Shown one piece after another: positions 1-64,000 of a stretch of 64,000 nt of DNA. The stretch is from Guillardia theta CCMP2712. Taxonomy: Eukaryota; Protista; Cryptophyta. The stretch spans positions 305,109 to 369,108 of the forward strand of contig NW_005434628.1 of assembly GCF_000315625.1 (NCBI RefSeq), in the 5' to 3' direction. Position numbers and translations under genes: made by a program. The stretch's first letter is position 1; each line of letters starts with the position of its first letter. Under the pieces are notes generated by a model that was given only the letters and a program-made list of their open reading frames with translations, was not told the DNA's origin and ran no database searches.

Positions 1-112
1 CAAGTCCTACGACCTCCGGCTCAAGGTAGCTGAACCTTGTCCCTCCTGCTCCCTCCCTGCTTGTCGCTGAGATCTTGCGCAGGAGATCGAGATGGAGATT
101 GCAAGAGCTTGA
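1..112 (+). CDS. 3' end of an unidentified spliced gene (partial)
   Basis: Exon ...KSYDLRLK, GT-AG intron 26-82, last exon EIEMEIARA with TGA at 110-112. Confidence 0.55.
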
Positions 113-218
113 CGAAAGTTGAGAGGTTGTATCACTGACAAGCATGTAGAAACTTACAATCAATAAATCACAAGGCTGTAAATGGCCTCTTCGTCTCCGA
201 AGTTAACTCGCCCTCACG

Positions 219-2410
219 TCACTCCTTCACCATCAGCCGTTTGAACGACGTCGCGCGCTCGGGTGGCCATGGCGGCATCCCTACAGGAGCAGTCAGACCC
301 CAGCTGCTTCTTAGCTGCCAGGAGGACTTGACACCTTTCATCAGCTTGATGTTGACATCCGTGACGACCTGGAGGGTGTCCTCCAGCAGAGCATGAAAGA
401 TCCCGTGCAACCTGCCCAGCAGGGGCTTATCACGAGCTGCTGACGTCAGCACCATTGTCCCTTCACTCACCGCCGCGTGTGAGACTGCAGGTCAGGGTTG
501 CGGTTGACCTCCAGCAGGTAAACATGCCCAGAGACATCGATCAGGAGGTCGAAGCCCAGCAGCTGACCAGCAATCGTCACCCTCCTCCTCCTCCTCCTCC
601 GTCCGTACAGCTACCTGGAAGCACCCTCGCCGCGTTGAGAGCGTCGGCAGAGCAGCTTGCACGCAGTCAGTCATGATCCTCTCTATCCCTGCTGCTCGTC
701 AGCCAAGATCGCCTCCCCCTGCCCTGCAGACCTGGCAGGATCTGGTCGTCGAGCATGCCCCCCAAGTCCTTGCTCTCCAGGTACTGCCGGAAGCGAGACG
801 CGTCCCACACAGAGTCCTCGCCGAAGAGAGGATGGTGCTTCTGCACGCAGATGTTGGTGAGGTGCGATGATTTCCTCCCAAGGTCCTTGACGTCAAACGC
901 CTCACAAGCCCTGCAGGACATGTCGGGGGGCGCGGAGGGAAGGAGGGAAGGGGGGTACCTTCTGAGGTAGAAGTCGTCGTACCTCAGAAACAGCCGAGGG
1001 TTCACTGAAGCGACAAGGCAGAAGGCCCTGATGTCAAACTTTCGCCTGCAAGACTGTGAGAAGGAGGAGAGGAGCAAAGGGATGAAAGAGGAGGGACAGG
1101 GGGAGGAGCAAGTAGGGAGAGTGAGGCTGGGAAGGAGGAAGGGGGGGTTGGGGGGAGGGGGGGTAGAGGGGCCAAGAGGAGCAGGAAGGGGAGAGGAGTG
1201 GAAGAAGAGGGGAGTGAGAAGTCACCTTGCAATAAGGAGGGGGTTCATGATGTATTCCTGCAACATCTCAGGTAAGGAGAGGAGAGGAGGAGGAGGAGGA
1301 GGAGGAGCGGAGCTGAAATTGACCTGCAGGATGACTTCGTCCCCAGGTCTGAGGAGCCTCTTCTCCCCTGAAGCTGACTTCTTCCCTCGTTCTTTCTTCG
1401 CTGCGCTCCTCCTCTCCGCCCTTCCCTCCTCCGCCGCCCTGAGGGGCTCAATGACGTCGAGCGAGTCAACCCAGATGTCTCGCGATATGGCGGGAATGTC
1501 GCAGGTGCGGCAGACTACGATCCCCGTCCCCTGGTTGTTGTTGGAGGGCTTGATGATCCAGATCCTCTCGTCCCTCGCCATCTCCTCCCCCTCCTTCCCC
1601 AGCAGATCGCCAGCTCCCTGCAGGAGGCCCCGAGGGTTCGAGGCAATCTTGGACATGGGGAGGAAGCCGAGGTCGCAGCTAAGGTCGTTGTCAGAACAAG
1701 GATGAGGTCGTCGAAAGCTCTCTCCCTACCCCGAGCTCTTGGCGTGCTCCTCGAGGCATCGGAGGAGCTTGCTCTTGTTGGACTGAAGGGCAGCAACCCG
1801 TGATCTACCGCTCGATCAAGTCAATCAGAGCAGCTCACCAACACTTCAACTCCAGGAAGGACGTTCACCAGCTGCTCTCCTGCAGACACGTTTGAGTTGC
1901 GCTGCTATAGTAGCAGGCCCACTGACCAGCCCTGAAGGTGTCGAAGTTGACCTCCCACGTTTGCTGTACCCACCGGATTGCATAACTGAAATATCCAGGT
2001 ACCGGAGGGATCAGTCAACCCCCCAACATATCCGGCGAGTCAAGGCAGCCTGGGATTTTCTCACCTGTCATCATTCTTGGCGTTGAACGAAAGCCGTTGG
2101 TAGCCGTGCTTGGTGAACGTGTCGACGATGGACGGGAACCCGTTCCCTGCGCAGCCAGTCAACGTCAGCCAGTCTGCAAGTCACTCGCCATTGACGACGA
2201 AGAACGTCGGCTTCGCCCCCTCTTGACACCAGCTGGGCCGCCAGATGCTCTCCACCCCCTTGGGGTTTCCCAGCTCCGTGTTAACTTGTTCGAGGAGTTG
2301 GACGCATGTCAGCGGATCCCCCGTCGTGATCGACCAGCCGCTACTGCTGCTCGTCTTGTCAGCCCGCGCCCTGCTCGCCCCGTTGGCTCTGCTTCTCCCC
2401 GTTTCAGCCA
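219..2410 (-). CDS. Tubulin-tyrosine-ligase-like domain, most similar to TTLL10-type glycylases (multi-exon)
   Basis: Spliced exons give YAIRWVQQTWEVNFDTFRAGEQLVNVLPG, WIIKPSNNNQGTGI, QEYIMNPLLIA-RKFDIRAFCLV, HLTNICVQKHHP, GCFQ-LLGFDLLID..VYLLEVNRNPDL: the TTL ATP-grasp signatures. KPxxxNQGxGI and FRxGEQL resemble TTLL10. Confidence 0.85.
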
Positions 2411-4400
2411 GCTGCTCCAGCTGTAAAACTTCACCTTGAGGGCGAGACAAGACTCTGTGACCCACCTTGACACCCGGCCTGACGCCCACCGGAAGGCTCA
2501 GCAGCCCCTTCTCGGTACTTGACGTGCCCGGCACCTTCACAGGATCTGCTGCTGCCGCCAGCCAGCGTCAACTCCACGAGCCCCCCACTAGCGGCTCACC
2601 ATCATCTTCAGCTGACAACCTCGACGAACCTCTTGCTGAGACCGTTGCTCGGGCCGTGTGCTCGGATGAAGAGGGGGCTGACAGTGACCTGGTGGTCAAG
2701 AGCGCCCTCGGCGGCCTCGAAGGAGCCTTTGCCGAGCTCTCTTCCACCTGTTACGGGTACATTCCGTGTCAATGAGAGCCCAAGGGGCTGCGCGTTCAAT
2801 TGCCTTCTTCTGCTTCGAGAGACTCTGAGAGCCAGCGGTGACGCCGTTGCCTATCATAGGCAGAACCTCTAGCCCAGCTCTGCTCGAGCTTTCCGCCTTC
2901 TCAGCTCGCTTCTGTCGTCCTCACGTCACACAGGCATAGCACGAACCTTCTCACCTTGCGGGACTTTGACTTGCGCGACGGCAGGATGTCCCAGGCTTCC
3001 TTGGAGACCTTCGGGACAACAGGGGCCGAGAGCCTGACGAGGACGTCAACTGCGGCAGGGGGGAGGCAGCGGCACCTGATCCAGAAGGGAGTCTCGAAGC
3101 TGGAGGAGGGAGCTGACTCATGAGCAGAGGGCCGCGTGCTTGAGCTGAGACCCTGCTGGGGCAGATCCGTGCTCGTCCCATGATCTTGAAGGAGCGACCG
3201 GTCAAGGCCCTCACTGACATAGCGAGGCGTCCTCGACCTCAGCAGCCTCTTGCTCTTCACCGGCGATTCCTTGGGCTCGGACAACCTCGCAAACAGCCCT
3301 CTGGGAGTGTTGATCCTCCTCTCAGCATGCGGCGCATCGCTCTCTGTCCCTCTCGTCTTCCCCTTGACCTTGTCTTGACCTTCCTCGACGGAGTTAGAGG
3401 CCTTCAGGGGCTTCCTCGAGACCACGGACTTCCGCTTGCTCGCCTTCTTCGGGACGTCCTGCCCTTCTCCTCTCAGCTCCACAGCTCTGTTGTCATCCTG
3501 ACTCATATGCAAATTGTCGAGAAGGACTTCCTCCGCACTCTCCTCTACGATTTTCAGCCCCTCGGCATGAAGGCAAAGATCCTTCAAACTATCCGAAGCA
3601 TTGCTGTTTGGGCCAAGAGCTTCTCGATTTTCAGACATGCTCTGTCTGTACTGTTGGAGATCAAGAATGGAGCGTGTAGGAGCACAGAGTTCTTCAGTAC
3701 TCTCCTTCTCACTCTCTTCTTCAGCCTTCACGTCTTCCTCCTGAATCCTTAGATAATCAGCATGGTCTCCGAGGTAACGAGCCTTTACGTCTCCCTCTGA
3801 ATTCGCATGACGTTGCTCGTCGATTCCGCCTCCAGCGCTGATACCCGAGTCTTCGCACTCCTCAAGCACCATTTCTGCCGCACGCATATCCTGAGAGTGG
3901 ATTTGTGCTGCTGCTGGCAGCGGAGGAGGTATCTCAGCGCCTCGCTCCACTAGCTGTCGCTCCTCCTCCTCTGCCATCTCCTGCTCATGCACGCATGGCG
4001 TTATCCCTCGTTCTTCCAGCACCTTGGCCGCATCGTAGCCGCGAAGCAGCTCGATCCAGTTGTGCCGCTCAATGCAGCCGGAGCCATCGAAGTCCATGGC
4101 CCTGTGCAGCTGGACATGGGCGGCCTCGTCGATCATCCCCAGCAGAGGCCGCGAAGTTTGGAGGAACTCAGAGAGGTTGATCTTGCCATCGCAGTCGATG
4201 TCAAACACCTCGAACCCTTCCTCGGGGGTGAGCCCGTTGTACAGCAATGCAGCTGCGAGCAGGTTCAGCCCGGGGACGTGGAAGGAGAAGCAGGAGAGTT
4301 CGAGGTCAGCATGCGGGTCGCTTTGCAACGCGTGCAACGCGTCATTCGTCGTGCCCTCCGCCTCTTCCGCCTCCATCCTTCTCACGCAGCATGTAGTTGA
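2411..4400 (-). CDS. EF-hand pair plus long acidic/low-complexity linker; probably the N-terminal part of the TTLL gene
   Basis: ORF 2901-4385 has two EF loops (DIDCDGKINLSE, DFDGSGCIERHN). A GT donor at ~2954 precedes the ORF stop, and short exons continue toward the TTL domain. Start codon not resolved. Confidence 0.65.
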
Positions 4401-4925
4401 TTCCGGGGCTTCATGGTCTCAGAAGTGAGGCAAGGTAGGCTGCTTGAGCTGCGAAACAAGACGCAACATGTTTCAAGCATAACATGCTTCTAACGTCATT
4501 CGCGCGCACATCTCAACGGCCTGTCCAACCTGAAACCAAACTTAGTCGCGATGAAATGGCAAATAATTGACTGTAGAGGGGAGTCACGAAAGGTGAAGAG
4601 TGTTACGAATCTACGTTACAGGTTTCCATGGATCCCCTGCTCTCAAGCTAGAACATCTAGTCTGATCTGAACCTCGATGTTTCTCATCCTCAACCTCCAT
4701 GCTCCCTACTCCCTCGCCCTTTGAACAAAAACCAAATTTCAACCATTCCCTCTCTGAGCCAACTGCTGTCGGGCGCGCACCAGTGGCAAGATATAGTAAT
4801 ACCTGAAGACATTTGTCAACAAACTGACAACAATTAGAAGGTATATTATACCCGAAGGCAGAAAGTTTGCTGCCCCGGTTCCTCCGTATTAAATGTTTAC
4901 TCAACATTGTTGTCTGACTCTCGAA

Positions 4926-6258
4926 ATGGGGCGCGGATCTGACATAAGGCGCATGGGGAAAGGCGAATCGCGATGGCTGGGTATGGCAGCAATGGCAGCC
5001 ATGATCGCAGCTGTTGATAGTGTGGGACATGTATATGATAGGACGGGGACTTGCCTGAAGGCAAGAGCATGCACAAGGACTTCGAGTGAAGGGTTGGTGG
5101 CAGCGGGACACCCTGTCAGTTTCGTGTCCTCGTCCTGCCCTCTGTGGGGAAGGAGCAACGGATTTGACAGGAGAGACGGCTTGACCTCAGCAGGCCCAGG
5201 AGGAAGTCCGCGACTGAGAGTTGGATGCTCCGGACGAGAGAGCCTGAGATCCCGGCGCCCGTCCCTCCCCTCGCTGAACAGGCCGACGAGACGCTGCGGG
5301 TTAAGGATGTGCTTGTCTGAGGACGAGAGGAGACTTCTGTGGGAGAAGATAGAGGATCTCGACTCCGAGATGAATGTGGCGGTATCTGAAGAGAACTACT
5401 CGCGGGCAGCAGAGCTGAGGGATGAGATCGCCCGCCTGAAATCGACAGACCCCTACTCCAACGCGGAGGCAGAGCTCTCCATCGCCGTAGCAAACGAACG
5501 CTACGAGGAAGCGGCGGCGCTGAGGAAGAAGATGAAGGAGGTCGGAAAGCCGCCGGTGCTCCACAAGAAGGAGAAGAAGCTGCAGGCGCTCGAGCTCGCT
5601 CTAGCTACTCCTATCACCCAACCTGCTGACTCGCTCGGCATCAAAGCCAACAGCGATACAGTGACGAGGGGGGTGCGCATTCAGACGGTGGGCTTCTACC
5701 TGCCTGACCCGAGCTCTCCCTCCGATGGGCGTTTCATGTTCGGTTACAATGTCACGATCACCAACCTCAACAACGAGACCTGCCAGCTCCTCTCCCGTAC
5801 TTGGCTGATCAAAACGCGGGTGACGCCCTCCGACTCCAAGACTCAAGTTGTGAGTGAATGCTGACTGTGTGCGTCCGTGCGGTGAGAGTTTGATCTCTCT
5901 GCCAACTGCAGGTAAGTGGCTCCGGTGTGATCGGGCGGCAGCCGGTGCTGGGGCCGAACGAGAGTTTCACGTATTCTTCATTGTGCCCTCTGTCTCTGGA
6001 CGAGAGCTACCTCAGGAACCTCCCACAAGACAGAGTAAGAAACTGATGTATCTTGCTGATTGTATGAGATTGTGACGTCTGGTGAAGGTGCTCGGCAGCA
6101 TGGAAGGGAGCTACCTCATGGTGACGGGGGTGATGTTGCATCATGTGCTTGTTGGTTGATTTTGTGATCATTGCTAGTAGGCTGTTGGACAGACAGGCTT
6201 TCAGGCCATCATAGATCCTTTCTATTTCATTCTCCCAGTGGATGTCGAGATTTTCTGA
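4926..6258 (+). CDS. ApaG (DUF525) domain protein with two UvrB/UvrC (UVR) motifs and a signal+transit-like leader
   Basis: UVR motifs [21 protein letters not shown] and [21 protein letters not shown]. ApaG motifs GVRIQT..YLP..S...[12 protein letters not shown]...[42 protein letters not shown]. Hydrophobic N-terminus followed by an S/R-rich stretch. Stop at 6256-6258. Confidence 0.85.
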
Positions 6259-6461
6259 TAGTCACTTCTGATTCTACTACACCTAAACTTCTTGTTCGAT
6301 AAAACTCTGCTCGTTCCCACGAACACAGATTTTGCACGGTGTCATGCAAGGCTTGCACTTGCGATGTCATGATCTTCTCAAGTTTATATCGAAATCATAC
6401 TATACAATGCTTTGAAGCGAAAAAACAATCTTCTCAAAATCTTAAATACAGCCTTGGGTCG

Positions 6462-6638
6462 TTAACAGCACCGGTTCTTGTACGATATTTCCATTGACCC
6501 AGAATACTGTGAAACCATTTGCTCAAGCAAGCCATCATCAACATCTTCCGGTGCTGGCGTTAGAACGATTGATATGTCCATCTGGACCAAAGAGGAAGAC
6601 CGGCTCCTGCACTTCTGGCTCTTTGTAGAAGATTGCAT
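6462..6638 (-). CDS. Possible small orphan protein
   Basis: Short ORF (MQSSTK...VLTPAPEDVDDGLLEQMV...NRCC) downstream of a pyrimidine-rich leader; no recognisable domain. Confidence 0.3.
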   Translation of the reverse strand: MQSSTKSQKCRSRSSSLVQMDISIVLTPAPEDVDDGLLEQMVSQYSGSMEISYKNRCC

Positions 6639-7585
6639 TTTCGTGGATATCGTGAGATTGTATTGATGCAAGGAGGTCGGATCACGGATAGGAGAGGACA
6701 AGGAGGAGCAGCAAGGTAGGAGAGAGATTCAGGCGGGCAAACTAAAGAGTATGTAGGCAGGAGGCAGAGGAGGGAGGAAGTAAAAGACGCAGAGGGGAAT
6801 CGAAAGACGCGCAAGCCTCCGTGCCTGGGAAAGGGAAAGGGCAGATCAAGGAGCCAGCAGTTTTTACTACAAGGATCGTTTTGTACTGAATTTGATCAAA
6901 CCTGTCAGCATGTGTGCCTCCTTATAACGAAAAACTGTTCTTTAATGGTATCTGCAAACCGAGATCGGAAGCTTCTTTCGCACACTTACAGGATTTAAAA
7001 ATCATTAAATATAAACTAGTGAATTTTTAAAAGTCAGCTTGTATCTACTTGGAAAAGATAGGTTTTCGATGTTACTTTGGTCTAAATTGGAGGCTGGCAG
7101 ATGAAAAGAATAGTTTTCGTGCATAGAGCGACGTTAGGCAGTAAACAACAAGTCACGGCAGTTACGCACTCCGGCCAGCCGGTCAAACTTTAGTGAGTGC
7201 TGCCTCCAGGCCTGTGAGCGAGCAATTGCACTAGGTTTGTGTATTTGCGGAGAGCTGCCTCTTCTTTTCTCCATTACTTTTTGTGGGGCGGACTTGCTTT
7301 TTTACCTCCGACTCTCAAAGGGTTCGATGAAGAACGGCGCTGCTAGCTAGTAGTCTAGACGAACTGAAAGATGGAGCTCTCTACGAGCCTCATGCGTCAA
7401 AACAGGTCCGGGTCAGATGTCTAGCTTCAGTCTGTACGGCTTCGTATCTATTTGCAACAACATATGATGTTTTACACCACTAATCAGTGTATCTCGCCCT
7501 ATCGGTCAACTCACGGTGACCAATCTTGAATGAGGGTAGGAGATTACTGCTGTGAGTGTATGCACGACTCTTGTCAGCGATCCGT

Positions 7586-10500
7586 CTAGCTGACATCAGT
7601 AGAGCCAATTTCCTTCCTCATCAACTGACAGAGGCCAGTGAGCAATCCGAAGGGATAAAATGCACAGCGATTTCATCGTACCTTTTCCATTAGCTTGATT
7701 GTACTCCCGTCCACCTGGTCCCCAGCTTCTCGTCAGCTCCTCCTCCTCTGCATCCCCGTATTTACCTTAACGAGATGTGGAAGCGACTTGCTCGAGCGAT
7801 TCGTGTCAGCGAGTTCCAGCCTCCTGCGACCAGCCGTGAGCCATCGGAGGGGGGGCGGGAGGAGGACGAGGACGATCACCCGTCGGTGAGCTGTGCCTGA
7901 TGGGAGACAAGTCGAGAGAGGTTCTTCTGAAGCCTGTGGCTTCACGTCAGCAGCAGACGCGTCATCACCCGAATCTACATCTTCACGCAGAACAGCTGGA
8001 TGATATGCTTCTTGTCTCCTGCGGGCACCTGCACGCTCTGCGCTCTCTTCAGCTGGGAGGTTCCTCGACATGTCACTTGCTTCACCTTAGCCCGCGGGAG
8101 AGGAAGGGGAAGCGCATCCTGTAGCCCCATCCCTAGCAGCACCTGCGTCGCCATGTTGCGTGCCCAGTCCCATCCATGTGGCCCTGCCGAGGCTCTAGCC
8201 TTCGATGACGGGAGGATTTCGGAGGCGAGCGGGACTGAACTCTCATTGAAGGGGGTAGCGACGACGACATACATGTACTTGGCGTCGAAGAGCATCACCC
8301 CCGTCCGCGCTATCCCCTTCCGGCACTGCTCGCACCCACTGCACAGCTCGGGGCTCTTGAGGGAGGACGCAAGGAGTCAGCAAGGAAGGAGATGGAGCAG
8401 GGAACAGCAGACTCACCGCTGGCAAGTCTTCGGAGGCATCTTCGAAGGCATGGTGACTAGGAAGAGGGATCTTGACCATGGTGAGTCCAGACGACTCGAG
8501 GTCCAAGGTGATACTTTCCGATCTCTTGATCGGGTCCACAGCGAGGGTGCTCTGACTATCCCTGTCCAGGGGCTTTGACAAGGAGAGGGCATGAACTGAG
8601 CTCGAACGTGACGAGGGCAGCGACGAGTAGGCGTCATAGAGCTGGAAGGCAGAGCTTCTCCTTTTCGACTTGCTCTTCTCTCTTCCTTCCGTGTCTTCTC
8701 TTTGTATCGGGAGGGAGGTCGTGATAGGAACTGACTTTATCCGCTCCTCCCTCGTCTTGTGTCCCGGCACCAGGCCGATCCAGTTGTCGATTGCGAGACC
8801 CTTCCATGAGCTGTCAGACTTGTCTGGAGTGGGGCTGTTTGGCGAAGCCATGTTGAGCCTGATGAGCGCGTCGAGCTTGCGATCACAATCGGAGACTTTC
8901 TTCTGCAGGTTGTCGACTTTCTTCATGGCGTTGTATCCACTCATCTGATCGTTGAGGTGAAGGAGCTGGAGGATAGCAGGATGCATCAGGAGGAAGCAAA
9001 CATCAGCGTGCACATGTCACCAGGCTCTGCATCTTCAACTGTTCATCCTCTATCTTGATCTGTCTGGAGGCAATCTGACGAAGGCATCTCGTCACAACAT
9101 GGTTAGAGTCAATATCAACCGACCTCGTCGATGTTGAGTGTGAGCTGCTTGAGGACAAAGAGGATCGATCCAACGCTAGAGTCTTCCTCATTGTAGACGA
9201 GCGACGTTGCCATCTTTCTCTGCACGTACTTCTTGAGCTGCTCGCGGATGATCTTCTCGAAGTTTTCCGGGTCAACCTCCTGCTCCTGATCGCAATACTC
9301 GAGGTGGTTCGTGACCTCCTCGAAGTCTTCGTACGAGAAGTGAATCTCCTTGGTGCTGTGGAGCGTTCGCATGCCTCGATTGATCTCTTTGTAGGACAGG
9401 CTGTGGTTGTCGTCCTTGTCCAGGAAGGAGAAAAGTTTTGCGATCCTTTCGCTCAGGTCCTCGCTCGTGTTGTAGTGGATCAGGGTGGCCAGCAGCGGGT
9501 CGAGAGGACTGGCATGGTGAGACTCCAGTGAGCTGAGGGTCTTCATCTCTTGCATCCTCTTCCTCTCCTTCTCTCTTGCTACCGATGTGACGAACGCATC
9601 TGACGTGCACAGACATCAGCATTCAACTTGCAGGATCTCTTGGCTTACTCAGCAGCACCGCCACGAAGACATTCACGACGATCATTCCTCCTGCCATCCG
9701 CTCACTCTCTCCATGGCATCGTCTCGACCTCCCTCACCGATGACCATGTAGGACGAGAAGAACAGAACAGACTGCGAGCCGAAGCCGCTCTCTGGAAACA
9801 AGCTCCTCGACATCTCCACCCAACCATCCCCGGTGCTCACCTGACGTCGCACCGTCACCTGCCCAGCTTGCCTCCACCTCTTCGTGGCAACACACCGTGA
9901 ACATGGTGAAGAGCGAACGCTTGAAGTCGCCGAACAGCTCCTGGTCGGAGTCCTTGAAGATGTTGACGGCAAGTACCGCGTAAATGCAGGTAATGAGCAT
10001 AAGTATCACAAACGCGCTCAATAGCGGGAACACGGCCAATCTGATGACACATCGTCAAGCCTGTGGCAGGAGCGAGAGCAAACGATGAGCTCACGCAAGC
10101 GCGTCTATGATCTGCCTGAAGGATGAGAGAAACTGAAGCGACTTGACCGCTCGAAACACGCGAATCAGCCTGAGAACTTGAAGCTTGTTCTAGAGAGGCA
10201 AGATAGGACTAGATGTCACAGTTGCTGACTGTCATGAAGCATGTCAGCCTTACCGTCTCCGATATGCCGAGGCCGACGATGCTGACGACGACGATCTACA
10301 TCATTGTCAAGCTCATAGCTTTGCTCTCCTGCTGCCTTACCACGAAGTCGAAAATCTTCCAGCCGTCTCTCCAGAACTTTTTTCCATACGCAATCAGCAG
10401 GAAGATTAGCTCAGTGGTGTAGACGAGAGTAAAGAAGATGTCCAGATACTTGAAAGTCCTCTCTGTAGCTGAGCCTGATTTCGGCTGAATCTCCGCTTGG

Positions 10501-11321
10501 AGCATATTGATCACAAAGTTGGACAGGATGATTGTGGAGATGAGAACGTTCACCGTGCTGCTCTCAAAGAAAGTTTTCACGCTCCATTGTATCCTGGCAT
10601 ACATCGAGATGCTGGGATTAGTTCTCCTTTCCAGCTCGATGGCAGCTCGGACGACGGTCCTTAGGAACTCTACCCAAGTGTCTCGCTCGTCTGCTGACAC
10701 GAACGTTCTGAACGAGTAGCTTCTTCCTGCATTGTACCCATCCTGCGATGTCGTGACCTCGAAAGAGTACGCTGTGTTTCCGCATGTGTCGTCGTTGTCG
10801 TGCTGCAGATCTGGCAACAAATCATCATCAGCCTCCTCCTTCTACAGCAAGAGGGTGTACATTCTTTGGCTGTAGTCATCCTGCCGTCAGAGTCAGCAGC
10901 GCCTCCACGTTGCCCACCCGCTCACCTTCCTTCTTTGCCGCCTCGAGCTGTCCGCACAGCCTCGACCGACTCGACCTCGTGGAGGGGGATAGTCTCGCTG
11001 ACGATCTCCGAGTCCATTTTGCAGATCATCAGCAGCTTCTTCGTTACGATCACCTGCTCGCATGCTCGTCAGCGATGTGTGCAGCAGGATATAGGACCTG
11101 TCTCGGCTGCCATTTCGCAGAGGATGTAGCGTACTGAACGGGAAGGAGGCAAAGAAAGATTAGCATGGGAGCGAACAGGCAGGGTGAAAAAGAACCTTAT
11201 CCAAGTTCCCGCACTTCAACCTCTTGTTCTCTGGAGGCAGGCCCTGAGCAATGGTGCCACCAAGAAACTTGTCCTTGGGAGCTCGAGGAGGATCGGCCGA
11301 TTGTCCATTGACTGCCGCCAT
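7586..11321 (-). CDS. Single-domain (6TM) voltage-gated cation channel with N-terminal PH domain and C-terminal EF-hand
   Basis: PH-like segment (LKCGNLDK..KWQPR..FEVTTSQDGYNAGRSYSFR..ERDTWVEFL); S1-S3 (ILSNF..YLDIFFTLVYTTEL..WKIFDF); S4 LQVLRLIRVFRAVK; S5 FVILMLITCIYAVLAVNIF; pore FGDFKRSLFTMF-VSTGDGW; S6 FFSSYM..NVFVAVLL; EF loop DKDDNHSLSYKE. Confidence 0.85.
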
Positions 11322-11689
11322 CGGAAGGAGCAAGACTGGTACACCAAGATTAGGAGGAAGCGAGGATCTGATAATAATAATAGGAAAGCACAAAATCTTC
11401 CAACACCGCACATTAGACAAGCTGTTGAGCAACAGAGTGTCGAGATATGTGAACGATACACGTCTTTCTCTCATCTTCATCTGCCATCTTTTCCTCTCCC
11501 TCCCTCCCTTCCCTCGCTTCATGGAATCATGTATGCACATTCCTTGCAAGATGGTATTTTGTTCTCCCTGGAGTCAGAGAGTAGCCTCTTTTTACTTAGA
11601 GCTTCTCTTAGTCTTTCGTTGACCTTTGACCCCTCTCCTGACCTTTCTGCTGTGACTTGACATCTTCTACAATCTATTAACAGATAACC

Positions 11690-11830
11690 TACCCCCCAGC
11701 ATGCAAAATTAACCTTGAGAATCACGCTCACTTCAGACCCCCTTTGTTCTTTGGTAACCCCTGTCTTTTCGTTACATTTCCTCTAAAAATGACCCCTTCT
11801 TCAGTACCCCTACCCCCTAAGTTCCAGGGA
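11690..11830. promoter_or_regulatory. TACCCC/GACCCC-rich patch in a divergent intergenic region
   Basis: aaaaatgacccc...cagtacccctaccccc; the same words recur at 27340-27800, 30900-31330 (opposite strand), 39145-39310 and 58880-59410, all 5' of genes. Confidence 0.4.
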
Positions 11831-11899
11831 TGACATTCCGACTGTGGGCGTACCCTCAAGTCACTTCTTTGCTGCTGTCAACCCTCAGTCGGGCAACTT

Positions 11900-12025
11900 C
11901 TCCGCCGGACACTCAGTGCCGGCACCCGGGCCGCCGGCCCGGCCGCCGGGCAGCGCCGGATCGTCAGTCAAAAGTTCAACGGTTTTCAAACTTAAAACTT
12001 TGAGAGTGAAGAAAGTTTCAAACCA
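11900..12025. promoter_or_regulatory. CGG/CCG-rich quasi-palindromic patch plus AACTT/AAGTT motifs upstream of TRPM
   Basis: gccggacactcagtgccggcacccgggccgccggcccggccgccggg followed by aaagttca..aaactt..aaagtttc. Confidence 0.4.
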
Positions 12026-12068
12026 GCGCTCGCCCAGCAGGGTCACGGGGAGATTGAGCAAAGAGGAG

Positions 12069-15000
12069 ATGAGCTGCTTCGGAATCGCAGTTCAGGTCGA
12101 GCCAGAGCCAGAGCCAGAGCCCGAAGAAACCTACTCCTCGCTCAAGCTCCGCCTAGAGGAAGCGATCAAGACTAACTCCTCGCTCAAGCTCCGCCTAGAG
12201 GAAGCGATCAAGACTAACTCCAAACTCGAAGCGGCCTTGCACGATGCCATCACGCAGCAAACCCAGCTCACACAACAAGGCCTACAACAAAATATCAGAG
12301 AGATAGCAAAAACTTTGAACCCATCGCCTCAAGCTTCAGACGCACAGCATGCTACCCCAGTATCCCTCCCAGCTCCTCCCCAACATACAACCCTGCCCGC
12401 CAGCAACAGCGGCTGCCAAGCCAGGCAAGCCAGCGGCGAGGAGCTTGATCAGAGAGAGATTGATGAATGCGAAGAGTCTGGCTCGCCGCCAGCAGATCTT
12501 GGGTTCTCGAAAATTTGCTGGCCCATCCAGCAAACGTCCAGCCCACCTCAATGCATTCATATCTCAAGCAGAAGGATTGCAAGTGCGCCCAAGAGGGTGT
12601 ATGAGGCCATGAAGCAGCGAGATGATTGGAAGGACTTGACTTGTCCTGGGATAGTGATATCTCTGACGGGGGGGGTCCGCTCTACCTATCTTCGTATCCG
12701 CCCATCGTTGAATAATTGTTGCAGGCGCTGGAGTTCGAAATAAGCGATCGATCAACCGACTTCATCTTACAAGAATTGATGGACAGCATCAAGAAGCTGA
12801 ACCCCTTGATTGTCACTGGAGGGACGCGCTACGGCATTATGAAGTCGTACTGAGCTTCTCCTGTTAGCTCTGATGGCTGATAGATTTGTCGGAAAAGCTC
12901 GAGCCAAGTATGCAATGAATGTGAACCTGTTGGGTATTGCACCTTCTGCTGTGATCGAGATGCCCAAGGTACTTGCGAGTGAACGCTAGATTTTTCTGGG
13001 CGCTGATGAGTGTAAGATGGTGCAGGAGAACGAGGAGTCAGAAGAAGGACAGGAAACAGACTCTGAACTGGTAGAGACAAGAACCCTTGGATCGTCCGAA
13101 CAGCAGTGCGCTGAAGATGTCACAAACCGAGAACGAGCAGATTTCTCTGATGGGGAAAACAAAGATGGTTTAGGCGCCGAGCCGCCTGGCAATGAAGCAG
13201 TGCAAGAAAAATGTTTGTTGGTGAGCAAGACCTGCGGATGTGTGCCAGAAACGAATGATGAATCATCTTTCAGGATTTGAATCACTCACACTTCATTCTT
13301 GTCGAAAGCTTAAGCGATGAGAGCGTGAGAAAAGAATGGTGCCAGCGTTTTGGAGAGGAAACTAGTTTTAGGGCGGGACTTGAAAGAATCATCTCTGAGA
13401 ATTCCGCTGAGAAAATGATACTCTCGGTTTGTGTACAAGGAGGCTTGGGATCAGGTTCGTAAGGAGCCTGTCTGATGCCTAGAAACTGAAATTTCTCCGC
13501 AGTCAAGACAGTGTTGGATGCCGTTGAACAGGGCACTCCGTGTATGATAGTTGACGGGAGTGGCAGAGCAGCAGATCTGATCAGTGATGCGGTGAAGTTG
13601 TGTTTTCCCATGGGGAGTAAGGGGCGAATGGATAGTGCTTGCTTTGACAGGAGGCAACGAGCTTTATGCGATTATTTTGAAAGCTTGTGTGGAACCAAGT
13701 ATGAAACTGGGCAGTGGACAATCACTTCAAGTGATGATCAGAAGATATCTCGGATATTTGAGCCAGACAGGTCATGGAAAGATTTCTTGGAGATGTACCA
13801 ACTGCCCGAGTCCAGTCCACTGCTCATACATCAATTGTTCACATTAGCCAACAGCGGTAAGTGCTGGATTTTCGAAATCAACGAAGGACATCAAAGTGGA
13901 GACTTCAAAGATGCAATGTTGTATTGTCTTCTGCATGAGGTAGACAATCAGTTGCAGAAAAAAATCGATATTGATCAACAAGAAGCGGCAAAAAACCTTG
14001 AGTTCTCGAAACAGGATGAATTGATAACGCAAGCGTTGCATAAGAAGTTCAATTTAGCCATCAAGTTTCAAAGTCCCCATGTTTTGTCGCAAACGATCGC
14101 AAGTGCGTGGAAAGATGTGACAATGAAGCGATACGTCCATGAAGTAATCGAAGATGAGTTTGTGTTTGCATTTTGCAACTCAACAGCTGCAATGGTTGAG
14201 GTGTTGCTTCAAGAAGTACCTCATCTTGAATTTCTGCGCATTGGTTGGAAAGAGTCAAAGCTTGCCTTTACTAGGGGAAGCGGACTCATGACTTCAAAGG
14301 AATCGAAGGAAGCAAGAAGACGGTTGAGGCTTCTGAATGATTTAATGCCCAAAGTGCAGAAGGAAACGACACACGCTGGACTCCCTAAGAGAGATTTCAG
14401 AAGGTACCAGGATGAGACTAGGTTGTTTGACATTTCAGAGTTTGCAAATGTCCGCAACGAGATCGATCCTGAGATAGAAGAAGTAATTTCTCAGTTGGTC
14501 TTGAAACAAAGGCAGATGAGAAGCAAACTACGCTCGAGGGGTTTTCCCATAGTTCAATACAACTTGGGTGCAGATGGTCCCTTGGCTGACTTGTTCTTGT
14601 CCAGTGTCGTCACACAAAAGTTTGATCTTGCAGACTTGATCTGGAGGCTTTGGATCCCTGATATGGACAAACCTGGAGTTTTTTGGACTGAGCCAATCAA
14701 TTCGATCACTTATGCCCTCATGGTACTGCTCTTTACCCTCTCAGAGCCTTGTCATTCTTGTTTGCAGGCAGTAGGCTACTTGCGAAGGAAGTCATTGCGG
14801 GAGGTCAACACGACAAAGAGGATTTTGATGGAAGAGAAGGCAGATCATCTTGAAAGAAATGCTATTGAGGTTTATCATCATTCAATCAAAAATGATAAAG
14901 CGAAGGAGAGCATTCATGGAATCGAAAATGTGAATACACGCCTGACGTGGATATTCTACGTGATTGATAAGCGTTTGACAGATTTTGAATATCCGAACAA

Positions 15001-17089
15001 GAATTTTGGGTAAGTATACACTCATAGACTTGGCTGCCAATGGCTCGCAAGTCTTTCTCGACGAATGCTGCGAACCAACGATCATAGGGAACCTCTACGG
15101 TGATCTCGATCCCTCGACCCCCGTCTTGTCGGTTTTCCTTGGGGTCCTTCTTCTCGGTCTCCCCGCTATGACCGGGGGCTTTGGGATTCGTTATCGGCCG
15201 AGCACAGGAAGCTTCACGTGCACAACTCATTCACTGCTGGCAAACGTTCTGAAGTCACCTCGCAGATACCGGGAGCTTCGATCCGTGACGCAGCGATTTG
15301 AAAAACTTAAAGAACCGAGCGTGTTTGATCGATGGGGTAAACGTTCACCACTGCAGCCCTGGAAGCGATAACGTGACATCTCCGCTGCAGGCTGTTGCAT
15401 GTTCTCCCCCATTTCCATCTTTGTTTGGAAGGGGATAGAGCGCCTTGCTGCCACGATCTGCTTTACCCTTGTAGTGTATCCAACGTACGAGTTCTCCATC
15501 AAACTACATGAAATTCATATCTTGGAGTGGTTGTTGCTCGGGTGCAACCAAAGATCTTTGTGATGATGAGCGGCTTGACGTTGATTGCTTGCAGACATTA
15601 CATCGCATCTTTCATTCGTGGGAGTCTTGTTCTTATGCAGACGGAGAAAGAGACAAGCATTCCGTCAGGCGTGACTGACAGTAATTTAGACTTTGTTGCT
15701 TGGTATGTTTATGGTGCTTCATCAAAATTCGTATCAAAATTGACGTTGCTTTGCTGCAGGATGTACTCAGACCTCGTAGCTTTTGTGGCTTACGCTGTTG
15801 GTCTTGCTAGGCACGTGCAATGTATACGTCATACCGAAACATGTCGTGAAATTGATTTCACGCAAGACATGTAACCAACACCCGGAACGTTGGTTGTCGA
15901 AATTAATCCTTGTTCTGCAAGGATTGGCTTCTCAACGCCTTTTGTATCTTTTCGTTTCTCCTACTGCGTCTGCCTTTTCTTCTCCTATCTACGTCTTCTT
16001 CAATTTTGTCTTGTCAATCAACAAATCGGTGTTTTGGTAAGGCATCAGTAGATTTCGACACAATCAGATAATGTACACAGATTTGGATTATCTTCAGAAT
16101 AAGCATGATCACCATACAGTTTCTAATCGTGTAGGTCTTTTGACAAACGATTCTTTTGTTGTAATTATTTGTGATTCTGCAGATACTTCATTTTCCTGAT
16201 GGCTCTATCTATCCTATTGCTTGGGGCAACTTTGATCAAGGTAATCGAAACTGCAACAGGATTGAGAGGCAGTTGCTCATTGGTTGTAAGCCCTTACAAG
16301 ACACTTGCCACGTTGATATGGAACAGCTTGACATCTACAACTACGTGACATGCTACAGCACCTGGTGGATCTATCGATCCTTATTGATCGTAATCCTTAA
16401 TGCGAACTGGAAGCAGTTGTGACGGGTCTGCAGTCCTGGGGAGAAGTAAGCATGCAAGAGATTACAAACGGTGTTTTTGTTTTGGCGGTGAACCCCTTGC
16501 GATCTAACAAGCCTTGCACAGACACATCGATTGCAGTTTTTGTTTTAACTTACGTTGTTTTGAACGTCATCCTCATGAACCTGCTGATTGCTCTCATGAC
16601 TGACACTTATCAGGAAAGTCTTGAAAGCAGAAGTTTGTTGTGCCTGATGTACCTTTCAGACCCTCCGTAAGCAATCAAGAAAACAGTGGTTGATAGATAT
16701 CGTGAATATCACCAGGGACAATTCAATGTGAGAGCAGCTGCATAGATTGAACGCAAGGACTTCCAACTGACCAAGATGTCAGGATCGATTGTGACTTTTT
16801 ATTTCCATTCTTCGTGTTGCCATTCTATCTGCTATCGTCTCAAGATTTTTGGCGCAAGAGATATTCCAGCGATTTTCCAATATTGGGAGGCATGCTCAAA
16901 GAATCTGGCAACAAAACTCGTTGGAGGCCTTTCGATCACAGCAGGCCTGACTCGGATGTTGTAAGAATTGTAACTGACGCGAAGGAGAGGAATGAGCTTC
17001 AAAGATTCGTCGCCATCGTGGCTGAGGCAAAACGGCAAGTCAACAAGCAGCTGAGAAGAGAAAAAAAGAAGGAAGAGGCAGCCAACTAA
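12069..17089 (+). CDS. TRPM-family cation channel (MHR/SLOG N-terminus, TM domain, TRP helix), multi-exon
   Basis: PGIVISLTGG, LIVTGGTRYGIMK-FVGKA, LLGIAP, NHSHFILV, FGEETSFRAGLERIIS, VCVQGGLGS-VKTVLDAVEQGTPCMIVDGSGRAADLI, DLFLSSVVTQKFDLADLIW, LAANGSQVFLDECC, S6 VLNVILMNLLIALMTDTYQ, TRP-helix-like SRKQW. Confidence 0.9.
12133..12221 (+). repeat. Perfect 42-bp in-frame tandem duplication (SSLKLRLEEAIKTN x2), preceded by a (GAGCCA)n EP repeat
   Basis: actcctcgctcaagctccgcctagaggaagcgatcaagacta at 12133 and 12175. Confidence 0.95.
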
Positions 17090-17299
17090 AATAAAGAAGA
17101 GACAACGCAATCTCTAGTCCAACCACATGAGCGGCGGCATGCACGAGATGCAGGGGAATAAGGATCAGGACAAGGAGCAGTGGCGCAAGGGTTCTGGATA
17201 TTCAATCCTATCTAACAACCAATAATGCGAGAAAGACGGCAGCCTGCCCCTGGGGATGGGAAGTACCAGGGGATGAAGCAATCTAAAGCAGACTGAGGC

Positions 17300-20200
17300 C
17301 TATGCTGTATGTGGAGGACGACTGCGTTTGTTGGTGGGACGCCTTGCCGAGCGATTTCCATGGGTGCGTGACACTGAAAGTTGCCAGTGAAGCTCTTCAG
17401 CGCTTGGCTCGTCGGAGGAGTAGGTGGGCCATGAGACTGCGATCTTCTTCGTGTTCGATTCGATTATGATCGCCAATCCCAACCTCTTGTAAAGATTGAT
17501 CGCGTTGCATGTTTGTTTGATCGCGTTGGATGTATGTTTAAGGGGAGGGGAGGGGAGAGGAGAGGAGCTAGAATCAGAGATGAGAGAACGTGAGAGGAGG
17601 GGAGTAGAGGATGAATCGGGGGCTTCCTCGTCTCATTCACACGCTGCTGAAAGAAAATGCAATCAAAGAGTAGATAGAGTGTTGACGGCCTTGTTCTCCT
17701 CATCGTGTGCTCGACATGTTCGAGCTCTTTGCTTTCAACCTCGCCAGCATTCCTTGCAGCCAAATCAGACAACATCTGTATGTGTAGCATACGAACCCTT
17801 GATGTCTGACGAGCTCACTTGATCGATGATGTCCGGAGCATTGTTCTTGACTGACATGACAATTTCTATCCGATCTATCGGTTCAGCCTCATCCATTCTC
17901 ATCACGACAAGTTACCTCGTTGTGGAGGAGAAGCGAGCGAGGAGTTGACGTCGGATGTATCGGTGGGCGGCTGGTTTGACTCTGTTTTGTTCGCTTGCCT
18001 ATTCACCCACGTGTGTAAGCAGCGCAAGGGGTAAGGAAGCAGGTTACCTTCTGTGAGAGGTTTCGGACGTGTTGCTGGCGACTGGACTCTTGGATGAGCT
18101 CTGCTGAGGCATCAGGAGTGAAGATGGAGGACGGGGACGAGAAGGAGAGGAAGGAGAAGGAGGGGAAGGAGAGGGAAGGGAAAGGGCAGAGTAGTGGAGC
18201 CGGGAGGGGGCGGGGGGGGGGGTGACTAGGGGAAAGAAGGGAGGAAAATTAAATGCCGAGAAGGTTGTCATGGGGGCGAGTAGTTGACCTGCTCGATGTG
18301 ATCCGTGATGGCATCGTCCTGGAAGAATTCTGTCGAGTGATAGCTCACTGTCGACCTTCCTACTTCCTGCTGCCGTGATAAACGCTGAGAGAGGGAGAGG
18401 GAGAGAGGGAGGGAGGGAGAGAGAGAAGGAGAGAGAGAAGGACAAAAAAGTCAGGCGAATCACAAGATGAGAGTAGATGACGATGAGGAGCTACGTCGAC
18501 ACAAGTGACAGACATGGGGGTTGACCAATGCAGTAGCAGCTCAGGAATCCTCTAGAAAGCGTTACTGACCTCGATCATCTCCTCTATCGCGTTGAACCTC
18601 GTGGAGACTGTGCTGTGGATTGTGAGGACTTGTGAACTGACCTGAGCAGAAGCGTGAGAAAGAGGAGCGGGCTGGTAGTGGGAGGGCAACGGGAAGAGAG
18701 CAGGGAAAGAAGAGGAGGAAGACGAGGCCAAAGGAGGATGAAGAGGGCCTCTACTTTCTCAAGGCTCTGCGCAAGGGCCTCTTGGCTCTCGACTGCGTTG
18801 AGTGATCGCTGCTCAAGCCCTGAGGAGAGAAAGTTGAGCAGGAGGACAGGAACAGTACAGAAGGGCAGACGAACATACGGATGAAGTAAGAGGTGAGATG
18901 AAGTGATGAGAACTAGAACAAGGAATGGAAAGGGATATGAAGACGAGAGAGTAGGGATGGAAAACATCACCGATCTCCATCCGTGCACTGCATTTCTAAG
19001 TGGTGCAAATACAGGATTGAGCACTACCTGAGATCTTCACTGCACTCTCAGAGTAAATCTGTTGAGCTTGACTGTTCCAAGGGGAGTAAGAAGGTTGGGA
19101 GGGGTAGAAGTTTCATACTTGATCATTTGCTCGATCATCTCAGAAGTATTCTTGTAATCTGAGGCAACCACGAGTCAGCGAGCCAGTTGTATGTCTTCTT
19201 GTCCGTTGCCTCGCTCCAGACGATTCAGAAGGGTCTTCTCTACTGACTTGACGGTCTTGATGCTTCTTGTGTGTTGGAGCTGTCAAAGACGATGATGTCA
19301 ATCACGGGAAAAGTCTTGACGAGCTAGTCAAACTACTTTGTTGTCAACATCCAGCGACGAGACCAGGCGATCGACAGGCCTGAGAGCAGCAGCAGCTCTC
19401 ATCGTCTCCATTCTCAACCTCCTGAAGGATCGGATCGACTGGTTCATCCTCACCAGCTGCGGACATGACTCACTCCCAGCTCGGCGAGGCTTTTCTCACC
19501 TCGGCAAGCTGAAGAAACTTCTCCAGCACGGATGGAGCTCGGATCGCGCACGTGCGTTCGAACATGACTCTGCGCTGTTTCATGGATGCGTCCTCTGATG
19601 GGAGCGAGGGGAAAAGTTTTCCGCTGCTGTGACGAAGAAGTTCGGAGTTGTCATGGTGCCTCTGAAACTTCCACCAGCTGGGAGAAAGGTGAGAGCAGCA
19701 GAGGACGATGAGAACAGATGGCAGAGGGTGCGGGTCAAACAAGGACGGGATAATTAAGGTTAGGAATGAGCGGTAGGGAGGAGGGAGAGTCTGAGAATAC
19801 AGATGAAGTGATTACCGGGCAAGCAAGGTCGCGGCTGAAATCTTGAGTTCCTCAAGTTTCACCTGATCACTGATTGTCAACACGGCTGCAGGTAATGCGA
19901 TGGTGATGTTGCCGCTCGATCAATGCAGAGAAGAAGCTGCGTCATGTCGCTTGACATCTTCGAGCTTTGAAAAACATTCAACAGCTGTTTCATCGAGAAA
20001 GTGATCACAAGACCTGTTGAGCAGGGCGATGAACAAGAAGATTGCCCACACAGTTCCCAGCAGAGCAGTTAACACCAACACGATCTGTATATAATCTCGT
20101 CAGCATACAGAAGGATTCGACGTCACAAGGGAGGCAAACCTGTCCAAAGTGAGATTGAGCATACGATTGTTCGTTCAACATCCCAAAGAAAGCAAGTGCC

Positions 20201-21783
20201 ACTGTCCTCACACTGTCCCTGATCGCCTTGACGTTAAACCCTCTTGACGCCAAACCCTTCCCTCCATACCAGAAGAAGTAGAAGTCACTCCCTGTCAGCT
20301 GGGCGTTGACAGGCAGTTCTGCAATCCGAATCGCATCTGAACCCGCCAGGGAAGGTGAGAAACAGCTGGACGTTTTCACTTCTCACATGCGAGGACGAGG
20401 ATCGCGAAGACCATAACGAAGATGACACAGCTGACGGGACGTTTGCCCAGCACCCACTGCACACATACAAGATGTCATCTCATCTGTCAGCAGTGAAATG
20501 CAGTACCCGGCTGACAAACTCGTCGGAAGAAGGGAGAGAAGATTGGAGGCCCATGATCCGGGCAATCTGTACAGATCGAGCAAGCCTGGGTTGGTCCCTT
20601 TCAGTGAGAAAAAGACGTCAAGAGTTCATCGCAAGACCTCATCTCTCTCCAAAACAAATGTTTGATAGATCGGAACACACTGAAGCATCTCTGAATGGAG
20701 TTTTTCAGTTGCGATATCGGTGTTTGGATATAAGAATACCAACAGTCCAAAGAATGCTCCCAGATCATCTGCAATTCAACAAACTTCAGTAGAACATTTC
20801 TTGCTTGCTGATTCTGGCCACCTGCATGATATCTCGACTGCATTCCATCAGGTCGAACGTTCCCATCAATCTGAAGTCTTATCAGAAGGCACTTGGAGAG
20901 TAGAGCGCGGAGATAGCAAGAAAGAAGAAAGGCAGACGAAGTGAGGGCCAAACACGGATAGGGAAGCAGAGCATGCAGCAGAAGAACAGGAGGAGGTTGA
21001 GGCAGATGGGAAGGAGGAAATATGGACACTGGCCAGGGAGCATGGTTAAACCTCGTAGTTTGAGAACGGAGGATTGACAGGCATCAAAATGAATCCTTCA
21101 ACCGCATACCTAAACAAGTGATCAGTTGTAATGGTTCATAACATCATCGAAAGCATCGGTCACCATGAGATAAAGATCGCGACGTCCAAGGTGGGACTGA
21201 ATGTCAGAGGAGCATCATGAACCAACTCCTGCAAGGCTAGGTGAGTACGTCCCCTATCCACCGCGTCCTCCACTTACCTTGATAACCAAATGGCTGCGAA
21301 GATAACGAAGCAGCTGAAAGAAGGCTGCCACTGCAAACAAACATCCGATGCTTCTGAGGACTTCAACGTTGCCCGGGAGCTGCAACCAGCAGTCAAGATT
21401 CCAATCAGGACCAGCAAGATCAAACCAGCTTGCATCGATGGCCTCTTGAGACAGCAACCTTACACTCCTCCGTCTCAAGCTGGGTGACCCCCATATGAAG
21501 CCTGTACTCCCTTGTGGCGATTAGAAAGAAACAGCTTGCCAGACACAAGACAGTGATGGTGTGAGCGAGGTACGAGCAATGCTGTATGGTTTCATTTAGC
21601 TTTCCACCTGCATGATCACCACGCATCTTGAGCTTCAGCTGTGGCTTCACATTCTTCTTCTCCAACTCTTGATCCACAATGTTAGCCTCTGCTGGGCTCT
21701 CCTTGGAAAACCCGAGATACTCTGATTTCTCCGGAGTTTCAAACGTCTCTCCCGGCAGCATGCTGCCTCCTTCCTCTGCCATG
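17300..21783 (-). CDS. Multi-pass membrane protein, TRP/polycystin-like, with coiled-coil C-terminus (highly fragmented; could be two genes)
   Basis: Start MAEEGGS; hydrophobic segments TITVLCLASCFFLIA, IGCLFAVAAFFQLLRYLR, VIFVMVFAILVLA; pore/S6-like SVRTVALAFFGML..GQIVLVLTALLGTVWAIFLFIALLNRS; downstream exons are coiled-coil-like. 3' end uncertain. Confidence 0.5.
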
Positions 21784-21939
21784 GCTGGAGGGAATCTTCG
21801 TTTGAGCTCCACGTGTCAACCTGCTGCTCTTGCGCTTCTCCTCAGCCTATCACCATCAACTTGCTTGCGCATGCCGTTGTAATGCCATGGAAGAGCAATA
21901 ATAAAAAAAGTCAAATGTGCTTAACGGCTGCTCAACCGC

Positions 21940-22120
21940 CGACTCACCTCAGTGAGTCACTCGGTGATCGGACCGAGCGGCGGCCGCTGGCCGGGCCGTG
22001 GGCTACCGTACGGCCGGGTGACAATACTGGGCCCGGCAGCTCAGACTGAGCTGCTGGGCAACTTGTCCGTTGTGATAGTCGCCCGGCAGCTCAGCCTGAC
22101 ATTTCGGCCTTGCCCCGGAG
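21940..22120. promoter_or_regulatory. CGG/CCG-rich quasi-palindromic patch with TGAGTCA/GACTCA motifs
   Basis: gactcacctcagtgagtcactcggtgatcggaccgagcggcggccgctggccgggccg..ccgtacggccggg; gcccggcagctcag occurs twice. Confidence 0.45.
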
Positions 22121-22185
22121 CGTCACTAGAACCTTTGTGTATCTTGAAGTGTAATGCCGCTTACAGTAAACGTCCTTACAATGCA

Positions 22186-22382
22186 AGCCAGGGAGAGGGC
22201 TACCGTACTAGCCTGGCTATCATTTATTTTGATCGTTGTTCCTGACAATGTCACAGCCAACCACAGCGGTCACTTCGATGATCGGACTACGATGATGAAG
22301 CACTGGCTGGCACCGTCTGAGAGCTGATTTGACATAGACCAGGTCCGCCGGGACTCGGTATTATGTCTATGCTGGAACAATC
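22186..22382. ncRNA. Candidate structured non-coding RNA, class unassigned
   Basis: Nested helices: ttgttcc/ggaacaa, cagcca/tggctg, cttc/gaag, atcg/cgat, catagac/gtctatg, gtcc-gccg-ggac; upstream hairpin agccagg/cctggct; ATGATGA and CTGA boxes. Confidence 0.35.
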
Positions 22383-22457
22383 ACTCGTAACTTGACTAGA
22401 CATGCAAGTCATTCGAAGCTCTGTACTTTCTTCACGTCGATTCGGTTGAGAAAGCTT

Positions 22458-23917
22458 TCAGTTTGAATCAGAGCTGCTGGAATCAAGAATCAGGGTCAAG
22501 TATGAAGAAACACGGAAGTTGTGTTCGCCAGCTTCATTGCTCGCTCTGTTTCTTCTTCCAGAAGCCCCAGCGCCGTCTCTCTTCCTGGAGAGCGTCGGCA
22601 AATTTCTGGACCATCGAGTTAGAAATCGCCTTGTCATTCCTGTTGACCTTTGCACCAGTTTCTCCATCGACACTGTTGAAGCGCATCGTTAGCCGTCAAT
22701 AGAAGCACCGCCAATGGACTCGAACCTCATGATCCACACCGATTGCACTTCGTTCTCTGGGAAGCGAACGTTCTTAGGCTTCGTTCCCTCTAGTACCACA
22801 CCAAGTCTGGAGGAACTTTTTGCTTTCAAGTTGGGAGATCCAAGGCTGAGAGATTTCTTGGAGGCGTTGAGAGAAGGACTCTCTTGGCCTTGCTCACCGA
22901 AGAGAGAATCAGGATTCTGCTTCACTCCTGGGCTCGACGAGTTTCGAAGGAAATCCCACACCCTCTTCGGAGTGTCTGGGCTGCTTGGGGTTGGGGGCGG
23001 TGCATCTACACACGAAGCAGAGTTGATCTCTGCTGTGTAGACTGCTTCTTGCAACCTTGAAACAGGTTGAAGATCAGCAGAGAAGCGATGATGTGAAACA
23101 TCTACCTCTTGTCTAGCTCCAAAATCGACTCGTCTGCATCCAATCCCTCAAAAATGAGGTCCCTGGACAATGTTTTTCTTTTTGTGTGCTCGTCACTGCC
23201 TTGACTGATCGATGAATCTCCAGACGGGGGGATGGAGAGCAGCTGGCTATCGAGCAAGCTTCTCCACGAACTGATCCAAGAAAAGTTGAAAGAGGGCATT
23301 TTTTCGAATTCCTTCCTCTCCTTGGAATCATTTTCTGTTGACTTCGGCTGTGGCTCGGCGAGACCGGTGCCTTCTCCCCAGAAAGCAGCCTGTCGAGATG
23401 CCGCCTGAGCTCGTTTGGACTCTCCTAGCTTATCCAGAGCCTCGCTCTTGCGAACCCATGCCTTTGACCCACCAGTGATCTCCAGAAGAAATGAAAATTA
23501 GAATTCTTACCCGGGACCATTTCGGTTTTAATGACACGCTTTTTTCTGCATCTTCAAGCGCTGCTTTGTAGTCTTCAGTCCGAAGATGTGCTGCAGACCT
23601 TGCATGCGAAGTCAAATGTACTTGAATGAAATGTGAAAATCAGCGAGATCAAACCGACCTGTTCGCATAGAGGACTGCGAGTTTTGAATCAGAGAGACAT
23701 TGACTACCGGCATTTATCGCAGTGGAATAATGTGTGATCGCTTCGGCGAAGAGCTCTTGATGCCTGGAATGACATTCAGAGAAGCATGTGCGTGAGGAAT
23801 AAGGCATTACAGTGACAGGTCCCCCTGGTTCTTTGACCATTTGATTAACCTTCTGAGCGGCTTACCAGCTTTCTTCGATCGGGTTTGAAGTTTCCGGGAT
23901 TTGTTTGCCTCTGCCAT
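22458..23917 (-). CDS. TPR-domain protein (STI1-type TPRs plus disordered C-terminus), multi-exon
   Basis: ELFAEAITHYSTAI..LAVLYANRS-AAHLRTEDYKAALEDAEKSVSLKPKWSR-AWVRKSEALDKLG. Confidence 0.85.
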
Positions 23918-24224
23918 GCCGCTAACGTTCTCTTTCTGCCTCTCGGTAATGGTCAGTGACCTTGTATTCACTTAAGCAAAAACCAGCACTCACCATCGTC
24001 TTTCATTTACTTTCATTTCCAAGTGCAGATGCATCTTAGTTAAAAATTCTCAACATTCTCAAAATCCTTCAATTCGGCATTGATCTCAGCTTGACATCTA
24101 TCATGTTGTCCGCACATACATCACAGTAGCAAGCCCTCCCTCAAGCCTCATGTCAGCATCGATGCATCGCAGTATTAGTTAGACAAGGAAAAAACCTACT
24201 AGGCTAGTCAAACTTATTCAAGTT

Positions 24225-24300
24225 GCCGCAGCGACCCCGAGCCGGGCCCCGGTCGTCGGCGGCCCAGGTGACCGACCGTACTCACAGAGTCATGCAGGAC
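24225..24300. promoter_or_regulatory. CGG/CCG-rich patch upstream of the TPR gene
   Basis: gccgcagcgaccccgagccgggccccggtcgtcggcggcccaggtgaccgaccgtactcacagagtca. Confidence 0.35.
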
Positions 24301-24425
24301 ATATTGCTCACGTTGCCTTCGTCATCCTGACGGTTTGAGTAAAGGGCCTGACGGTTGTTCTCACCTCTGTGACTACTGGCCTCTGATCCACAATCCATGA
24401 AGCTGCTCAGACCTCTCTGGCAGAT

Positions 24426-25159
24426 ATCCTCATGCCTGACCCATTCAGAGATGGCGTCATCGCAAACATCATCACGGTCCCGCAGATCCTCGCAGATATG
24501 TCTTGCTCAGGCTCGTAAGGTCGAGGGTGTCTACGTGGACCCGAGGCTGCGCCAGCCAGGCAACCTCGTCGTGACCGCCGCCAACCATGGCGTTACCTGG
24601 ACATGCTGGATAGCTGGATGTGCTTTGCGGACAGGACAGGCTGGCAGTACTTGCCACGGTGCTGGCGTTCGATCTGAAGCTGTACAGACACATCACCCAC
24701 GCCCATCCGAACAAGACGTCGTGCCCTGTCTTCGACAGCAAGGTGGAGCTGTCAAGACCGAGTAATTTCCAGTCTTCAGTCTTCAACATTGTATCTTGTC
24801 TGAAGATCAAGGCAGTAGCCAACCTTCTCCATCACGGGTACTCGGTGTTATTCCTCGACGTGGACGTGCGATGGAAGCAAGACATCTGGAAGATCGTCAG
24901 GTCGTCGCCGTGCGACTACACGTTTCAGATCAACCGGCATGAATACCAAGGCGTCCCCTTCACGTACAGCGGGAGCGATGAAGGGAACACGGGGGTGTAC
25001 TAAGAGAGTGACAGACGAGGCGCGGGAGGCGCTTGGTGTGCTTCTTGTGCATGCCAACTATCTGGTGGGGAAGAGGTCGAAGGTTGAGAACCTGCAGAGC
25101 GGATTGGGTACTGGGACTGTCCGCCTGCACAGAAGCAGCATGAATGACGTAGATGTTTT
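24426..25159 (+). pseudogene. Recent inverted, 5'-truncated copy of the neighbouring glycosyltransferase
   Basis: Near-identical to the reverse complement of 26068-27040, but with four frameshifting insertions (7, 2, 5, 2 bp), a ~255-bp deletion removing the DDQ motif, and no transmembrane-encoding 5' end. Confidence 0.92.
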
Positions 25160-26079
25160 TACAGCAATTCGAAACAAATTCGCATCATGTTTATGTGAGA
25201 GAGCGTTCGTTTCATTCGGTCTTCAAAATGAAGAGATGAGCGAGGGTAACTGAACTTGAAATTCACGGGTGTGATTGATTTTTCTCCGGGTTGCGATGAT
25301 TGCTTCAACTCTTTTGTTGTAGTGATTCATTCCATTGCAAGTCAGAACGCCTTTGAGGCGATGATACCTGTCAAGATTTCTGCATCGTCAGGGTCAACGA
25401 CACCGGGTAATTAGATTAGCATCAAGTTGCTCTGACTTCACCTAAGGATTGAAAAAACAAAGTTGATTAGCGATTCACTATCATCTATTGAATCGCTATG
25501 TTGATGTTTCAGGTCGTGCTAAGCTCGTTTCCTCCTCCTCCTTTCATTCTTATTTGTCGTGTTTGTGGTCATTGTCTTCACCAGCTTCTGCTCCGTCGTC
25601 TTCACAGTCATCATCACCATCATATGTCTTATTAACGTCGTTCGACGTCGTCCTCATTGTCATTTTCAGAGGTAATGCTTCAGTTCAACTTCGGTTTCAT
25701 CCCCCGCGATGTCGTAATTGTCATCATCAAGTCGTCCTGGTGTTCAACTGCCTCGGCTTCATCATGGCATTCCTGTCTGTCTCACCCAAACCTTCCTCAC
25801 TACTTCTTTGAAAACTATTTGTTTATCGATTCCATCCTCCATTTCTTCCCCCCCCGCCCTCCCCCCCCCCCACCCCACTCCGGGTTGTATCAGCCATAGT
25901 TTCTGTCTTCGTCAATCTGACTTCGCATGCCAATGGAGTTTCTCAAAATTTCGCAGGCTTCAACAACTCCCATATGAGGCAAAGCAAATCAAGCAGCTTC
26001 ATCTCTGCGTGAGATTGCAATGACCGTGTTGAAATCTCAATGTGCATACAGCACAATCAAGACCCGCAAAACATCTACG

Positions 26080-27165
26080 TCATTCATGCTGCTTCTGTGC
26101 AGGCGGACAGTCCCAGTACCCGATCCTCTGCAGGTTCTCAACCTTCGGCCTCTTCCCCACCAGATAGTTGGCATGCACAAGAAGCACACCAAGCGCCTCC
26201 CGCGCCTCGTCTGTCACTCTCAGCGCCCAGCCCGAGGCTATCTGGTAGGGGTCAAACGGGCAGAAGCTGAGCTTGTCTGCCGGCAGCTTCGTCTGCCACG
26301 CTGGATGCGCTGACGACCCGTTCACTGCCTCGTGGAAGAAAACCGCCCGCTGACTCAAGAACCGTGATCGCAGCTCGTTCCAAAACAACGTCTGATCGTC
26401 AAGCTCCAGCGGCGACAGACAAGACCCGTTGGCTACTTGCTGGAACAGGTCTCTCACCGCCCTCGTCGGCTTCGCGTAGTACACCCCCGTGTTCCCTTCA
26501 TCGCTCCCGCTGTACGTGAAGGGGACGCCTTGGTATTCATGCCGGTTGATCTGAAACGTGTAGTCGCACGGCGACGACCTGACGATCTTCCAGATGTCTT
26601 GCTTCCATCGCACGTCCACGTCGAGGAATAACACCGAGTACCCGTGATGGAGAAGGTTGGCTACTGCCTTGATCTTCAGACAAGATACAATGTTGAAGAC
26701 TGAAGACTGGAAATTACTCGGTCTTGACAGCTCCACCTTGCTGTCGAAGACAGGGCACGACGTCTTGTTCGGATGGGCGTGGGTGATGTGTCTGTACAGC
26801 TTCAGATCGAACGCCAGCACCAAGTACTGCCAGCCTGTCCTGTCCGCAAAGCACATCCAGCTATCCAGCATGTCCAGGTAACCATGGTTGGCGGCGGTCA
26901 CGACGAGGTTGCCTGGCTGGCGCAGCCTCGGGTCCACATAGACACCCTCGACCTTACGAGCCTGAGCAAGACATATCTGCGAGGATCTGCGGGACATGTT
27001 TGCGATGACGCCATCTCTGAATGGGTCAGGCATGAGGATGTCTAACCAGGAGACCTGACCGATAGAAGAAAAGATGACGGCTACAAGTTGCATCAAGATG
27101 ATGAAGGCAACGATAGCCCATCGAAGTCTCCTTGTGGAAAACCTGGCAGGACATGGTATCGACAT
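26080..27165 (-). CDS. Nucleotide-diphospho-sugar transferase (GT77-like type II membrane glycosyltransferase), intronless
   Basis: N-terminal TM helix, VVTAANHGYLDMLDSW, KIKAVANLLHHGYSVLFLDVDV (DxD), GNTGVYYAKPT, DDQTLFW, VHANYLVGKRPK. Confidence 0.9.
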   Translation of the reverse strand: MSIPCPARFSTRRLRWAIVAFIILMQLVAVIFSSIGQVSWLDILMPDPFRDGVIANMSRRSSQICLAQARKVEGVYVDPRLRQPGNLVVTAANHGYLDMLDSWMCFADRTGWQYLVLAFDLKLYRHITHAHPNKTSCPVFDSKVELSRPSNFQSSVFNIVSCLKIKAVANLLHHGYSVLFLDVDVRWKQDIWKIVRSSPCDYTFQINRHEYQGVPFTYSGSDEGNTGVYYAKPTRAVRDLFQQVANGSCLSPLELDDQTLFWNELRSRFLSQRAVFFHEAVNGSSAHPAWQTKLPADKLSFCPFDPYQIASGWALRVTDEAREALGVLLVHANYLVGKRPKVENLQRIGYWDCPPAQKQHE

Positions 27166-27279
27166 GGTGGGCGTTGTCTAGTGGAGGCCGCTAACGCTGT
27201 CGCATCCTGCGCTCGTACCTGTCGAGCATCGCCCGACAAAAATTTACTCTTCAGAAATGAGTGAAATCAGCAAGCACGA

Positions 27280-27815
27280 GGACCGGTCGGGCCCGGCACC
27301 CGGAAACCGACAACCGGCGCCGACTGAAAGTCAAGACTGTTTGCTAGGTTTTCATGGAGGCCTACCACCAAGCCTACCACCCCCGTATCCCCAGGGGCTG
27401 ATTCTCGAAATCGCTTCTTTTCAGCCGAGATGCACTTCCTTACAACTATATTAACTACAACCCACCGTTGCGAAATTGTCCTACGGGGTCTTGGGTGGGG
27501 TGGGGTCCACGAAAAGTCAAATCAAACGAATAGGGCGGGTAGATCTTTTACTTCAAACCCCCGACACTTGACCCTAGTACCCCACCCTTCCATCAACCCA
27601 CCCCTCTGAGCCCAATGAAACACCGGCCACCTACACCACCTACGTCTTTACAACCGCCATTGGGAAACCCTACCCTATCTCCCCATAGCAAACCCATCCC
27701 AATATACCCCACCCACTGACCTCTCGGATGTCCCCATTCCGTCCTCCTGGAGGAGGTGGGGATTAATGAGCTCAGGGGTCCTTTCGACGTTCACCCATGG
27801 GGTAGTAGATCCAGC
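27280..27815. promoter_or_regulatory. Divergent intergenic region: CCGG patch followed by TACCC/CACCC-rich patch
   Basis: gaccggtcgggcccggcacccggaaaccgacaaccggcgccg, then many ctaccacc/tacccc/caccc words. Confidence 0.35.
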
Positions 27816-28235
27816 CCTCCCCCCTCCCGACACCAAAACCCCCACGGCTGATCCAAGCCCTCCCACGCTCCCCCCTCCCACGCTCCTCCTGCCCGCTCCT
27901 TCTTGCCTCCTGCGACTTGTCCTTCCTCCTACACCTAGCTCTTCTCTCCTCCCACCCAAGCCCCATACCTCCCTCTCGTTCTTCCCTTTCGACTCTCCGC
28001 GCCCTGCTTGGTGCACATTCGTAGCTGCTGCCCCCCCACACCCTCGGCACAGCGTCGTCGCCCCGGCCTTTGATCTTGTCGGCTCCTTGCTTGGCGCCTT
28101 GCTACCCTCATCTTCCCATCCCCTCATCCCTCTACAGCCACGACTCGTCTTTCTCCCTCCCGCCTCTTTCCGGAATCTCGTTCCCCCCAGGCAACAACCC
28201 CAAGCTACTCCCCCCGTGCTGTCGACCAAGACGCC

Positions 28236-28924
28236 ATGTGCCGCTGCCATCTCTCAGAGACTAGCCCAGAGCCCGTGCTGCCCTCCCATCCCATCAAGGG
28301 AGGGCTCACCACTCCTCACTGGCATCAGTGCATGGAGCTCAGAAACAAGAGTCGCTACTTCGGCCCCGTCCGCAGGACCCCCTCGAGTTGCCGGTATCAC
28401 GCCTGCAAGCGGGGCAAGGCGGTACACACGCGGCGACAGCAAGATGATACCAGCGGCCCAGACAGCCGTCGCTCCCCCGCGCAAGTCCAGGACACCGATG
28501 CGCTCCAGGACCTCTCCACCGAAGACGAGAGACTGGACCATGACAGCCCTCTGACGTTCTTCTACATGGAGGGAGACGAGGCGTTCTCGGACAGGCTGGA
28601 GGCGCCGTACTCGCTGGACCTGATCAAGGTAAGCGGCGCGTAGGAGGGCGTGCGAGCGAGGAGGCTGACGGCAGGGCTTGCACAGGACCTTGACAATGAG
28701 CACGCGCTCGACCGTTCCAAGTCGTTGGACTCGCCACTGTACCCGTTGTACTGGGTGGAAGCGGGGCTAGAGAGGCTGGCGAGGATCGAGAAGGAGTCAG
28801 CAGGGATGCAGAGCGAGGTCAGAATCATGCGTGGAGGGGGGAGAGGGGTGGCTGACGGGTTGTTTGTGTGCAGGAGATAGAGAAGGGCTGGGACGAGTGG
28901 ATTGAAGCTCTGAATATGGAGTAG
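28236..28924 (+). CDS. Orphan ~191-aa protein, copy A (3 exons)
   Basis: Exons 28236-28628, 28686-28817, 28874-28924 joined in frame by 57- and 56-nt GT-AG introns; ends EIEKGWDEWIEALNME*. Confidence 0.7.
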
Positions 28925-29785
28925 TGGATACATAACTTGTTATTTGTATCTCGAATATCTGGTCTCTGTTTGTAAATACACTTTTGAATAAGACATTCGC
29001 TGTACCACTTGGAAAGCTTTTTTTGTTTGAAAGCTTTTTCTACATTTTCCTTTCAATGTTGCGCCTTGAAAATAAAATGCGATTATCAGACCATTCGCTC
29101 GTTGTTCAAGCGTATTAACTTCATTTTAGCATGTTGGGTACAAGACTTGTGTACTGCCCATCCTCATTGTAGGCTCTTGCTGAACAGGAACACAATGTAT
29201 CAGGAATGGTGCACAAAGCAAATGTGAATTCAATGATGAAAGATATAGAAGACTCATCTTACTGGATCCACCATCACACCATTCTTTCGGCATCTGCCGC
29301 ATTCTTCCCTGGCGCTGCCATCTTTGATGCGCCTGGGAGCATCAAGTGCTGACATTCGTGTGGTGCAAACCGAAATTCAACTAATATAGTTTTAACATCA
29401 GCAATTCCGTACTGGATACTGTATGTAAGTAAATATTTAAAACGTCTTTGTATGATGTAACGTGTGATCCTGATCACAACGAAACATGAGCGGCCTTGAC
29501 TCTTGGTGGCGACCGTCTTGCACAATACTGAGGGCTTCACGAGCTCTCATAGCGAGTCCAGGATTTCTCTCTAACAGACAGGTTAAAGCCGCCAGATGAA
29601 TGATAGACCAACTTGGCGACTCTTCACAGGATGAACGATCAGATTCTTTCAGCTGAGCACTAATCAACAAGACCCATTCAATGAAGAAGAAGAAATGAAG
29701 AAGCATTGATGAGTCGTATTATTTACATAACACCAGAGGGCGTTTGAACTGAAAGTCTAACAAAGATCCAAGATAAACGCTTTGC

Positions 29786-30474
29786 CTACTCCACATTCAG
29801 AGCTTCAATCCACTCGTCCCAGCCCTTCTCTATCTCCTGCACACAAACAACCCGTCAGCCACCCCTCTCCCCCCTCCACGCATGATTCTGACCTCGCTCT
29901 GCATCCCTGCTGACTCCTTCTCGATCCTCGCCAGCCTCTCTAGCCCCGCTTCCACCCAGTACAACGGGTACAGTGGCGAGTCCAACGACTTGGAACGGTC
30001 GAGCGCGTGCTCATTGTCAAGGTCCTGTGCAAGCCCTGCCGTCAGCCTCCTCGCTCGCACGCCCTCCTACGCGCCGCTTACCTTGATCAGGTCCAGCGAG
30101 TACGGCGCCTCCAGCCTGTCCGAGAACGCCTCGTCTCCCTCCATGTAGAAGAACGTCAGAGGGCTGTCATGGTCCAGTCTCTCGTCTTCGGTGGAGAGGT
30201 CCTGGAGCGCATCGGTGTCCTGGACTTGCGCGGGGGAGCGACGGCTGTCTGGGCCGCTGGTATCATCTTGCTGTCGCCGCGTGTGTACCGCCTTGCCCCG
30301 CTTGCAGGCATGATACCGGCAACTCGAGGGGGTCCTGCGGACGGGGCCGAAGTAGCGACTCTTGTTTCTGAGCTCCATGCACTGATGCCAGTGAGGAGTG
30401 GTGAGCCCTCCCTTGATGGGATGGGAGGGCAGCACGGGCTCTGGGCTAGTCTCTGAGAGATGGCAGCGGCACAT
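29786..30474 (-). CDS. Orphan ~191-aa protein, copy B (3 exons)
   Basis: Mirror image of copy A with intact splice sites; one synonymous change and one M>V change seen. Confidence 0.7.
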
Positions 30475-31654
30475 GGCGTCTTGGTCGACAGCACGGGGGG
30501 AGTAGCTTGGGGTTGTTGCCTGGGGGGAACGAGATTCCGGAAAGAGGCGGGAGGGAGAAAGACGAGTCGTGGCTGTAGAGGGATGAGGGGATGGGAAGAT
30601 GAGGGTAGCAAGGCACCAAGCAAGGAGCCGATAAGATCAAAGGCCGGGGCGACGACGCTGTGCCGAGGGTGTGGGGGGGCAGCAGCTACGAATGTGCACC
30701 AAGAAGGGCGCGGAGAGTCGAAAGGGAAGAACGAGAGGGTGGTATGGGGCTTGGGTGGGAAGAGAGAAGAGCTATGTGTAGGAGGAAGGACAAGTCGCAG
30801 GAGGCAAGAAGGAGCGGGCAGGAGGAGCGTGGGAGGGGGGAGCGTGGGAGGGCTTGGATCAGCCGTGGGGGTTTTGGTGTCGGGAGGGGGAAAGGGAAGG
30901 GAGGGGTTATTCTTGTGGTAGGGGTAGGTACCATAATTGGGTTCCATGTGTACAGAGTTTGCTTTGTTGTCCAGGGGGTACTTTCACAGGGTGGTTTGCA
31001 ATATTAAGGTAGGTAGGGGTCCTGTCCTAATCACCTGGACGCAGTAGCGAGAGGCATGGAAGGGTGGAGATGATCTTTGGACCTAGCACTTGGGGTGGGT
31101 ACCACCTTGCTATGCAGTTTTTCTATTTTCTGGGTGGGTGATTTGGGGTGAAAAGAGGGTAGGGTATGCTCTGCATCGTTTTGGTAAGCTTGTCATAAGG
31201 GGGAGGGGGTAGGCATAATGTGGGTAGGGGTACATGGTGGCCAGGGGGTCGTAAAGGCTGGCAGGAGACGAAAGAAGCTTTTTTCGGAAATCTGATTCCA
31301 CCCCTTCTTTTATCATCCATAGGAGGGGTGTCTGAATACCAAGAAGTGCCTCAGAAATGGGTAGACTGATCTCTAATATCTCAGCTATGACTTCTGTGCT
31401 GTCTTCTATTCAACTCTGAGGCAGCTTTCCAAAGGTTGTTCTGAGGCGATGTTGGTGGGGTGGAGATCAACATGCTCTTGTAAAATCCGACGGCTATCAT
31501 CTGTTCTCCGATGCCGCGCGGATTAGCAGGATCATGAAAGATAACTCATGCAACATAACAGACATGTTCAAAGTACATGAGATCTGCCCTTGCTAGACAA
31601 AGCTTACATAATGTATAAACCATGCACATTTCCAATATCATTTGTTCGCAGAGT

Positions 31655-31694
31655 AAACATATGTTTCCCGACATAAGTCGGGAAACATTTGTTT
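31655..31694. other. Hairpin with a perfect 12-bp stem and 4-nt loop
   Basis: atgtttcccgac-ataa-gtcgggaaacat (31661-31688), extendable by aaaca/tgttt. Confidence 0.7.
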
Positions 31695-31739
31695 TACAAG
31701 TGATTTCCCCAGATCATTGACCATAAACAAGTAGTTCAG

Positions 31740-34040
31740 CTATATAACAAGTTCTTTCCACATCTCTAAAACCCTTCTCCTCTCCGCCACTGCATCAGTC
31801 TAAATCTCCGTACAACAAGAAATGTTGAGGATGCCCCTTCCATTCCGGCGGAGGCCTCTCCTGCAAGCACATAAGATCAGATCAGAAGAAACCGATCATG
31901 TCCTGCAAAATATAATCCTCAGCGCCCCACGGTGACATCCTTCTCCCTCCTCCTTGCCCATTTTCTTGCCAAACATCACAGAACAGGCACATGCATTCTT
32001 CCCCGTTCCATAAGTTCTGGAAAGGCTTTGCCAGAACAATGGTCCTCAGCATGCCTCGGGCACATAACCAACCTTAGGAATGCTGTAATCTTCGCTCGCT
32101 GGGAGGAGCTGTGCCATCGTGGCTTTGGCTTTCTTAGAGAGTTTCTTTGGCCTGATTAGCATTGTCGGTCAACGTTGCGAGTTTGAGAACACAACATCCT
32201 ACGCGTTCGGATCGAATAGAGAGCAGGTGACAAATACCTGAGGAGTCCTGTGCCCATCGTCAGGAGCAGAGAAGACTTACATGCAGCAAGACGAGAGCAC
32301 TTAGAGAGGTAGTATGAGGTGTCGATGTTGAACCAGCGAGAGATTTGCCCTTCATGATACTCTTCGTCCACTTCCCCCGCCGGATGGCGAACTCTCTGTT
32401 GAAACTGTCAGGCTTGCCTTATCAGCGTCTGGGTCTACTGGAAAGAATTGGATGAATGATTTGAAAGGAACTTTGAACTTTCCGATCAACCTGTTCGTCT
32501 CAACCTGTATTGCATTCGCGTAAAGACAACGAAATTGCGTGAGGGTGTCTTATACCGAGTTGTCCTGATCCAGTATGTTTTGCGGAGTGTCTTTCAATAA
32601 CAAAAACTCAAACACCTGTACAATTGTGAGAAGTGATGTAGAAGATCCACAATTCATGATATTACATGATCCAACATCAGTTCACTTTCAGATTGCATGA
32701 AGTAGAATTTGAACGTCTCTTGCCATGACGGGTGTTTCTTATTGTTGCAAACACAAGTGGAGAAGGCCTGCTCGGGCTCCTCAGCATCATAGATGACAAC
32801 AAACAGAGAATCTGCCTGGAAAGTTGGTTCGGATCCACGAAGAAGGTTCACCTGCACATAAGAACTAACATATCTGCCGCTGTTTTCTGAGCTCTCTTGT
32901 GTGTGACCTACCATCCCAATCAGATCAGCTCTTGGATACATCCCATCTTTCAGCTCAGCAGAAAGACTGAGAGGATGAGCAAGACAAACGTACTTTGTAA
33001 TGGAAAATGTCTCCCTCCGTGAATGGTGACACTCAGGATAGCTTGTTTCTGATTTTCTGGCCTCATCGATAGCCCTGCAAGGCATGTCATGATCTAAAAT
33101 CTTGGGGCTCATCCACACCTGACAAGTCTATATTCTCTTTGCTGAACCTTCTGAAATCCTTCGGGGTTACATGTATTTGTCTGGCTACATCTTGAGCTCG
33201 TCTTGATGCCTGCACTCAAAATATCATTACGATGTCATCTTCATTCAATTGAGAGAAGTTGGATCTTACTCTCATCGCACGTTTTGCTTCCTTCTGAGCC
33301 TCGGTAGCTAAGTTGCCAGCTCTGATCGAGTCCTGATGCCAAGCTAATCAACGATCTAAAACTTCGAAGCTTGATCTCTACCGTGTTGTGCTCACATGAG
33401 ATGAAGGTCTCAACAACCTACATTATCTTAAGTCTGCCTTTCTTTCCAAGAGAATTTCTAACTTCTTCGGTCTTTTCTTGCTCCTTGAAAGAATCCGCCA
33501 CCGCTGTCACCACGTCGTTTGAGAAGTCCTTGTATGGATGTTCAGAACGGACAACAAGTTTTAAGCTGCGTATACTCGTGCCGTGTTGGCCAGATTGTCA
33601 AAACCCGACTTCACCAAGCTGGTTGTTTCTGCCAAGAATTTGTTCTGCAAAAGTTTTGACTACGAAACGTCATCAGGATACGCTTTCCATCAGTAGGGAT
33701 ATTTGGACCAGCTTGTCCTTTTTTGTAGCAAGCAGCTTTGCTCTCTCAAGTCTTGCATCCATCAACTTGGTCGAGCAGTTAGCAACAGCAGCAGCCATGC
33801 TCGTCCCTCACCTGGTCTATACTTTCTCTCCTCGCATTGTTGTGTCGGTCCATACCAAACGCTTGGAATGAATTGCGATCTGCGCATCTTCGTCAACCTC
33901 CATGGACCCTCCCGCCCACTCTCACTCCATCTTGCGTCACTCCCCCTGTCCTGAATGGACGCAACCGCCAGGACTGGAGCGAATGGGCTGTCACTGATGG
34001 TCCCTCCTCCTCGAAATGTTCCCGAGAATTTTCCCTCCAT
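31740..34040 (-). CDS. C2-domain-containing protein with helical N-terminal region, multi-exon
   Basis: VNLLRGSE..LFVVIY..AFSTCVCNNKKHPSWQETFKFY..VFEFLLLK..NRLIGKFKVPF..SRWFNI; stop at 31740-31742. Confidence 0.65.
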
Positions 34041-34642
34041 CGTGAAGGGGTCTGATGAAGAGACGAGTTACGTATATGTTCTTGGAAATTTCTAGCTCAT
34101 AGAGCTTCTTCCATGATCATTGATTGCCAGGATGTTTAAGCGGAGAAAAGAATCTAGAAATCCCAAGATGTCAGCACTGATGTGCAATTCTGCCTGCACC
34201 TGTCTGCTAGTTGCTAGCTCAAACAACCTCATTCTTCTGCGAGACGACTGGGCCAGAAGACATGTTTCATCACAATCGTGCACAAAGAGACAGGAAGACT
34301 GAGAAGCAGGAAGCAACAAACACATCTCAGCAACCAGCACAATTCAGACACTCTGAGTGAGGTCGACTGCAGGACAAACAACTTTGGAAACTGAAGAAAG
34401 AACACGAAGAGACAGGACAGAGATGATGCATACATCTCGATGCCTCTTATCAACAACTGTTCTTCTCCTCTCCTTCGCACTTGCCTGCCTTTTCGCTCTC
34501 CTGCTGTCCACAACAAGTCCAGGCCAGAGGAGGGCCAGCCTGTTGATAGACGAGTCCGCCTCATCCACAAAGATAGGAAAGACAATTAGGCAGAAAGGGA
34601 AATTATACTGACATATAGAGAGATAAACTTTTATTTAGAGTT

Positions 34643-37600
34643 TCAGTGGCCGTTGAGGTCCTCCATCTTGATAGCCTCGTCTTCATCTGACGTAGCCGAG
34701 TCGTCAACTGCCTCCTCCTCCTCCTCCTCCTCCCCTGCCCTCCCGCTCACTCGCTCCTCCTCCCCTCCCCTCACTTTCCTCCTCCCGCTCATTCGCTCCT
34801 CTTCCTCGCTCTCCTCGTCAGATGACCCTTGACTTTCTTCGTATCCCCTGCTGCCTCCTCTCCCTGACGCTCTCGACTCGCCCTGGCTCCTGTGAAGGGG
34901 ACGCGAGCTCGTTCCGCTCTTCGTTGCAAGCATCCTCGAGCCCTCCATCCGGCTGGAGCTCAGCAGCATGGCACGAGCAACGCCGCTGGCCGTCTTGTTC
35001 ACGAGCGACTTGGTGTGCTTGCTGAGAGTCGCCTGCTGCTGCCAGCAGTCGAAGAGGACGGAGGCGAGCCAGCGGGTCAGACAGGAGCCATCGGCCACTG
35101 GCAACCAGGCGCGGACAAGGATCGTGCCATTGCCATCGGCAAGAAGAGACCTGGGAGGTCGTCTGTGCACGACTGACGCGATCCTGCTCGAAACGACCTT
35201 GAGATGTCTCGAGGACGAAACGAACGAAGCCAGACAACCCCAGCTGGACCGGAGCAGACTCTTTGCCGTCCTGGTCTTGACCTGTACAAAAAGGCGATGG
35301 CGAGCTGATCCGGCTCGAGCACAGGCAGCCCAGCAGGCAAAGGAGATTCCTTGCTCCCTCCTGGAGGCGAATGAGCTTGACTTGAGGATATCCGTGCGCT
35401 TCTGCAATAAAATGAGTCATGTTGCCCCCCCGCAGCCTCGTCCTCCTTCCTCCCCGGCCTATTCTCTTTGATGTGCTTACTTTGGCTGCCCAGCTCAAAC
35501 CCGATATCCAACAAGAGAAGGCTTGTAGCAGCAAGATGTGTTGACGGTTTTTGTGGACCTTTTCAATGTTGTTTCTGACATGCTTTTGTCGGCCTGAAAG
35601 ATACATCAGGGCAGAAAGAAAGCAATCAGCAGTCACGTCGAATCAGCTGCCACGCCTCAAAGATCTCGCCGGCGCTGACAAGCTTCGTTTTTGTCATCCA
35701 GGTGTCAAGAGCCCTCACGACCTTGCGATGGTTCATGTGCTGGTCCCTCCACGCCTCCCACGCGCAAGCCGCAAAGAGCATCGCCATGCGCGTGTATGCC
35801 TGCGCAGGCACAGGTGAGAGAGAGGAGGGAGGAGGGAGGAGGGAGGAGGGAGGCAAGCAGACGAACCCTGCGCACTATCTGACGATTTCTCCTCATGGCG
35901 GTCGCAGTATCGAGCCATCGAGAGAAGGATGTAGAGAGGAGGGAGCTTTGAGCAGCGTCAGCGAGGGGCACACAACGACTGGCGATGACCTCGACAGCTT
36001 GACGCTTATCCTCGTTGCACTGATACGAAGTCTGCGAGTCTCTACGACCATGCAGCAAAACGAGATCCAGCTTTTCGTCTTCCTCTTCAACTCTTGATCA
36101 ATCTGCAATCAGAGTAAGCAGAGAGAAGAGCGGAATAGAATGGACACTGCTTACTATGATTCTGCGATGAACAACTTTGACACTCCACTCCAAGAAGAAT
36201 TTCCGTATCTGTGTCTGCTGGACTTGATGCAGGATTTTGAGGGCCTCAGTGTTTGTTTCAATGCTCTCACGCCAGATCATCAGATGGAATCTTGTTCGTA
36301 AAGATCTTGTCCTAGAGATAACTTCAACAGGAACTTCGCAGGGTATCTGGAGAGAATCTCACGAGAGAAGTAGTTTGATGTAACATCTCCTCGTCCTCAT
36401 ATTGTTCTTCATGCCGAAGAACCAATCCATCAGCTTCGTTTTCAGAACTCCTCGCTTTATCTTCTCTTGCATTGAGAAACACTTCCTGGAATGAAGGCTT
36501 TAAAAGAGCGAATTTCAAAGTGTAATCGAACCTTCTCTTCAATTCCTGGTTCCTCACAAAATTTCTCCATTCTCCCCATGCTGTACCAAGTGCTGCGCTT
36601 GCTTTCCTTTGCTACTTGTCAGATTCACTATGCCAAACAAGCTTTTGCTGTACTCTAAGTGTCTTTGTGCAAGGTCTTGATAGCAATTCCGCTTCTTACT
36701 GACAATCCCCTTCCAATGATTGAAAGAAACGTACTGACAAGACAGGTCAGAGGAACGACGAATCATTGAAGGCTTCTCACGATCAAACGTTTCAATAACG
36801 CTCCTAAATTTGTCCGTGACCTTTCAGAGAAAACAGTGACATCACTGCAGAAATTCGTTACAAGCGTCATCCTTGTACAGTGAGGAACCTGATAGCGTCA
36901 AAGAAAGTCTTCAAGCATCTCCTCCGGATGACCAGGCTGTCTCTGACGTGTCATACTTATAGCACACAGCTGAGAGACGACTGGCCTGATCTTGAGCATC
37001 TTTTGTCTTCTTCGATCACATTCCGCCGCCCAATCGGACCATCGCACCCACTGGCTCGCTCTTCAAACAACAAGGAATCCCTCTCTTTCTTCTGACCAGC
37101 TTGCGAAGGCGTTGGCTGGCCTTCATTTCGTCCTTGCAGAACACTGCCCGAGAGATTCTATCTCTTGCCTTGCAGCTAGTACAGAACTCATTCCATCTCT
37201 CCCACTTCCTGCAGCCTCAGGTCAAGAATTCTCGTGATCTACTTTCAAGGAGAAAACCTTCGGAGACGGTACAGCGAGAACTTTAGCAGAGCAGTGCTCT
37301 CAAAGTTTGCCCATGTCCTTCGATCATGATGACTAGTGAGCCTGCCACATTTCAAACTCATCCATGGAAGGTTGAAACTGATTCTCCTTTCTCCAAATCG
37401 TTATCTTACCATCTCATCAAGAAAGTAACCAGGGAACGTCTGTCACATCGAGTCCTTACAAGCATTTCAAACCTGCACAACAAGAAGATTTTGAGATAAG
37501 ACGAGCCATCAGCCAAACAATCAACCTTCTCATCTTCTTCCTCGTCCTGACATTTTCAGCAAGCTGTCCGAAGGAAACAGATAAGCGATCGAGGCGATCT

Positions 37601-38989
37601 TTTGACTGGAAGAAGTTTCCCAGCAATATCATTGCTCTTTCTTTCAACCTGCAAGATACTGAGACAAAAAAGTATGTATCGTCCTTACGTTCTTTCTTTG
37701 CTGTAGACTGCTATTTCCTTCCACAAGACAAAATTTTGCCGAACCCTACCAAGATTGCTTCGCATCGCATTCACAGACCTTTAATCAAATAGACGTCAAA
37801 CTTTCCGATTTTTCGGCCGATCAGCTTGAAAATACATCTTGTATCGACAAACCCGCATGGAAGTTGCGAACTCTTTCATCCTGAGAAGACAGTTTGCTCG
37901 TATGTTGTTCTTTGACCTGGTCCATGTTGTCATTTTACAGCACCTCGACCATCGCACGCCATCACCTTCTGTACAACAAAGCACAACCTGCAACGCACCA
38001 AATGCGCCAGACGGGAGCAACTGCATCCTAGACGAGCACCGTGAGAGCACGGCAGGCATGAAGACGAGGAAGCGAGCGAGGGAGAGGGCGGGACACGTGA
38101 AGGAGCGCAGGAACGGCATGGTAGGAGGAGGAGGAGCAGCACAGAGCAAGCACGACGAACCTCAAACTTGCACTCCTTAGAGATCGAGAGTTTTCTAAGT
38201 GCAGCTGGGATGCAGCCGCGCAGGACCCTCGTGAGAAGTCAGGAACTTAACCTGCTCAGCAGCTGGCAATACCTCCAGCTCGAGATCCTCCACCGCCAGC
38301 ACTGGAAGGTTTGCTGCAAGTAGGATCGGCGATGGACGAGGGACAACCAGGCAAGTCTCTCCACCTTGGGCATGCAGCACCACCAGCTTGTCAGTACCCC
38401 TCCATCTCCCTCCATGTACCCTCACCGCATCCTTTCTGACGTGCAGAAACTGAGCTAACGTCATCGTCGGACGCTGGCAGGGACCCGCCCAGAGGTTCCC
38501 GTCCTTGACCTTCCTCAGCGTCGCCTTCCTCCATGTCCCCATTGCTGTCATCGTTGCGCTCGCCTTCGCTACTTCCCTCAGGTTGGCCCAGGCCAGACGC
38601 AGCCATGCGCGAAGCGCTCTTGACATCAAGGTCTTGCGAGCATGAGCTGTTGCAGCTCGCACAAGGGACGGAGGCAGGAGGGTGGGAGCATAGATGGTGG
38701 AGATGGAGCCCTGCAGCAGAGAGTCGTCTGTATCCTCTCTCGCCTCAGGCTCTGACAGAACCAGCGAGCGGCTGTGTAGGAGAGCCTGGGCTCTGCTGAT
38801 GGTGTCGCTTTGGTAGCTGTCGTCGACCAAGAGGGTCTTGATGACGTCCTGGACGCGAGACTTGGACATTCGCTCTGTTGGTTCAACTCCTCTGTCCGGT
38901 GATCCGCGTCTTTGCTTATCTGTTGAGGACTCGGGAAGCCTCCTCGGCCGATCGAGGAGTCTCGACATGGGAGGATCTTGAGAGTCCAA
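34643..38989 (-). CDS. Sfi1-like (centrin-binding repeat) protein, multi-exon
   Basis: Many AxxxxxxxLLxxxFxxW-type repeats (ARKTLMSRALRAW, LFAACAWEAW, AGEIFEAW, LLLQAFSCW, IRKFFLEW, LASVLFDCW); acidic C-terminal tail. Confidence 0.7.
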
Positions 38990-39144
38990 GGATGATGTTG
39001 TGTCTTATAGCAACTGGAGAGATTGACGATGATGTCGACGAGTCAACAACAACTGCTCTTCATCGCATCGCATCTTCGCTGGCTTCATCTACTTTCCTTC
39101 CATCTTTCACCGCCCCTCCTTCGCCACGCCATTGAGTGGGTCAA

Positions 39145-39310
39145 ATATTTGAAACCTGTACCCCTGCTCGAAGTACCCCTACCCCCCAAATGACGCCTCT
39201 TAGTGAATTTGTTCCGCTTACACCCTGTCAATTTCCTTCTAAAGTACCCCTACGAAGCAGTCCCTGATGATAGGACCGACATTCTCCCCACAGTACCCCC
39301 TTTTACGGGC
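39145..39310. promoter_or_regulatory. GTACCCC-rich patch upstream of the Sfi1-like gene
   Basis: Four gtacccc words (tgtacccc, aagtacccctaccccc, aaagtacccc, cagtaccccc). Confidence 0.4.
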
Positions 39311-39400
39311 GGTTCTCAACGGATAGGCTTCGACGCGCGGGAATATGCGAGCCAGAGAACAAGGGACGAGGTAGATGAAGATGAAGAAGGGGAAGAGGAG

Positions 39401-39808
39401 AGGAGGAGGAGGAGGAGGAGGAGGAGGAGGAGGAGGAGGAGGAGGAGGAGGAGGAGGAGGAGGAGGAGGAGGAGGANNNNNNNNNNNNNNNNNNNNNNNN
39501 NNNNNNNNNNNNNNNNNNNNNNNNNNNNNNNNNNNNNNNNNNNNNNNNNNNNNNNNNNNNNNNNNNNNNNNNNNNNTGCTGTTGCACTTCTTTGTTTTTG
39601 ATTTCTCCGATCTCCGCGTACTCTCCGCAGCAGTCTGCCGTCCTTTCTTTCCCCACAGCCTCCCCCCTATCGGGAGGCGGGGGGGGGGTTATAATCATCT
39701 GTCATTCCATAGCAATCGTAGGAGGAGGAGGAGGAGGAGGAGGAGGAGGAGGAGGAGGAGGAGGAGGAGGAGGAGGAGGAGGAGGAGGAGGAGGAGGAGG
39801 AGGAGGAT
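39401..39808. repeat. Two (GGA)n microsatellites around a 100-N assembly gap
   Basis: (gga)n 39401-39476, N run 39477-39575, (gga)n 39720-39808. Confidence 0.98.
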
Positions 39809-39932
39809 AAAAGTCCCTCGGTCGCTTGCTTGTTCACAATTTATGTACATTACAACTTTCATCTACAGACATAAAGATTGATATTACAAAACCTACAACC
39901 AGCTCTCGCTTAATCAGCTGCAATGATGTCAA

Positions 39933-42900
39933 TCACAAGCACGAAGAGCAAGCACACAGCTCACTGTATTGACAGTTCCATGCGAAGAACTCCATCACCT
40001 GGATGCAAACATTCTCAGCCCCGCCTGCTCCTCCCACCTCTCACTCACCGCGTCCATCCCCTTGGCTGTGAAGCCCTCAGGAAGGAGATTTCCTGCATGG
40101 CAGTGAGTGTCGGCGGTCGAGGGGGGTTGGAGGAGAGGCACCAGGATTGTCTTCGAGCCGAAGTTGCTCGATGCTCGTCAGATTGCCGAGCTCCAGTGGA
40201 ATGGACATCAGCTGTAGGAGGTCAGAGAGTGAAAGGGGGAGGGCGGGGGTGAGCGTTGAGAGAGGCAGAGCAGAAGGTCAACGTTGCGAGGAAGGAGCAT
40301 ACCAGGGATGAGAGGAACAAACAGAGCAGGGCGGAGAGGAGCAGGGAGGAGAGAAGCAGGGAGGACAGGAGAGGAGACGAAAGGAAAGGAGGGGCCAGAA
40401 GAATGTCCAATACCAGACAAGATGCTGAAGCAGGATGGCAAGTACCTGATTATTCTCGAAGGAAACTTCTCGAAGTCCGGTCAACTGTCCGATCAAAGTC
40501 GGGATTGATCGAATCTTGTTGTGAGAGAGGGCGAGCTATCAAGCACGAGTAGTAGTCAGCGAAAAAAAGAGTCGATTTCTTGTCGTTGTCGTCATCATCA
40601 TTATCATCCTCCTCATCCTCAACCTCATCCTCAACCTCCTCCTCCTCCTCCTCCTCATCATTGTCATGATCCATCACCTGCTGCAAGTTGGTCAGGCGGA
40701 AGAACTCGTTGGGAAGATGCTCGATCAAGTTGTGACGGAGCATCAGGGAGCTGAGGCCCAGGATCTTTCCAATCTGCGAGAATCTCAGCATAGAGTCAGG
40801 AGCGCACCATTGTTGCCTGTGGAGAAATCTCCGCAATCTGGTTGAAGGAACAATCCAGCATCATCTAGAGCGAGCCAGCAGAGGTCAGAGGCCGATGAGT
40901 TTAGGAGCAGCCGCACCAAAGAGCGGAGGTTTTCGACGTCTTCGGGGATGGAGGACAAGCAGTTATGCTGCATCCGTAGGATCCTGAGGTTCGTCATGGA
41001 AGAGATCTTCACGAAGATTTCATCCTCAAGGCTGGAAAATCGTCAGGGGGAGGAGGAAACGAGTCAGCAGAGAGGCGACCGATTGTGCGAGAGGTCCATG
41101 TTGGTCAAGGTAGCGCTTGCTAGCTCAGGCAAAGATTGCAAAGAATTGTTCTTCATCAGAAGGTTTTGGATCCCAGCAATCCCGATCGTCTTTCCTCCCT
41201 TGAAGGACGACGTCGAGCGCGACGTCCTGGCTGAAGACGAAGGAGTATCTGCTATCAGGGAGACATAGCCGATCTGATTGTTGTCGACGCATAGGTATCT
41301 CAGACTCTCCTTGGAGAGGAGGGAGGATGGGAGCTGGGAGAACTGAGGAGGGCAGCAAGTCAGCCGCCAGCAGCTCAGCTCAGAGGGCTCACGTTGTTGC
41401 TTCTAAGGTCGATATGTCGAAGATGAACGAGTTTAGAGAGGGAGGGAGGGACGTCGTCTATCTTGTTGAACCGAAAGTCTAGCATCGTCAGCATGGTGAA
41501 CGTCAGGATCTGACAGAAGGAGTCAGTGTGCAGCGATGAGCTCCATGCAAGACGGCAACTGCGACCAGGAAGAAAAGGTAGGAGGAGGAGGAGGGGGAGG
41601 AAGGAAAAATACCTCGTCTGAGATCCTGGTGAGAGCGTTGCTAGCTAGGTTGATGGAGAGGAGGTAGTTCAGATGGTGAAAGCTGATGTTGGATTCGCTG
41701 AGCTCCATTCCTGACAAGTCCAGGTGCATCGACGACCTTGCATCTCCAATCCGACGAAGATACTGCAGGGCATGTCATTGCTATGGAGGGCCAGTATAAT
41801 CCCATCAACCCCCCCCCCCCCCTCCTCCACCCCCCCCCCCCCCTCCTCCCACCCCCTCCTCCACCTCCTCCACCTCCTCCTCCTCCTCCTCCTCCTCCTC
41901 ATTTTCCTCCTCCTCCTCCTCATTTTCCTCCTCCTCCTTATTTTCCTCCTCCTCCTCATCGCCACCGCCATTATGATCATCATCAGGAGCAGCAGGAGCA
42001 GGAGCAGGAGCAGGAGCAGCAGCAGCAGCAGCAGCAGCAGCATCGCTGTGTCGATCATCGCAAACAGAAACTTGACATCCATATCTTCGTTTGCCTCACC
42101 ATCTGAATGATCGGAATCCCTTCGTCCATGATGTGTTTAGGAGGGTCGATCAGCCCGTCGTCCACGTGCAGCCTTTGCAAGCAGCTCAAAGTGCCGACGA
42201 ATGTAGGAAGGTACTTGAGCTTGTTCCCGATCAGAGTCAACTCGTTGATGGGAGCGGCCGTGGACTGCTTCTTCCCCTGCTCGCTGGTTGTCAGTACGCC
42301 CCTCACCATCTTCCCTTCCTCTCACATTGACTGGCTTCACCTCCTCAGCCTCATCGGAGCCTGAAGCTGCAGTCAAAGACGAGGAGGAGGGAGCGAACAA
42401 GAGAGGGAGGGAGAAGTTACCAACGATCCCCAGCAGGTCCGTCGGGAGGTCCTGCGAGAAAAGGATGAGATGGGATGGATGTCGAGCTGAGAACAGCAGG
42501 ACCTCGAGCTCAAGGTCGCGGAGGTCGATGTGGCCAGTGATTTTAACGTCGTACATCCTCTTTAGGTACTGGAAGACCTGGAGGGAAAGTGTGAAGAGTG
42601 GGAAGGAGGGAGATTGCTTTCAGAGACAGAGACAAGAAGGAAGATGGCTATCAGAGACAGATTGAAGACACGGTTGCTAACAGAGATGGACATAAAAGAA
42701 AATGGCTATCAGAAAGAAAGACATGACAAGAGATTGCTATGAGAGAGCAAGAGATGAAAGGAAATTGGTACGAAGGATCTTTGTTTCTCTTTTCGGAGAC
42801 GAAGGCAAGGAGGGCAAGGATACAATCCGATGATGTTGCAATAAACAAGACATGAACTCCCTTCCGATCATCATCACCGCTACAAGGCCCTGCCGCACGA

Positions 42901-45900
42901 CGAGGTCCGGGGGGTCGAGGATCGGGTTGTCATCGAAGTTGAAGTTGACGAGCAAAGAGATCCTGCTGAGGCTGGGAGGAAGCATCTTGATCTTGTTGTT
43001 GGACAAGGACAAGAACGTCAGGTTGGTGAGTCGATGGAAAGGTTTGGGTATCTCCACAACCTGCCAAAGAGAAGAAGATGAGCTAAAGGATATGGAGTGC
43101 TTGACTTGAAACTTCAAACAGCACCTGGTTGTTCGCCAGGTTCAACGTGTGGAGGCCAGTGCACAAGCTAATGCTTGAGGGGAGGATGCTGATCTCGTTG
43201 CGTTGGAAGTATGCTTCCTGCAAGCTCTTCATGCGGTTTATCTGGTTGGGGAGGAACTTTATCTTGTTGAGACTGAGGTCCAAGTACGTCAACGATGACA
43301 AGCTCGGGAAGGTGGGAGGGAGCAGCTGGAGTTGGTTGTCCTCCAGGCACAGCTTCTCAAGGTTGGTCAAGTCGCCGATGGAGTTGGGAAGGGACTCTAG
43401 TGAGTTCTTGTCCAGCAGAAGAGACACGACGCTCGTAAGGGTGCCGACCACAGCAGGGAGCTGCATCAAACGATTCTCCCCGAGGTCAAGATGGCGGAGT
43501 TGCTCGAGCTGGGCGATCTCCCAGGGGAGAGTTCTCAGCTTGTTGTGCCTCATTCTGAGCGTCTGCAGGACCTTCAGCTGGGAAATCTCGGGGCTCAAGA
43601 GCTCGATGACGTTGTTGTCGAGCTTGAGGGCCTGCATCCTAGTGCCGAGGGCGATATCGTTGGTAACGGCGCTGAGCTGCCAGGAGGAGAGGTCGAGGTC
43701 CCCAGTATGATGCGCGTCAAATACCCTCCTCATGTACTCGAAGATCTCTGCCGTCGGCCGCTTCATGACGTCCTCGTGCGGGCTCCTCCACAGGTTGTTG
43801 GCCGTCACGACGCTGGTCAGGCTGGTGATGAAGGCAAACTCAAGGTAAAAGACCGTGAGCTTGTTGTTGGCGAGGTTGAGGGCAGCGAGGTTGGTGAGGA
43901 GGAGGAAGTCGACAGGGATGAAGGTGATGTTGTTGTGGGAGATGTCCAGCTCCCTCACCAGCAAGAGACTTGAGAAGGAGAAGTTGTACGCCTGTACTGG
44001 GGCGCCGATAGCCCGCAAACTTGCAAACTCCTTGGAAGTGAAAAGATGCTCGTCGGTCCCCTGGTAGTCCAGAACCTCCAGCAGGTTGTTTGCCAAGCTC
44101 AAGGACGTCAAGTTGGTCAGCTGCACGAGAGTGAAGGGGACGGTCTCAAGGCCGAGCTTTGACAAGTTCAGCCGCCTGCTGCTCGTTGCCTCGTTGCGCC
44201 TGTCCAGATACTCCATGATATGTCGGAATCCCATCCTTGCGATGTCAGCGGGAGGATCCGCGATCTTGTTCCCGTCGAACTCGATCTCCTCCAGGGTAGA
44301 GATGGCAACGACTTGCGGAGAGATACTGGTCAGCCGGTTGTTCTTCATCCGCAGCAATCGAAGCTGAGTCAGGCAGTAGATGGAGTCCGGGAGATGATCG
44401 AAGCGGTTATTGGAGATGTCAATCCTTGTCAAGCACGACAGCTTGTCAAACTCCATCGACAGCGTGTCCAGGAAGTTCCAGCTCAGGTCCAGGTGAGCGA
44501 GAAAGACGAAATCTGTCAGACCCGCCGGGACAGAGGTCAGTTTGTTGCTGCTGATGTCCAGCTCCACTAGGGTCGTGAGGTCGTCGATGGCATCGTGCAA
44601 GTGACTGAGCTGGTTGTCTCTGAGGTACAACTGCTGCAGGCTGGACAGCCTGGCCATGCCCTTGGGGAGAAAGGCAATCTTGTTGAAGCTCATGTCGAGA
44701 GTCCGCAGCTGCTCCAGGCTCTCGATGGCCTGCGGGATGATGGCAATCTGGTTGTTGGACATGCTGAGAGTGCGCAGGGAGGTCAGGTAGAAGACAGCAG
44801 CAGGCATCTGCTTGAAGAGGTTGTGGTTCAGCTCGAGCCTGCTCAGGTTCACCAGCTCCATCGCCTGCTCGGGCAGGTCTTGCATCAGGTTGCGGTTGCA
44901 ACAGAGCACCTCCAGGCTATCCAGCAGGTCCGATAGTGTGAGGTCAAGGTGGACGATCGACCAGTCGTTTAGCTCCAGCTCTCCTCGTCTGTTGCTCATC
45001 TTCTGCCCCTGGAAGCTGTACCCCTCCGGCAGCCTCCCCCTCGCTGCCAGCAGGAGGGCAAGGAAGTTCATAACGGCGGTGAGTCCGCGGGGAACGATCT
45101 CCTGCGGCGGCATTCGCGAGTCGTTGCCGTGGGCCTGGAGGACCTGGAGGCTTGTCATGAGGGCGATGGAGGTCGGGAGGATGTGGATGAGGTTGTCCAC
45201 GAAACAGAGCTCCTGGAGGGAGGGGAGGGAGCATAGCTCTAGAGGGATCTCGTGCAGGTTGTTCTTGTTGATCCGGAAGACGCGGAGGTCGCGGAACTCT
45301 GAGATGCTCGGAGGAATCTCGTAGATCCTGTTGGATGACAGGTCAAGGAGCTGGAGGAGGGAGAAGTGGAAGAGAGGAGGAGGAATCGCCTGCAGCTGGT
45401 TCCCCACAAGGGAGAGCCTGGTGAGGAAGGTGAGGACCGTCATGGGGGGAGGGACGTGACTGAGGTTCATCTCATGAAGGAAGAGCTCCTTCGTTGCATG
45501 CGACCGCGACATGTTCTGCATGTACTCCCTCAGCTTGCTGCCCGACACGACCGCAACTTCCTCCGGGGGATCGACGAGCGGGTTGTGGGCCGCGTGCACA
45601 GTGTCGATGTAGGGGATGAGGCCTAGGTCAGGGGTGAGATGCTCGACGAGGTTCTCAGACACGTTGAGGGAGCGGAGGGACGTCAGCCTGCTGCAGTTGT
45701 CCGGCAAGGACTTGATCTTGTTCTCCTGTACGTTGAGGGTCTGGAGGCTCACGAGGCTGGAGAGAGAGGCAGGGAGCCCTTGGAGTTTGTTGGAGCTCAG
45801 GTTGCAGGAGACGAGGCCAGTTAACAGCCCGAACTGATCCGGGATGCTCGTCAGCTCGTTGTGACTGAGGCTCAAGGTCTGGAGGTCGTACAGGAGGCAG

Positions 45901-48900
45901 AGAGAGTCGGGGAGCGATGAGATCTGGTTGTCGTCAAGGTTGAAGAGCTGGAGGGTCGTTAGGCTGGAGACGTTGTCCGGCAGTCGGGAGATCCTGTTGT
46001 TGTTGGCCAAGAGCTTCCTGAGGCTCTTCATGCCGTCGAAGAGACTTGGAGGCAGGGAGGTCAGACGGTTGTTGGAAACTTCGACCACAAGGATCTCGGC
46101 GAAGTTGTCAAGAACTTCGCACGTGTAGGACTCAAGGTTCCAGTTGCTCAGAGTCAGAGTCTGGGAGGTCTTGGAAGACCATAGCGTCCTGAGGTAAGGG
46201 AGGATGGTGCCGGTCCCCTCTGCTATGATCTCGGGAGGAGGAGACGAAAGGAGCTCGCAGTGCGTGAGGTCTAGCAGCCTTAGTGACTTGGAGAACAGTC
46301 CGAACTCCGGAGGGACGGATCTCATTCGGTTGCGGGAGAGGTTCAGAGTCTTGAGCTTCGTCATCTGCCACATGACTGAAGTGATGATGACAACCTGGTT
46401 GTCCTCGAAGCTGAGGTGCTTCAGGAGGAGGAGATCGCCGATGCGGATGGGGATGGTGCGGATCCTGTTCTTGGCGAGGGAGAGGGAGGTGAGGGAGGTG
46501 TAGAAGAAGAGTTCGTCGGGAACTTCGATCAGCATGCAGCCTTCCAGGTCGATCTTGCAGATCTTCAGCCCGTCCTCGATGCATCTCAAGTACTTCAAGA
46601 TCACCCCGGGGCCCTCGCCATGGATCTCATGGGGAGGACTGGTCAAGTCGGCACATTGAACCACCAGGTCGCGCAGGTTGGTCAGATGGCAGAGGGAACG
46701 AGGGAGCGAAGTCAGGGGGTTGCGATCGACGTGCAAGCACTCCAGGGCCGTAAGCTGACCCAGCTCCTGGGGAATTGAGCTGATCTTGTTGCCCGAGACG
46801 TCCAGGTGGGTGAGGAGGGAGAGGGGGAGGAGGGAAGTGATGTCAACCTCCTCGATCAGGTTGTCCTTGAGGGAGAGGAAGGTAAGGCTCGTCAGCTCCA
46901 GCAGCCCAGCAGGCATTCTTCTGTGCTTTAGGCTGGCCAGGTCGAGCTTTGCCGTCGAGCGAGCAGTTGACAAGCTCCTGAGGTATCGCAAGATCGTTGC
47001 CACGTCTCTGCCCTCAGTGACGTCGATGGGAGGAGAGACCACTGCCTCCTTGTCAAAGTCCAGCCTCTCCAACGTCGTGCACCATCCCAGCTCGAACGGG
47101 AGGGCCTTGAGCTGGTTGTTGGTCACCGACAGGATCCTGAGCCTCCTCAGCGAGCTGACGGAGGACGGCAGGGAGGTCAGTCGGTTGTTGTCCAGAAGGA
47201 CCTCCAGCAGGTTGTAGTTCCTTCCAAGGATGTCAGAGACGCTGGTGAGATTCATGCCTTGCAGGTTGAGCAAGTTGGAGGAGGAGGAGTCGCGGAGCCT
47301 CCGCAGGTACATGCAGATGAAGTTGGCGCCTTTCCTCCGGATCTCCGGTGGAGGGTCGCGCACGGGGTTGCCCGATAGGTCGAGCTCGGAAAGGTTGGAG
47401 AGGAGGCCCCACTCGAAGGGGATGGAAACGATCTTGTTCCTGGCCAGGTTGACCCTGGAAAGGCTGATGACGTGGCCGATCTCAGGGGCAAGAGCCTCGA
47501 GCTGGTTGCCTGCAAGGTCCAGGTGGTGGAGGGCCTTGAAGTTGCCAAAGTCTGACGGGATGTCAGAGATGTTGTTGTCTGCCAGGCTGAGGTGTGTGAG
47601 GGTCTCGATGTAGGAGAAGGAGGCGGGGAGGGAGTCCAGGAGGTTCCCGTCGGCAATGAACTCCCGTAGCTCCCGCAGGTTGCCGACGAGGACGGGGATG
47701 TGGAGGAGGCGGTTGGAGCTGACGTTGATGTGGACGAGGTTGAGGAAGGTGAAGGTTTCAGGGACGAGCTCGGAGACCAGATTGTTCGAGATGTCCAGCT
47801 GAGTCAGGGAGAAGTTTGCAGCGTGATGAATGGCGAAGGTCTGCATGCCGCAGGACGACAGGTCGAGCCTCTTGGAGGTGAGAGCGTCGAGCAGGGCCGA
47901 GAGGTACTCTTTCACTGGCGCGATCCCCTTGCTGCAAATTTCCATCCCAGGAGACAGCAGCTCGTTCCCCTCGAAGGTGAAGTCTGTCCAGCTGGGCAGG
48001 AAGCTGAGCTGGGGAGGGAGGGATCGAAGGGAGGGGTTATGATCGAGGAGGAGGGAGGATAAGGTGCTGATCCGTCCTAGCGTGACGGGCAAGCTCTCGA
48101 GTCTGTTCCTCTTGGCAGAAAGGAGCTCGAGCCTTGTGAGGTCGCAGACTTCCAGCGGGATCGAAGTGCAGAAGTTGTCGTCAATGATGAGCTGACGAAG
48201 GTTGTAGAGGAGGAAGATGGAGGAATGGAGGACCTGGAGGTCCTGTCTGCTAAGATCCAGGACGTTGGTCTCCTCGGCGGCTAGCAGGTTGTGCAGGTAT
48301 GACAGGATAGCATCCGTACCCTTGTCGATCACCTCGCGGGGAGGGGACTGCACAGGGTTGCCCTTGAAGCTCAACTTGGTCAAAGATGAGAGGCGGGCCA
48401 TACCCGCTGCGAGAATCTGGATCCTGTTCTCGTCGACGTTGAGGGTCCGAAGGTTGGTGAGGACGAAGATGGAGGGAGGGACTTGCTCTAGCCTGTTCCC
48501 ACTGAGGTTGAGGGTAGTCACTGACTGGTACTCCTGGGCGTTGATGAAGATTCTCTCCATTCCCATCCACCCGAGGTCGAGGACTTTGGAATGTTTCCCC
48601 TCCCACATCCTCATCAGGAAGGCAGAGATGGCAGGCAGGCCCTGGGCTCGGATCTCGGGCGGGGGGGAGAAGAGCTGGTCGTTTCCGTCCATCAGGAGCA
48701 GTTTGAGCTTTGGGAGAAGAGCAACTTCGGGGAGGACGTTGAGCAGAGGGTTCTTGCCAACGTTGAGCTCCTCCAGCTGCTTCAGCGCCGCGATGCCAAG
48801 AGGAAGAGTCTCGAACTTGTTGTGCCCCATGCGCAGTTTTTTGAGTTCAACCAGCTCAGTGATGCTGCTGGGCAGATTTGACAGCCTGTTGCGAGACACG

Positions 48901-51900
48901 TCGAGGAGGAGGAGGTGCCTGAGCCGGCCGACAGCTTTCGGGATCTCGTCCAGATTGTTTCCAGCCAGTCGGAGCTCAAGGAGAGCAGAGAGGGAGAAGA
49001 GAGAAGGATGCAGCTCAGTGAAGAGGTTGTCTTCAGCGTACAGCCGCTTGAGCTTCGAGAAGGCAGCAAGGTTCGGAGGAAGAGCACGGAGGAGGTTAGA
49101 GGAGAGGACGAGACGCGTTAGACCCGTCAACCTCCCAACCTTCATGGGCAGAGACTGCAGCTTGTTCTTGAACAGCTTCAGCTCGATCAGCGCTGTCTGT
49201 CTGCAGATGATGAGGGGGAGGGAAGTCAGTCCTAGAGCACTCAAGTCCAGCATCCTGTTCCTTTCCGAGTCATGCAGGCACCGAAGGTACCGCAGGATTC
49301 TGAACGTTCCTTGCTCGACTATGTCGGGAGGGGGAGACCGCAGTGGGTTCTCACCGACCTGCAAGTCGACCAGAGAGTTCATGTTCCCTGCATCGTTGGC
49401 TATCCATGTCAGCTCGTTTCGTCGGAGCCAGCAGATTCTGAGGACAGGAAGCTTGGGGAAGGTCGGGGGAAGCCTCTCGAGCTTGTTGTCTTCAGCGTAG
49501 AGCTCGGCGAGGCATGCGAGGAGGCCGATGGCATCCGGGAGGGAAGACAGGTTGTTCTCGGAGACGTTGAGAACTTTAAGACTCTTGACGTTGCAGATAT
49601 GGTCCGGGAGCGCGAGTAGCTGATTCTTCTGCAGTTGAATGTGCGTGAAGTCCGCCTGCTGAAACACCTCGGGAGGGAGCCAGCGGATGGAGAAAGAAAC
49701 GAGTCGTAGCTTCCCGGTCGTTTTTCCGTCGTTGACGTCGGCCAGGTAGGACATGCAGGCCTGAAACCCGTTGGTAACCACCGTCATGGGAGGAGACTCC
49801 AGTGGGTTGTTGTCAACAGACAAGGTCTGCAACGAGGAGCAGTTGCACAGCTCGTCCGGGAGGTGACGGAGGTCGTTGTGGGTGCAGCGGAGGACTGAGA
49901 GGTTGGTCAGGTTGCCGATGCTCGCTGGGAGCTTGAGGAGGAGGTTGTGACTGAGGTCAAGAGTCTCAAGGAGGCAGAGGGCTGACTTGTCCCCTAGGTC
50001 CTCAGGAAGAGTCGTCAGGAAGTTGTTGCAGATGCGTACCTCCCGCAGCCCCTCTAGGCTCCAGACTGTGGAAGGGACGTAGCGCAGCTGGAAGTTGTTT
50101 AGCTCGAGCTGGGCTGACTGGATCGACGCCCGGATACACCTCAAGACCTTCAGCACGATCTGGTGGGAGGAGCTCAGGGACTTCGGGGAGAGCCAGGGGA
50201 ACGTGTCGTTGCCGGAGAAGTCCAGGTTGACAAGGGAGGAGAGGGCGATCATCTCGATGGGGACCGAAGAGATCCTGTTGTTTGACAAGGAGAGGGAGGT
50301 GAGGTGAGTCAGAGTAAAAACAGGAGGAGGAATGTTTTGCAATCCTATGCCCGAGAGGTCGAGCGAGAGGGACGAAATGCCGTAGTAAAGGCCCTCGAAG
50401 TATCTGATCAAGCACCCCGTGGACTCTTGCCCGACCTTCACTTTCCTCAGCAAGTGTGCAAGCTGCTGCTGGTACTCCTCTGCAAAAGTTGGCCCTTCGT
50501 GCCTCACTGTATCACAGTCGACAGGCCTGAAGCATCGGTCAGGATCGAGTAGGCTGGCGCACAGACGTCGCTCACGAGAACTTGACAGCAGTCATGTTGC
50601 AGTAATCCAGCAGATGAAGTGGGCAAGAATTAATCTCATTTCCTTCAACGTTCAGATAGCATAACTTGAGCAGGTTTCGCATTTCCACCTTCCCCATCCT
50701 CTTTCAGTGCCCGGCAACCGCAAGCAAAGCTCTCACCGGAAGATCCACAAGCTTGTTGTAGGACAGGTCGAGAATCACGAGGTTGACGAGGTTCCCGATG
50801 CCACCATCAACGTCCACCAGCACGTTCTCGCTCATAGACAGAAAGGCAAGGGAGGTAAGGCAGCAGAGGGGTGGAGGGAAGAGCGTTATTTCGTTCCCGT
50901 CCAGCAGCAGCGTCTGGATGTTCCTCAACCTGTTTGTAATGGAGGAGTGCAGCAGGCAGGGGAAGCAAGCATGAAACAGTTAGTTCTGTGAGCAAACAAC
51001 CACGCAAGTCACCTGTCAAACCCATCGGGAAGCTGTGTCAGCTTGTTGTCTCGCAGGTCAGCGAAGACTAGGCTCTCCATCTCGCCGAAGGAGGGGCTGA
51101 TGGAATGAATCCCGCTGTTGCTCGCGAAGAAGCTCTGCAGGCACTTGAAGTCTCCGATGCCCTCAATGATTTCAAAGGTCTCCACGTTGGAGATTTGCAA
51201 TGACGTCAGGACTGTGCATAGGCGGTGCGCATGGTGGACGGCGTCGGTCCTCAGGACCTTAAGGTAGTCGAGGGTCAGGTGCAGCTCCTGCCTCTCATGG
51301 GCGATCAGAAGGTTCCTCAGCGCATGGAACAGGTCGGAGATCTCAAGGTCTGCGATCGCCACGAAAGGCTCTCGCAGCACGTTGTCCTGCAGGTTGAGGG
51401 TAGTGAGGGCGGTACAGCTGCACAGCTCCAGTGGCACTTCGTGGAGTCTGTTCCCTTGGAGGAGGAGAACCTTGAGGTTGCCCAGCTGCCCAATCTCTGG
51501 AGCGATCTGGACGAGGCAGTTGTTGTGGAGGAAGAGGCTCTTCATCGACTGAAACTCCCCGATCGCCGGGGGGATCTTTACCAGCTGATTGGCGTCCAAC
51601 TCGAGGGTATGCAGGAGTTTCAGGCTGCGCAGACTGGAAGGGAACTCCACGAGGTCGTTGTTGCTCAGCTTGATGGAGACCAGTCGCTCGGAGAGCCTGA
51701 TCTGCTGCGGCAGCGAGCTGAGCTTCAAGCTCTCCCAGTGCAAGCTCCCGTTCACTTCTGCCTCCCTGCTCCTCTCTTGGAGGAGAGCCAAGGTTTGGTT
51801 GGGATCCATGGGGTCAGCCAGTCTCCTCAACTAGCATACACCATATCGATCATCTGCATGACAACCATGACGTGTTCAAACATGTTTCAGATCTCAGTGA

Positions 51901-52110
51901 GCGTCGGGGATCGGCGCTGGCACGCACAACTCCCAGAGGATCTTTGAGCCTTCCTGCATCTCTCCAAGGCATATTCGAGCGGCATGTACATCTCGCATCA
52001 CCTTGTGTTTGTCTATCGCATCATCAGCTCGTCACTTGTTGTCATCATTGCGATCCTGCTTGCTTGCTCTTCTCCTCCTTCCATCTGCCCTCGTCCTCCC
52101 CCGACGCCAT
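39933..52110 (-). CDS. Giant leucine-rich-repeat protein (>3,000 aa) made of tandem capped LRR cassettes
   Basis: The 2474-aa ORF 43083-50507 is continuous LxxLxLxxNxLxxLPxxI repeats punctuated by NPLxSPPxE(I/V)xxxGxxxIxxYL caps; flanking exons (51009-51830, 50750-50935, 39933-43060) encode the same repeats. Terminal exons approximate. Confidence 0.9.
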
Positions 52111-52144
52111 GTTGGAGCTACTCGCTCAGTTGATTGCTTGGTGC

Positions 52145-52635
52145 TCCCGGGTCTAGGCCCCGGCCGGCCTGCCGGGTTCGACTCACTGTCAGTCCGTCCC
52201 GGCCCGGCCCGGCGGCCGCGCGGACCGTACCGTCGGACTCCCGGCGGCACTGAGTGACAGTGACCGTGGAGTCGGCCCGGTGACTGCCGTATGGTACTAC
52301 ACCGCCGTGCACCGGCCCGGTCCGACCACAACCACGGTTGAATAACTTTGAGTAATCTTTTTCTTAGTAGAGCCGCTTTTTCTTACCCGGGCCGGTTTAC
52401 TCAGTTGAGTAAACTTTTCGGCCCCCGTGAAGTTAAAGCTTTTTCTTAGTTGAACTTTGCCAAATTGAGTAAACTTTTTCTTAGATTAGGTAGTACTGTA
52501 GACTCGAGAGAGAGAGAGAGTCCGGTCAACTTTCAACTGTAAGTTCGATACCGGGCCGCCGTTCCGAGTTCCGGGTTGACTAGAATGATGTCTTTCATTT
52601 TTTACCTTCGGTTGACAAGAATGATGTCTTTTTTT
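52145..52635. promoter_or_regulatory. Divergent intergenic region: CGG/CCG patch, repeated TTGAGTAA/CTTTTTCTTA motifs, short duplication
   Basis: CGG-rich 52148-52340; ttgagtaa x3 and tttttctta x4 in 52345-52490; ggttgac(t/a)agaatgatgtcttt twice (~52574 and ~52610). Confidence 0.5.
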
Positions 52636-52669
52636 CGAAGGCAACAACCCCACAAGCAAGCTCTGCACG

Positions 52670-55084
52670 ATGTCATGGGCGCTAGACCTGAGGCAAGTGG
52701 AGGATGCAGGACGAGGAGGATGGAAGAGAGAGAAGACAGAGCCGAGCAATGTCCTACAGGTGATCTTCCTTTTCGCACAAGTGATAACTCAAATCGTGCG
52801 ACTGAGTTCGGAATGTTGCGAACTTGTGGCTCGAACGGAAACTTCTTTGAGAAGATCACGCGTGCTATCAATCAGGTGCCGTTTGACGTCAAGACCATCC
52901 AACTGGCCTTGGATCAGGCCAAAGGTAGCGGCGCGCGGACTGTCACCTGATGGGATGGCTGAATGTGATCATATCAGATGGAGATATTATTGCCGTCACC
53001 CCAGGAGAATACGTTGAGAGCGTTGTTGTCCGGTCAGACGTGACCATCCGAGCAGAAATACCTTCTTTCCATCCTCCTGGAGCGGTTTGATCCGCTGCCC
53101 CTGCTGCCGTCATCTGAACCTCGTGCAGTCGAGGGAGGTGAGGATCGTGGCGTCAGGAGAGGGGAGTACCATCCGGGTGTCAGCATCAGAGAGGAAGGAA
53201 GGAGACAGGGCGAGAACAAGGATCACCCCCCGAGTTCTGATCGGAGATGTAAGGAGAAGGGGGGTGGGGTTATGAGCGGGGCTGATGCTCTCCCTGCGTC
53301 AGATTACTTTGATGTGCAAGTCGGACGTCCTGTCGGATCACGTGTTAGAGGTCGATGGCGCGTATGTGCACGTTGAGAGCTGTAGCATCGTTGGAGGTAG
53401 GGAGATTGCGGACAAGAGGCATGCTAGCAGATCTTCATGTCATTGACAGGAACACATGGGATATTTGCTTGCAACCATGGAGAAGTGAAGATGAGTTTGA
53501 GTGAGGTGTCAGGGGCGAGCAGGGCGGGGATCAGTTGCTTCAGCGGGGCGAGGGTGCACGTACAGGACAGTAGGATCTTGAACAATGGGGAGAACGGAGT
53601 TGCTGTTTGTGGATGGTCTATCGACAAGGTGAACGATTCAACATGGAATTGTTTTGAGATGCTTCATTCATGACGGCATTTGCAACAACAGAATCACTTT
53701 GGGTCGAGAGTTGTCGTAGAAACTTCTAAGATCTACAACAACAAGATGTTCGGAGTGATGGTGAGATGATGTTGGAAGGAAGCATGCCTTGACATTCCAG
53801 CTAAGGCGTACGGAGGAGGCAACGTCAGCCTAAGAGGAGACGACATCATGAACAACGAGAAAGGAGGTTTATTCTTGATGAGTGAAGGTTGCAGATATCT
53901 TATCAAGGCTGCTTCCGAGCTGACATACCAGCACAGAGACTGTAGCAGACGTCGAGTACTGCAGGATCAAGGGGAACGGCTGTTATGGAGCAATCATGTA
54001 TGTGCGTTCTCGCAAACGTTTGCCGATTGAAATCATCTCGACTTCCACAGGCATGCAGAGCACAGGTCTATACCCAAGTCGCTAAGAGTCATCAAGTAAG
54101 TCTCCCTGTTGCTTGCACGCTTGCTGTCTGCTCAAATCTCCTGCCATGCTGTGGGGCACCACCGCTCGGAGGGTGCTGAGGACAGGATGCGCAGGAGCGA
54201 CGTGCGTGAGAATGAGTTCGGAGCATGGAAGATCCATCCGTCTCTGAGCAAGCAAGCTGACATCTATGCCGCAAGCAACCGGACGAGCCAGGTAGAATCA
54301 TGGCGGCACGACGAGGATCAACTGACGAGGATCAACTGACTCGCCTGCCCCTCCCTTGCCAATTCCTTCTCTTCCGTTTCCATTCCTTCCTTCTCTTTCC
54401 TTTCCATGGCCCTTTTCCTGCCTTCTCCTTCCTGTTCCTTTTTTCCATCCCCCCCTTCTTTCTCGTTTGCTAACGTCTCTTCTTCCCTTCCCCTTTTCTT
54501 CCCTTCTACGGCTCTCTTATTCTCTTTCCTTTCTCCTTCCCTTCCACGGCCATCTTCTCGTCTTCACTGCCCTCCTCTCTTCTTTCCTTTCTTCCTCTGT
54601 CCCCCTGTCTCCAGGACGACGACATGGACGATGAGGACGACGATGCTGACATCAAAGGATGGCTGGGCGCCATGGGCATGCAGCATCTCCAGGAGTTCTT
54701 CGCACGTGTGCGAATATCCTCCCTGAGAGAGGCTCGAGCGCTGTCCATCGACGTGAGCAAGAATCGACTCCTTCCGTCCTCCCCCTTGAGCTCATAGCAC
54801 AAACTCCTTGCTCTCTCTTCCAGTCCCCTCCCCACTCCTCTTAGTAAGAACCCCACCTTCCCCACTCCTTTCTCTTAGGAAGAATCCTTGCCTGTATTCT
54901 GCTTCCCCTCTTCGCAAGAGATCCTCACCCCCCCCTTCCCTCCCTCCCTCCTCTTGTCCCGTCCCGCCTTGACCTGCTGCAGGACATGAAGGGGATGGGC
55001 ATCGCCGACGAGTTCGCCCGCAGGCTGATCCTGAACCGGGTCACCAAGACCGTGACGTCGAGACGGGCAAAGGAGATCGCGTGA
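52670..55084 (+). CDS. Right-handed parallel beta-helix (PbH1) protein with C-terminal SAM domain, multi-exon
   Basis: NVLQ-VPFDVKTIQLALD..DGDIIAVTPGEY; repeats SRILNNGENGV, SKIYNNKMFGV, DIMNNEKGGL, CRIKGNGCYG; SAM-like IKGWLGAMGMQHLQEFF..DMKGMGIADEFARRLILNR. Confidence 0.75.
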
Positions 55085-55609
55085 GAGTAAATCAAAATCC
55101 AGTCGCCTTCACCACCCGTCCCTCTTCTAATAGCTCCTAGCTCATGGCGATCTCCCTCGCAGTCACTCACCCCTACCTTCTCACTCTATCACTCCTCCTC
55201 TCCTCTCTTTTCATCCCCCTCCCCCCCCTCCTCTCCTCTCCTCTCCTCTCCTCTCCTCTCCTCTCCTCTCCTCTCCTCTCCTCTCTTCCCCGTCTGCTAC
55301 CTACCCGCTCTGCTGCCCCCTTCTACCGTACGATTTTTGAGTGGGCGGATTTCTGTCCCCAGAATGTCAGTCTAATAAAGGACCAGAGCGAAAATGGAGG
55401 GGGCGGGGGGGGAGGACTTGGAGGGAGGGAGCAGGAGAGTACAGGGGAGGAAAGATGGGGATGGAAGGGTATCGGAGCCAGGAGAGGGTGATGATGAGAG
55501 GACGAGGTAGCTTCTCTTGTAACACGGCATGCCTGCTGTCCTCCGAAGCTGCAGAGGACCGTGATGTTTGTTTGTTCCGCGATGACTCGGTAGACGGCAG
55601 GGGAGGACG

Positions 55610-57981
55610 ATGCGCTCAGGACAGGCTGGAATGCTCTTCCGGACTTTTGTCATGTCTGCGGCATCATGCGACAGATCTGCGAACCTGGTGGTGGTAGGAG
55701 GAGGCATCTCAGGTAGACTGAAGGGAGGACGGGAGATGCAGTTGCCTTGCCTAAGAACGATGGCAGGACTATCAGCAGCGGTCAAGCTGCATCAGCACGG
55801 GTTCAAAGTGAAGGTGCTGGAGGCGTCCGAGAAAGTTGGGGGGAGGATGAGAAGCCTGTACGGTCCTGCTGGGGTTGTCGAGATAGGAGCGCAGTGGATG
55901 CATGGGACTGTCGGGAACCCTGTGTATGACCTGGCAAAGAAGGAAGGGCTTATGGAGGAGGAGGAGAAATATATGAGAATGCAGGACGAGACCTTCGGTC
56001 GCATGTGCTTCGTCAAGGAAGGAGGGGAGGAGGTGGATGAACAAGTGCTGGAGGACGTCGTGTCAGCGTACGACGACTTGCTGGAAGAGTTGGAGCAGGG
56101 CATGGCAGCGCCGGCAGGCTCAGCTGAAGATTACATCCGGTATGCGAGCAGCGTGAAGGATGCTGCTGCTGACTTGCTGTCCTTGTGCTGTAAGGCGAAG
56201 GCTGGGAGAAGAAGGGGCTCTAAACAAGCATGCGGGGTTGGAAGACGACGTGGAGAGGGTCTTGGAATGGAAGAGCCGCATGTTTGTGTTGTGCTCTCCG
56301 CTCTGACAGTGAAGTGAAGGAGTGCAAACAGGCAAGGGAACATCGATGGCTCTCACCCTTCCACCGTGTCCACTTCACACTTCATCAACTTCAAGGAGCT
56401 TGAGGGTGCGTACGGTCAACAGTAATTCCCTCCACTAGTGGGTCTCACGCCAGTGAGCAGGAGAACGAATCCTTCCTGTGCCCTGCGGATACTCAAAGAT
56501 CGTACAATCCCTCGCGAATCTTCTTCCTGCAGATGCTGTCGTCACCTCTGCTAGAGTCTCGAGCATCTCAACTCTTGTTGACCAAGAGGTTGGCAGTGCT
56601 GTCCCCTTCCTTGCTTGACCTGTGAGCCCTTGGTGTAGGATGAAGAGAGGATCAAACTTGTGTGTAGCAATGGACAAGAATACTTTGCAGATGATGTTAT
56701 TGTTGCCACGTCCCTTGGTGTTCTAAAACACTCAGGTCTCCTTCTGCCAACTTCTTCCTCCTACTTCTTCCCTCCCGCTTTCCCCCTCCTCCCTCCTCCC
56801 TCCTCCCTCCTGGCTGTCGGTTGCTTACACTTCATCTGTTCAGATATCCAGTTCGATCCGGAGCTGCCGCAGTGGAAGCGAGAGGCGATCAGCAGGATGG
56901 GGATGGGTGTGGTGAGTGCGAGGCAGCTGTAAAAGTCGCGCCTGATCTCCTCCCAGGTCGAGAAGGTTTTCTTCGAATTCACTGAGGAGTGAGTCGGGTT
57001 GTTGGCGAGCAAGACGAGCTTCTGACCTTGAGTTTGCTCATGAACTCTCAGCGACATGGAGACTATGGAGGTGAACTTCAGCACCTCCCCCCGTCTCTCC
57101 TCATCCTCTTCCCAGGAGAAGGGATTCTGCTTCCGAAGCATGTGAACCCTGCTTCTGAGACCTCCTCCGGACTGTGGCCTGACCCTCAAACTTGCCACAG
57201 CCTTCCAAGGCAACAGGATGAACAGAGTCTAAGCTTTCTTTGCCGAGCCACAGGCATGTACAGAGTCCCGATGTCAAGGTAATTTCTCCCCTCCCCTCCC
57301 ACCCTCCTCCCAAGTGCATGACGCAAGTGGCAGGTACGTTTGCATGTGGCTGACTGGAGCGGATGTCTCGGAAAAGCTCAGCAAGACGTCGGATGAAGAG
57401 CTCATCTCACAATTTGTATGCAGACTTTCATGCACGCCTTCCTTCCTCACTCCCCCCAATCAACCGCTCTCCTCCATTCCTGACTCCCTTCCCAGTCCAC
57501 AGTGACCGATCCTCCCCTGCGCCTGTTTCTCCTATGGGCTACTTCCTCTTATTCCTCTCCTCTCAGTCTCCTTCAATCTCTCCTCCTCCTTTCTTGAACT
57601 GCATCGTCATCAGGTACAGCTCGTCAGGGCTTTCGCGCGCCCCACGGACCAGCCTCACATCCCCAGCCCATTCAACGTGGTCAGGTCGAGCTGGGGAAGT
57701 GACCCTCACTTCAGGAAGGCTCCAGCTGGGGAGATTCGAGCTGACTTGTCGTGAGCAGGGGGTCCTACTCCTTCCTCTCGACCTCGTCAACACAGGAGGA
57801 TATCCGTGCGCTGGGAGAGCCTGTTGTTGTCGGCAGCCAACAGAAGGCTTGCCATATCTGCTTCGCGGGGGAGGCGACCCACGAGAACTTCTATGGGACC
57901 GTCCATGGCGCCTACCTGGCCGGGGAAAGAGAAGCTCGGAGGATGATTCGTCTCCGATCAGCGCAGCCCATCGGCGACTGA
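55610..57981 (+). CDS. Flavin-containing amine oxidase (polyamine/spermine oxidase-like), multi-exon
   Basis: VVVGGGIS-GLSAA, VLEASEKVGGR, EIGAQWMHGTVGNPVYDLA, ADDVIVATSLGVLK, FDPELPQWKREAISRMGMG-VVEKVF, GSYS, FAGEATHENFYGTVHGAYLAGEREA. Confidence 0.92.
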
Positions 57982-58039
57982 GAAGCCGTTTGTGGACCAC
58001 CCGCCGCATTCGTCCGAGTCGTAATCAACGTACGGAGGC

Positions 58040-58400
58040 TTCGATCATCGGATTCCGTCGGAGCTGAGCGCGACGGTGACCGGCCGATCCAATAGCCTCC
58101 GAGGCTCCGACGTGCACCCAGTGACACTCAGTCACGGCCCGGCCGGGCGGCGACTCCCGCGGGCCTGGCATGATCCCGGCGACGGCGGATCGGACGCGTC
58201 ATGGCATGATCCGTACGGTGGACTCGGACGGCACCGTGTACCGATACTTCCGATCGATCCGTTCCGAACTTGAAGTTTCTGAGGCTACTGAGCGGCCTAC
58301 GGTACGGTAGCGGCCCGGCCCGCCGGCCGGCCCCGCGGCGCGGCGCCGGGGCGCGATCCGATCGGATCGGACCCCGAGCCGGCCCGGCACTGGCAATGAT
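58040..58400. other. Largest CGG/CCG-rich quasi-palindromic patch
   Basis: cagtcacggcccggccggg..ccgtacgg..tacggtacggtagcggcccggcccgccggccggccccgcggcgcggcgccgggg..gatccgatcggatcgg. Confidence 0.6.
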
Positions 58401-58592
58401 TGATTAGTCAACTTAATGATTCGCGGGCTTGCCTCGTCTTGGTAGCTGGAGAGGCAAACATTGACTTTTACGTGACAGTTGCACCCACAGAGTTGACGGG
58501 CCGGCAAGGCATCAGCCAGCCCAACATAATATGAATATCTTGAATAAATTTGAAATATGCATGAAACATTTCATGTAGCTGAATCTCTCATT

Positions 58593-58645
58593 GGTGGGTG
58601 TGGGTGGTGGGTGGTGGGTGGTGGGTGGTGGGTGGTGGGTGGTGG
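58593..58645. repeat. (GGTGGGT)n heptamer repeat
   Basis: Tandem ggtgggt units. Confidence 0.9.
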
Positions 58646-59073
58646 ATTGTATCCAACATTGAACGCCACCCTATAGTCCCCTTTGTATGGAGGTAGAGAA
58701 GGGGGGTGATCAATTATTTCGGATCAACTTTCATGACGCGTTGCAGCATGGGGGTGGGGTCAAAAAGGTTTTACAACTTTTTACAAGACACTCCGAGGAC
58801 GTGACTGTTTGCTATGAGCGGTCACATTCATTGTATCCATTTCTCTGCCGAGAGTATCAAAAGACTTTCTTTCGAATCTGTACTACCACCAACAATTATA
58901 AAATGACCCCTAGGATTTTAGCTATAAATTTTTAAAAGTACCCCCCGTATCCGAAGATGTTTTACTACCCCACCTTCCCCTACACAGATCTATCTGTTCT
59001 CCAACCACCCCGTCTAGTTACTTACTACCCCCCATGTCCCCAATGATAACTCTTAGGTCCTCGGTCTCCCCTG

Positions 59074-59165
59074 CTACCCTACCCTACCCTACCCTACCCT
59101 ACCCTACCCTACCCTACCCTACCCTACCCTACCCTACCCTACCCTACCCTACCCTACCATACCCT
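59074..59165. repeat. (CTACC)n = (TAGGG)n pentamer array, telomere-like and G-quadruplex-capable
   Basis: About 17 perfect taccc units. Confidence 0.95.
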
Positions 59166-60148
59166 GTCAATCTAACACAAGGAAAACCCCCCAAAGTTCA
59201 TACAAGTATTCTATATTCCTTTTATTTTAACATCCTTGGCACCAATGAGACTACCCTACCTACAAAAATATCCGACGATTCTACTAAGAGGGACGGGTCA
59301 CGATATGTTTTGAACTTTACGCTACCTCATTCGGCAGAAAGCTCGGAGGTACCCCTCTCACTTCTCCACCACCGGGGTACATGAGGGACAAAACCACCTA
59401 CCCCCAAGAGACGAAAGCAGTTACCTTGGGACAATTGAAAGTTAAATGGTTCGGAAAAGGGTGGGGTCATACAGGATCCAAACGTGGTGGGTTCTGATAT
59501 TTTGGAGAGGTGGGTAGAGCAATAGTTAATAGTACGCGAGATGAAAGCGATCGATACAGATGGGAGGATAGAAATAGGGGTGGGGTACGGGGCTAAGACA
59601 TTCCAACTCGGGGTGATGGTAAAAGACTTTGATGATTTTGGGGGGTAGGGGTTGATTCTAGGGGAGGTCAATGTGGAGGATCTCGGATGGTAGACGAGGT
59701 GGAGGGGGTGGGGTGGGAGTTGCTTTCCTCGTGGACTTCTGCGTAGCAGTCCTGCTGGAAGTCTTTGCAGCCCCCCCCCCCCCCCTGGCGAATCTCCTCG
59801 GTCCCTCGCTCCCTTCCTCTCTCCCTCGGTCCCTTCTTCTCTCCTCCCTTTCTCCTCCGGCTTGTTCCCTCCGGGCGAACCCACTCTTTGTCATACCCCC
59901 TCTCCCTTCCCTACGCTCCTCTCTGTCTCACCATCTCTTGCCTGGATTCTGAACTTATTCTTTCCCACCGTACGTTTGTTTGCCTGCTTGCTCACAAGTT
60001 CTCGCTGCATCTGAAACACACGCTGGGATCGGTTGTTCCTTCTCGCTCCTCGCTCCTTTCGCCCAAGGTGACCAGAAAGCCCGCTACTATTATCGTTTGG
60101 AGGGACTGAACTGTACTCCGTCAGGCAAAACCTGTACCCCTCTGAAGC

Positions 60149-61890
60149 ATGTCCTTCCGGAGACGGAGGAACACGATGACGTCGGAGCATGTGCACTCAA
60201 GAAGCATGACCTCCCTCACGGATGTCCCGGAATCCCTTGGACGTTTCCTGTCTAAGGGCAGGAGGAGTTCAGTCTCTCAGGCAACATGCATGCCAAGGAA
60301 CAACTCGTTTTCCTCCTTCTCCACTCTGGAGCTTCCCAAGGAGGATCTGGAGACCCTTTCCACTGCGACTACTCCGACCAAGAGTACCCAGAGGCCTCAG
60401 AACCTCACCTACCAGTGGGAGCACACAGAGGAAGTATTCAGCCTGGCACGCATTGCCTCTTCCCTGAGACCCAACGAGCCCCTGTGCGTTCTTGAAGGTA
60501 GGCCTTGCCTCCTTTTCTGTGCCGACATCACGGTCTTATGTTTTGTTGAACAGACCGCCTGTACTTTATGACAACACAAGCACCAGTAACTGCGAAGCAT
60601 GGACAGTACTTCTTCACCATGGATGGCGTGATGAGCTACATGCCATTCTGCGCCGACTTCGGGCCGTTCAACCTGGGCATGACCAAGCACTTCCTTGACA
60701 CGTTTGAAGACATGCTGAGACGAGCAGAAATGAAGAGCCTCAAGCTCGTGTACTATACCTCCACCAACCCCTGCGACGTGTCGAACGCCATCTACCTGCT
60801 CGGGACTTTCCTGATTCTCCAACTTGGGGTCTCCCCGCAGGACGCCTGGTTCCCTTTCTCGCAAATATCGAGCAAGGCGATCAGATTGTACAGGGACGCG
60901 ACTTGGGTGCCCAGCACGTACGACCTTCACATCACGGACTGCTGGGCAGGGCTGCTCAAGGCCGTGAAGACAGGGTTGTTCAACTACAAGACTTTCGACA
61001 AAGACGAGTACTTCTACTATGACAATCCAGACAATGGTGACATGCATGAGGTTCTCAAGGGGAAATTCTTTGCGTTCAAGGGGCCGTCAGGTAGGAGAAA
61101 ATACCTCGGGTCAGGTCGTTACACCCTCCTCCCATCGGACTACTTCGACGTGTTCAGATCCAAGAACATCAAGACGGTCGTGCGGCTCAACAATAAGGAG
61201 TACGATAGGAACGTCTTTGTACAGTCAGGGTTCCAACATCACGATCTCTTCTTCACAGATTGCACAACTCCTTCCGATACCATTGTTGACAAGTTTCTGC
61301 GCATCGCGGAGGGAGCAGAAGGCTCGCTTGCCGTTCACTGCCTGGCTGGATTAGGGAGGACGGGGACTCTGATCGCGCTCTACATGATGAAGCATCTTCA
61401 GTTTACGGCCAACGAGGCCATGGCCTGGCTCAGAATCGTTCGTCCAGGAAGCGTCATCGGTCCCCAGCAGCAGTACCTGCAGGATCAGCAGGCCAGGATG
61501 TGGAACCTCGGGCAGAAGAAGGTGGCTGGGCTCGGGGTCACGATAGGGCTGAAAGACAGTGAGGTGGGACAGGAGATCTCGGGCAAGGCGGCGGTGCTAG
61601 CGGACATGGTGACCAAGGGCATGCTGAACAGGGACGTCATGAGGGACGGGAAGCAGTCGCGGCAAGAAGAAGGCCCTTCAATGCCAACAAAGGGGACGCC
61701 AACCAAGAGTTTGCGGATGAGCCAGCGAGGGGAGTGGAAGAGCTGCCTGAAGGATCTCTCAGTGGACGAACCGAAGGACTCACTCTCCTCCTCCCAATCT
61801 GGTTCCAAGGGAACGCGGACTGTGCGCTTTTGCTCCACACCTCCTGCTGGGAAGGCGATGGAAGCGGCGAGGAAGTTGCGCGTGAGATAA
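60149..61890 (+). CDS. CDC14: Cdc14-family dual-specificity protein phosphatase
   Basis: Intron 60498-60553 joins to EDRLYF; YMPFCADFGPFNLG, YRDA, YYDNPDNGDM, KFFAFKGP, VVRLNNKEYD, HHDLFFTDCTTPS, active site VHCLAGLGRTG, WLRIVRPGSVIGPQQQYL. Confidence 0.95.
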
Positions 61891-62069
61891 CGGGCCGATC
61901 ATGTTGAATTTATTGTTTCTGTGAATACTGCAAATGTTGACATGAGTGTATGATTGAATAAGCAAGTTTGCAAGATAAACTTGATGGCTCACGACGCTCG
62001 AGTGTTGTTTGAAGCTCCGGAAAGTCAAAGCTCCTCCACTGAGATGCATGGCATGCGCTTTAAGACGTC

Positions 62070-63272
62070 TCATGAGGTAGAAGCAAGAGCTCGTGCGGGC
62101 TGTCCCTCCCGCTGCCTATCCCTCCACCTTGGTTCGACCCAAGGAACGTGCTCGACGGGAGGGAGCGGCGACTTGCCAAGAATGAGATCAGCGGCCTGAA
62201 GGAAGAGGATAAGGATCTTGAAGAGAGTGCTCCCCCAGCATCAGCAAGGAAGCAAGGCAAGCGTTGCTTAAGTCGAGAACTGGGAGGGAAGAGAGGAGAG
62301 AGGAGAGGAGAGGAGCGGAGAGGAGAGGGTGATCAGAGCGGAGAGGAGGGAGGAGAGGACGCTTGATAGAGGAGAAGAGTGCAACAAGCAAAGCAGGAGA
62401 GTGAGAGAGGAGTAGAGAATATTTCTTTCACCTTCTCTGCAATCATGATCGTCGGGCCATTCAAGTTTCCGTTGGTTATTCTCGGCATGATGGAAGAGTC
62501 GACGACCCGCAGGTTTTGCAGCCCGTGGACCCTGAGAGGAGGCGTAAAGTGAAGCGGGGAAACAAGTAAAGAACAACTGGGGGGATGATAAGAGAAGAGG
62601 AGGAAAAGAGGTACGTAGCGATACTTGGGGACAAGATCATTAAGTAGGGGGGACCGTGGGGGACAGGCAGAGGACGAGTTTGTGAGGAGGAGGAGGAGGA
62701 GGAGGAGGAGGAGGAGGAGGAGGAGGAGGAGGAGGAGGAGGAGGAGGAGGAGGAGGAGGAGGAGGTGGTGGTGGTGGTGGTGGTGGTGGTGGTGGAGGAG
62801 GAGGAGGAGGAGGACAAAAGTGGAATCTTTGGAAAGAGGGAGGGAGGGAGGGAGGGAGGGAGGGAGGGAGAGAGGTTAACACGAGTTCACGCTGACTCGA
62901 AGAATGAACAAGAGAGCGAAAGAGGAGGAAGAACCAGGCACTGGCACAAGCAATAAAACCATAATACCTGAGATGGCTGTCGACGACGTCGAATTGATTT
63001 CCCTTGCCCATCTTGCAAGTTCCGCAAGGATGATAAGCACTTTCAACCTGGAGGGGTTGAGAAGTTACAGCAGAGAAGGAGAGAGGGGGAGCAAAGAGAA
63101 CATCATGAGATAACATGACAGGACGGAGGAGAAGGAGGAGAGGAAATATTTGCAGGTCGCGACAAGAGGGAGGGAAAGATCTTTGCTGCCTCGTCCCCTT
63201 ACCTTCTGTCGCACCGCTTCATCGATATCTTGATCGGACAGCACTTGTGCTCCGGGCGAGATCTCCTCTCCT
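62070..63272 (-). CDS. Choline dehydrogenase (GMC oxidoreductase), C-terminal exons
   Basis: Four exons: [24 protein letters not shown] / [21 protein letters not shown] / [33 protein letters not shown] / [24 protein letters not shown]. Confidence 0.9.
62684..62872. repeat. Intronic (GGA)n/(GGT)n/(GGGA)n compound microsatellite
   Basis: Directly visible. Confidence 0.95.
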
Positions 63273-63329
63273 CTACCACCCAGGGGCCTCAGCAAGTGCC
63301 GAGGACGCCATCCCTCGCACTCATCCATC

Positions 63330-63411
63330 CTCCCCTCCCCTCTCTCCTCCCTGTCTCTCCCTGTCTCTCTCTCTCTCCCTCTTCCTGCACCCCGCCCTCT
63401 CTCTTCCTCTC

Positions 63412-63445
<34 letters not shown>

Positions 63446-63483
63446 TCTCTCTCTCTCTTTCTCTGTCTCTCCCCCCCCCTCTC

Positions 63484-63525
<42 letters not shown>

Positions 63526-63615
63526 TTCCTCTCTCTCTTCCTCCGTCCCTCCGTCCCTCCGTCCTCTTCCTCTCCGGCCCTCCGTCCCTCCGTCCCTCCG
63601 TCCCTCCGTCCCTCC
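63330..63615. repeat. (CT)n and (CCCTCCGT)n low-complexity tract
   Basis: Directly visible. Confidence 0.95.
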
Positions 63616-63619
63616 GGGT

Positions 63620-64000
63620 TGCTTGATTTTTCTATCTCATGCATCTTGAAATGAAGATCGACCAGGTGCTGTTGATGACTGATATCACAAGCTTGTTTTG
63701 CTCGCGAAAGAAGATTGTGAAAGCATTCATCCTCTTTCACTTTCAAAGGCACTTGAAGATCAAGCCTCAAATTCTTCAAGCTTGATTGAAGTACATGATC
63801 TCGTTCTCTCTTCAATGCATACCATTCTTCGGGTAGGTCAAAGAGGTGAGCAAGCTTGGCCTCTGCTTCTCTTAGCTCTTCATGCAACTCTTTGACATTG
63901 TTTTCTTCCCAACAGACAATGCTCTCTTGGACTTGAAGCAATCTTCTCGATGCACAGTTAGATGTAGATTCAGGGGTTGACTCTCCATGATCATCATCAA
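63620..64000 (-). CDS. Unassigned helical coding-like segment, not recognisably GMC
   Basis: Open frame ..VKELHEELREAEAKLAHLFDLPEEWYALKRERDHVLQSSLKNL.. near the window edge. Confidence 0.3.

Follow-up and report, generated by a model that had tools for sequence, protein, structure and literature searches.

The window that we analysed is a stretch of 64,000 nucleotides from scaffold JH993010.1 of assembly GCA_000315625.1, which represents the cryptophyte Guillardia theta CCMP2712 (PMC8379373). At the locus described here, an intact gene (B) lies next to a damaged, inverted copy of part of it (A):

24421..25159, forward strand: copy A, pseudogene; inverted duplicate of gene B, truncated and with frameshifts
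25160..26067, no strand: A/B spacer, 908 nt of unique sequence between both arms, with a poly-C run at about 25850-25881
26080..27165, reverse strand: gene B, intact and intronless, 361 aa, a nucleotide-diphospho-sugar transferase (PF03407)

Gene B is a single open 361-aa frame with a clear match to PF03407. In a gapped alignment, copy A (24421-25159) pairs with the reverse complement of B 27044-26068, and the two form a tail-to-tail, inverted, partial duplicate. No homology was found past the edges of the A/B arms, no repeated element at the A/B locus, and no paralogues of gene B. A search of JGI metagenomes for close relatives with which the events could be ordered returned only homologues of 26-32% identity. 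A paralogue search with the LRR giant gene gave metagenomic matches and no usable other G. theta loci, and the window holds no duplicates that would enlarge the sample beyond A/B and a neighbouring inverted repeat. In the public annotation, the pseudogene (24421-25003; L001 12163-12734) is modelled as a 137-aa PF03407 gene. An annotated 158-nt "intron" in this model skips the frameshifting insertions, so that the public gene set turns a pseudogene into a gene by means of an intron invented over frameshifts.

An origin of A through RNA was considered and rejected. Against a processed pseudogene, the parent B is itself intronless, and A ends 12 nt past the stop codon; a transcript-like contig extends at least 190 nt beyond the end of the copy, and there is no run of A residues at 25160. 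RNA editing, or retrocopying of an edited mRNA, was likewise rejected: the end of A does not coincide with a poly(A) site, and the B-form contig from run X1 is collinear with the genome and enters the 3' flank of B. Nothing therefore indicates RNA editing, and A did not arise by retrocopying. In the spacer, an X1 (RNA-like) contig covers 25148-25853, with a depth about 40% that of the B transcript and nothing upstream of A; a transcript of B may read far into the spacer. At the poly-C-rich run (25850-25881) contig depth is about 1000 times that of the neighbouring sequence. This run is of low complexity and shared genome-wide, and all contigs break there.

Insertions and deletion in copy A

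The larger differences of A from B are the following:

24470..24476, forward strand: insertion 1, +7 (CATCACG), unique placement, at the site between CAT and GTC; A form in DNA contigs of runs X2 and X5
24591..24592, forward strand: insertion 2, CG (or GC at 24590-91), between ATGG and TT; A form in X2 and X5
24654..24658, forward strand: insertion 3, CCACG (or GCCAC; range 24653-58), inside GG; A form in X5, whereas the X2 contig breaks here
25002..25004, forward strand: deletion junction, where 254/255 nt of B 26223-26476 are gone; junction contigs in X2 and X5
25100..25101, forward strand: insertion 4, CG (or GC; range 25099-101), inside GG; B form in X2, X5 and X1 contigs

The gapped alignment thus shows four pure insertions, one 254/255-nt deletion and 3-6 substitutions; at each of the four insertion sites the flanking bases are all retained. 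The substitutions lie at 24534, 25077 and 25105; two more are found at the left edge (24421 and 24425), and one base at the deletion junction (25003) is ambiguous. The initial annotation had listed four insertions and three substitutions, and our alignment reproduces both its coordinates and its counts; the deletion had gone unmentioned. About five indels against 3-6 substitutions amount to a ratio of about 1:1, far above the usual one.

Gene B is collinear and gap-free at all four insertion sites with its orthologue from the cryptophyte Proteomonas, to which it is 47% identical, and the 255-nt segment deleted in A is conserved between B and this orthologue. It follows that B keeps the ancestral state and that the insertions and the deletion arose in A. 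We also considered whether the 255-nt segment is an intron and rejected this, as it is in-frame, conserved coding sequence.

The proposal that the insertions be checked in reads gave a divided answer: insertions 1-3 occur in contigs of independent DNA runs, but insertion 4 occurs in none. Contigs match the A form exactly over 24426-24653 in X2 and over 24426-25002 in X5, DNA runs that stem from two separate studies, and the A-specific deletion junction (24973-25033) was found in both. An assembly or sequencing artefact would be absent from independent reads, but these contigs do contain insertions 1-3 as well as the deletion junction. Insertion 4 and the neighbouring substitutions at 25077 and 25105 appear in no run, and contigs that lead into the unique flank or spacer of A carry the B form in this region. 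The B form there may result from bubble-popping by the contig builder; because contigs collapse near-identical paralogous paths, insertion 4 is neither confirmed nor refuted. Raw RNA reads from a 2026 run (X23) give zero coverage of A and of the stretches shared by A and B. Outside the pair, at 24057-24059, contigs of two DNA runs read GA in place of the C of the reference; the cause is a minor error of assembly or else a variant within single-copy sequence.

A shared pattern in the inserted bases

Small insertions normally resemble slippage or random filler. The insertions in A follow a rule: each consists of a C, the reverse complement of the end of the left flank, the reverse complement of the start of the right flank, and a G. 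All four have a placement that begins with C and ends with G. Insertion 1 is parsed as C, AT (the reverse complement of the left flank AT), an unexplained C, AC (the reverse complement of the right flank GT) and G; alternatively, it may be parsed as a duplication of CAT followed by C, AC and G. Insertion 3 reads as C, CAC (the mirror of GTG in the right flank) and G, and insertions 2 and 4 consist of the caps alone, CG. The caps and flank mirrors account for 15 of the 16 inserted bases. The initial annotation had characterized the insertions as ending in CG; they are indeed patterned, but the true common feature is that they start with C and end with G, with flank mirrors in between. Its observation that the inserted bases are in part reverse-complement copies of adjacent bases around a single C or G stands, and the fit is better than chance in simulation.

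For this simulation, insertions of the same lengths were placed at random sites of B with the same placement freedom. The joint probability of an equally good fit is about 2.6e-7 for random letters of local base composition, about 6.5e-6 for filler letters of 80% GC, and about 8.6e-6 if the insertions are tandem duplications. Since these same data shaped the two-ended version of the rule, a penalty on the simulated values is due; after a penalty for the post hoc choice of the cap pair and of the two-ended form, P remains below about 1e-4 for this sample of four events. A fit by chance is unlikely even with a hundred-fold penalty. We also looked for a template of insertion 1 in trans: the sole match (CATCACGG at 24828) is within chance by our own count (about 0.1), and this source was rejected.

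One explanation of these changes is ordinary pseudogene decay combined with chance or assembly noise, in which case the indels are unrelated and the pattern was read into them afterwards. The small sample, the discrepancy between reference and reads at 24058, and the lack of read support for insertion 4 all point this way. However, three of the insertions are present in independent runs, the simulated P does not exceed about 1e-5 in any of the three null models, indels and substitutions are about equally frequent, and GC-rich islands elsewhere in the window bear the same formal signature. We consider this explanation improbable.

Our search of the literature on Guillardia insertions, palindromes and end joining gave nothing specific, and no published account of the C…G rule was found. 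The C…G pattern points to a scar of DNA-break repair that is unusual and apparently undescribed.

Origin of the insertions

We lean towards the view that double-strand breaks in A, rejoined with every base kept, left the four insertions as scars. Each broken end would gain one extra C at its 3' end; for the right end, this C is a G when read on the top strand. At times the end would also acquire 2-3 nt that repeat its last bases in reverse complement, the product expected when a hairpin-capped end is opened or when an end is extended by folding back on itself ("snap-back"). The joining of two such ends would yield C-(left-flank mirror)-(right-flank mirror)-G, or simply CG where the mirrors are missing. 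The CG insertions could arise from a break with a 2-nt 5' overhang and fill-in of C opposite a blocked terminal nucleotide, or from the addition of a single untemplated C to each end of a blunt break. Copy A would have been broken and rejoined repeatedly, with the events concentrated locally. Only A shows the insertions, since selection removes frameshifts from B.

Template-independent or lesion-directed addition of dC is a property of the deoxycytidyl transferase Rev1, of N-addition by TdT and PolX enzymes, and of the 3' C tailing of reverse transcriptases. Judged by analogy, an activity of this kind could be the candidate source of the constant C; to our knowledge, none of these is known to leave a scar of one C per end at chromosomal joints. 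Several observations count against break scars. There are only four events, one of them seen in no run, and the two-ended rule was shaped on them. The deletion junction has a single filler or changed base, an A, and no C/G cap. In addition, three of the four insertion sites lie within GG on the sense strand, for which the addition of C caps gives no explanation.

The initial annotation had proposed a sequence-biased insertion process that works either through repeated transposon excision or through fold-back repair. End processing of the fold-back or hairpin type fits our results, but repeated excision is unlikely, as insertion 1 fits no target-site duplication. V(D)J coding joints and the donor sites of hAT, Transib and MULE elements have 0-3-nt reverse-complement insertions and are joined without homology (in part after PMC5499845). 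The insertions in A resemble such hairpin-opening, or P-nucleotide, joints in that they contain short reverse-complement copies of the bases beside the break: AT and AC in insertion 1 and CAC in insertion 3 are reverse complements of the flank. However, classical P nucleotides form even palindromes that abut the flank, whereas in A the flank is always separated from its mirror by one added C or G.

The hAT, Transib and MULE elements form hairpins on the flanking DNA (PMC5499845), and one could assume that a hAT-like element with a 2-bp GG target duplication repeatedly inserted into and excised from A. Insertions 2, 3 and 4 lie at GG, and by our own derivation they match exactly what a hairpin with a 1-nt offset would leave, namely a terminal base kept or complemented plus palindromic nucleotides. 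Insertion 1, however, at the site between CAT and GTC, is compatible with no target duplication of 2, 3, 7 or 8 bp, none of the known superfamilies accounts for net gains of 2, 2, 5 and 7 nt, and three or four visits to 640 bp would be needed, which is implausible. We know of no superfamily that pairs a 2-bp GG duplication with flank hairpins. A hAT-like footprint has two copies of a target duplication of fixed length, with changes at their inner ends only, and this arrangement is not seen in A; unlike excision footprints, the insertions have neither a target-site duplication nor an element. The 1-nt offset of hAT gives an odd palindrome centred on the complement of the flank base, whereas the centre here is a constant C. 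We found no transposase-like ORF among the 10 that were scanned against Pfam out of the 18 window ORFs of at least 230 aa. Transposon footprints are a very improbable source of these insertions.

Returning to break scars with fold-back copying, synthesis-dependent microhomology-mediated end joining (SD-MMEJ) with snap-back usually leaves deletions and microhomology, and it copies beyond a loop of several bases, sometimes after untemplated addition. Unlike Pol theta or SD-MMEJ products, the A sites lose no base, a single constant C takes the place of the "loop", and there is a cap at either end; the combination of a deletion, microhomology and an insertion templated nearby, which marks Pol theta end joining, is absent at the four sites. 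In published accounts, the insertions of Pol theta and SD-MMEJ snap-back repair are templated in cis from the broken end (PMC2943611, PMC4912351, PMC5728401). Template switching at quasi-palindromes is similar as well, in that short inverted repeats are made or lengthened by complex mutation. It perfects an existing imperfect palindrome, however, and no such palindrome was improved at the A sites. Moreover, quasi-palindrome or hairpin-extension mutations occur at a very low rate in yeast mutation accumulation (PMC13493898), where they are orders of magnitude rarer than substitutions.

The A locus thus differs from these known end-joining and fold-back signatures, to which it adds a constant single C/G pivot, zero loss of flank, no prior palindrome and no target duplication. 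If these insertions are break scars, then their rule-bound form (C, flank mirrors, G) would allow one specific end-processing pathway to be recognized by its mark, in a lineage of eukaryotes that has received little study.

Palindromes and a neighbouring inverted repeat

The following features of the window were compared with the A locus:

24215..24290, no strand: small patch rich in GC, some 130 nt upstream of A; odd palindromes centred on C/G, such as ccgggCcccgg
27820..30890, no strand: control inverted repeat, arms 27820-28924 and 29786-30890, 1105 nt each, 8 substitutions, 0 indels
52101..52400, no strand: CpG-dense island, enriched in C/G-centred odd palindromes
57901..58500, no strand: CpG-dense island, enriched in C/G-centred odd palindromes

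The control inverted repeat is the only other young duplicate in the window. It adjoins A/B and is likewise arranged tail-to-tail, with a spacer of 861 nt versus 908 nt for A/B; no sequence is common to the two neighbouring spacers. We rejected the possibility that it is a multi-copy element, as no contig other than this one has a record of its 85-aa gene product. The absence of indels from this repeat counts against break scars and implies that the insertion process is not uniform. However, six of the eight differences between its arms lie within 160 nt, and this clustering suggests that patchy gene conversion may homogenize the repeat.

An alternative explanation is that all four insertions arose together with the 255-nt deletion and the ragged left edge in a single event, when the inverted copy was formed by repair synthesis of low processivity that switched templates (fold-back or MMBIR-type) and added a few bases between each dissociation and resumption. 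Both this timing and this cause seem unlikely to us. It would fit such an event that the changes are confined to the new arm, that the insertions are pure with all template bases retained, that the same copy has a large internal skip with a 1-nt filler, and that indels are absent from the neighbouring inverted repeat, which is of similar age. However, synthesis in one direction predicts a one-sided signature, whereas here both flanks are mirrored and both ends capped, and the same grammar occurs in single-copy islands that are no duplications. The confinement to the new arm is also less telling than it appears: B is under selection, and the changes could not appear there anyway. We therefore infer serial breakage and rejoining rather than a single origin.

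The two islands, delimited by CpG density only, are both enriched in C/G-centred odd palindromes (2.2-4.6x, z 4-5.5). Even palindromes are not enriched in them, and A/T-centred ones not clearly so. Odd palindromes centred on C/G that have A or T in their arms number 27 where 10 are expected; since the enrichment persists when only such arms are counted, a (CCGGC)n microsatellite is not the explanation. Parts of islands at 11926-11952, 52200-52225 and 58310-58345 are nearly 5-nt periodic (CGGCC)n. This repeat is self-reverse-complementary about a single C, and microsatellite-like growth and fold-back insertion are therefore hard to separate in these parts.

The process that we suggest for A would be concentrated in GC-rich intergenic islands of Guillardia theta, and A lies 130 nt from such a patch. 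It is conceivable, although we hold this only tentatively, that frequent, locally targeted breaking and rejoining with a fixed chemistry (one C per end, often with a hairpin-like copy) writes sequence into neutral DNA and by repetition builds GC-rich, CpG-dense islands of "palindrome words" upstream of genes. If so, these islands would be a product or by-product of repair scars and not of selection on motifs, and the same events would provide a mutational route to de novo promoter-like GC islands and CpGs beside genes, as well as a source of frameshifts that quickly kills duplicates.

The initial annotation had the insertion process acting on unconstrained DNA in general. This is not borne out in the window: the control repeat has no indels, and in the 43 kb without CpG-dense stretches the excess of odd palindromes (1.07-1.12x) is not significant. 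The signature thus looks local to the islands and their neighbourhood, and not uniform, as bulk DNA outside the CpG-dense islands has no significant excess of C/G-centred palindromes. This lack of excess also speaks against break scars, as does the test of the predicted order (a C-centred palindrome followed by G), which is not significant window-wide. Over the whole window, C/G-centred odd palindromes are modestly enriched over Markov models (1.17-1.45x). Their share among the centres increases from 0.52 for arms of 1-2 nt to 0.61 for arms of 5 nt and 0.80 for arms of 6-7 nt (odds ratio 1.2-1.9, p about 0.01-0.03).
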